Assembly: GCA_000934665.2 (NCBI GenBank)
Contig: KZ538737.1
Span: 1 to 50,817, forward strand
Length of the DNA stretch: 50,817 bases
Direction of reading: 5' to 3'
Source: Catajapyx aquilonaris
Taxonomy: Eukaryota
Positions within the stretch are counted from its first letter, which is position 1. Each line of letters starts with the position of its first letter. Shown piece after piece: positions 1 through 50,817 of this stretch. Below the pieces are notes generated by a model, which saw only the letters and a list, made by a program, of their open reading frames with translations, ran no database searches and was not told the DNA's origin. Both the position numbers and the translations under genes were made by a program.

Positions 1-410
1 CATGAACCGGTATGTACCGTACCGATTGTACTGTTTGAACCGGTATATACCGTACCGGTTGTACTGATTGAACCGGTATATACCGTACCGGTTGTACCGA
101 TTCAACGGGTCGTACCGCATGAACCAGTATTGTACTGTACCGGATGTACTGATTCAACTGGTCGTACTGGTTGTACTGATTCAACTGGTCGTACTGGTTG
201 TACTGATTCAACTGGTCGTACTGGTTGTACTGATTCAACTGGTCGTACTGCATGAACTGGTACATACCGTACCAGTTGTACCAATTCAACTGGTACGTAC
301 CATACCGGTTGTACCAATTCAACTGGTCGTACCGCATGAACTGGTATGACCCGCACCAGTTGTACTGCTTCAACTGGTGGTACCGCATGAACTAACCGCA
401 ACTTCAATTA
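1..410. repeat. Minisatellite, ~27-bp unit (GGTTGTACTGATTCAACTGGTCGTACT and variants)
   Basis: Near-perfect copies at ~145-250 with degenerate flanks; explains the repetitive ORFs 68..349 and 102..407. Confidence 0.9.
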
Positions 411-621
411 CCTGTGAGTACGTCATGTGTCTACTTCATTGCACCGTTTTCTCTACAATTGTTTTCCTTAGAAACAATCAAGCCTCGCTGTCTATTAACT
501 CCAGTAAAATGACTAGTATCATAAATACTATGGGTACTATTTAGCTGCTATGAAAATGGACAATAGTTGTACCCAAATTTTTAAACATTAAATTGTATAA
601 ATGACATTGTTATAGTTAATT

Positions 622-838
622 TAAAAAATTGAAAACGGTTGAAATTCGGGTTTTTTAAACGCGTTTAAAAATCGCGGGTCAAATTTTTTGGGATTCGAAC
701 GAAATGAACTATTTCGTTTCGAACGGATCGGTTCGTTTACAGTGTAAACGGGGGGCATTTCGTTCGAACAGATTTGTTCATTTCGTTTTTCGTTCATTTC
801 GAACGATTTCACCGATTTCGTTTCCGTTCAAAATTTTG
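622..838. repeat. Degenerate TTCG/CGAA-rich element with imperfect inverted ends upstream of frataxin (possible old MITE)
   Basis: AAAATTGAAAACGGTTGAAATTCGG at ~625 is an imperfect reverse complement of CCGATTTCGTTTCCGTTCAAAATTTT at ~812; many internal TTTCG words. Confidence 0.4.
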
Positions 839-1073
839 CCATTTTTTTTTTTTTCCAGTGCAAATTTTTCGCGAATTATCGTATCGACTTGATTATTCCG
901 CATCGTCGTTGCCAAGTGTGCGTGTGGCGCATTATTGATCTCGTGTATGCAGCAAGCTCAGAGAGGTAATTAATCGGGCGCAGACATGGAAGGACTGGTT
1001 AGGTTAAAGGGGGTAGCTCTCCAAAAAAATCTGTTGCAAAAATAATTTGTGCTGAAAATTTTCTGCAGGTGTG

Positions 1074-1994
1074 ATGATCAGGGCACTGTTGCGTGGCTGC
1101 TGGACTCACACTGCACGAGGAGCTGCGGCCGTACATGTCAGACGGGGACTGGTGGTGTCTCGTTACCATGCGGACCGGACGCCACAGCTCGTCACAGGGT
1201 GTGCCAGGAGGTTTTGCACCCAGCAGAACGGGTATTGCAAGCCGTTATGTGCACCGAGTACAGGTCATTAACCGCGCTTGTTCATGCAGCGCTTCATTGA
1301 GCGAGGTTGAGTATTCGCGCCTGGCCGAGGAGACGCTTGACTCCCTCTCGGAGTACTTCGACGAGTTGCTTCAGGACCTGAAGGAAGCGGACGTTGCTTA
1401 CGGGGTAATCAGGCAGCATTCTTATGCTTCACGTACGTATACTTCATTTGCTGGGTTGCTGGCATTTGCAGGATGGGGTGCTGACCGTCGTCTTGGGGCC
1501 AACCATCGGCACTTACGTTATAAACAAGCAGACGCCCAACAAGCAACTATGGCTCTCCTCGCCTTTAAGCGGACCTAAAAGGTATACCTCTATCGACACA
1601 TTTTCTGAGGCTGCGAAATAAATTTATTTATTTATTAGTAACTAATAATAAATTTTCTATATGCTAATCATTCATTATAAATTTTCTATTAGTTATTAAT
1701 GATAATCTATTTATTAGTTATTAATGATAATAATCTGATGTAGCGAATCGACCTGCTTCTAATAAGCTCGTTACTGTCGCAATATTGCAACAGTAAAACT
1801 GAAGGTGAGCCATATACAAAAATAGAGCAACACCTAGAGCAAAATTATCTTCTCAATGTTTCAGGTACGACTACATCGACAATCGCTGGGTGTACAAGCA
1901 CGACGGAATATCCCTTCATTCCTTTCTAACCAAGGAGATATCTGCTGCCTTAAACCGCTCGGTTGACTTCTCCCGCTGTGCGTACGGGAAGTAG
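1074..1994 (+). CDS. FXN: Frataxin (mitochondrial iron/Fe-S cluster assembly protein), ~170 aa
   Basis: Exons 1074-1231, 1290-1404, 1472-1581, 1865-1994, all GT-AG and phase-consistent. Arg-rich N-terminal targeting peptide, then [19 protein letters not shown]...DGVLTVVLG...[28 protein letters not shown]...[11 protein letters not shown] (frataxin/CyaY signature). Probable 5'UTR intron 966-1068. Confidence 0.96.
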
Positions 1995-2018
1995 ATGGTG
2001 CAGTGCAAAGTGTAGACG

Positions 2019-5000
2019 ATGGAATCAGGCAAATTAATAGATGTAATTCAGGATGGCTTCCAGCGTGAGCGGAAAGAGTTCGAGGACACTGGGAAGTTGG
2101 AATCAGTATTTTTGTGCCATAAGGTTCGAGGAGGGCCATTGGACTACCCTGGGGCGATTTCACGAGCTGTTGCCGATGTTGCGAGCGGTTGGGAAGAGCA
2201 CTTTCAAGCGCTGTTTGTCCATCGGATTGGCAACAAGGGAAGCTCCCTGGACATGAACTCGATTCGGGTATGTTAGACGCTTGAAGGTGTCCAACCTGTT
2301 CTAAACTTTTGATCTCCAGGCGAGTGTGGATGATGCGGGAAGCACCGCGTCCATTGCGGCCATGGGCGACTCGGTTGCGAACCGAAGCCGCAGCAGCCGT
2401 TCTGGGGTAGCCAGCGAGGCTGACTTGGCGTCCGTAGTGGCCCAGTCGTGCCATATGGCCGAGGAGCATCTGAGCTTGCTGGCTAAGGATGCATCGGAGC
2501 GGGGAATCCTCGATGCCCTTCCGCTAGTGCTGGGAGGCGCCGTGCTTCTCCGCAACACCCTATGGTGCTATGAGGACTTCTGCAAAGGCTCGGATGACAC
2601 CACCGGAAAAGGCGATGGGATATTCAAACCAAGCTACAGGTTGGTTCGGTACCGACAATGTTTATCTGTAATCCGATCGCCGTGTTCACAGGCTAATGTG
2701 TGGACTTGCGGACGGTGTAGCCGAGCAGCTTCTGGAAGCGCAGTCTGCCCGTGTCGCCACATGCGTACTTGCCTCACCGGATTGCCAGCAGTGGGACGAC
2801 CCTCGGCCGTTCTTCGAAGGCGAACGAGGCTCCTACGCACTCCAAATGTGGTGGACGCACATGCAAGGTCTTCGCCAGGATCTAAGCGGCGCACTTCCGC
2901 CCAAAATATCGCAGCGGCTTCTCACCGCAATTTTAAATGAATCCCTGTCGATTTTAACGTCCCGGTACTGCCGAGCGTACCCATCGCAACACAGATGGCC
3001 GCAATATGTTAATGATCTTGTCGACTTGCTGTGGTGTTGCGGCGATCTGTTGCTGTGCTGTTCGTCATCGATGCGTCAGTTGGGCGGACGTGACGATGGC
3101 GTTGGCCGGGAAGGCAACAAGGCTCTAGCTGCAGTTCATGCTAAGTGCGACCTGCTCTTTGCGTTTCTGGCGCTGTTAGGCCCGTCACTCGGAGCTGTCT
3201 GTAAGGTAAGGACGCTCACTTTCGAACGGTCCTCTTAATTACAATTAATCAGAGCTTCCAGAAGGGCGTCTCCGAGTCGGTTTTGACTCACCGACCTGAC
3301 CGCCGGCCGACGTATCCGCCGTGGTTGACTATCCTGCGACCTGAACTGTTCAGGACACAACCTGACGGACAGCTGACTCCTGAAGCGGACTTGTACCTAG
3401 AGACGGCTTTACTTGAAGCACAACCCGAGCCGCTTTGGGCGCTCATGATTAAGGTACATTTGTTTCTTATTGTCGGCTCTATTTAATTAGTGTCGTTTAC
3501 AGGTGCTGATGAGCCACGGTGCAATGCTGACGAAGCTGATCCTCAGCACCTTAGCAGAAAGGCAGTGCGACCAATGCTGCGTTACAATGTCCAATGAAGT
3601 GCCAAGTCCGCGGTGTTCACGGTATATGTGCGGAGACGGCGGCGGCGTTTGCGTCGTTAAGGAGAAATGCTTATGCCACACTGTCTGTTCCGCTCTAATG
3701 TACCTGCTGGTCCACACCCAGAAGCGACGAGAGGTCGTACAGGCGGTGGTCCGGCCCGTTCTGGGGCAGGTTAAGGAGTAAGTACTGCACAGTCGAGTCC
3801 AGTTGAGGATACTAAGCATCTTAGTCCACAGCTGGTCGATATTGGACAAGTCGCAAGTGTGGAATACCCGCCGGCCATCCTGGTATCGCGCTTTGACCGA
3901 CTTGGTTGAGCCGTACTTGGAAGCGGGGATACTCGGGTTGGTTCTAGACGAGGAGTGGAGTGAGGAGCGGGATACGGATGTCCCGCGAGCTGTAACCGCA
4001 CTGATGTCAAGTCTCGGGGAGGCGGCTCCGTCACTTCCGCCGTTACTTCCGCATTTGCTGGCGCTTTTAGATGACCTAGCGCCGCCGGATGTGAAGCCGT
4101 TGGGTGGCAGTTGCGGCGTGCAGGTCATGGCATCGTCGCTGTACTCCCTACTGAACGATATGGGCCGAGTGGAGGAGCTAGTCGGAGCTGCGTTGGGCGA
4201 AGGCGATAAGGATCTGCTCATTGCGGTTGCGGAACGGTTGTGCCACCTGGACGCTGAAGTCGGTTTGGGCGAGCAGATGCAGGAGGTCAGACGCCAGCTT
4301 CGGATGGGGTAAGCCCACGTGAATGTGATTCCATCGTAATGTGTTTAATCACGGACATTTCCAGTGCGGAGGAGGCCAACTGGGAGGAGATCCACTTCGA
4401 GGACCTAAGCAGCGACGATCCCGAGGCCATGTCCATCGCAGAGGTCATGGCGGACTGGGTCCTCTCCGAGGAGCGGGGCAAGATGGCCATGCAGACCCTC
4501 CACTGGTTCCTGGTCTCCAACCTGGCCTGGGTCAGAGAAGCCCTGGGGTTGACCTCCGCCGGTCACCGAGGCTCCTCCGGGACGATGCTGCACCTGCACG
4601 TGGAGAAGGCCAAGGCTCCCACCCTCCAGATGTACCAGTGGATCGGAGACAGGCATTTCAACGAGGTGAGGCTGCCATGGTACATATGATGCCATGGTAC
4701 AAGTTGCTATGCTAACCCATTGCCGAGCAAAACCATTGCTGTGTGTAAACTGCTGCCATGCAAACTTTGTTGCCATTTTACGTGTTTCCATGCTAACATG
4801 TTGCAATTGCAAACTGTTGACATGCTAAGCTGTTTCCATGCTAACCCATTGCCATATGCTAGCATGTTGCCATGCTAAACAAAACTGTTTCCATGCTGAC
4901 CTGTTGCTATGCTAAACCATCGCCATGCTAACCTGTTGTCATACCAACCGATTGCCATGCTAAAATGTTTCCATGCTAACATGTTGCCATGCAAACCTTT

Positions 5001-5653
5001 GCCATGCTGACCTGTTGCTAATGCTCCACTGTTGCATTGATAAACCTGTTGGCATGCTAAACAGTTGTTGCCATACTAATTGTTGCCATGCTAACTTTGT
5101 TGCCATGCTGATGACCTGTTGCCAATGCTAAACTCTAACCATGCTGACCCATTTCCATGCTTACCTGTTGCCATGCTAAACTGCTTTTATGCTGAACTGT
5201 TGCTATGCTAACATGTTGCCATGATAAAATGTTTCCATGCTAAAACCTGTTGCAATGCTAAATCAATATTGCTATGCTGCCATGTTTGCAATATGCTAAG
5301 CTGTGTCCATGACGAACTCTTGCCATGCTGACCAGTTGCCGTATGTTACTTTGTTGCCATGGTACATGTTGCCATGGTACATGTTGCCACGCTGGCCGAA
5401 CTTGGACAAACAAACAAGCTCTTTGTCTTTTTATCCGCGTATGAGTATAGAGATTGTTTTTGCCGCGTTCCAGGTCCTGGCAGGCACTTTCCAGGTGGAC
5501 TGGCCTCTGATCCTCCAGACCAAGATGGGCCTGAGCAAGGACTTTGTCCAGAGGGTGATCCAGCACAGGTGGGAGCTGCATGGGGACGCACAGCTCAACA
5601 AGTCCGACCAGGAGATGCTCCAGACCCTGATGGCCTCCGTCGGGGAGGAATAG
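2019..5653 (+). CDS. KIAA0825: KIAA0825-like protein (DUF4495 family), ~838 aa
   Basis: Exons 2019-2267, 2320-2639, 2692-3205, 3253-3453, 3503-3777, 3832-4308, 4365-4665, 5474-5653, all GT-AG and phase-consistent. WDDPRPFFEGERGSYALQMW...LPPKISQRLLTAILNESLSILTSRYCRAYPS matches the conserved core of KIAA0825 as I recall it. The start codon is the least certain part. Confidence 0.85.
4670..5392. repeat. Intronic satellite of ~16-18-bp units (TGTTGCCATGCTAAC)
   Basis: Dozens of degenerate copies fill most of intron 7 (4666-5473) of the KIAA0825-like gene. Confidence 0.9.
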
Positions 5654-6658
5654 GTCTGCTGCGGCTTTAATTTTTTTTAAAAAAGGTTGTTTCTAACTAT
5701 GCCGTCGGATGTTGTGCGGAAAATTTGTTGTTGAATTTCTTTGCTCTTGTTGGACGTATATGTTGTGCTACATGTTCACCTATGAAGCCTCTACCAACTG
5801 TAGTAGACCCACTCTTCCCTTCTACTGTAAGCGCATCAAGTGGTCTCGATCACTTCTGTTTATTAGTAAATATTAGCTGTATTTTACCACACTTCAACAA
5901 TAGTCAGTGAAATCGCCTGTAGCCATCACGTATTTAAAAAATTGTTGAGAATTTACACTCATTTGTCGTCAATTTATCTCCATAAAAATTAATTTCAGGC
6001 GAGTGTCCTGAGAAAACCTGCATTGACATAGAGAGAACCCATGCTCAATCAGCGGTTACTGTGCTGAAAAAAATAGCCTGGATACTAGGACAATAATACG
6101 AATTTTTTATGCGCAGCATTACATAAATATGAGCCGTATAAACATTTAAAAAAATTATAATGTAAATTATTATACACACCATGACCGTGCATGATTGAAA
6201 ATGTCCCGCCATCTTTGATGTAGACGCCTCTTCTTATTACACAATCGTCAGTCGTTAATTATTAAATTAGTTAATATATTAAAAATTAATCCGTCGTAAA
6301 AAAATATTATGACCCATTTAAATTATTAAAATGCGATTTACATTTAGTGTCGCTTTACAGCCGCTCGCAATTCGTGGCGCTTCAGTCGAATAGAACGCGG
6401 CAAGTACATCCAGCAAATGAATCGACAATTTTTTTGCCTAATTACGCCGCTTAATTACCCGTCTGTCGCGTCCTAATTAAACTACAGGTTTGTACGCAAC
6501 AGCTAATTGCACAAGCGCACTTTTATGCATTGCAAATATACCAATTATAATTGAATTAGAATCCTGGCAAAGCACGTGCCGGGACTTTAGACATAATATG
6601 TGCACAGAAAAATTAATTAATATTTGTTATTAATTAATTAAAAGTTCGTTTCCAGCAA

Positions 6659-7625
6659 ATGGAAGTTCCAATATTTTCTAATGTGAAGGAGGAGCAATTC
6701 AGAGAGGAAGTTGCGGCCAAGAGAATTCCGGTTGTCATACGTGGGGCGGACGTAGGTTCTTGCGTAGCCAAATGGACGCCGGAATATCTGGAGAGGAAGC
6801 TTGGTTCGAAGGAGGTTAAAGTTCATGAGTCAGTAGAAGCGCGCTTGGATTTTGTGCAGAAAAATTTCAAGTACGTTACGATGCGATTTGGTGACCTGAT
6901 GAAGGAAGCTGTCGCGTCCCGGAGATACTACTACTTGAGAAGCCTCGGAGCTGATCCGAGAGGACGGGATGTGGCCCAGTTCGAATCGCAGTATCCGGAG
7001 ATTGCTGATGACCTGAAAATTCCTTGCTTTTATCCGTCGGACTCCAAATTTTCAAGCGTGTTTAGAGCTGGATCCGCAAACGTGCAGCTTTGGACTCACT
7101 ACGATGTGATGGACAACGTTTTGATTCAGGTCACCGGACGCAAGCGGGTCGTCCTATTCTCACCGGATGATGCGTTGAACCTGTACTTAAACGGAGACAA
7201 ATCTGAGGTTAAGGACATTGATAATCCGGATTTGGAAAAGTTCCCGAGGTTCTCGCAAGTGAAGCGGTTTGAATGTCGGCTTGAACCTGGCGACATTTTA
7301 TTCATCCCCGCTCTTTGGTTTCATAACGTGACCTGCCTCGAGTTTGGCGTTGCGGTGAACGTGTTCTGGCGACACTTGGACGCTAGTATGTACGATAAAA
7401 AGGACAGCTACGGGAATAAGGATTTGGTGCCTGCATCGTTGGTAAGAATGCTTTGGAAAAATAAAAGTCAAATTACGGATCATGTGTTATTTGCAGGCAC
7501 TCGCTACGTTGGACCGAGCTCTGAAGCAGCTAGAGCTTTTACCAGACGATTACAAGAAATTTTACGCTAGACGTATGATATCTAGGATAGAGCATAGAAT
7601 GGGAATTAATACGTGCGATGCATAA
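6659..7625 (+). CDS. TYW5: tRNA wybutosine-synthesizing protein 5 (JmjC/cupin hydroxylase), ~303 aa
   Basis: Exons 6659-7441 and 7497-7625 (55-nt GT-AG intron). JmjC motifs LWTHYDVMDN and LEPGDILFIPALWFHNV; TYW5-typical YYLRSLGADPR, DSYGNKD and C-terminal LDRALKQLELLPDDYKKFYARRMI. AATAAA at 7641. Likely 5'UTR intron 6488-6655. Confidence 0.95.
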
Positions 7626-8659
7626 AGTGTACAGTCTGGAAATAAATGTGTCTGCTTCGTAAGTCTGTGTTTAATTCCCCTCTCTTTGTTTTTCAGATCT
7701 CGCATTCAAAAGACGCGTTTCCCAGTCGCTTGTAATCAACGGGATCCATTGTCGTTAGCTGTAGATTAATGTTAACGAAATGAATATTGCTGGTTCAGCA
7801 ATGGCTTGCTATACCCTGCAGAATATGACCTATTGCGGACGTTTTGCTACAGTGCGACAGAAGTATCGGCCGCAGCAGCTTTCGTACGGATCAAAGCAGC
7901 CGTCAGATGCGTGATGGATAAGAGACCAGGTATTGTACATGCCAGTACGAGGCCTTGATCGAGTCTGAACAAGTTGGAGCTTATCAGAAAAGAAACGCGA
8001 GCCCATCAAAATAATGTCTTTGCTCCTGAGGAGGTACAGGATGTGCCCCTGTACTGAACGGCAAGACCTCCGAGGGCAGATGAAGTGGTCTCGCGATTGG
8101 CTGCTCCAGGTCCTGATATTAATACCAGTTAATTAGTATAAGCGGTTGCCAATTGACTCTTACGACATGTGGTGAGATGAGGCAAAACCTGGTTTTTCAA
8201 GGCAGGACTTGCTTGAGATGAGTCACCAAAATGTTAAGTCATGACCTCTGCTGGTTGTGAATGATGCTTGAGTCACCTAATAAGCTGCTCTGGTCACTTG
8301 TCAAGTGTCATCCAACAATGAGTCATGTTCACCCCTTTTAAAATGATGTAAATAAAATATGTAAATACATACGCAAATTATCTAGAAGCAAATCAGTTAA
8401 GAAAGTCCAGAGAAATCTGAACCCGGTCTGGAACCGTCTCGTCATTATGGATTCCCACGAACCTCACCAACAGAGACCATTACCATTCAAATCCCATGTC
8501 GGCTGCCCAGTGCCCAGCAACTATAGCTACAAACAGCTAAAGCAAGCAGCTACCAGCTATTAAGAACAGTTATCATATATTCCAAACGCTATTTTAAATG
8601 TTAATAATAAAACTATAGTATTGTAATAAATTAACTCAACCGAACTCAACTGACAGAAA

Positions 8660-9730
8660 CTGAGCTCCTAATATAACTAATATAGCCACCAACAAGTCAC
8701 CAATTAACACACTAATATAGCCAATGTATATCCGAACTAATATAACAAATGTGCAAACTAATGCTATTTATAAGCAATACATATTTTAACTAATACATTG
8801 ACTGATATAACAAATTAGATGCTGAAGCTAATATTAATGCAGCCAACAGCCAAATCGCTATCATACAAACTAACATAGCCAATATGCAAACGAAAAAAGG
8901 TGATGTAGCCATCAGTCGAATAGCTATTATACGAACCGATGTAGCCAATAAGCGAATGCAGAATATAAGGCTAATGTAGCCAATAAGCGAATAAAGGCGC
9001 CGAAATAGCCATTGAACTGATGAAGCTAATATAGCCCGTGAACTAATAAAACTAATATAGCCTCAACAAATATGGAAGCTAATATATAGCCAATAAGCAA
9101 ATTAAGAAGCTAATGTAGAATATAGCCAATAAGCAAATTAAGAAGCTAATGTAGAATGTAGCCAATAAGCAAATTAAGAAGCTAATGTAGAATGTAGCCA
9201 ATAAGCAAATTAAGAAGCTAATGTAGAATGTAGCCAATAAGCAAATAATTAAGAAGTTAATATAGCCGGCGAACTAATATAGCCAGTGAACTAATAAAAC
9301 GAACGAATATAGCCGGTGAACTAATAAACGGACGAATATAGCCACGAACTAATAAACTAACTAATATAGCCGGTGAACTAATATGCGAACTAATATAGTC
9401 GGTGAACTAATAAACGGACGAATATAGCCTGTGAACTAATGTGCGAACTAATATAGCTAATGACCTAATAAACGAACTAATATAGCCGGTGAACTAATAT
9501 GCGAACTAATATAGCCAGTGAGCTGATAAGCGAACTAATATAGCTAATGAACTAATAAGCGATCTAATATAGCCGGTGAACTAATGTGCGAACTAATATA
9601 GCTAAATGAACTAATAAGCGAACTAATATAGCCAGTGAACTAATAAGCGAACTAAGTATAGCCAATAAACAAAATGTGGAAGAAGCTAATACAGCCGAGA
9701 AGCAGATCTCCATTTGAATATAAAGCTAAT
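8660..9730. repeat. Compound satellite upstream of ELL (ACTAATATAGCC core; 36-bp and ~30-bp units)
   Basis: 36-bp unit TAGCCAATAAGCAAATTAAGAAGCTAATGTAGAATG repeated at ~9087-9245, then GAACTAATATAGCCGGTGAACTAAT-type units to ~9660. Confidence 0.88.
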
Positions 9731-10149
9731 ACCCGTAACCGTTATAGTCAGTGAGGCATAGTGTGACGCACCGCGTGTGATTGAAACTGTGTGATTGGCG
9801 ACGAGTGGCCAGACTTGGCTGGTATTGGTCATCCCTTCCCCTGTGCCGTGTCAGGAGTGGACCGTGTAAATCCTCCCACAGGTGTTCTCCTGAGAGAGTG
9901 GCGTCCTCTGTGGAGAAGGAAAGGAACGAGGGGACTGACTGGCGGAGGGAGTGCGAACTCGGCCTTCTTGCATCCCTCCTGGCCAGGCTGGGAGAGAGAG
10001 AAGAGATCAGCCAGGCAGCCAGCCAGCCCCTGCCTCCCTCCAGCTGCCCTCCCTCCCTCCCACCCACAGCAGGCAGAGGAGGAGGAGGAGGAGGAGGACG
10101 AGGAGCCAGCTGCACCCCCCCTGGCCTGCGCCTGCTGTAACTTTGTAAC

Positions 10150-13100
10150 ATGGCGGCGCTGGCGGAGGGTGTCCAGTACGGGCTGTCTTCGTCGTCGCAA
10201 CAATGCGGCGGCCCCGGTGCGGCTGCAAGTGGTGGTGGGGGTAGTGCGAGTGGCGGTGGTGGCTCGTCGTCAAGTGCCAACAACAAGACTCATGTGTTTG
10301 TCAAGCTCACGGACTCGGCGCTTAAGGCCATCGAGGACTTCCTCAGGATACAGGTGAGTTGGCCTGCTGGCCACCTTCCGGGAGGGGGGGCACTAGCTAA
10401 GGGGGGAATGGCACTTGTGGAAAGACAAAAAATTGGTACGAAAATTATTGGAAAATGTGTTCTAAAATAAGTTCCAAATATTAACAAATTGGGGAAAAAA
10501 ATAGACATGAAAATTATTAACAACTGTGAAAAAAAATGGGCAGTAATGTACGAAAAGGCAAAATATGTATGAAGAGAGCGCAGAGACAAATGTGGGTATT
10601 GCTTGTAATTAAATTGTGCAATCACAGCTGCGTGCACTGTTGGCAACTATTAGAAATTGTGACAATTAATTTGGGTGCGGATGCGCTGTTGGCAACGTAT
10701 TAGAAATAGCAACAATTGGGCAATTGAGCGAACATGCCACACGTACATTTTGTACTTGACAATAATCGTGTAATTTCATACCGCGTAATATTTAAATGGT
10801 GTGCGACTTTACAATATTACACAGACTCAATTGCACGTTACGGTACTTGTTGCCAGCACTTGGCACAGTTCGATACCAGACCCATCGTCAGACTGGTGCT
10901 GCTCGCAATTGTTGCAAGATGTCTTTGATAAGTTGCGGTTGAATCGAGCAGATGGTTCGTTTCAATGATTGGTTCAATCTGGTTCAATATTTATTTTAAC
11001 AAATTCTGTGCTAACATTGGTTGTGTGAAAAAAAAAAAAAAAAGGTGTGGAAATTATGCCACAAGGTGTATGACGTTGTGAAAAAAAAATTGTTGTGTGT
11101 CGAATAAGCGAACATGATGTTATTGAAATGTACAGCCACATATTGTAAGGTCAAAGCGAGGTGGGTTGTACGTTCAAATGTGTTTTTTAAAAAGAGCAGT
11201 TTCAACGCCAGCTGTTTCAAATCCATTAACCTGCTTTACTGTCGCTATCAAGTAAGGCTTGTCAAATGCAAACCTTTTATATTTTTTTTGTAGCTAATTA
11301 TTTGTGGAAGTGCTTACTGCCAGTTATTATCTCAAGATTGCGCAACCGTAATCCGTGCTAATAACGTATGAAATGTGCGGCTGAAGCTCGTGTCAACTGT
11401 ACGCAGAATTATGCAACAATTGCGCAATCGCTTCAATTGCAATTATTATTTTTAAAAACCCATTGCATATATTTAAAAACAAAAAAATTGCTGATTAATT
11501 GTTGCAAGTTGAACCCCAGCACAGCCATTTTGAAGTGCAGGCCATTTGTGAAAGTCTCAGCGCAACCATATGTTTTTTTTTTCTTGTGCACCGCTGCACC
11601 CTCTTCCAACTGTTGATTGGTCGCTTGTGCTATTGTTGCATTAATTCTTGATCAGCTGAGACTACGTGCTGGGCTCGATTTAAAAAGAAAAAAAAAACAG
11701 CGATTAACTTTTATCTTATCCTACTTCTGTCGTGACATTTGTAACGAGTTTCTGACACTTGCGATGCCACGAGGACTGTTACCAGCATTACAATTGTGCG
11801 ATTTTTGTACCGTGCCCTACATTTTTAAGATACGTCGATTGCTTATTTTAACAACAATGCGGAAGCCTCTCGATGTAGGACAATGCGCTAACTATTTTAT
11901 TAATGGACAGTGTTATGAACAAACACATTTCGCACATTTTGACGGAATTGTTGTCTTGGGTGTACTGATCTGAAAGGGTAAACAAGCCGCATTTTCTTTT
12001 CATATATAAGTCATTGTCTCCGCAGCTGACAATAGCAGAAGTTTACCTCGAGAAAATGATATGCGTACAGGTAGAAGAAAAAAAAAATGTGCGTAGGTGG
12101 CGTCTTGAAGCGATGGAGGTAATGGTGTCAACTGAATATTGTAGGAAGAAGCAGACAATTTATTGGACATACATATGCGAATTTGTGTTGCGCACGTCTT
12201 TAACGTTGAACATTTGGCTGTTGCATTAAAATGACATAAACGTGCGACTTGCGATGTACGATTTGTTCAGTAGCCTTGTTTCTTTCAATATTCATGTACC
12301 TCGTCACATGTTTTAAGCAAGCAAACAGTACGCATATGGCAGGTTCCTGGTGGCGACATCAGTTACAACGCTGCGTCAATAGAACTTGGGCAGACGACTG
12401 TTGTCAAAGGCAGTTACGCAGCAATTTTTTTTTTGCTGTATTATTCATCCGCGTTAGGTACAGACCAATAACGAACCTTTTGTGTGCGGAAAGATTGCGG
12501 CATATCCTGAGGGAATTTTTCTGTGGGCACGACTTTAATGCAATTGCTAGGCTTGGTTTTTGAGGCGGTTTTAAGCTCCTTCATCCAGTCATGAGACTGT
12601 AAAAAAATATATATACCTCTCTCTTTGCCCCCATTTTGTTGCCTAGAGATAAAAAGGTATGTCGTATGCTGCAGGTTTTATTTGTGATGAAACAGTTGCA
12701 TTTATATCGTACCAACATGATTTGTTTTAAGAAACTGTTGAACGTAGCCAATGCGGCCATTAATCCAATTTATTTTCAGTTGTCATAATCATACGAAGAT
12801 GCCGTAGCCGTGTTGTCCCAATGCGGTATTAATTTAATCAAATTTATTTTCAGTAGTGGTTATAAGGCGATGCCGCTACTAGTTGGAGACCTGTTTAAAA
12901 AAAAATTAAACCACATGTCAGTTTACAGCAGGCGTGGCTTTTCAATTGAAATGCCAGGCCTCCCCCCAAAAAAGTCATGCTTGAATCAACAATTTTTTTT
13001 TTTTTCTTCTTTCCCAAGTTGGAATTTAGTCACAGGCCATTAATTTTTATTGGGAAGGCAAAAGTTTGGTTAGATAGTCCCAACTTATGTAGTAACCCCT

Positions 13101-16100
13101 GGGATTTGGAGAGCACCTTTGGGCAACGACAAAAGTGTACAGTTACTTTTCAGGTTGCGCATAGTGTTTCTCTCTCTCTCTCCCATGCAAAGGAATTTGG
13201 ACGTCGGCTGATTGAGTAGAAGCCGAGTGAAACTGGAGTGGGGCTGGGTCTTTCTTATATTCCATTAGCCGCACATTATTGATCACAATAATAATCTATT
13301 TACAGCGTCAAGTAGTATCCTGTTTATAATAATGTAAAGTAACGTCAGCGTTTAATATTAGAATCTGTTTAGAAGGCTAAGCCCCTAAGGTACTTTTTGA
13401 GGGGAGTTGAACCTTGACAAGAAAAACCAGAGCTGACACCACTGTTGGAATGCACGTGAAAGTGTCAGCTCCCCCCTGATTATTTGCAAGGACTTTTATC
13501 GAGCGCCTCAACTTTTGAAGACTAAATTTTTTTCTTCTCTCTCTCTTCCAGTACGTGCCATGACTTTTTGTACGCACTCAGTATCGCCATACCATTTTGA
13601 TATTAATAAACTTCTCTCTCGACCAGATAGCAACTTGAAGCGACCTTGGCAGTGCCCCACCCGTGGCTGGTTTTGTGATGAAATGTCTCTCGGTTACAGT
13701 TAGCTATTGGGACTGTGCTTAGTACCTGTGCGGTTGGGTAATTAGTCATGTAGGGTACCGTTTGTTTACTTTTGTAAATGAGCCTGGGTTGCTAATGCAT
13801 ACATTAAATTATTTTTTTAAAAGTGCGGTTGAAATCTATGCAGCAGCTCCGTTACATATGACGGTCTATTTCACAGAAGCACATGCAGCGTGCCAATGTT
13901 CGTGCATATAAATAGGTATTACATAATTGCCCACTCCGCACACAGGTCTTATATTTTGTGTACAGTTGTTTTTCTGACATTAATTTTTAAAATATTCAGT
14001 GTAGAAATAATTTATTGCAGCTCCAGTTAGTCTTGGACGTTGCACAATTATTTTGTGTGCATATAGTTTTGGCGTAATTTTTTTATTTTTTGAACCAAGG
14101 GCAAAATTTTCTTGATCGGGAAAGTTTCAGATGGGATAAGATGCCGATGACGATTGTTGATGATGATGATGGTTGGTGGTGGTGATGATGATGGAGGCCG
14201 AGAGATGTGGAAAGGAAAGGGGCTCCAGAGAAGTGAAAGTTGTGGAGCGAGCTTGAGGGCCGTCCAAAAGAGATCTCTGCAGAGACTATGCCCCTTTCTC
14301 TCATTTTTATCCATAAGCAAAAAAAAAAAACCCCTTTCTGAAGACTTTTAATAAACGGCAAAAAAATAAATAAATTCAAGAGTGGCTTAACTAATCCGTT
14401 TTTACCAGGTGGCGACTGCGTGCAATCTGCGACAAATAAAACACACGGAAATGTCCGTATAGAAAGCTTAGAGGTAAACGTACCTCATATATATGTGACT
14501 AAGTAAATTTCTTTCAATTCAATTGTGCATTCCTATCATAAGCTAGTGAAAACCTGAGGGGTCGTAATGACCTGTCAGCACTTCCCGTAGTAATAAAATA
14601 TGCTTTCAGAACCTTTTGTCGCCTTGTTACTCCCTCCCTCCAAATTGTAATGCCACTTGGTTATGACCACTCTGTATGTTGCACTGTGAGAAAGGTACGG
14701 TAGAACAATAAGTCGATTTTATACTCAACTTCTCTTATTTGAAAGTGCAGCAATTGTCAATCACATTGATGAAATAGTATACCATACCGTACAAAATTGG
14801 TCGTAAAATTAGCAAACAAACGGACTAATTTTGCCTTTTATATGTGTGGAAAGACTAGCAGGGGAGCCCGTTTCCTTGGTAATCAGCAACAATCATGGCA
14901 CCATAGATGATGCTGTTGACCATCATTGTTGCCATGGATTTCAGTTGCCATGGACAAACAAACAAAACTTTTGGTTACCACTCCGTACATGAAATTGGTT
15001 TGAAATTGGGTATGAAATGAGACAAACAAACTTTGCCTTTTTTATATGTGAAGGGTTCGGGAGGAAAATATATGTTAACAGCCAGTAGCGGTTAACAGGT
15101 TTTTCTTCCGAGCCCTTCGTATATGGATGAGTATATCAATTATTTAAGAAAAAATTATAATAATGTGTCATGCTGTTTTACAGTGATAAAGTTTTGCATA
15201 TGCAGCTAGAGCCTTGAGATGTGCCATGTCAGCACCTCTGTATGTCACGATGCAGGTATTGTACGTGTGACATGCTACGTGCAACTTGAACTGCACACAT
15301 CCATATACACAATCATATGCCATGTCGTAAGCCACCCACTTGATAAAACATGTGCAATAAAAATGCAAAGCATTTGGTATCTCGATTCCGCAATAATTAG
15401 ACATGACAATGTGCATTAAAAAAAAACCTGTGCATAACAATGTAATCCTTCATTTTTTTTTAAATGTCAAGTAATCACACTTTGATAAGTGTTTTTGATA
15501 CATTTTTTTTTCTTTTTTAGAAACTGAAAACTAGGTGGAGAAAGAGGGTGGGAACTGAAAACTTTCTTTTTGAGAAAATTTGACCCACATAGTTGCCACG
15601 TGCCCCCCCAACAGTTGACCTTCTGATAGCTTCCGGAAATTTTTGTGCTGTCTTTTTTTTTTGTTTTTTGCGTGTTTTTTTTGGGTGGGGGGTAATGTGA
15701 CCGACCCTTACTTTTGAGATGGAACCGACTTTGGAAGGTTATAAGGTCAACAGCCTGGGGTTTTGTTGGCCCACGTCCCAAAAGTGTTATTTGGACAGCT
15801 GAGAAGTAAAGTCATTATCCAAAAAAAAAACTGATGGATTTTTGAATAATTTTTTATAAAAATCCGGTGTTGCCTTTTACATTAGTTAAAAGTACTTCCG
15901 AGACTTCTGGCTACATAACAGATAAAACTATATCTGTGACGTGCATAATGACGAGTGTTGAAGATATGGCAGCCAAACATGTGTACCTTTTTTTTTTTTG
16001 AATGGGGGGGTTATTGTCAAGTCACCTTCCCCCCACCGGGTCCTTGAGGAGGTCAAAACTCCTGATGAATAAATATCTGGGGGTTCCTTCCTGTTACTTT

Positions 16101-17124
16101 GATGATTTGGCAACGTTGGCAAACCACATTGTTGCCATCACTTAGTCAGACAATATCTGCTAATTATCGATATGGTTTTTCCCCCCCACCATATTTATCA
16201 GCCCCCAGTAATTGAGTTGAGGTCAAAATGTGATGACCATGTGAGGACGACGTGATTTTATGGCGACAACATCGGAAAATGGCAACGCCGCGGCCAGGTT
16301 GCCAGATTTTTGGGTTTGTTGCAGAATTTATTTACAAATTGGTGGGGGGTGGGTTGTACCCACGGGTATTTTGTCGAGGGGGGTATGGTCTCCAGTGTCC
16401 TGAGGTTTCATTGGGGGGTAGCAATGTCTGCGGTCAAACCTCTGAAGGTCGGCTAGCGGACAGGGGGACGGAACGTCGACTAAATTGTGCATGGAAATCC
16501 CCCCATGTGGCCATGATATTTTCTTCGAAAACCCTTGGGTTTTTGTGGCCAGGGTTACAAAGCTCCAGATGAGCTTCTAAAGGTACTATAACACGCAAAA
16601 AGATTGTCGCACTTATCCGTCAGTCGCGGACACTAGACGGATACAGTGCGACAATCTTTTTGCGTGTTATAGTACCGTGTTGTAGTACGAGTCAGTGAAG
16701 GTGGTCATACGGAGGAGAGATTCTTAGGTACTATAACGCGCAAAAAGATTGTCGCACTTACCCGTGTAGTGTCCGCGACTTGTTTACAACCAGAGCCAGT
16801 GGTCATCCGGATGCATATAGGCAAACCCCAAGTGGTCCCCGCAACCGCCCCACCTACTCTCATAGGTTTTTGTATCCGCTGAATATGGGCTGTATCCGCT
16901 GAATATGGGGCTGTATCCGCAAGGAAGGTTAGGTTGGGTTAGTACCCCTACCCGCTGCAGAAGATAGGCCTGTATACGGTGAAGGTGGGGCTGTATCCAC
17001 TGAAGATGGGGCTCGATCCTCAAGGAAGGAATGTTAGGTTGGATTGGGTCAGTACATCGTATCCCTACCCCCTGCTGAAGATAGTACTGTATCCGCTGAA
17101 GATGGGGCTGTACCCACTGAATAT

Positions 17125-17157
<33 letters not shown>

Positions 17158-20100
17158 TCATATCCCGTTATCAGCCTATCGGCTGTTTAGGGGGAAAGTT
17201 TGTTTTTGCCTGGAACTCTTTGCTTTTCACTTTACTGTGCTCTTTGGGATAGGATAGGGACGGAAGGAAGCGGCTGTGGCCTATTAATTGCGGAAGCAAC
17301 TCCGGAATTTTCCTGGAAGGACCATGGGAAACCACAGAAAACCACGGTCAGAGTTGCCGGCCCCGGGATTTGATCCCAGGACCTCCCGATTAGCAGTCGG
17401 ACACCATATCCCCTACTCCAGACTGCTTCGGTGTATCGACTGAATATAGGGCTGTATCCGCTGAAGATGGGGCTGTATCCGCAAGGAAGGAAGGTTAGGT
17501 TAGGGCCGGTTGCAGGGACCACTTGGGGTTTGCCAATATGCCATCCGGAGGCAAACTTTAGGTTCGCTCTTTTTCAGATACTGCCTCGTGGCGCCACAAG
17601 TACCCCCCCAACATGGCAACATTCCAGTGTTGCCAGACAGAACGTAACTCACACGTGGTTCGTAATACCCAACACAACATATATGAATCACTGGCGTAAC
17701 GGAAAGGATCACACGAAATTTGCATAATGACCTCCTGAGATCTGAACATTTTTTTCTGCTGACTTGATTAATTAGTTATTGAGATACGGCGTTGCCATTT
17801 TTTTTTTGCTGACTAGTCCGGGTGTTAGATCCGGATCTTTCTGACGTACCAGGGGAAAACAAATTATGTTTGTAGTCCTGTAACCGATATATACACACAC
17901 AAGTGCGCCGGCTTTTAGTTTGACGTCATATGATCGCGTAACACGGATTAAAAAACCTAATCGTATGGAAATAGTGTTTGGTTCTTTTTTTGTGTGTATG
18001 TGTGAAGAGGTCATAGGTCGTAACAATGACTGTGAATGCCCTCCACTGTATGTCAATTGGCATGTAATTTTTTTTTTTGTTGCATTTTTACCAGAAGTTC
18101 AGTGTGCTAAATGTACCCTTTTATTTTTCGCAGAACAAGACTGCCGAACAGCCAACGATACAGTTCCTGGGAAATGAAGGGGTGAGTACCCTACCTTTTT
18201 TTTTTGGAGTGTACAGGACCTTAATTGCGCAGTGCGGTGTTGCCATATGGTGGGGGTTTATTAAAATAATTTTTATTCCCCCGCCGTTTTTAAGAGGGGG
18301 GTATTCTTCTCTCAAGCTGTGTAATTACCAGGGACTATAAATAATGGAATGGTTATAGCCTAGGGGGAAGAGGGGTTTTAAGGTGTCATTAGTCAATGCA
18401 AATGAGCTGGGGACTGGCGCCAATTGGTAACAAGATCAATCGATTTTTTTTTTCTTTCCTTCTTCTAAAGTCTGGGGCGATTAGATTAGCATTTTCTTTC
18501 TGCTAATAAAAAGTAGGCGACTTGTATAGTTTGCTATAGGCCACCTAAAAATAAATGAGAGGCCTATTGTTGTGTCTGTATGCTGTGTGACAATTACATT
18601 CTCAGCCAAAGTCCCCGGAAGAAGTTACGTAGGAAATGGGGTGTATTTAAGAAGAGGGCCTTGGACAAGAATAGTTTTAAATATGTCTTCAGGGGGGGCA
18701 AGTGCAGGAGTGGAAATGAGCCTTCACTATAGTGTCTAGACCCTATTGTTTTCGATGCCATCTGGAAAATAATTGTCGCGAAAAAAAAAAAACAATCAGT
18801 ATTGTTCTGATCGATTTCCGGATCCTTAGGTGTCGTTGCCACCAAGTGTTGAAATAATAAATAAGCAATTTTCCAGGTACCATATGTGAGTGCATGGTAA
18901 ACAAATCTTGCCTGGTTGTGACATAAATTGGTTGACGTCAACTTTGATTCTATTTGAATCACAATATGTGCCCAACTGAGCGATCTAGTCTGTAATGTTA
19001 AGAGAAATCCAAGATGGCCGCGATAGCACTTGAAGTGTGGCCAGATGGGCATATTTGAAAAATTCCAAGATGGCCGCCATCACACTTGCAGTGTGGGCAG
19101 CTGGTCCGAATTTGATAAAAGCCAAGATGGCCGCGATTGGAACTGCAGTGTGGCCAGATGGGCATATTTGAAAAATTACAAGATGGCCGCCATCACACTT
19201 GCAGTGTGGGCAGCTGGTCCGAATTTGATAAAAGCCAAGATGGCCGCGATTGGAACTGCAGTGTGGCCAGATGGGCATATTTGAAAAAATCAAGATGGCC
19301 GCGATTGCACTTGCAGTGTGGCCGGATGGGCATATTTGAAAAATCCAATATGACTGCGATTGCACTTGCAATGTTACCAGATGGTCCGCATTTTATAAAA
19401 ATCCAAGATGGCCGCGATTGCAATTACAGTGTGGCCAGATGGTCATACTTTAAAATACAAGATGGCTGCACTTGCAGTGTTACCAGATGGCCCGAATCCT
19501 AAAATCCAATATGGCCGCGATTGCACTTGCAGTGTGGCCAGATATTTCACTTGCAATTGAGCATATATGTTATAAGGGAATGGCTGTGTTCAATGCAAAC
19601 CAGGTGGGCACACAACAAATTCACGATATCTATTGATAGGCTAGCCCAGCAGGTTTAGCCAGGCTAGCAAAAGTAGGGTGATACAAGTCCAGGAATAACC
19701 GATCGAAATGGTCCTTCACCTGCTCATATAGGACAGGTAGGATTTATTCGTTGGGACCGGTATCAAGGGGGGTGGCTATAGGAGAGAGAAAATGCAGTCT
19801 TTATGGGGGCTTGAAGAGGGTTGAAGGGGGGGGGGGAGGGGTTTTCGTGGTGGAGGGGGTAGATAAAAGGGACAACTTTCCCTGGCTTAAACTCACGGCT
19901 GACNCCCAGCCAAACTACCCCCCCCCCCCCTCACATATACGCATAACTCGCCCAAGCAATTTTCAGAATGTTTACTACAGTGCAACAATATGAGGAGATT
20001 ACGCCCACGTAGTTATTCGAAATGTCAAGTTATTATGGGATGCGTGTGGGTGGGTTAATTAGCGCGGATTTTGTGCGTGGGTGGTGTTTGAACATGTGTG

Positions 20101-23100
20101 GTCAACTTTTGATCTATTTGAATCACAACTTTTGTGCCCAACTTTAGTCTGCGAGCATGTGGTTTAAAAAAAAAAATCCAAGATGGCCGCGATCGCACTT
20201 GCAGTGTAGCCAGGTGGTCCTAATATCAAATTCAAAATGGCCACACTTCCAATGTTGTCTGATGGTACCAGGGAGCATATACTACATAAGAGGCGCAAAC
20301 ATTCGATTTTTTTCGTCTCTCTGTTTATCGCGTTGCCAAGGCTGGCGGCCATCTTGAAGTGTGTGGTATGTCAACGAGGTATAAATAGGGTACAGGCAGG
20401 CAGTCATGGTCCGCGGGGGTCCGCCATCTTTGATAGTTTTGGCTGCCATGGAAATACACGGCAATAACAATTTACTTACCCATTTTCCAATATCGAATTC
20501 AAATTCGCGCGTGTTCTTGCAGTGCAGTTGCCATGGCAGCCAAAACCATCAAAGATGGAGGACCTTATTTTTGCCTGTACCCTATTTATACCTCGTTGGT
20601 ATCCCACACACGTCAAGATGGCCGCCGGCCTTGGCAACACCCTATAAACAGAGAGACGCGAACAACAATGGCCCGACAGAAGTTTGCGCCTCTTATTTTT
20701 AAAATCCAAGATGGCCGCGATCGTAATATATTGTAGTGTTGCCAGGTGGTCATAATATAAAATTTAAAATGGCCGCACTTGCAATGTTGCTGATGGTACG
20801 ATTTTTTAAAAACCAAGATGGCCACGATCGCACTTGCAGTGTAGCCAGGTGGTGCGATTTTTAAAAATCCAAGATGGCCGCGATCGTAACTTTAGTGTTG
20901 CCAGATGTTTTGCAGTGTTGCCAGGTGGTCATAATGTAAAATCAAAATGGCCGCACTTGCAATGTTGCCAGGTGGTACGTTTAAAAAATCCAAGATGGCT
21001 TCTATCGTACAGTGTGGCCAGATGGTCCGATTTTTTTTAAATCCAAAATGATCGCGATTGCAGTGTTGCCAGATTTCGTATGCTGCCTGAGAGAACATAC
21101 CAATATGCATCATTGCAGTTAATGTATTCCGTTTATGAATAATGAAGGCAATCTCTGGAGGTTTCCAATTTTTTAAAAAAATTTAAAAGGCGAACGTTAC
21201 GGGTAATGTCACAAAGAGAATTTCTGATGCAGGGTTGTGACGTCAATCGATGTAATTTTTTTTTGCGCATAATTATTATATTATGTAATTGCATGGGTCA
21301 GAAAATTTTTATCGAACCCGGACTACTACAACCTGGACTAAATAAGTTTCTTATCAGACTCAGTGACGCAGGTGTTAGCTCTAGAGGTGTGAGGGTATCA
21401 TGTCTTGAAGGGGAGTGGGGTGGGGGTGGGGGCAAGTAATTAAGCAACAGTTGTGGAAGGCCAGCCGGTTTCATGACCTTGCCCTGTTCATAGTTTTTTT
21501 ATNCACACACACACACAAAAAGAAGACTGTTAAAAAATTTAAGTAACAATCGTTATGTAACACCCTGTCCTTGGCTGAGTTCGTTGTCGCTACAAATTTC
21601 GACACTTCACAGTATGACCTTCAAAAAAAATAGTGTCCGGCATGAAATGTAATTTAAATGTGCAGTTGTTTTTTTTTTGCATGTTCAACAGTTGAAGGTC
21701 ATTAAAAGGCGACCTTTAAATTTTCATCTTCCTGGATTTGTTGTTTTGTGGCGATTTAAAATTAATATGGGCATATTGTGTAAGTTAATGGCTTGTCAAT
21801 AGAAGATAGGGATTATCACGTGGGGTATACGACCTTGAGAAGGGCATTGTTGCAAATTTTTGGGGGATGGAAATTGTTGCAAAATTTTACGTTGGGTGTG
21901 TGTCACTTTTTTTAAAATATAAAAAGGTAAAAAAAGTGGCGCAATCAGATAAATTGCGACGTAATCAAAATTCGTCGAAGCCACAAATCAAAAGGAGATC
22001 AAAGGTGCTAGGCAATTCAATGCGTCTATAGCTGACATATACTCAAGGTCAAGTTCGTGTAAACTGCGTATTAATCTAGCCACTGGCACGTTTGCTGATG
22101 CTGTTGGGAATACCCCCTCCTGAGGGTAACAGTACGTCGAAATTAATTGCGAATATGACTACCCATGTCGTTAAAATTAAGGGGGGGGGTTAATTTTTTT
22201 GATGGATTTTTTTTTTGCACAATGTATGTGACATATATGACGCAGGTGTGACGTTTTTTTCGTGGTGGTCAATAAACTCATATTCGTGTTACTGTGCGAA
22301 AGTTGAAAAAAAATGGGCGTTAGAGAGCGTGCGAATTTTTCAGTGGCAGCTTACGTAATTGCAAATTTTTTATATGCATGTGCTGCTGCATTGCTTATAT
22401 TTGTGTTGCGATAACAATGGTAAGGTGGGAAAAAGGGCGTTCAAAAATTTTCCGTACTTGCCAAATTTTTTTTTGTGGAGGTTCATCGGCCAATCACGTA
22501 ACTAGTCGATTATTTGCCAATTGGTCATTTTGCCAATTTTTCTGATGGGAGACGCAAAAATAAAATTTCATTGCTGTTTTTTTTTTTTGAAACTGGTTTT
22601 GTGCATAATGTCTTTTGATGTGAATACCGGTATACCTTTTTTAGTCGTTACGTTCCTGTGAGACTGGTTTTCAGGCCGTTGTAACGTACAAAATATACCC
22701 GGAGGGGGGGGCTTATATTTCAACCCCCCCAGGCCTATTGTTGCAAAAAAATGTCTCAGAATTATGAGAAAACTGGTGTCATACTGAAGTGTTATTGTTA
22801 GATTTTTTTTTGCCACCTGATGTTTTGTGCAGACTTTTTTATAGTAAGGTGTGACAGGTGTCATAACGACAGAAAGTTGGTGGCCCATAGGAGAAAGTTT
22901 TGCGAAGTAACAAAAAAAAAGAGAGGAACATTACGCAGCTATTGAGTGGTTTTCATGGTTACAGCTTTTAATGGTTGGTGACGTAACATGGGGGGGTTGT
23001 AAAAATGGCAAAAAAAATTGTGTCGCAATTTCTTTTATTGTATGGCCAATAGTGTTTTATTGGTTCGCGAAATTTTGGTAGAAGGGCGGGAATATGTTGC

Positions 23101-26100
23101 GTAAATAATTTGCGACGGAGTATACTGTTGATACGGAAGTAACATAAATATTGAATAATAAAAGAGCATTGTTGGTGGTCCAGAAGGTGTTACACTTTTT
23201 TTTGGTTGTTGTTGTTGCGAACATAACATGCTGTAGGAAAAGCATCTTTAGAAACGTGCGAAAATGGCGTCACATTATAGGGTCGATATTCCTCTCTAGT
23301 GTCTCAGGGATTCCCCCTCGCTCCGGAAACAACGACTCTAATTAATTAATTAATTAAATACAGGGTTAGCAGGAGTGGCGCCAATCGCTTGACAGCAAAA
23401 TTCAAATTTGCAGGAAAAAAAAGCAGGCTATAATTTGTCATTACTATCATTGCTATTTGTTATTATATTATTTGTGAAATTGTTTATTTTTAGTTATTAT
23501 TAGTTATGTGCGGTTATTGTTACTTTATTTTATTCTATATTATTTTAATATTTCTTTTATTATTAATTTATTTGTCTATTTTAGTTTTATTATTAGTAGT
23601 TTATTCGAATTCATTGCTCATTTTATTTTCGTTATTTAATATTTTACTCTGTTATCGCTTAATATTTATTATGTCAATAATATGTTAATTCATTACATAT
23701 TTATTTTTATTTGATATTTTATTCTGTTATTGCTTAATATTTATCCTGTAAATAATTTGATATTAGTTCATTACATATTTATGCCAATAATATTTGATAT
23801 TAATTCATTACATATTTATTTCAATTTAATGATGTTTGATATTAATTGATTTTTTTTTTCGGATTCCGACCTTGTCTGGTTGTGTTCCAGGTTTAGGGTT
23901 TGGAGCTAGGGGATGGCGGGGTTAGGGTAGATGAAGGGAGTAACTACACAACCCTCCTTTCCTCCCCACCCACCCACCATCCCCCCACCAGGCCATGGTT
24001 TTCCTCCAGCGTGTGCTGAATTGATTGCCTTGAGTAAGAACGTCCGGCGCAGGTCCTTGTTAACTCCACTACATTATCTGTGCCCGTGTCAAATATATTT
24101 AAAAAAAAGAGCACAGCAGCCAAAACAACAACAAGAGGACACAATATTAATTTTTTTTTCTTCTTACTCCGGAGTATCTTTGCGGAAAATTGGAAGAACG
24201 TGGTAAATAGGTTTTAGCTAACGGGAAACTTCTAGTATCAAAACCTGGAGCTGCAAAATAATTGGCCGGCAAAATGTCTGGAGCGAGGAGGAAATGGGTG
24301 TGGCTTGCGGTTTTTGGGGAGGGATGGGAAGGGGGGGTGGGGTGGGAGGATAGAGGGGGGGTTGTCGCCAATTTTGAGAAAAGGAGGGGGGGAGGGGAGG
24401 GGGGACTTTATCGATCTTTTGGGCCAAAAGGACCCAGCAGCTTCTCCAAATCAACAGTTGCAAGACGAAGCTTACAAAATGATACACCGGAATTACAGCG
24501 CAGATATTCGCAAAAAAAAAAAAATCTGCAAGAATACAATAAAGCAGAGATATAAGCATTACTGGTTTGAAAGAAATGAAAATAGGAGTAGGAATCAATA
24601 AAATGAAAATAAATAATGAAAACAAGATATTAATAAATAAAAGTTAAGTGGCAAAAATAAAATAAATCGAAGGGATAAAATTGCCAGTTTCTATAATTTG
24701 CGAATTAAACACACAGTTGTATGAAAATGTAGAAATGAAATAAATAGTTAAAATTAAAATGTAAAATAAATAAATAAAAGTTGTAAAAATAAAGCAGATA
24801 TATAAAAATTACCAGCAGTTTCAAAATCTGGACAATGAATAATAATGGCATTAAAATGCGAAATAAAATGGAAAAAAACATGTGTATAGACGAAATAAAA
24901 TAAATAACAATTAAAATCACAGATAAACTAAATATAAATGTGAATGAAATAAATACTAAATAACAATTAAAATTAGAAAATTAAATAATATAACTATAAA
25001 TAAAATAAATATATACCTAAATAAAAAATGAAATAAATATATAGTCTACCTAAATAAATAAAAATTAAATAAATGTATCCCAAAATGTATAAAAACTGCA
25101 CAACAGTAATGGTACCGTATTATAAATATCGAAATGACATAAAAATAATAAGGTATATAAAATAATACATGAATAAATAAAATGCCATTTAAAAAAAATG
25201 CAAATAAAATAAATAAAAGTTGCAAAAAAGAAATCAAATATAAATTTCAAATTGCAAAAAAAGGTCAACAAATCAGTGGGATTAATATCGTTATCACTTG
25301 GGTTAAGTTCACAGGTGATAATCAACATGTCGCAATAATTCAGTGTGGAGGGGGGAGGGGGGCAACAAGATATGACCTTTTTGATTTATTTATAAAAAAA
25401 AGTGTCACTCTCTCGCAGTCACAAACTGTCCAGATTTTTTTTTTACAATTATTATTCGAACTTATTGTTTTCTCTTTTCGTGCCAATTGCATACGGAATG
25501 AGTTTAACGTCCCTGTAAACAATTGCTTGTGTGTGTTTTTTTTCTTCTGCATGTTGTGACGATTATTTGGTGGAAAGTTTTGGGAGCCCGTTATATGAAG
25601 GTGGGGTTTGGAGGGGGGGGGGGGGGNNNNNNNNNNNNNNNNNNNNNNNNNNNNNNNNNNNNNNNNNNNNNNNNNNNNNNNNNNNNNNNNNNNNNNNNNN
25701 NNNNNNNNNNNNNNNNNNNNNNNNNNNNNNNNNNNNNNNNNNNNNNNNNNNNNNNNNNNNNNNNNNNNNNNNNNNNNNNNNNNNNNNNNNNNNNNNNNNN
25801 NNNNNNNNNNNNNNNNNNNNNNNNNNNNNNNNNNNNNNNNNNNNNNNNNNNNNNNNNNNNNNNNNNNGGGGGGGAGGTACCAGCCACCGGGATTATGTTT
25901 GCGAAATAATGGCCATAAGTTTTGATATGACCCACTTGGCATTTTTGCGTCAATCGTCGACTCCCACTAGTTTTGTGTGTGAGTGGGCGATAGCGTCACT
26001 GACAATGTCGGTGTCGCCCACTCAGTTGTCGACGTCGGTTTTTTTCTGTACGTATTTACAGACGTAGGCAAGCAGGTGCGCACAGCTTCCTAACCGAGTC

Positions 26101-29100
26101 ACTGGGGAGGGCAATCACCTCACTTTCTCATCTGAAGCTCCAGATGGAAAGTCAATTAGCGGAATTGGGATATACGTTGGGATGATACGACGTGCATATG
26201 AGTTGACAAAATAATAATAATGCATGGGTCATACCCGGTCATACCGGGGAAAAAATTAGCGCAATTGCGTATTGAAGTTGGAAATAATGTGGATCAAAAA
26301 TGGCGTGTACCCAATAAACATGAGCGTCACTTTTTAATAAATATTAATACATTATATAATCGAATAATAATGATGCTGACCTAATTGAATTGAAAAGTGC
26401 TGAAATGTTAATGAGAGTTGAAAACGTGGACCAAAAATGGAGTATGCACAATAAACATGACCGTCACTTTTTTTAAATAAATATTAATTTAATCAAATAA
26501 TAATGTTGAAATAATTAAATGGAAAGAAAGTGCTGAAATATTAATGAGAGTATTGAAAATAATGTGGACCAAAAATGGCGTATGCACAATAAACATGAAC
26601 GTCACGTTTTAATAAATATTAATTATTTAATCGAATAATAACGATGAAATATGGACCATAAATGGCTTGTGCACAAGAAACCTGAACGTCAAAGTTTTTT
26701 AAATTAAAATAGCTAATCGAATTAATTGCATAATAATTTATACTTTTATAGCGATGAAGTAATTAAATTATTTAACTGAAAGTATTGACATATTAATAAA
26801 CCTATCGACATTAATAAAATGCGGACCAAACATGGCGCATACACAATTTATGAATGATCACTTTTTAATAGAAGATTTATTTAATTAAAAGTATTGAGAT
26901 ATTTAGGAAATTTGAAATATGATGAAATATGGACCAAAATGGCGTATATATAATAAACATGAAAGTCAGTGTATAAATAAATATTAATTTGTATTTAATC
27001 GAGTCAATGTAATAATAATAAGGATGAAATGATTTAATTATTAATTGAATACTTTGAAGTATTAATGAAAGTAGTAAGATTAATAATATGGGCGAGCGTC
27101 ACATTTTAATTAATATATGCGCATTAACAAAATTGTGATCATCCTGAATATGAATAGGAAGAGTTTTTTGGGTAATGACGGTTAGTAACTGGGGGGGGGG
27201 GGGTTATTAACTCGCAATTAGCGNCGGAACAATGCAATCAAGGGGGGGTTGGGGACAAAAAAAGTGTCCTTCAGATAGTACAAGAGACTATAAATGTTGC
27301 GCTGAAGATTTATGCTGCTGGCCAATTTTTTGCATAGCCTTTTTTTTGCACGTTTTTTTTGCAGACTTGCAGTTTCGTAATGTTTGGGTTTGTCATTTCA
27401 GATGTGCACAGTCGAACGGTTAATTAATTCGCACATTTTTTCCCCTCCTAACAGTGCATGTGACAATTTTTCATCGCAAAATTTTTGCATGCATAACCGC
27501 GATGTAGGGCATCCTTGCGCATGACAATTACACAGTTTGATGAATTGTAGCAAGCTTGCATTAGACGTTTGGACAACTCCCAACTATATATATTTTTTAG
27601 TATGTTTTTTTTTTTTTGAAGGATCACAGATTCTCTTATGATGGCAGCAACAATCACGCAAGACTTGGCACATGTGGCAACTTGTTAGAGAGATTTTATT
27701 TTTTTTGTACCATGAGAGGTGCATTGCCTTGGCCTGTTTCCTCCATCTGTCCATCCCACGTTTGCAATATACCGTACCATGAATTTTTGCAGGTGGCCAG
27801 TGCACTTTTTTTTTTTTTGCACAAACTCCATAGGGGATAAGCTCTATACATATGCCCTCAGGTCTTTTATCAGGGGTTTTCCCAGCACTGGGGGGATTCA
27901 ATTTGGCCTATGGCGTTGGGGAGGGGGGGNGGGGGGGGGGGGAATAAAAAAACCGAGGGCAAAAAGTAGCCGAAAATGAAATGCTTCAGGGTAAAAAATT
28001 TTGCGTGCAGATTTATGGTCTCTGGAATGGTATGGAGGCACGAGAAGGGCTCGTCAGGGTGGACCTACTCTTTTTTTGGTCATTCTAGAGAGAGAAAAGA
28101 ATCAAACTTCACATTTTTAATTAATTTAAATTTGAATTAGTAAGGTACACAATTTTTGGCAAGTTTCTGGAAAAATCAAATTGGTGCACATTTTAAATTA
28201 ATATTAAATTTGAATACTACACCTTTTTTACTATTATTAAAATTTAAATTTGGCACAATTTTTGGCTCGTTTTGGGAAAAATCAAATTGGTTCACATTTT
28301 AAATTAATATTAAAATTTTTACTTACACTGTTTTACTCTTACTGAATTTTAATTAGTAAGGTATACACAATTTGTGGCAAGTTTCTGGTTCACATTTTAA
28401 ATTTAAATGTAAATTAGTAAGGTATGCAATTTATTGCCAGTTAATGGGGAAAAAATCTGAGGCATATTTTTCAATTAAGTTTTAAATTAGTATGGTGTGC
28501 AATTTTTGACCAGAATCATTGAAAAATTAATTGATGCACGGTTTAAATTAATGTTAATTTTAATTTGCAAGTTAATGCCATTCTTGACCAAATTCAGGAA
28601 AAATGTAATTGATGCACATTTTTAATTAGAATTAGCAAGATATGCCATTTTTGGTCGAATTCAAGAAAAAACACCGAAATTGATGCTGCACATTTTAATT
28701 AATTTAAATCTAAATTAGTAAGGTGTGCAATTTTTGTCCAAACGATGGAAAAATCTAATTGGTGCACATTTTAAATATAAATTAGTATAAGGTGTGCAAA
28801 TTTTGGCCAAATTCTATAAAAATCATTGATGCACCCTTTTTTCTTCTTCTTCAAAAATTGTAATGAGCAAATGCACCTGGGTGAGAATGTGCGCGTGCAG
28901 TACAATAGAAGGATGTGCAACACAAATCCATGGGCCATTAATTTTTCAAAAATCTGGTCGCATCCTATTGCGCTGAAACTTTCTCTGCATTTTAGAAAAT
29001 GCATGGAAAGAAACCGCATGCACGTTGGCCATAATAATAAGAAATAAAAAAGGAAGTAGTAATAGCTATGCAGGCACGTTTGCAAAACTTTCCCGATTGA

Positions 29101-32100
29101 AAAAAAAGCAACAAAAAAAACACACACACGAACAAACCCGAATGTCACCATGAGTTGACCATCGACAATTCGCGATGCACAGAAAGGAAATTTTTGCAAA
29201 AAGAAAAATGCAAGGAGAAAGTGCAAGAATAGATCAGTCCTTTTCACTCACACACTTAATCGCAATTTTTTTGCTCTCTTCCTAATGTAAGTAGGAAGAC
29301 TGCAGATTTTTTGCGATTAAGTGTTAATAAAATTAGGATCTTGCCAAATTTTTGCTGAATTTTTACGATTGCAATATTTAGAGGCCCCCCTAAAGGGCTT
29401 TGTTGGCCCAGCATGGGGTAAAATAAATAAAATAAACATAAAATAAAGATTGCAATATTTAGTAAGTTTATAAAATTTGCATAGTGATAAAAATCTGCAC
29501 TCTTCCTACTTACGTGATTAAGTGGATTAGTGCTAATAAAATTAGGATCTTGCCAAATTTTTGTTATTGAAATATTTAGTAACTTGATGAAATTTGCATG
29601 GTGCACCATTTTGCTTATTGCTGAATTTTTTTGCATTCTTGCAATTTTCTGAACTTGTTTATTACTATTTTTTTGCACTGACTTTTTATGAGTTTTAACG
29701 GGGAAGGTTGTTGACAGTTTTTTTTTCTTTCTTTCTTTCTTGCTAAAATTCCTGAGGTGGCCCGATAAAGTGATTGCCAATTTGGCAGGGAAGGGAAATA
29801 GGACAGGAAGGATGTGGCAACCCAGCATTCCTGCCACGCATCTCTAACAGAGAGGTTGTTTCATATATAAGAAATATTTCTCTCGTACATAAAGACAAAA
29901 AATATATATTCTATAACAGCATATAAGGTCGTGTTATTGGTTTTGGTGATAACAATGGGATCTGGTTTGTTCCCATTTTTTTAAAAGATATAAAGTTGTT
30001 TGCGGTATTATTCAACGGCAAAAAGGGGGGGGGGGCATTTGCGGTTAGAGAATACAACTTTCCCGTTTTATGAGCATAATCGTGCACTTGTATGCAATTG
30101 CTAGGTACCGAGTGTACTTTTTTGTGTACTATGAACGCGGATGATCAAGCAGAGTAACACTCGGGTCATTCGCATGATAAACTTATTACATTCTGATTGA
30201 TCCGCCGCATGTTGTTACCGCGACGATTCCGATTGGCCCATGTACTGCGCATGCGCAATGGGGGGGGGGGTAGTCGCTAACTTCCCATTGACGTCTTTGT
30301 TTACCAGTTCCGTAAAATTTTATTGCAAATCATTGTTGGAAGTAATGACCGGAGAAATATGTCAGTTGCGTTATATATAAACAATGGCGGTTTTGATTTT
30401 TCGTAACTGGAATTTGAAGGTCTTGAGATGCCCTTCCTTTCGCTTTTTTTTTTTAATCGTTCTAAAGCGTTTGAATAGAGAGCGATTGTAAGGATTGTAA
30501 CAATAGCAATATTTTTGGACGACCTTATACATGTGAAACAGGAACTTTTTTTTTTTCGCAAACTGTGTACAAATCGGTAGCTTCCGACTCTAAAATGTCT
30601 TTGACACTTTTTGACCAAGGTGATTCAAAATAGAACTACTAGCTGATAGCCACCTATTTTTTTTGCGGTCGTTAGTACTTTATACAAACCACACGTAAAA
30701 AAAATATCGGGCAGGAACCTAGGAGAATTATATAGACTTGTTCAAGGTCCTTGGGGATCTTTTGATAGTGACGATATCCTTGCAATGTCCTCTCTGCTTG
30801 ACGACAAAATGAGTGATCAGAGACATGTTGACGTCAACAAACTCTTTTCTGATTTCTTCCTGAGAGCATTTCCGGTACGATTGACAATTTGTGGATATGA
30901 GATAAATCTTAAGTTTGATTTGATTGCAGGTCACATGATTGTTGAACATTGCCAATATTTTGGACAGTTTTTTTTGAGAGAGAGTATCAATTGCAAGGTT
31001 ATATGGTAATATTGGGTGCTGCAAAAATTAAGGTCAACTCCGATACCTTTTGTCAGACGATGGGGGACATTTTTTTTTGCGATCGAGTTACGCAAAAAAA
31101 ATTCGCTATGTTGTGTGGTCTGTTTTGCCACGAGGGGAAAGTTGCAGGACTGGTATGGATATATGCAGACGTTTTGTTGTGCAGAGTGTCTTGATTTTTG
31201 TGAATCTCTTTAAGATTTTTATTTGCTTCCATATAAGTTTGAGGCCAGATGGCAGTAGCATCGGTTGGTGTCCATCCGGGTACTTTCACTTTTCTGTCAT
31301 GGCGGCTGGATTTTTCAGGAGAAGGGGATAATAATCTCCTTGAAAAATACCGAGGATGGACAAGCAATATAGGTTGGATTATTATTAAAAGGGACCCCCA
31401 AATATTGAGGTCAACTATCGACTGGGCTTTTAATTAGAAAGTGTGGGTGTAGCTATTTTCTCCCACTTAAAATGACCGTTTTGGTTGAGTAATATGCTGA
31501 CATGTTGTCACATTGTCATACTACTGAGGGTTTTTTCCCTCACCATATCGAGTCAGGGGGGTCTAACCTTGATCCACATATGTTCGTATTCGTGTGGAGC
31601 TTCCACATTAGCATGATTGCATTTGCTTCAAAAAAAAAAAGAGGTGCTCCGTACAAGTGCCCTTCAGATCTAAGTGCAGAATAGCAGAATCGTGTCACGT
31701 AACCGGTATACTATGCAGCATCACGCCATTTTGACTTTATATATTTAAAAAAAATTAGGGCCAATGCCTGTTTTTTTTCTGTCCGCTTTTGTATGTCAGC
31801 TTCATGTACCGATGTACGGTTCAATTGGCCTTGGGAACAGTCAAGACTTCGTGATTTTAATTTTTTTTTGTGTGTGTGTATGTACAACAGGTCTTACCAG
31901 GTGTGATTACTCTCAATGTGCACGTCCTGATTTTTCTGACGATAAAAAAGAATTTATCTGATCTGGACTATAAAGGGACCGAAATTAGGACAACAGGAAA
32001 CCGACTTAATTTGCGTTATATAAAATAATTTAAAGTGTCACAACGTCAGGTGAAAGTTTATTGCATTAAAATAAAACCTGGGCCCTGATCATAAGGAACC

Positions 32101-35100
32101 AATTTTTGTGGCCGATTTATTAGCTGGGTTATGTCATCAATATTTTTTAATCGCTGCAATTACACATTTTCTCTTTTGTTGTTGTTGTTGTTGTTGAAAT
32201 GGGTATTCTGAGCGGAACATATAGATTCCCCCATAAGTTGTGAAAGCCTTCCTGTAGAAAGCAAACTTATAGCTTAATATGAGGGGGAGTTATTTGACTG
32301 ACTATAGCTTCTTGGTTTGTTTTTGTTTCGCAGAAAGGGTAGTGAGAGGACACCTAACTGTTATTTTGGCCACGACCACAGTTTGCGTGTGCACAGGTTT
32401 CAACCTGTAGGCATAAAAAAAGGGGACACAGTTTCTTCAGGCGGAAGCTAATGAACCCTTTTACTACCTTAAAAAAAAGTTGATATAAAGTATGGAAGTC
32501 AATTTGGAAGCAGAAAACTACATATGTATGGTTAAAGTATATGGAAGCTTATTGGGAAGCAAAAACCAACATATGTTGTACTTCGGAAAGGAATTGATAA
32601 CGTTATTGAGTAAATGAAAGAACAAAATGTGGTTTTTTTGGTACCTTTTTGAACATACCGCACCATTTCAGCTACGCCATCTATGATGCGCAACCGGAAG
32701 CGCCAGCCAGCCCTGCCAGCTACCGCCATTCGTGGCTTATACCGGAACTACCTCCCTCACATACGCCAAAATCCTAAAATTTTTGCATTTACACTTCAAA
32801 AAGTGCGGTTTTCAGACGTTTCTCTCAAACAAGGGCAGGTTTTCCATCAGTGTACAAAGTTTCAGTGCTCACAGCTGTGTGGAAGTGTGTTAGGTAGCCC
32901 GGACAAACATGTTCAAATCACGTTCTATTATATTTATTACTAGCTGCGGCACCCGGCGTTGCCCGGGAAGAAATGAATGAAGGGAAAACCCCTGCCAGTA
33001 CCCCCGTCAACTGTCTGTCTTTCTGTGTGTCCGGCCACCAATGCCATCTGTGGTCCTGCTACTCCAACACCTTGAACCTCTCCCGCCTGTATAACGGCAA
33101 CCGTCATTTGCCTGCCATCTGTAGTCAACCCCAACACCTCCATCCTCTCCCGGCCTGGGGGTGGAGCACAGATGGCAGGCAAATGACGGTTGGCAGGCGG
33201 ACAGACAGACAGACTCACAAACGGCTTTATTTATATAGATTTTATTTTATTTTATTTACCCTGTGATAGAGCAGTACTGTCTTGGGGGGAGGTTCACGTT
33301 TAATATATGACGTGAACGTGAACGTTATGAACGTGAAAGTTTTCCAATTTGGCCTCCATACTTTCAGAAAACGGCACATGTATGCTTAACGTATACTAGA
33401 GCTTCGCTCGCATTTTCCTATAGGTCGCAGGTCTGTGGAGAGCCGCTCGCTTTTTTCTAGGCCTGCGGTTGACGGTCAAAGGACATTCGGAAGCATATGT
33501 TGTAGCTTTTTAAAGTATGGGAGCTTAATTTGGAAGCGGAAAACAACACATGTTGTGTCATATTTTGGGTGGAATTTCTTGTGGGGGGTGGGGGGGGGGG
33601 GGNTGGACTTTCGACTGGTTAGCACCTTTTGCTGGCTTTAAAGGAATGGGGTCAGTAGACAGGGGGACTCATTAAAAGAGCGCAGTGTTACGCCCCCGTG
33701 GACTGTGTTAGAAGAAGAAGAGGGGGGGGGGGCTTTCGCCTTAGCTGTGCTTCCAATGTTGCCAACATATCCGGAAATTACTATGTGGCAACACTGCTTG
33801 CCAAAGAAGTGAGAGGCCTGCAAAAAAGGTTGTGGTGATTGGCTGGCCTGGTTTGAAAGCGAGCTTGTGATTGGTTAGAAGAGGCGTGGCTCGCACGTGA
33901 CCTACTGCCCTGTTCTTTCCCAATTTTTTTTTCTTTTTCTTTTTGCCACCAGGGAGCCAGCTTTAAAAGGCTGGGTCTCCGTTGCACTTGTGGTCGTGGC
34001 AGCTCGGATGCGAGTCGGACCACATGTGCCTAAAATGCTCGCCAAAATGCCACTGACCACTTCAGGACCACTTAGACCAAAAAAGCGGAAGTTAGCCGAC
34101 CTTGCTGTTTTTTAAAAAAAAGAATATATAAGATATATTATGTGCCCTTGACCGGTCGGAAGGTCAATAAGTAGTGAAAGGGTATTGGGTGTATGAAATA
34201 TAAGGTGTTGTTGTTTTCAAGGCTGGTGTTTACCGTTACCTTCTCAGGAACGTGACCTTTTAAATAGTGTGTGATTCCATGGGAACTTCGTAGAAGCCAA
34301 ACTTTTTTATATATACTGAAAGTGCCACCTAGCTCTAGGAGTACAGCCAAAAGGAGGAATGGAGGCCAGTTCGCCATCTTACACCGCGTTCCAAACCGGA
34401 TTGGGAACAGGAGGAACCAACCCCATCTGGAGGCTTTCCAACCCAGATGGCAACCTCTAAAAAGGACCGTACAGTGTGTGTGTGTGTGTGAAGGAAAAAA
34501 AGCTGGAATGCAGTTGCAGTGAATAAGTGAAATAAAAACAGTGTGGCCAGTGTCGCCAGTGTAGCGTACCAAGGAAATGTGACGTCACTACTAGGCGTTA
34601 CAATGAAATGTGACGTCATACGCCAAAATGGCTGAGAGCTAATAAAAGCTCTTTTTTTGTACAAGTGAAACTGCTATATGGAACCACAGGATTTGCACGG
34701 TATTGGCCAGGAAATGGGCAAAGAGTAGGGCTGTCCCCAACTGGTCCACGCTTGCCAGGTGAAAGTGGCCTCAGCGATAAGGATTTTTTGAAGGGGGGCT
34801 TTTTTTTTTCGGCATGGAGCCAGAACCAACAAGGCGTGTTTGCTCTCACTTCCCAGTTCCATGGATACCCTAGGCAAGTTGTCAGTCAAACAAAACAAAA
34901 AAATATCATGGCCCAAAGCACTACCAGCTGGCCAAACCTCCCCCGGAAATAAACGTCACACTGACCCACACTGGAGGTTGGACACAAAACCGGACGTGAA
35001 AGAGAAAAGATCTTGCGATGTGGCAACCTTCTACAGGTTTACAGTTTGCAGGAGTTGCCAGGTGTGCAGTTGGCGAGAATTAGTAGAGTAGATCATCTGG

Positions 35101-38100
35101 CAACATGCACCAAGCAGTAGTTGCCAGATAAGTGAGATCACATGGATCTGGTAACTTGTATCAGGCAGTGGTTGCCAGGTGTTGCGGAAATGAGTAAGGT
35201 AGCAGACCACATTCGTCTGGCTACCTTCACTAGGCAATAAGGGAACCTGCTGCATCTGGCAACCTGTACTAATGTACTATGCAATACGGCAGCAACTTGA
35301 AGGTCTGCATATGGCAACCTGAAGATATGCCTATGGCAACCTTCACTAGGAAATAAGGGAGCATCCATTGCATCTGGAAACATTCACCAGGCAATAAGGG
35401 AGCATCCATCTGCATCTGGCAACATTCACCAGGCAATAAGGGAGCATCCCTCTGCATCTGGCAACCTGTACTAAGCAATAAAGCAGCAACTGAATCTGCA
35501 TATGGCAACCTTCACCAGGCAATAAGGGAGCATCCCTGTGCATCTGGCAACCTGTACTAGGCAATAAGGGAGCATCCCTCTGTATCTGGCAACCTGTACG
35601 AGGCAATAAGGCAGCAACCTGTAGGTCTGCATATGGCAACCTGAACATTTGCATCTGGCCACCTGTATAGGCAATAAGGGCGCATACCTCTGCATCTGGC
35701 AACCTGTACAGGCAATAAGGGAGTATCCCTCTGCATCTGGCAACCTGTATAGGCAATAAGGGAGCACCCCTCTGCATCTGGCAACCTGTATAGGCAATAA
35801 GGGAGCATCCCTCTGCATCTGGCAACCTGTATAGGCAATAAGGGAGCATCCCTCTGCATCTGGCAACCTGTATAGGCAATAAGGGAGCATCCCTCTGCAT
35901 CTGGCAACCTCTATAGGCAATAAGGGAGCATCCCTCTGCATCTGGCAACCTGTATAGGCAATAAGGGAGCATCCCTCTGCATCTGGCAACCTGTATAGGC
36001 AATAAGGGAGCAACCTGTAGGTCTGCAGTATCTGCACTGCATATGGCAACCTGAAGATTTGCATATGGCAACCTTCACCAGGCAATAAGGGAACCTTTTG
36101 CTCATGATGTATCCCCAGAGAATGATGCAGTAAATGTTACGCACTGCAACTGGTTGCTATGCATTTCATTAGTCCTATCATGACGCAACGAAGATAAACG
36201 ACCTTTTTACACTTGAGCGCATGGCAACACGTCACTTTTATCTGTTTTCAGCTCCCCCCCCATACAGTTTTTATCTCAACTGATTTGACCGCTGGAGTTT
36301 TGAAAAATTATTAAAAAGTGGTCATGGGGACACGCACACATGTAATGCGTGGTCGTGTGATCACGGAAGCTGACCTTGCGACACACACACACACGCAGCT
36401 TACGGGACTTTTTAGCATAGAGAGGTCCATGGACCTGCTTTTTTTTATTTACCAAAGAGATGGTACATTTTTGTGCAAGGTCGCCACTTTTTGTTGACAT
36501 GAGGGCGAGGTCACCCTGATGAATCCTTGAGGTCATCATTTTTTTTTAAATGTGTGGCAACCGATTTATTTAAAAAAATCTTTACATATATATAAATCAT
36601 AACGTTTGTATGTCCGAGCTACACCGATGTCTTACAAATGTCTTCGTTCATTTATCAATACCCATGCGAAGAACTAGTAATGAAGTAAAGGCGAATTGAG
36701 GGCACTGATTACGCTATAATGCAAAGTTGATTGTTATTGCCTTGAATGGTATTAGTGATGGATTTTTTTTGGGGGGGGGGGGAGATTAGATTAACATAAT
36801 TGGATGGATGCAAAATTAATGATTGTTGGAAGGTATCATTTGACACTAGCCGTGTAAAGAAAGTGGCTGCGTCCAGGGAAGAAGGTTTCTACATTCTGTT
36901 TCCCCCCAGCATCCGTCTATCAATCTATCCGCAGACAAATTGGTCCTGTCGATATTGTCACGTTCAGCCCCATTTTCTGCACTTCAAGGAATTGATGCTA
37001 TTTGCTATACCTTGTGTTTTTAGAGGTTCCTTCTCTTCTGTTTGGGGGGTGGGGGGGGGGGGTGAGGATATACAGACGAAATTGTGGCAAAGTATTGATT
37101 TTGAGGAGGGTCGACGAGATGGCCAAAAGGGGTTTTGAAGGGGAGGGTTTGCTTTGATGAGAGAAGAGAAACGACAGAAACTGTATTTGTGTCGGGGCAA
37201 TGGCCTCACCGCCACAGACTGAAACCTCAGATTAACTGATTGGCTTGCTTCAAGCGAATGAAATAAAATTTTGCGTTACTAATTTTCATCAATTTGTGTT
37301 TTCAGCGTGTGTGCTTCCCGTCGTCACAGAATGGCCATGGACATGCGTTCAACTTCAGCACTGATCCCGAGGCGCTGCAGGGTACGTTTGAGTGCATCCA
37401 GCAGTGCGGCTCCAGGTCCCTGGAGTCCCTCGGGACACTTCCTTACAAGCTGCGGGTTCATGCCAAAGAAGACATATACGAGGCCACCAGGCAGAGGATG
37501 GCAGTGGTCGAAGAGGAGAAGAAGACCAACTGGTGGGTTATAATTTAGATTTGTTCACCTCTCCGTCAGGGTTTAAGCTAAGGATTTCAGTTGTTGTGCA
37601 GATGCCTTGAACTCAATTTGAGAGAGAAAATGTCACAAACATGAAAGTTGTTTCTGATGGTTGGCTCAATAACAAATGCCCCTTGCCGCACCTCTTTGTA
37701 AACATACAGCATTGTGCAGTGAGAGACATGAGTCGTGCACTTGCAATTCATTATCCTTCCACATATTGGATGCGTGGAAAAGTAGAACATGTATTGTCCT
37801 GATAACCTTTTTTCCCCTGTGTTATCGCTTACGAGTACAGGTTGCTTCTGAAGTAAAGGCATTGCTTGTGATGATGTGAAACACGTGTAGCACTGGCCTT
37901 TTTTTTCTCTCCAACGGCCCATTGTGTTGGTATCTCTTTAACTGCACATGCAACAATGGCAGATGACGGGATATTTTCCCAGCGCAACAATGAACGCGGG
38001 ATATGACCCTGCAATTTTTTCGGGATGTGTCATGGTTTTTTGACCCGCAGCACCAGAGTCATCAAGCCCACCACAGCAACGATTGGGAGGACGGTGAAAG

Positions 38101-40191
38101 TGAAGAAAGGCGGCGGGACCCACCACCCGTCGTCTTCGTTGTCCTCCCGCCAACAGCAGTTGGAGCAGCAGTCTCCGTTCAGTGCCAACAAGCCAGCCAA
38201 TCTGCCCTCCAAGCCGCCCCATCCATTATTGCCATCCAACAATGGAATGTACCAGACTAATGGATACCACCACAGCAGCAGCCACCATCACCATAGCAGC
38301 AACCACCACCAACACAGCAATGGCCACCACAACTCCTCGCAGCACATGGCCAGCAACGGGGCCTTCGGGATGTCCAAGTCGCAACACGCCAACGGGGTTA
38401 TGCCCAAGACTGCGAACCCCGAGATCATGAAGCGATCCATAAGGTCAGTACTACATCCCATACACAGGCAATTAAACGATGCAATAACGACTTAATTATT
38501 TCAGGGATCGCATGATCCACCTGATGGCCGTCAAATCCTACAAGAAGCCAGAGCTTATGATGCGACTTCATAAAGGTACGCAGTATTGGTAGTGTATGCG
38601 GATAACGAATAATGTGGCGGATTGTTGCAGATGGTATGCGTGAAAAGGACCGCAAGGCAGTGATGCCCACCCTGAAGCAAGTTGCCTTCCTGAAGGACAA
38701 CACATATCAGCTTCTCCGTAACGTGTGGAACGACGTATCGGAGGACTGGCCCTTTTACAACGAGCAGGACAAGCAGCTTCTGAGGAGGTACGGACAAGGT
38801 TGATTGCTTTTGAGAAAATTGGTTACATGCTTAACTATTATTTCAGACGGAAACCTCAAAACCTGACCCCTCCTGGGAGCGACTCTGGCGGCAGCAGCCA
38901 CTCGCCTCTCGGCGTCCCCAACAATCATCACCATCACAGTGGCAGCCACCACCACAACAGCAATCATCACCAGCCTCACCCGCCTGCTGTCACACCGCAA
39001 CAGTCCAGTCCGCCAGGGCAGAAGCGGCCGCCCCCGTACTTCGAATCCGTAGACGGCCTCCCGACTAAGAAGGCCCGGATCTCCCACTACCGGAAGCCTG
39101 TCGAGAACGGGATCAGCAACGGGCCGCTTAATCCGAAAGCCAATGGACGCGTGGTGGCCAATGGGAAGTGTGATCCTTTATCAGGCAACCATGTGAACGG
39201 GGCGTCACCTCCGTTGGACAGGTGTCGAGGACCCGACCAGCGGTGGAGCGGAGGCGTTGTTAGCGGAGGAGGTGCCAATAATGGTGGTGGTGGAACGAGT
39301 GTTGTTGCCAACGGTGGTTTGTGGAACAAGTGCAGCCCGCTCTCCTCGGCCAGTGGAGGGAGGGACACTCCAAACCCGAGTCCGGAAGGTGTGGGGAACA
39401 GTGCAGTTGGATTGAGTGCGGGAGGGGATGGTGGAAGTGGCGGGGAGGGTAACAGTGATAGCGGAGGGGTAGTGGAAGGCGGAAACACGAAGCAGGCAGT
39501 GTCGTCGGAGTATCCAGAGTATCTCACGTAAGTCCATACATGCGGGGCAGGACATGAATAAGAGCTGACCTAAATATCCATCTCCGTACAGGAACTACAC
39601 GACAATCCGTAAGGCTGAACAGCGCAGTAGGTACAAGGCAGACTTCAACGCCTGCTACAGCGAGTACCGGGAGCTACATGCACGGGTGGAGAAGGTGTCC
39701 AAGAGGTTCATCTTGCTCGAAGAGCAGCTGAGGAAGGAGAAGAAGGGGACTGATGGATGGAAGGTCAGACACGCACCTTTGTTTGCTTCCTACTCTAGTT
39801 ACCCTGAGGGGATACACTAGTCCCAACCAGTTCTTATCTAAACGTTACCGATCCTAACCTGTCCGTAGCAATTACGGGCCTCCAGTCTTTACGAGTATTC
39901 TTAAGCGCCCCCTGGGAATGGATAAACGTGACCGATCCTAACCTGTCTGTAGCAGTTTGGCTTTAATCCGTCCAAGAGTCTTTACAAGTTCCGAGAAATC
40001 TCAATTGCGAGTTGTTAATGATAACGTTTTCTTACCGACAGCGGGTGAAGGACCAAATAATGCGCGAGTACCAGGCAAACAAGCAGAACCGTCAGTACCA
40101 AGAGGACAAGCGCCGCTTCCAGTATCTCCACGAGAAGCTCTCCCACATCAAACGACTGGTTCTGGAGTACGACACTAGCCACATGCACTAG
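10150..40191 (+). CDS. ELL: RNA polymerase II elongation factor ELL, ~700 aa
   Basis: Exons 10150-10353, 18134-18181, 37306-37532, 38051-38443, 38505-38575, 38631-38787, 38847-39527, 39592-39763, 40042-40191, all GT-AG and phase-consistent. ELL N-domain (MAALAEG..VFVKLTDSALKAIE, PTIQFLGNEG, GTFECIQQ, YEATRQRM), central RDRMIHLMAVKSYKKPEL...EDWPFY, C-terminal Occludin/ELL domain (QRSRYKADFNACYSEYRELH...YLHEKLSHIKRLVLEYD). Confidence 0.95.
14855..15051 (-). mobile_element. Short non-autonomous Helitron-like element, with a partial sister copy at ~14785-14850
   Basis: The minus strand begins TCACATATAAAAAAGGCAAAGTTTGTTTGTC and ends ACGGGCTCCCCTGCTAG|T; the adjacent fragment repeats the same 5' end. 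Confidence 0.55.
16582..16676. mobile_element. 95-bp palindromic MITE (PIF/Harbinger-like), second partial inverted copy at 16727-16780
   Basis: 32-bp perfect TIR GGTACTATAACACGCAAAAAGATTGTCGCACT / AGTGCGACAATCTTTTTGCGTGTTATAGTACC; the partial copy is preceded by TTA. Superfamily assignment is tentative. Confidence 0.75.
16806..17549. mobile_element. Non-autonomous TIR element with internal GCTGTATCCGCTGAAGATGG repeats and GGTTAGGTT motifs
   Basis: ~42-bp imperfect inverted repeats (TCCGGATGCATATAGGCAAACCCCAAGTGGTCCCCGCAACCG / CGGTTGCAGGGACCACTTGGGGTTTGCCAATATGCCATCCGGA); no clear TSD. Confidence 0.65.
17123..17432 (-). mobile_element. tRNA-derived SINE (Talua/Deu-domain-like) with (ATT)n tail, nested in the TIR element
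   Basis: Minus strand: tRNA-like head with A-box-like TGGAGTAGGGG and B-box-like GGATCAAATCC, body GTGGTTTTCTGTGGTTTCCC...CCAGGAAAATTCCGG...AGGCCACAGCCGCTTCCTTCC typical of arthropod SINEs, ending in an (ATT)n microsatellite. Confidence 0.78.
18930..19545. repeat. CAAGATGGCCGC tandem-array element, copy 1 (~54-bp subunits; Helentron/HINE-like candidate)
   Basis: Head GTCAACTTTGATTCTATTTGAATCACAA..TGTGCCCAACT followed by about 10 subunits AAAATCCAAGATGGCCGCGATTGCACTTGCAGTGTGGCCAGATGG. Confidence 0.8.
20095..21075. repeat. CAAGATGGCCGC tandem-array element, copy 2, interrupted by a foldback MITE
   Basis: Same head sequence (20101-20150) and same subunits as 18930-19545. Confidence 0.8.
20286..20696. 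mobile_element. ~410-bp foldback MITE
   Basis: Ends ATAAGAGGCGCAAAC / GTTTGCGCCTCTTAT; the arms stay complementary for ~170 bp (e.g. CAACGAGGTATAAATAGGGTACAGGCA / TGCCTGTACCCTATTTATACCTCGTTG). Confidence 0.8.
25627..25867. other. Assembly gap (241 N) flanked by poly-G runs
   Basis: Run of n between G homopolymers; ORFs that span it are artefacts. Confidence 0.98.
26280..27115. repeat. AT-rich degenerate tandem repeat (~90-170-bp spacing)
   Basis: Recurrent GTGGACCAAAAATGGCGTATGCACAATAAACATGA.CGTCAC.TTTTAATAAATATTAAT at ~26289, 26426, 26564, 26651, 26820, 26929. Confidence 0.8.
28105..28835. repeat. AT-rich degenerate tandem repeat (~60-75-bp unit)
   Basis: Recurrent AAATTAGTAAGGT.TGCAATTTTTG ... 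AATTGGTGCACATTTTAAATT. Confidence 0.75.
32940..33239 (-). mobile_element. 300-bp non-autonomous Helitron
   Basis: Minus strand A|TCTATATAAATAAAG..(TCTG)n 5' end; 3' hairpin CCCGGGCAACGCCGGG then CTAG|T; inserted at an A|T site with no TSD; internal inverted repeat at ~33097-33193. Confidence 0.88.
35200..36095. repeat. 41-bp satellite (AGGCAATAAGGGAGCATCCCTCTGCATCTGGCAACCTGTAT)
   Basis: Exact 41-bp period at ~35670-36010, degenerate outward; produces the repetitive minus-strand ORFs. Confidence 0.93.
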
Positions 40192-43100
40192 CCTTTTCCT
40201 TGGACGGGGACGGCCTCCTTGATTCTTCAGCATGTGTGAACAGCACTTGACATGTCCTTTCTTTCGATCACAGAGCCAGACAACGTTTGGCTCTTGAAAG
40301 AAAACAGGAAAACACACCATCCCTGGTAATTCCTTCCCTTTAAAAAAAAAAACGAAAACCCCGTCAAGAAACTCTGTGCCAGATGACGACTGATCTAAGC
40401 AAGACAAGCGATAAATGTATGTTGTATATATCAAACTATATGCATGCATATGTATATAATATACAAACAAAAAATTTAGGAGAGATGGAGGAAAATCATG
40501 CTTTATGACCAAACTTTTTTTTTTTTGTAAAAGGGGGGGTTAAGCATTAACGAAAAGAGAGAGAGAGAGAGAGAGAGAGAAAAATACCGGTAACGGATTT
40601 TTTCAAGTTCTGTTATTTAAAGTTTATGGCTGCTAGTTTTTTTTTCTTCTGAAACTTGCGGCTCCCTCAAAATTAAAAAAAAACTCCATTTTTTCCATGC
40701 CAAAAAAAAAAGTATATACATGAAAATCTCTAATAGGATTTTTTAAAACCGATTATTGAAAACCTCCCATGTGATCTGTGGACTTTAGAAAAAGGCAAAA
40801 AAAAATATTTAAAAAATCACCAATTCCTATCCCCCCCCCTGCATTTTNCAGAAAGTCTTTTTTTGTAGGACTTGCTCCCTTTTTTTTAAAAGAAAAAAAA
40901 ATATGATTAATTATTTTTTACTTATTTCCTGTGATGATGCATGCTGGTGCGGGTGGTGGACAATGCATTCCACATTTAATTATTATTAAAAGTTAATTGA
41001 AAACGACGAGGGACTGACTATATTATAAATCATGCACTCTCAAGACACAAATGCACGGCAATTTGCAAACGTAAACGAATCAACAATTTTTTTGAAATGC
41101 AATGTAAGTCATATCAGGTCTCAAGCAATATTTGGTCGTAGCCCAAACGACAGATGCAAAGTTGTTGTCCCAAATGCTGTCAAAATGCAAAAAAAAAAAT
41201 ATTATTTGTCGTCATCGTTTTTGTTTGTTTGCTGTGAGGGTGGGGAAAGCAACAATCCCAAGCTCAAAGTGCCTGGTCCAATTGCTGTCTTAAAAAAAAA
41301 ATAATTTGTAATCGTCCAGATCACACTCGCACAACACATACACAACACGTACACGCACATACACAATGGTCCGTTAGCTGGAACAGTGAGAATGTCCAAC
41401 TTGCAAATTTTTGTCGACGGAAACCAGGGCATGAAAGTAAAATTTTATTTCCACACTGTCACATCCGCTATAAAAAAAATCAAGACAATTCTTTCCGTAC
41501 GTAAAATGTTGGTGACATTCCAGCCGTTTATGCATGTCAGTTGTGACAATCTCATCGAAAAACACTGCCTTTCAACTTAAGCCAAAAACGAAGCCATCAG
41601 ATTTCCTGCGGTGTCACTAGATTTTGAATCAACAATCTCATTGTTACAGTATAATTAATGACTGAACATTTTACATATTTATCGAGGTGTTTTGTTACAC
41701 CTTGTTCTTCCACTTCCCTCTCCTTCCCCCCTCGCACACATAAGACATACGACACAAAACCCAAACACAAAAGTGCCAATTTAAAAAAAAAAAAAAAGGT
41801 TTACTACTTCGCTATCCTGTCAACTTTGTTTTTTTAATTTAAAAAAAAAAAAACGCCGCGGACAGCAAGAAAAGGACGGTTGTGATTTTTATTTCGTCGT
41901 CTTCAACATGTGTTTTCTCACTTTTTTTTTTTTCTCCCTGATAACGAGCAAATATTGAGAGAAGTTAATTGCAATGCGACTGTCTAGTCTTTGTTGGTAG
42001 CGTCTCTTCCTGAAAGTGTGCGAGCATGTGTTTAAATGTGTAAATGCATTTTTTTTTTTTTGACATGTGTCTTAAAACTGTTTTAATTTTAAAAAAATTC
42101 TGAAATTGCCTCCTTCTTACCCTGCCCTGACCTTTGACCCACATGATGTGTTCCTCATTATTATGCAAAAATACCCACTCAGCACACACATACACACATA
42201 CACATTTACTTTGCATTTTTCCCCATGGTTTTTTGGATGCCGACTGGAACGGATAACGACCACACGAATTTGTATAGTCTTTTTTTTTTTTTAAATATAC
42301 CCCTCCATTATGTATCTTCAATTTTTTTGAGTCTTTAAAAAAAAAAAATTACATATGAAAATATTCCAGGGTTTATTAGAGTTGGGGATAAAAATATTAC
42401 TCACGAATGCAAATAAAAAGCGCCAAAAAAAAAACTGAAAAAAATAATGTTTAGTACAAGGGAAACTTTCTGGACAGGAAGTAACTGAGATGTCTGGAAA
42501 GCTACGAGTCAAATGACTGCCCAAAAATTTTCTATGTACTGTACACACTTAATATAATTTTATTTTTCTTCTCCGTATCATGCGGACATTTTTTTTTTAC
42601 AGGACAACGTTTGTCCTACGTAATCATGTTTTTACACGCATTTTATTTTGATGTGCATAAGTGCTCAAAACATTTTTCCAGACGTCTCATTTACTGCATA
42701 ATTATTTTGGAAGTGAAATGTACTTAGCTTTTGGTACGCACAGGAGAAGAACAAAAAAAAAAAAAATGTCGGCCTGTCCACTACATGTTCCTTTTAAAAA
42801 TAAAAAAAGTTTTTTTCGTTTCTTTCTGCTGTACTCAAAACAAAAAGGTAAAAAAAAAAATCTCGAAAATGCAAAGAAAAGCATACAGAAAAAAATGAAA
42901 TGCTCTTAAAATCAATGTGATCTATGCAACACAAATTTTTTTTTCTCACTTTTTTGTTTTTTTTCCCATCCCAAATCTAAAACCCCCCCAAAAAACTTTG
43001 TTGTGATGCCCATATTTTTTTTTTACCCGCCCGACAAAATATTGCCTCTTTAAACTAATGACTGTACATAAGCTTGTATGAAAGGTGTTGTAAGTACAGT

Positions 43101-43670
43101 GTAAAGTTACCAACTTATTCCCATCCTATCCTTTCCAAAAAAAACAAAAAAAAATTACCCGCCCACCCACCACCCACAAAAAAAAATCAGCATTTTTTTG
43201 TACATTTCGCTTGTGGTTTAAAAAAACGAGCGGTCAGACTTTTTTTCTTTAAAAAAACTTTTTTTTGAAAAAGGACTGCTACTCAAAAAATAATGTAGAC
43301 GCCAAAACATATGAGAGAAAATGTGACAACATGTTCCAATGATGGTCCAGCCCCCTCGCCCCTTTCTCTTGTGTTCCCCTTTCCCCACCCTTGAAGATGG
43401 TGTCAAGAAAAATGTTTGTTTGCAAAGTGGCAAAACTTGTGGATAAAGTTTATTATTAAGAGGTGTGTGAACCCCACCCCTTCCCAATTCCCCCCACCCC
43501 ACACTCCTTAAATGGACATCAATTTTTTTTTTTTGCACCCGACGGTGCGAAATAACAAGTGGTATACAGGTTCCAAGTGACACATTTTTTTGTGGCTGCT
43601 AAGCATTCATTGTCTAGCAAAACAGAATATTGTACTGTACATGTGCAGAATAAATGAACATAATATTATA
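40192..43670 (+). other. Probable long 3'UTR of ELL
   Basis: A/T-homopolymer-rich, no recognisable TEs or credible ORF; AATAAA at 42412, ~42799 and 43649; Pumilio-type TGTAHATA at 40423, 40451, 43063. Confidence 0.55.
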
Positions 43671-44838
43671 TTGTGGCAATTATGAAAAAAAAGAAAGATG
43701 TCGCACTCGTTGCATTTTTTTTTAGCTAATTTAAAGCCAGGTTCCTTCTATTCCAGGTTGTGCCCTGCTTATCTTAAGCAGCTCCTTAACAGAACTTGGG
43801 TATAAAAGCAACCATATAGTTTTAGGTGAAATCCTTCCCATGACAGAGGAAGAAGAAGGAAATGGCGGACTGTGTCTGGGGCTGTCAGGTGTAAAGCAGC
43901 ATGGGATCTCCCTTTGCTGCTGGTCTGCGGTGGCTTGCCAGCGAGGGTGCAGGAGTGGCTGGACTTACATTTGCTGGATCCGCTGTCTCGGAGGAGGGAA
44001 AAGGACGAAAGCGGAGACGAGGACGAAAATGATGATGGGCCGTCATGAGGAAAGTAGTGGACTGCATGAGGACGATGGGACAGGAGGGTGATGGATGCGC
44101 GTTGGCATGGGTTGGTAGGGGATCTTCTGGACTCGGGTTGATCTTATCCTTGGTTGTCTTTCAAGTTTAGTTCACATAAGTAAGTAGTCACGTAATTTAG
44201 TCATCGTACGCTGTAACTTCACTGGATCAGATAGCTCAAGTCGTGGCTCAAAGTTTGTAACATGTAACAGAATAATTTACTGTACCTAATTGGAATATAC
44301 ATCACGGCTTATGGGACTGCATGATATAATATGGGTGCAGGGCATTACTAAGTTGGGTCACCCCAAAGACTCTGACATGTCCCTCAGCATCATGAGCAAG
44401 GTGGGCAGCCCCTGAGTCATATTGGCTGCCAGTTTCTTTGGACGGAATGAAAATAATCATCTTCAGCAATGCAGATTCAAATGAGGTTGGGGGTTGTTTT
44501 TTTTTTCATTTTTTGTAATTGAGTAAACATTCTGCCAGCAAAAATGGCAAAAATTATACATACAGTATATGGCATCAAGGTAATACAGTATAATAAGATA
44601 AATACGAAATTTAACCAATACAGCAAGTGTTTTTATTAATAACTACCCGTGTTTTTACATTTGCTTTTGTTCTTGAATTAATGTGTAAAAGTTGCAAATT
44701 AAACTTCTCATACGTACGCAATCTGTTTTAAAAAACAAACATGGGGCCGACTGAGACCAGAGAAGAATTGAATGAGCGCCTAGCTACAGCAGCGGAATCC
44801 ACCATTTCCATAAGTGATTTAATTTCCGCGGCCAATGT

Positions 44839-45083
44839 CAGATATTCAACACTAGGTGGCTACTACACCTATTGAGGACAGATCAGCCCTCGGACACTTA
44901 TACTACATTCTGTTCTTATCGCCTGCTGGGGCGTTTTGCAGGAGCATGCCAGTGCTCTGAAATGTCTCATGGCGCTCTCAGGTGAGCACCTCCTGCAAAA
45001 CGCCCCGGCAGGCGATAAGATCAGATTGTAGTATAAGTGTCCGAGGGCTGATCTGGCCTCAGCCACCTAGTGTTGAATATCTG
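44839..45083. repeat. Foldback (quasi-palindromic) element, copy A
   Basis: Arms CAGATATTCAACACTAGGTGGCT...GGGGCGTTTTGCAGGAG and CTCCTGCAAAACGCCCC...AGCCACCTAGTGTTGAATATCTG; homologous to 48386-48958. Confidence 0.85.
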
Positions 45084-45796
45084 CAAAACGCTCCTGCAAA
45101 ACGCCCCGGCAGGGGGTGGGTGGGAGTGACCAGACCTGAGTATTCTGAGATCATGGGCCAGATTGTAATCATGGGATACCAACAGATTACAGTTCTGTTG
45201 GCATCACTGGTTGGCGCCAAATATTATTTTGCTGATGTCGACATATAATTATTATGGCAAAAATAAAATAAAAATAAGTTTGCAGTATATCTCATCAGAA
45301 ACTGTGCGCTAATTCATTCGAAATTATTAACACTGATGCACAAATTTTGACTTTTTCTGTCACATGTATAGCTAGGCTACCAGGAATAGAATTTTTTTCG
45401 CCGATTAAAAATATGCTTGCCAAATTTTGTCGATGATCCACAGTTTTTGAGTAATTTGAATAATTAATGATAGCAAAGAACTCTGAAATCTAACTTGGTT
45501 TGGTGAGTAATAGGTAAGGTGTTTATTACAAGATTTGTCACAGCTAAAACATATTAGTAGAACTCTGTAACAATAGCCTTCAAATCCACTATACTGCTGG
45601 GTATGAGCCAAATCCTCTTTCGCCCATCCATGATCGCGAGAAGTTCGCGGTTATATCCCTAGAAAATCAAGGCCTGCTTCCACATATTCTATTGTGCATA
45701 AGTTACATACTGTATTTATACGTATATATCGTGAACAATATGACTGTATTTATGTACAGGTATTCACAATAGATCATGCAGGTAGAAACGGGTAGC

Positions 45797-46309
45797 CTAT
45801 GTTAAACCATACTTATTTCGATAAAAATGAGCCATTTCCGCTAGCAACACCAGGACACAACCCAGGATGCCAAGAATCCACGTGTTGAAGATGGCTCCCA
45901 ACTTGTCCATTGTCATCACTTCATCTCGAACGTATGTCTTGGCAGCGATCTCTTCCGCCTCTAGGATCCTCCTCAGGTTGCGGAGGAAGTTCATGTACTT
46001 CTCGTGCTTGATGAAGGTGTCGAATAAATTGCTCTCCGCAGCCATGTCCACTACTTTTCTTTGAATGTGAAACAGTTGGGTTTGGCTTTTCGCAGTCGCA
46101 GCGAAGGCATAACCAGAGTAACTGTCGTCTTGGAGGTACTGAAGGTTCAAGGTCCCATCACTGCTCGTGTGAAGATACGTTGCTCTCTCAAGGAGAAGAT
46201 TCACGCCAACGCAGACAACGTTATGTTGTCGAGTATTGCGCAGACAATCCTGAAGAGTGCCCTTCATTTGCATACGCTTACATAACTCAACCACTGCGGG
46301 ATCTTGAGC
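45797..46309 (-). pseudogene. 5'-truncated ionotropic receptor duplicate (S2 lobe and last TM only)
   Basis: Collinear, at an offset of exactly 3600 bp, with the C-terminal ~170 aa of 49397..50817 (AQDP.VVE.CK...HEKYMNFLRNLRR.LEAEEIAAKTYVRDEVMTMDKLGAIFN.WILG). Homology stops abruptly at ~46309 and no upstream IR exon was found. Confidence 0.75.
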
Positions 46310-46969
46310 ATATAATATTGGTAAATTGGAGAGTCCCTTTAATGATCATGTAACGGCAATTTGCCCCATTTAATGCCCATCAATCAGAACACATTACACG
46401 CATCCCTGACCCTGCATCTGCTTTTCAACAGACCATGACTCCATCAAGTGGGCATCAATCGGTGTTTGCCCCGAATCCCTCTGTATAGCCGCGCCTCTTC
46501 GGCTGGAGCCCAGGGCCGCCCCCGGTGCTTCTCCGAGGGCGCAAATGGACCAAGGGCCAGCAAGATTAAGGCGGATCAATGTTTTTTGTTGCCTTTTAGC
46601 AATCATAAGTATATTACAAGAGCATTAACACTTGATGTTTTCCATAGGAAACTCAGTAGTAATCCTCCCGATGGTATCTTACTTCACCTTGTCGTGGTGC
46701 TGCAGCTTGCGTTTCTCCCATGACCCCAAGAGCTATGCCGGTGGTAGCTTTAGTGTACCCATGGATAGGACATGTCTTTGGGATAGGAGACAGACTAAGC
46801 GAGACACCAGTCTCTCTTCGTCTCTATCTCCATCTGTTCCCTCTGTCCTCCGTCCTCTGTCCTCTATCCTCCCGGGTCCGTCTCTGTCCTCTGTCCTCTG
46901 TCCCTCAGTTTTTAAGTATGTGTACACAAATGTTTGACATTACATGTGAGAATATAAATAAAATAACTA

Positions 46970-47148
46970 CACTGTAAACCACAAAGCTTTAAGTAAGCAT
47001 TGAGTGAGCATTAAGCATTTAAAAATTAATGCTCACTTAATGCTCCATGTTGACAATATTAAAATGTTCCATGCCAGTTCTTACATAATGCTCCGTAGAA
47101 GAGCGCAGTAGTGATTTTCCTTTAATGCTTTACAATATATTTACAGTG
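46970..47148. mobile_element. Short CACTG-terminated MITE (CMC/EnSpm-like)
   Basis: TIR CACTGTAAA / TTTACAGTG with internal inverted GAGCATTAA / TTAATGCTC subterminal repeats. Confidence 0.55.
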
Positions 47149-47853
47149 CAGACATAAAATAATTTCTGTACCAAATGAGTAGCATATTGACTGAGACAGA
47201 ATAAAAAATAATTAGACAAAAAATGTGTACATTAATGTTTGACATTCAATGTGAGAGCATGATAATTACTATTTTTCGTTTCTGCTTCTCTTTTTTCTTT
47301 CTTTTTTTCTTTTTTGTAATTGAGTACCGGTAAACATTCTGCCAGCAATAACCTCCAAAATAAATACTATCCGATGATTCAATAATGCAAAATAAAAGCA
47401 TCTCTGGAGAAATAACGAATTTTCTCCAAATCATTCTCCAAAATAATCAGGTATATCCAAGTTAGGAAAATGCGAAGGAGAAACGCGTGGGACTGGAAGG
47501 GTATGACTGGGTCATACCATGTCAATTCAGGAAATGGCTGAGGCTCGACCCCTTTCGATTTATATATAAAAAAAATATACAAAAAATGCGTGTGGAACTA
47601 TGCAGGACTTAATACCAAATCCAAAATTGTGCACTCCTGGAGTTATATTTCACCGAGATAATAAGCATGACAATCTCAACAATGTACACACCGCCATTCC
47701 ATTATTGTTAAACCATTACATATTGTATATCTACAGGATACATATCATATGAAAGGTAATGAACAGTAGAATCTTATGGTGAGATAAAATTTGATCGAAT
47801 GTTTTATTTTAAATTATAAAAAAATAAAACGCACAATCTCTATTTACTCTATA

Positions 47854-48298
47854 CAGGGTGTTCATGAAAAACACCGACACACCTATATCACCCCCGACCT
47901 ACTAGGGACCAGACGATCACATTATGTAGACGAGTGATTATTCCTATGTCGCCTCATTACCGCGCAAATTGCCTTCAAACAGGTAGTATAAATATAAAAT
48001 ATCCTGGAAGTTAGGCCACACATCGAACCCTCCCCCAGTCAGAAGGCTCTGGAAGGTCTGGGGGCCGGACTTTGTAGGTTTGTTGCCCACAGGTGGTAAG
48101 GCCTCTTTGGCTAGTTACACCAGAAAATTCTATTTAAAAGTCAGAAGGAGCGATTAGGCAAAAATCGCTGAAGAGCAGGTGGGTCAATATCTCAGTAAGG
48201 AGTCGGTCTAGACATAATGACTCCTCTACATAAAGTGATCCTCTGGTGCCTAGGTAGGGGGTGGTATAGGTTTGTCGGTGTTGTTCATGAACACCCTG
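47854..48298. mobile_element. Tc1/mariner-type MITE inside a larger inverted repeat (47657-48383)
   Basis: TA|CAGGGTGTTCATGAA ... TTCATGAACACCCTG|TA with ~80-bp imperfect arms; outer arms GATAATAAGCATGACAATCTCAACAATGTACACACCGCCAT at 47657 and its reverse complement ending at 48383. Confidence 0.8.
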
Positions 48299-48531
48299 TA
48301 TATCATGTAGGTATACAATGTAATGGTTTATCAATGGAATATATGGCGGTGTGTACATTGTTGAGATTGTCATGCTTATTATCCAGAGCGCCTAGCTTCT
48401 GCAGCGGAATCCGGCATTTTCATAAGTGATTTAATTTCCGTGGCCAAAGTAAGATATTCAACACTAGGTGGCTACACCTATTGAAACCAGATCAGCCCCC
48501 GGACACTTATACTACATTCTGATCTTATCGC

Positions 48532-48817
48532 CTGCCGGGGCGTTTTGCAGAGGGTGCTCATCTGAGCGCGCCATGAGACATTTCAGAGCACTGGTATGTG
48601 GCGGCCCTACCGGACTAGGCTGAACTTTATAGGTACAAAAGGGAAGGGCTACATTGGGAAACCCAACATGGTCGCCGGCGGCCCATGTTGGGCCCGCATG
48701 TAGCGCTTCCCTTTCGTACCTATAAAGTTCAGCCTAGTCCGGTAGGGCCGCCACATATACCAGTGCAGTGAAATGTCTCATGCTCAGGTGAGCACCTCGT
48801 GCAAAACGCTGCGGCAG
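48532..48817. repeat. Foldback element, copy B (~290-bp hairpin with a perfect 42-bp inner stem)
   Basis: 48595-48636 is the exact reverse complement of 48716-48757; the outer arms and the inner CCCAACATGG/CCATGTTGGG also pair. Confidence 0.9.
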
Positions 48818-49396
48818 ATGGTGGGCGGGAGTGACCTGACCTGAGTATTCTAAGATCATGGGCCAGTAATCTTGGGATACCAATAACAGATTACAGTTCT
48901 GTTGGCATCACTAGTTGGCGCTAAATATTATTTTGCTGATGTCGACATAATCATTATGTCCACACCAGCAGGTCTCAGGAGGATATACATCGCATCCAAC
49001 GGCAAAAAATAAAAATTATATTAAATTCTAATCGGCTTAATCATAATATGATTAAAATTCAAACAAAATTAATTAGTTACCCAAATTGCCATTCTTGGGG
49101 TATAGGCTACTGTGAGCATACCTCGTAAACCCTCGTATACACTAATCTTCATAAGCTCATAATATGACATACAGCGAATTTGACGTGATGGTGATAAATA
49201 TATCAGTATGATAATGACGCCAATAAACATATAATAATATCTGTTGGTAAAATAATATTTCGTTAACAAGTTCAATCAATATTATCCACCTAGATAATAT
49301 AATGAATAATATTTTGCTACCAAATGAGACTCAAGATATGAAGGATTTAATGGTGATGGTAAATTAGTAGCACCTGATTTAAAGGAGTACACTGCA

Positions 49397-50817
49397 TCAT
49401 ATTCGACCAGGCGTTATTCGACAAAAATGAGCAATTTCCGCCGCCAGTACCACTACACAGCCCAGCAAGCCCAGAATCCACATGTTGAAGATGGCTCCCA
49501 ACTTGTCCATTGTCATCACTTCATCTCGAACGTATGTCTTGGCAGCGATCTCTTCCGCCTCTAGGACCCTCCTCAGGTTGCGGAGGAAGTTCATGTACTT
49601 CTCGTGATTGATCCAAGTTTCTAATAAGTTGGTGCCCACAACCACGTCCACCACTTTTCTTGTCAAGTGAAACAGTTGGGTTTGGCCTTTTGCAGTACCG
49701 GCAAAGGTATACGCAGAGAATCTTTCTTCTTGGAGCCATTGAAGGTTCAGGGTCCCATCACTGCTCGTGTGAAGATACGTTTCTCTCTCTAGGAGAACGT
49801 TGAAACCAATGCAGACAACGTCGTCATCTCGAGTTTTACGCAGACAATTCTGGGTAGTACCTCCCATTTTAATGCACTTACACATCTCAACCACAACGGG
49901 ATCCTGAGCCGTTTTACAGTAGTGACTTAGAAGGAGATAGTTTAACATATCCCCTTCCATATTCCAGTTTGAATATATTATTTCTTGGAAAGTGGTTGGA
50001 ACAAATTCTCTCGGGGGCCATGTCAGGAAGGACACTAGTTTGGCCCTGTACCCAGTGGTGATCACCATGACAAACATGAGCATACATGCAGTGAAGGTAA
50101 TTGCGAAGTGTCTTCCTGTCAGATTCTCATTCTGCTCCATCAGAGTTCGCAAAATGAGGCCGACTGATTGTGAAAATGACAGAGTACTGGTCGAGTTACG
50201 TCTCCGTTTGGATATATAAAATGAGGCGATAAACAGTGTGATTAGACTGAATGCAATCAAGCCCCAGACCAAGAGTGGATAAGGCATGAAGATCACCTTC
50301 CAGGTCACAATTCTTCTAGGGATCCTTGCCAAGCCCGTTCCAAAGGCGAATATGTAAGGTTGGGGAATATTAAGGAATGAGTACGATTCTTCCGAAGCTA
50401 AAATGCATGGTAAGGTATCGGTCTTGTTCTGCACCAGACCACCCACCAACCCTCCCCAGGTTCCGTTTGGGTAACGAGAGTCCAGTTCCACTCGAAATTC
50501 CTCCGTAGTGTACTCCATTTTTCCGCCTATAGCACCTTCCGAAAATATTGACATTCTCTGGTACAAGTCAAGAGAAATCTCACCCTCAGCCTCCTTCTGC
50601 TTCCTCGCAGCTGGCACGTCATTGTCTACGTAGAAACGAACCCTAAATACCCTTCCGTTCATCCTCTTGACGTCGTAGTCTCGAAAGAAGAGATTCACCA
50701 TGCCTCCACCACCGTCATCGGATGGATCGAACACTCCGAGATGCAGTGTTTGTGGGTACCCTCCTTGTGCGCAGTAGAAGCAGACCGTGTCCACCTTGAT
50801 CCGCCCATCGGGGCCAT
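49397..50817 (-). CDS. Divergent ionotropic receptor (variant iGluR chemoreceptor), intronless in window, 5' end off-window
   Basis: The frame stays open to the window edge. S1 NGTWGGLVGGLVQNKTD, M1 LLVWGLIAFSLITLFIA, pore region LILRTLMEQ, M2 ending GYRAKLVSFLT (SYTANLAAFLT equivalent), final TM LGAIFNMWILGLLGCVVVLAAEI. Confidence 0.88.
   Translation of the reverse strand, partial: GPDGRIKVDTVCFYCAQGGYPQTLHLGVFDPSDDGGGGMVNLFFRDYDVKRMNGRVFRVRFYVDNDVPAARKQKEAEGEISLDLYQRMSIFSEGAIGGKMEYTTEEFRVELDSRYPNGTWGGLVGGLVQNKTDTLPCILASEESYSFLNIPQPYIFAFGTGLARIPRRIVTWKVIFMPYPLLVWGLIAFSLITLFIASFYISKRRRNSTSTLSFSQSVGLILRTLMEQNENLTGRHFAITFTACMLMFVMVITTGYRAKLVSFLTWPPREFVPTTFQEIIYSNWNMEGDMLNYLLLSHYCKTAQDPVVVEMCKCIKMGGTTQNCLRKTRDDDVVCIGFNVLLERETYLHTSSDGTLNLQWLQEERFSAYTFAGTAKGQTQLFHLTRKVVDVVVGTNLLETWINHEKYMNFLRNLRRVLEAEEIAAKTYVRDEVMTMDKLGAIFNMWILGLLGCVVVLAAEIAHFCRITPGRI

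Follow-up and report, generated by a model that had tools for sequence, protein, structure and literature searches.

Frataxin and KIAA0825-like genes share one exon, 24 nt apart, in Catajapyx aquilonaris: a candidate dicistronic unit

A frataxin gene and a KIAA0825-like gene meet within a single exon on the + strand of the window (the whole analysed stretch of 50,817 nt), with only 24 nt between the stop codon of the first and the start codon of the second. That two real, conserved genes lie only 24 nt apart is the solid fact. Because the frataxin stop lies so close upstream of a KIAA0825-type start in one exon, the two genes must share RNA. We favor, at a probability of about 0.5, a dicistronic unit that would have arisen by compaction of an ancient tandem pair and in which the second protein would be made by reinitiation. 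This kind of arrangement is known in insects, and the frataxin-KIAA0825 pairing itself is not found in print. The first-pass annotation had considered the pairing unreported; this stands for the literature, where our search found no paper on both genes, but databases contain at least three predicted frataxin-KIAA0825 fusion proteins.

Architecture of the junction

Direct reading in one frame gives ...GGG AAG TAG (1992–1994) ATG (1995) GTG CAG TGC AAA GTG TAG (2013–2015) ACG ATG (2019) GAA TCA. The previously described order of stop, ATG, 6-codon mini-ORF, TAG, ACG and ATG 2019 is thereby confirmed. The shared exon (1865–2267, + strand) is flanked by an AG at 1863–1864 and a GT at 2268–2269 and comprises the frataxin C-terminus, the spacer and the first 83 KIAA0825-like codons. 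Its acceptor is confirmed by RNA, with a contig joint from 1579 to 1863 that, after a cut shift of +2, corresponds to 1581/1865; the contig follows the exon over 1863–2030 with 0 differences.

The intercistronic spacer (1995–2018, + strand) consists of the mini-ORF (1995–2015) and the following ACG. It contains no poly(A) signal, and its 24 nt are too few for both a poly(A) site and a promoter, as had been proposed. The start codons at the locus differ in context. Frataxin begins at ATG 1074 in a good context (G at −3, A at +4), the mini-ORF ATG 1995 is in a weak one (U at −3), and ATG 2019, in ACG ATG G (A at −3, G at +4), has the strongest of the three. The chance odds are 1 in 3 for the same frame and 1 in 64 for an ATG straight after the stop, and the stop-ATG cassette alone could be chance.

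Both genes are intact at the junction

The frataxin gene consists of four exons encoding 170 amino acids in an intact open frame that ends with the TAG at 1992–1994; all its features lie on the + strand. Coding exon 1 (1074–1231) is taken from the gene model, with an RNA contig that starts at 1067 and a joint from 1230 to 1289 (+1). Exon 2 (1290–1404), likewise in the gene model and joined in RNA, matches the frataxin profile PF01491 with an E-value of 5.2e-4, its 20.6 bits lying just below the cut-off of 21.3 for this 38-amino-acid piece alone. Exon 3 (1472–1581) matches with 5.5e-14 and is followed, according to the exon coordinates of the gene models, by the AT-rich intron 3 (1582–1864). 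The last coding segment, exon 4 (1865–1994), matches with 3.7e-5. Together, exons 2, 3 and 4 cover positions 1–36, 38–73 and 74–106 of the 107 profile positions, which places the gene in the frataxin family. Its end is homologous to the frataxin ends in two insect metagenome loci, L001 (..VDFVQCAYSGSNK) and L004 (..NCSFGRSQ).

The KIAA0825-like gene (PF14906, DUF4495) has an intact open frame of 838 amino acids assembled over eight GT-AG exons, in agreement with the ORF of about 838 amino acids noted earlier. The coding start (2019–2267, + strand; 83 codons) is assigned by BLASTP against P0001 and P0004 and by a further alignment (A1). The other exons follow on the same strand. Exon 2 (2320–2639) rests on the gene model, on tblastn colinearity with orthologues and on a PF14906 match of 2.3e-4, whose 20.8 bits are below the cut-off of 25. 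Exon 3 (2692–3205) carries the DUF4495 core (2.1e-47) and an RNA contig at 2776–2959. Exon 4 (3253–3453) was placed by tblastn and a GT-AG and frame model, and six other junction choices around 3196–3265 also leave the frame open. Exon 5 (3503–3777) was assigned by tblastn and gene model, as was exon 6 (3832–4307), which in addition has an RNA contig at 3904–4307 with a joint from 4307 to 4364. Exon 7 (4364–4665) is covered by an RNA contig at 4364–4667 whose loose end corresponds to the window from 5476 onward. The last exon (5474–5653; tblastn and gene model) ends with the stop at 5651–5653.

In tblastn, the gene is colinear with its orthologues from residue 3–4 to residue 839 of 846. Residues 1–66 align with orthologue residues 4–69 in pairwise BLASTP (E-values of 2e-9 and 5e-9 for P0001 and P0004), and on this alignment ATG 2019 is the true, homologous start. 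A true start well downstream, named in advance as an observation that would refute the dicistronic reading, is excluded by the same alignment. With exon 1 alone, a word search found no relative. A phmmer search against 1.84 billion representatives returned P0121 as its sole match, a repeat protein judged spurious.

Among the 120 listed orthologues of 229 matches, insect proteins begin almost invariably with ME[VIL]MEEGNLMDR, while the window has MESGKLIDVIQ and so lies outside the listed insects or on a long branch from them. The start M-[ED]-x-[MLIV]-E-[ED]-G occurs within the first five residues of a free-standing protein in 113 of these 120; the remaining seven are three frataxin fusions, two N-terminally truncated proteins and two with a few extra leading residues. 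Judged by sequence comparison, neither the frataxin nor the KIAA0825-like gene is truncated or extended at the junction. The family matches, intact frames and homologous ends agree with the previous assignment of both ORFs to real genes. Foldseek found no PDB structure that matches the KIAA0825 model at an E-value of ≤0.001.

RNA across the frataxin stop

The RNA evidence consists of one public run (X1) in the form of contigs, and a contig across two genes cannot prove one molecule. These contigs are spliced and 100% identical to the window; their depths of 2.3 to 15.8 provide no basis for ranking genes. One contig of 215 nt (depth 2.4) joins 1533–1579 to 1863–2030 with 0 differences and 0 gaps. 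From the spliced exon 3/4 join it continues for 36 nt after the frataxin stop, taking in the first 12 nt of the second ORF, and at its 2030 end no poly(A) loose end was found. RNA is continuous over the frataxin stop, the spacer and the second AUG, bearing out the expectation that RNA runs past the frataxin stop into the KIAA0825 ORF. Since contigs merge overlapping transcripts, this one fits a dicistronic mRNA and two overlapping mRNAs equally. Contig cover is absent from 2031–2775, 2960–3903 and other parts, which is uninformative either way.

On the + strand, 1995–6260 contains neither AATAAA nor ATTAAA. The first ATTAAA is found at 6261 and the first AATAAA at 7460 and 7641, so the earlier statement that no AATAAA follows the frataxin stop until 7460 and 7641 holds. 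In GC-rich sequence, a 4.2-kb stretch free of canonical hexamers is nothing unusual (we roughly estimate about 1 to be expected), and weaker variants occur, for instance AATAGA at 2036.

Frataxin-KIAA0825 linkage in insects

Four insect metagenome contigs extend far enough upstream of KIAA0825 to be informative, and in three of them frataxin lies just ahead of it on the same strand. The spacers are 2961 nt in the termite-like locus L001, 295 nt in L004 and 1562 nt in the ant-like locus L009, with frame offsets of 0, 1 and 2, respectively. In L005, no frataxin was found within 3.8 kb upstream of KIAA0825. Adjacency, frame and mini-ORF had been suggested for comparison with relatives: the adjacency recurs, the frame is not kept, and conservation of the mini-ORF is not demonstrable across spacers of 295–2961 nt. 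Candidate relics of a frataxin tail upstream of the KIAA0825 ATG in termite-like loci scored within 300 shuffles per pair and were attributed to chance.

Both domains, PF14906 and PF01491, occur in one predicted protein in three of the 120 listed matches (229 in all), namely P0014 from the thrips Frankliniella fusca, P0024 from the scarab beetle Trypoxylus dichotomus and P0075 from the wasp Odynerus spinipes. Like the window, they combine these two genes in this order on one strand, without anything intervening, and P0014 aligns over the window junction in one piece (residues 118–250 on 1821–2216). Unlike the window, they are gene-model predictions, and P0024 and P0075 lose the frataxin C-terminus. 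P0075 translates an apparent 5′ UTR, and at the junctions of these models the gene predictor seems to have spliced into a 5′ UTR or ORF. Three further database proteins of about 830 amino acids, the “lgn” proteins P0007, P0084 and P0109, come from transcriptome contigs of 3.7–3.9 kb.

By these comparisons of gene order, the frataxin-KIAA0825 pairing is old in insects. An ATTAAA or AATAAA lies within the spacer in two of the three related loci (ant-like and termite-like), so the linkage there needs no shared mRNA, and independent transcription is probably the ancestral state.

Proposed expression of the two genes

In the reading we prefer, an ancient head-to-tail pair of frataxin followed by KIAA0825 would have been squeezed in this lineage to a 24-nt gap within one exon. 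Transcripts from the frataxin promoter would cross the frataxin stop and, as about 4.2 kb follow without a canonical poly(A) signal, would most likely continue through the seven further KIAA0825 exons to the KIAA0825 3′ end, yielding a dicistronic mRNA. Frataxin would be read from the cap-proximal AUG 1074 and KIAA0825 from AUG 2019. We infer both the full-length dicistronic molecule and the route by which the second cistron would be translated. Likely, ribosomes or small subunits would terminate at UAG 1992 and start again after 24 nt, directly or via the 6-codon mini-ORF; extra, shorter transcripts starting inside the frataxin gene may contribute.

Leaky scanning appears unlikely, because the context of AUG 1074 is good and the AUGs ahead of 2019 show no depletion (six, compared to 7.8 ± 2.6 in shuffles), which would leave the second cistron on such an mRNA in need of a restart near the stop. 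In known termination-reinitiation, restart sites near the upstream stop are the rule (PMC5972666); at our junction, AUG 1995 directly follows UAG 1992–1994 and AUG 2019 lies 24 nt on. Reinitiation after an ORF of 170 codons is normally rare (PMC5972666), which counts against the dicistronic reading. In viral termination-reinitiation (calicivirus VP1/VP2, influenza B M1/BM2; PMC5972666), a long ORF stops beside the restart codon as it does here, and the strong-context AUG 2019 would fit the “resume and scan” back-up mode outlined there.

Unlike the viral TURBS systems, the locus is a cellular gene, known from sequence and contigs, without UGGGA or helper stem. TURBS motif 1 (UGGGA, complementary to 18S rRNA helix 26) is absent from the + strand of 689–2090, with only CGGGA at the stop, and no helper stem (motifs 2 and 2*) is predicted in the fold of 1925–2075. 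This segment lacks predicted structure (z +1.26, with an equal or better fold in 182 of 200 shuffles) and so would pose no barrier to a resuming subunit. Rfam returned 0 matches across the window.

Dicistronic mRNAs are common in flies, with 159 pairs in D. melanogaster (PMC4528330). Pairs such as stoned, Adh/Adhr and Mocs2/CG42503 are classified in FlyBase as gene_with_dicistronic_mRNA. They resemble the window in that two unrelated, conserved ORFs lie on the same strand of an arthropod genome at a very short distance, with no poly(A) site or promoter between them, and the mechanism of second-ORF translation is mostly unknown, as here. They differ from the window, in which the ORFs lie in one exon and one frame with stop and ATG abutting. 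The criterion in flies is a processed mRNA spanning both ORFs, whereas our contig extends 36 nt beyond the frataxin stop. Frataxin was not found in the D. melanogaster polycistronic list (PMC4528330 File S1) by CG number, name or a presumed FBgn id, and a fly frataxin paper (PMC4956409) yielded only rescue-fragment coordinates. Literature searches for dicistronic frataxin and, judged by title, for KIAA0825 in Drosophila likewise gave nothing relevant. Bicistronic nuclear loci of green algae also combine conserved ORF pairs, one mRNA and short gaps, but they are said to use leaky scanning (PMC7896298, PMC11892635), in contrast to the good upstream AUG context and undepleted upstream AUGs of the window.

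Should both proteins come from a single mRNA, the Friedreich ataxia protein frataxin would be co-expressed with a partner whose function is just beginning to be understood: in humans, KIAA0825 is a gene for polydactyly and diabetes risk. Linkage kept across several insect orders would then hint at a shared role, and the 24-nt junction would be a compact natural test of ribosome restart after a long frame in animals without a viral helper. A bolder version, in which an ancient arthropod two-gene unit has become, in this lineage, a true one-exon operon with TURBS-free coupling of KIAA0825 synthesis to frataxin translation by termination-reinitiation, and in which the linkage reflects a functional tie between mitochondrial Fe-S assembly and a CATCHR-like membrane-trafficking factor, seems to us unlikely.

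Alternative explanations

A sizeable minority of the probability goes to two overlapping mRNAs, with frataxin transcripts cleaved within the KIAA0825 gene and a KIAA0825 promoter inside the frataxin gene. Cleavage, directed by a weak non-canonical signal, would fall between a few dozen and a few hundred nt into the second gene, with which the variant hexamer at 2036 is consistent. The intergenic hexamers in the ant-like and termite-like loci also speak for separate mRNAs. Same-strand overlap of neighbors is said to be frequent in flies (PMC4528330). The promoter would lie in intron 3 or exon 4. Eight of the ten introns in the two genes measure 47–67 nt, and the 283 nt of frataxin intron 3 make it the only roomy spot for an internal promoter. 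The intron is AT-rich and carries, as candidate promoter elements, TATAAA (1676) and the bare Inr-like TCATTC (1668). However, a core-promoter scan of 1232–2018 with Drosophila motifs found three bare Inr-like matches, none of them paired as TATA+Inr or Inr+DPE.

The first ATG of exon 4 is the one at 1995, so that a transcript starting there or in intron 3 would have a clean 5′ UTR, with the mini-ORF as a weak uORF mostly skipped by scanning, in keeping with its weak AUG context and the strong one of AUG 2019. The junction contig is equally compatible with such transcripts. Against two overlapping mRNAs stand the missing canonical hexamers over 4.2 kb and the missing poly(A) loose end at 2030. 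Were the mRNAs merely to overlap, the junction would be an ordinary outcome of genome compaction.

Translation of a functional frataxin-KIAA0825 fusion protein by double readthrough of UAG 1992 and UAG 2013, as the first-pass annotation had entertained, is weakened by our results and now very improbable. The two ORFs do share a frame with two stops between them, and gene models predict such fusions in other insects; single and double readthrough are also annotated in flies, with columns for both in PMC4528330 File S5. But the small rates of two events in succession would multiply, the three related loci do not keep an in-frame link, 113 of the 120 listed orthologues are free-standing, and the fusion-model junctions resemble predictor splices. 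Moreover, both stops are UAG followed by A, and UAG-A is not known as a leaky stop context.

Spliced-leader operons typically have very short intercistronic gaps, as found here, and some crustaceans trans-splice. The downstream mRNA would then be released at the AG of CAG 2001–2003 or of TAG 2013–2015, shortly ahead of ATG 2019, and receive a leader as its cap; the frataxin contig has its start (1067) at an AG that follows ttttctgc. We give this little credence: the sequence before both AGs is purine-rich without a pyrimidine tract, the RNA contig crosses both without break or loose end, the best protein matches are insects, and we know of no trans-splicing of this kind in insects.

An assembly error at the junction, or one partner being a dead copy, is the least probable explanation, suggested by general caution alone and an N run near 25.6–25.9 kb in the window, as the contigs match 1863–2030 with 0 differences and 0 gaps and both genes have open frames, spliced RNA and homologous ends.

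Junction and gene models

Near the start of the window, on the + strand, a four-exon frataxin gene (1074-1231, 1290-1404, 1472-1581 and 1865-1994) is followed by an eight-exon KIAA0825-like gene (2019-2267, 2320-2639, 2692-3205, 3253-3453, 3503-3777, 3832-4307, 4364-4665 and 5474-5653). The frataxin model has 170 aa, contains no internal methionine, and covers with its exons 2, 3 and 4 positions 1-36, 38-73 and 74-106 of the 107 in PF01491. The KIAA0825-like model of 838 aa has a frame open throughout, matches PF14906 (DUF4495, the KIAA0825 family) with an E-value of 2.1e-47 and is colinear with insect orthologues from orthologue residue 3-4 to 839 of 846. Because of these two models, 1865-2267 is a single exon containing the end of frataxin and the start of the KIAA0825-like gene. 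Direct reading gave the same junction as the first-pass annotation: GGG AAG TAG (1992-1994), ATG (1995) GTG CAG TGC AAA GTG TAG (2013-2015), ACG, ATG (2019). The 24-nt spacer (1995-2018, +) includes a mini-ORF of six codons plus TAG, and the frataxin stop, mini-ORF, second TAG and ATG 2019 lie in a common frame.

The frataxin C-terminus aligns with the frataxin ends of related metagenome DNA, which read VDFVQCAYSGSNK (contig L001) and NCSFGRSQ (contig L004) before the stop. Residues 1-66 of the KIAA0825-like protein, counted from ATG 2019, correspond without gaps to orthologue residues 4-69 in two single pairwise comparisons with full-length orthologues (identity 35% and 33%; E-values 2e-9 and 5e-9). 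This alignment removes the possibility, raised together with the proposed start at ATG 2019, that the true start lies well downstream, and a longer N-terminus is impossible because an in-frame TAG lies one codon upstream.

The N-terminal exon by itself is too diverged for finding relatives. As a query it yielded no relative by word search, and phmmer against 1.84 billion representatives returned one repeat protein as the sole match, which we regarded as spurious. The N-terminus ME[VIL]MEEGNLMDR is almost invariant in the 120 listed insect orthologues, from dragonflies to flies, and conservation of these first 12 codons may point to a constraint on the start region. The window reads MESGKLIDVIQ (2019-2060); the organism therefore stands outside the listed insects or on a long branch from them.

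Linkage of frataxin and KIAA0825 in insects

A search with a full-length orthologue gave 229 matches, 120 of them listed and these all from insects. PF14906 and PF01491 occur together in three of the 120, from Frankliniella fusca (P0014), Trypoxylus dichotomus (P0024) and Odynerus spinipes (P0075), as gene models joining frataxin to KIAA0825. Their junctions read, in this order, IDFNECSHTIRE/MEVMEEGN, ISKIIAKK/VMEDGN and VIVKKDIYILPT/MEIMEDGN. The last two, with the frataxin tail dropped, look like predictor splices, and we took all three as evidence solely for gene order, strand and closeness.

Scanning metagenomes with the N-terminal alignment identified ten loci, four with at least 2.5 kb of usable upstream DNA. 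In three of these four the last frataxin exon lies upstream on the same strand, at a distance of 2961 nt in the termite-like L001 (ATTAAA 54 nt past the frataxin stop), 295 nt in L004 (no canonical hexamer) and 1562 nt in the ant-like L009 (six hexamers); in L005, frataxin was not found within 3.8 kb upstream. Termite-like, ant-like, wasp, beetle and thrips sequences have the linkage in common with the window, so it is old and wide. By this comparison, the 24-nt junction is a derived, compacted state; in species with larger spacers, the two genes need not share an mRNA to be linked.

A functional frataxin-KIAA0825 fusion made by double readthrough would draw on the common frame. In the three metagenome loci, however, the frame offsets are 0, 1 and 2; the shared frame is thus not a conserved feature, and we consider such a protein very improbable. 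By eye, L001, L004, L007 and L009 show a pyrimidine-AG acceptor-like site 9-28 nt before the KIAA0825 ATG. These sites suggest a further-upstream 5′ exon spliced to the first coding exon of KIAA0825, possibly from the frataxin gene. A trans-spliced operon is considered as improbable as the double-readthrough fusion.

RNA coverage of the junction

Assembled contigs of a single public sequencing run (X1), in which overlapping mRNAs would be merged, were aligned to 900-4700. Four contigs match at 99% or more with zero differences. They skip 1231/1290, 1581/1865 and 4307/4364, all GT..AG, and X1 therefore derives from RNA. One contig (depth 2.4), 215 nt long, links 1533-1579 with 1863-2030 and ends 36 nt past the frataxin stop, 12 nt into the second ORF, with no loose poly(A) end. 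RNA is thus continuous over the frataxin stop, the spacer and the second ATG, which in a merged contig does not imply one molecule. Because this contig crosses all three, the junction is no assembly error, and an artefact is the least credible explanation. The contigs leave 2031-2775 uncovered, a gap that counts neither for nor against any reading. A frataxin contig begins at 1067, at an acceptor-like ttttctgcag/gt (1061-1069, +) 7 nt before ATG 1074, and an unseen 5′ exon or leader may lie upstream.

Possible modes of expression

As the genes are only 24 nt apart, frataxin at its 3′ end and KIAA0825 at its 5′ end must each overlap the neighbour. We rate highest, with a probability of roughly 0.5, a dicistronic mRNA from which KIAA0825 is translated by restart after frataxin termination, given that a canonical poly(A) signal and a recognizable promoter are both absent and that dicistronic pairs are frequent in flies. 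Somewhat less probably, each gene has its own mRNA and the two overlap: the KIAA0825 promoter would sit in intron 3 or exon 4, frataxin transcripts would end at a weak poly(A) site within KIAA0825, and the mini-ORF would be an upstream ORF that is skipped. The data fit both alike.

On the + strand, neither AATAAA nor ATTAAA occurs at 1995-6260. The earliest ATTAAA after the frataxin stop lies in the KIAA0825-like 3′ flank, at 6261, and AATAAA follows at 7460 and 7641. This lack is permissive, not striking, as a rough estimate puts the chance expectation for so GC-rich a stretch at about one canonical hexamer; variant hexamers occur, such as AATAGA at 2036. A scan of the frataxin gene for fly core-promoter motifs gave three isolated Inr-like sites, together with TATAAA at 1519 and 1676, and no composite promoter. 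The sole place with space for an internal promoter could be frataxin intron 3 (1582-1864, +), which is 283 nt long, AT-rich and directly before the shared exon; the two genes have ten introns, of which eight are 47-67 nt long. Direct repeats (tattagttattaatgataat) occur within intron 3, as do, by eye, copies of AATAAA, and it may be a small insertion or the home of a promoter.

In the dicistronic reading, transcripts from the frataxin promoter would continue to the KIAA0825 3′ end. KIAA0825 would then need a restart after UAG 1992, because AUG 1074 and four more AUGs would stop cap scanning. Ribosomes might restart at the abutting AUG 1995, translate six codons and restart again 4 nt on, or resume directly at the strong AUG 2019. 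Positions -3 and +4 are G and A for AUG 1074 and A and G for AUG 2019; AUG 1995 has U at -3. Upstream of 2019 the spliced frataxin mRNA has six AUGs, compared to 7.8 ± 2.6 in shuffles; leaky scanning is unlikely, as the upstream cistron is not cleared of AUGs. As described in PMC5972666, reinitiation after long ORFs is normally rare and viruses need a tethering element; very short ORFs allow efficient restart, which DENR-MCT-1 aids in flies. The + strand at 689-2090 has no calicivirus-type UGGGA motif, RNA folding of 1925-2075 is no better than shuffles (z +1.26), and Rfam gave no match within the window. By resuming just after the frataxin stop, translation might also protect such an mRNA from the decay that a very long 3′ region triggers.

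Arthropods are well known to have dicistronic and overlapping gene pairs, so this kind of arrangement is a known one; PMC4528330 gives 159 dicistronic pairs for D. melanogaster, 45 exclusively dicistronic for both genes. In its FlyBase list of polycistronic genes (File S1), neither CG8971 nor 'frataxin' nor neighbouring FBgn numbers were matched, a weak comparison, as the symbol 'fh' is too short to search. Literature searches found no paper joining KIAA0825 and frataxin, and nothing relevant on frataxin as dicistronic, or bicistronic in insects.

Predicted structure of KIAA0825

An insect KIAA0825 model (P0001 with 44 aligned orthologues) reached a pLDDT of 84.3 and a pTM of 0.85. A wide structural search matched it to CATCHR-type helical-rod proteins, with Munc13 MUN, ZW10, Sec10, Tip20, Sec6 and COG4 at the top (Z 11-13.4). 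The matches include Munc13 MUN (Z 13.4, rmsd 7.4, 321 aligned; further 12.7, 12.3 and 12.2), ZW10 (12.3), Sec10 (11.9) and Tip20 (11.5 and 11.3), as well as Sec6, COG4, Sec8, Sec15, Exo70 and Exo84, where Z up to ~13 is possible for any helical protein. Foldseek gave no match at E ≤ 0.001, and no paper was found that treats KIAA0825 together with CATCHR. Independent of the model, a language-model feature search with the DUF4495 exon (2692-3205, +) led to clusters of Syndetin, ZW10, Sec10, Sec15 and COG7 (score 0.95). For human KIAA0825, a 2026 preprint (PMC13596269) reports a role in trafficking. We offer the likeness of KIAA0825/DUF4495 to CATCHR-type tethering proteins of the helical-rod form as a lead, not a finding.

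Other features of the window

Upstream of frataxin, 1-400 contains arrays of ~30-40-nt repeats (GTACCG..TTGTACTGATTCAACTGGTCGTACTGG), and the last KIAA0825-like intron (4666-5473, +; 808 nt) is full of short, degenerate TGCCATGCTAA(C)-type repeats. Past the KIAA0825-like stop, the same strand has its next gene after ~1 kb, which encodes a TYW5-like JmjC/cupin hydroxylase (6638-7570, +; Cupin_8 E-value 5.2e-49). An N run (assembly gap) at ~25600-25900 appears as X in translations. Two similar open frames on the - strand (45797-46345 and 49397-50815) resemble paralogous genes for ionotropic receptors (ligand-gated channels); arthropod Lig_chan families are the closest Atlas clusters (score 0.97).

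Follow-up and report, generated by a model that had tools for sequence, protein, structure and literature searches.

The frataxin gene of Catajapyx aquilonaris and the KIAA0825-like gene directly downstream of it are best read as a dicistronic-type locus to which, in this lineage, an internal first exon may have been added within the last frataxin intron, giving a monocistronic KIAA0825 mRNA. We place the probability of this combined reading at roughly one half; this and the other degrees of confidence expressed here are judgements, and none was computed. A sequence-only reading of the locus had proposed that a promoter in the frataxin intron drives a non-coding exon spliced to the last frataxin exon. 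Three lines of evidence favored that proposal, namely the start of KIAA0825 at position 2019, the continuity in RNA of the exon that begins at 1865, and a splice donor that beats chance. However, the occurrence of the same gene pair in insects makes the dicistronic-type unit the basic layout, to which the intronic exon is at best an add-on.

The DNA examined was contig KZ538737.1 (50,817 nt, the whole of which is referred to here as the window), one contig from a 286-Mb genome. On its plus strand it carries, in order, frataxin, a KIAA0825-like gene of the DUF4495 family, TYW5, and ELL. Genome searches found a single locus apiece for the frataxin and DUF4495 families. The best matches to TYW5 were from polyneopteran insects (56-60%), and those to the DUF4495 protein were from insects (about 35-47%). 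Two minus-strand stretches were also noted at the ends of the window. At positions 1-420, tandem repeats that include open frames lie head to head with frataxin, with an acceptor-like site near 415. At positions 49400-50815, inspection by eye suggested that a long open frame may encode a membrane protein similar to ionotropic receptors.

The frataxin model encodes 170 aa from the ATG at 1074, or 178 aa from the in-frame ATG at 947 in an open exon model. In the longer version, the 3' end of exon 1 would occupy 947-965 and precede a donor GAG/GTAATT at 966, as judged from sequence. Exon 2 (1069-1231) agrees with the open model, with an RNA contig at 1067-1230 and with an RNA joint at 1232-1289, and its ATG at 1074 opens an arginine-rich, presequence-like N-terminus. 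Exon 3 (1290-1404) matches PF01491, as does exon 4 (1472-1581; E 7.9e-16), which is also covered by an RNA contig. The last intron (1582-1864) begins with a weak donor, AAG/GTATAC, and is followed by the last coding segment (1865-1994), which ends in the stop TAG at 1992-1994. The sequence-only reading had labeled this last intron as intron 3; the label becomes intron 4 once the intron at 966-1068 is counted from the in-frame ATG at 947.

The KIAA0825-like gene (2019-5653, plus strand) has 8 coding exons, encodes 838 aa, and is partially covered by RNA. Its ATG lies 24 nt past the frataxin stop, and the two are separate conserved ORFs on the same strand. An ATG stands immediately 3' of the frataxin stop and opens a 6-codon upstream ORF (uORF; 1995-2015) with a poor context (T at -3). 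Frataxin, this uORF, and KIAA0825 share one reading frame after splicing, with two TAG stops, at 1992 and 2013, between the genes (1074-2267). A read-through fusion of the two proteins was considered and is unsupported; it would be in frame, yet the two TAG stops intervene. The last KIAA0825 intron (4666-5473, 808 nt) is packed with degenerate copies of a short, nearly palindromic word that resembles an RFX X-box.

The position of the KIAA0825 start determines much of what follows. The ATG at 2019 has a strong context, with A at -3 and G at +4, and opens an 83-aa first exon whose N-terminus aligns with residue 4 of insect homologues; this first coding exon matched 44 of 188 homologous proteins. 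The start at 2019 is thus supported by the insect homologues, on sequence comparison. With such a start, a separate KIAA0825 promoter could not fit between the two genes and would have to lie within frataxin, and since it lies only 24 nt past the frataxin stop, the KIAA0825 leader must derive from frataxin sequence somehow. Neither AATAAA nor ATTAAA is present in 1995-2700, and among the 12 hexamers tested there only AATAGA at 2036, a weak signal, was found.

RNA evidence came from a single run, X1, for which there is no library record, and consisted of 4 contigs with GT..AG splicing. Depths were 2.3-4.2 at the 5' side and 15.8 over 3904-4667, values unsuited to ranking genes. Three joints were recovered in all (1232-1289, 1582-1864, and 4309-4364), each of them GT..AG. 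One contig of 215 nt joins 1533-1581 to 1865-2030, with the 283-nt intron spliced out whole, crosses the frataxin stop, and covers 12 nt of the KIAA0825 ORF. The last frataxin exon is therefore continuous with the KIAA0825 start in RNA. The contig is an assembly and not a molecule, and from it we infer a single long molecule that carries both ORFs. In the dicistronic-type unit proposed here, RNA from the frataxin promoter would splice 1581^1865 and continue past the stop into KIAA0825. At the other end of the gene, a donor-like site of 5.3 bits abuts the KIAA0825 stop and an acceptor-like site lies near 5998, which may mark an intron in the 3' UTR (5654-6300); RNA contig 4 has 452 letters beyond those placed on the window.

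The very short intergenic gap would also suit an operon resolved by spliced-leader trans-splicing at the AG just before ATG 2019. We consider this highly improbable. The AG in question (2014-2015) scores -1.9 bits, the contig crosses it unbroken and with no loose end, and hexapods are not known to use a spliced leader.

The same gene pair was encountered in two other settings. A protein of Timema californicum (P0272; CAD7574968.1, 1044 aa) has a PF01491 match at 75-118, followed by DUF4495. The PF01491 match scored 24 bits against a cut-off of 21.3 and spans half a frataxin domain; P0272 is probably a chimeric gene model of adjacent genes. Of 209 DUF4495 homologues, 1 carried a piece of frataxin. 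When the frataxin part of P0272 was used as the query for more frataxin-DUF4495 chimeras, none of 8 candidates among proteins of 574-1827 aa scored. A search with the DUF4495 exon found no longer homologues, and a prokaryote genome collection gave no match. In the second setting, a metagenome locus (L009), an insect-like KIAA0825 orthologue is immediately preceded by frataxin in the same orientation. The frataxin end and the KIAA0825 ATG are separated there by 295 nt that lack AATAAA and ATTAAA. Within L009 8147-8447, a donor-like site lies 7 nt past the frataxin stop and an acceptor lies 9 nt before the KIAA0825 ATG; a possible 279-nt intron between them would leave a stop-to-start spacer of 16 nt.

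An intron matching 1582-1864 in position is absent from frataxin of L009. Since the tandem is present in L009 without this intron, the dicistronic-type layout is older than the donor at 1805 described below, and we hold this layout to be well supported, with high confidence. Frataxin and the KIAA0825-like gene would accordingly form an old head-to-tail unit. No frataxin was seen upstream of the KIAA0825 ATG at two further metagenome loci, L017 and L019, in 2,977 and 4,885 nt of upstream sequence, respectively, so that frataxin was missing at 2 of the 3 metagenome loci whose sequence extends over 2.9 kb on the upstream side of that ATG. The remainder of the 17 metagenome loci were uninformative as to synteny, as 13 lack the KIAA0825 start and another, L008, has 43 nt upstream. 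By these sequences, the pair appears to have been loosened or lost in some lineages.

Within the last frataxin intron of Catajapyx, the sequence-only reading had pointed to a second strong donor, AAG/GTGAGC, with its GT at 1805-1806 and 60 nt from the shared acceptor AG at 1863-1864, in an intron of 283 nt. These coordinates and lengths were correct, and the strength of the site held up on scoring. Introns of 47-67 nt had been given as the size of most short introns, and 13 of the 19 annotated window introns do fall in that range. The description of the 283-nt intron as anomalously long was right as to its being long, but it is not unique; 6 of the 19 window introns exceed 100 nt, and ELL has one of 278 nt.

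Donors were scored with a matrix derived from the 19 donors of the window, most of whose introns were inferred from open frames and 3 of which were seen in RNA. The 1805 donor scored 9.67 bits, in comparison with 1.1-10.8 bits for real donors under leave-one-out scoring (median 8.5, n = 19) and 4.4 bits, also leave-one-out (range 4.4-6.0), for the donor used at 1582. Across 26,865 nt of intronic ELL sequence, 4 sites reached the 1805 score. The chance of a donor as strong as this one was 0.3% in the 21-nt slot that lies 47-67 nt from the acceptor and 4% anywhere in the 283 nt. Among shuffles of the intron, such a donor appeared anywhere in 10 of 3000 and in the slot in 0 of 3000. None of the 5 other long introns of the window had a comparable donor 45-70 nt from its acceptor, the best being 4.3 bits. 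Even though the 19-donor matrix is small and the 1805 site was chosen after the fact, the site exceeds what chance would easily produce; the feature itself is real, and it probably has a functional role. Origin of the intron by tandem duplication was also considered and rejected, as 6 local-alignment tests at the DNA level fell within shuffles and the protein-level test was reached by 124 of 3000. The intron start and the next exon start were alike at 12 of 20 letters, the highest value among the 19 introns, and 1580-1598 and 1863-1881 were alike at 14 of 19.

The main rival to an internal first exon is that the 1805 donor is cryptic and silent. The locus would then be a dicistronic unit only, with KIAA0825 translated by reinitiation or internal entry, and the donor would be a chance look-alike silenced by RNA structure. 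The sole joint seen at this intron is the whole-intron joint 1581^1865, and the tandem is conserved where the 1582-1864 intron is absent. A feature of the 1805 type is not conserved at L009 either, where donor-like sites come no closer than 119 nt to the acceptor of its own last intron. In addition, folding predictions closed the 1805 donor in all contexts tested (P(unpaired) approximately 0.2), and the phrase 'all di/polycistronic' occurs 104 times in FlyBase File S1 (PMC4528330). On the other hand, such predictions call several real donors closed too, and a donor of this strength at minimal-intron distance arises only about 0.3% of the time. The 1805 donor also outscores the donor in use at 1582, and selection would be expected to remove such a site if it served no purpose. 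The joint 1804^1865 was not among the 3 joints of X1; no contig of this data set, the depth of which was 2.4, covers 1600-1804, and contigs drop rare forms. We regard a dicistron with a silent 1805 donor as a credible but unlikely explanation, and an internal start for KIAA0825 as the most straightforward role that a strong donor so placed could have.

The preferred reading, with its internal first exon, would operate as follows. A second transcription start, perhaps at about 1690-1790, would lie in the last frataxin intron of this lineage, and a short non-coding exon from that start would splice 1804^1865 through removal of a candidate 60-nt intron (1805-1864, plus strand). The resulting leader would be about 190 nt long and free of ATGs. 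Scanning ribosomes would bypass the weak uORF ATG at 1995 and initiate at 2019, where the ATG context is strong. One and the same exon, beginning at 1865, would thereby encode part of frataxin in one mRNA and belong to the KIAA0825 leader in the other. For this promoter, this exon, and this use of the 1865 exon, the argument is drawn from sequence features.

As the sequence-only reading had noted, the intron contains an AT-rich block followed by a GC-balanced segment; GC content was 0.13 over 1626-1735 and 0.41 over 1736-1804. The first of these is the candidate promoter; the second, on the plus strand, is the candidate for the non-coding exon with which a monocistronic KIAA0825 mRNA would begin. 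Three local copies of a 26-nt unit account for part of the AT block. In the genome search, the block resembled AT-rich tandem sequence elsewhere, with matches limited to low-complexity AT repeats, and its 20-nt unit occurred at the 1626-1735 block only. Being partly repeat-derived and 13% GC, the block is no promoter evidence by itself. A TATA-like word at 1676 and Inr-like words at 1668, 1689, and 1714, identified with consensus motifs, matched the chance expectation in AT-rich DNA; no convincing core-promoter layout was found in the intron. A comparison of promoter motifs among four 5' regions yielded a single shared 6-mer, which itself occurs 17 times in the window. The candidate exon segment (1736-1804, 41% GC) is unique in the genome and contains a 26-nt palindrome at 1771-1796. 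A transposon origin for 1735-1864 was rejected, no second copy having been found in the genome. Further along the window, the TYW5 region at 6250-6660 combines an AT-rich block and a CpG-rich stretch with an initiator-like word (6382), a donor (6488), and an acceptor (6655); this is likely a promoter with a non-coding first exon, similar in build to the 1582-1864 candidate.

The segment could instead be an intron-hosted box C/D snoRNA at 1735-1802, to which the adjoining donor would be incidental. A C-like box at 1735 and a CTGA at 1799, a length of 68 nt, and an end 62 nt before the acceptor are in keeping with one. Against it, a search of Rfam gave no match up to E 10, a terminal stem was absent on inspection, and a strong hairpin covers the would-be guide. 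The chances of a snoRNA here seem to us slight in the extreme. A search of the assembly for rRNA found fragments only.

Translation of KIAA0825 was considered from the upstream ATGs of each mRNA. The absence of an ATG in any frame of 1865-1994, noted in the sequence-only reading, was confirmed. An ATG-free 130-nt exon has a probability of approximately 0.09 (0.095 in synonymous shuffles; 31 of 350 coding 130-nt windows lacked an ATG), and it gives mild support. The mRNA from the frataxin promoter has six ATGs before 1995, and out-of-frame ATGs in frataxin numbered 4 against 5.5 expected, which is no depletion. With six upstream ATGs and no out-of-frame depletion, leaky scanning through frataxin to KIAA0825 is implausible and was set aside. 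The frataxin-promoter mRNA would thus translate KIAA0825 poorly unless ribosomes reinitiate, and reinitiation after the frataxin stop is possible given the order of stop, ATG, 6-codon frame, and ATG 2019. An RNA from 1740 on that is spliced 1804^1865 would contain a single ATG ahead of 2019, namely the one in weak context at 1995.

The 1805 donor might also serve as an alternative donor within frataxin-promoter RNA, where it would extend exon 4 by 223 nt and either lower frataxin or shift output to KIAA0825. No new promoter or acceptor would be needed, the extended exon 4 was computed to stop frataxin at 1619 after 140 aa, and PMC4528330 includes FlyBase dicistronic loci, Tim10 and CG7071, with a splice variant that disrupts the 5' coding sequence. 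However, the extension would bring in four extra ATGs (1661, 1699, 1724, and 1738), which would be no help to KIAA0825 translation, and 1600-1804 is without contig cover in the low-depth X1 run. We consider this use of the donor rather unlikely.

A poison cassette exon, at 1744-1804 or 1794-1804, had been offered as the alternative in the sequence-only reading. Stops at 1760 and 1927 would indeed truncate frataxin, and branch-like words lie 22 and 34 nt upstream of the two AGs. Their acceptors, however, reach 0.0 and 1.1 bits, at the low end of the real range; of the 19 real acceptors, 17 have at least 2.8 bits and the other two -1.5 and 1.0. With such acceptor scores, a poison cassette is very unlikely.

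If an internal first exon is used, frataxin pre-mRNA must avoid a donor stronger than its own; speculatively, the donor may be hidden by base pairing to exon 4 or by a hairpin nearby. A stretch of exon 4 (1548-1559, plus strand) is complementary to the donor region 1803-1814 at 11 of 12 pairs (-17.7 kcal/mol), a value reached by 2 of 300 shuffles, in a model that depends on RNA length; an upstream complement stronger than that of 1805 was found for 1 of 18 real donors. One could envisage a splice switch that depends on the start site, in which the conserved W-L-S codons of exon 4 pair with the nascent 1805 donor and hide it in frataxin-promoter RNA only. The weak 1582 donor would then win and leave frataxin intact, and an intron-started RNA, having no exon 4 arm, would have a free 1805 donor and yield monocistronic KIAA0825 mRNA. 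For an RNA ending 25 nt past the donor, opening 1805 was predicted to cost 11.0 kcal/mol with exon 4 present and 3.5 in an RNA begun at 1740; the difference of 7.4 was the largest of 20 donors and was reached by 6 of 120 shuffles. With the RNA 20 nt longer, ending 45 nt past the donor, the difference was 0.4 because a local hairpin takes over. In an RNA starting at 1740, moreover, the donor was predicted to be paired once the RNA extends past 1835, and the local hairpin at 1740-1830 was itself unremarkable (z -0.98). Masking of the 1805 donor by exon 4 is best taken as a lead from modeling, and the full switch is doubtful. If true, it would uncouple an ancient hexapod frataxin-KIAA0825 dicistron via RNA structure alone.

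In several hexapod lineages, the arrangement has kept an essential iron-sulfur gene and a gene about which little is understood together in head-to-tail order. It matters for annotation, as the gene pair has already yielded one chimeric protein record, and a knock-down of insect frataxin could affect both genes. Should the internal exon prove real, the downstream cistron has gained a promoter inside an essential neighbor and left that neighbor unbroken. A literature search, which extended to few subscription journals, found no papers naming both frataxin and KIAA0825. One report (PMC13596269) ties KIAA0825 to receptor trafficking. We observed that the features of P0272 in the ESM Atlas, beyond its own cluster, lie nearest to helical tethering subunits (Syndetin, COG, VPS51, and exocyst; 0.85-0.90). 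As a lead, these matches fit the trafficking role described in PMC13596269.

Drosophila provides a catalogue for comparison. Crosby et al. 2015 (PMC4528330) report 159 dicistronic pairs and 350 polycistronic genes, and describe monocistronic transcripts of the 3' gene as usually arising from an alternative downstream promoter; in FlyBase File S1 of that paper, 'alternative promoter' occurs 101 times among the 350 genes. Gaps listed there include 43 nt for CG6294/CG6299, the shortest stop-to-start gap among the rows examined, 78 nt for CG31976, and 303 nt for Adh/Adhr. Fly frataxin was not found in File S1 under the identifiers searched (PMC4528330). The Catajapyx locus is like these loci in that unrelated genes lie head to tail with a gap in the listed range, RNA is continuous across the gap, and the downstream gene could be freed by a second promoter. 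The difference is that the second promoter and exon of Catajapyx are deduced from one splice site.

In section 8 and File S2 of the same paper (PMC4528330), CG17724/seq/Kdm4B exemplifies coding exons of one gene serving as UTR exons of another. The Catajapyx candidate is like these FlyBase 'complex/atypical overlap' genes, as an exon would be coding in one mRNA and untranslated in the other, with a shared acceptor. The FlyBase genes often share a promoter, whereas the second Catajapyx mRNA would start inside the last intron of the upstream gene. Operons of C. elegans include some with internal promoters and, by a cited title, one that encodes frataxin (PMC5025045). These operons are resolved by SL trans-splicing, of which there is no sign at the Catajapyx locus, but the two are alike in that an internal promoter would uncouple the downstream gene from the first. 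Taken together, these comparisons indicate that the mechanism is of a type already catalogued in flies, and that the new part is the conserved frataxin-KIAA0825 pair.
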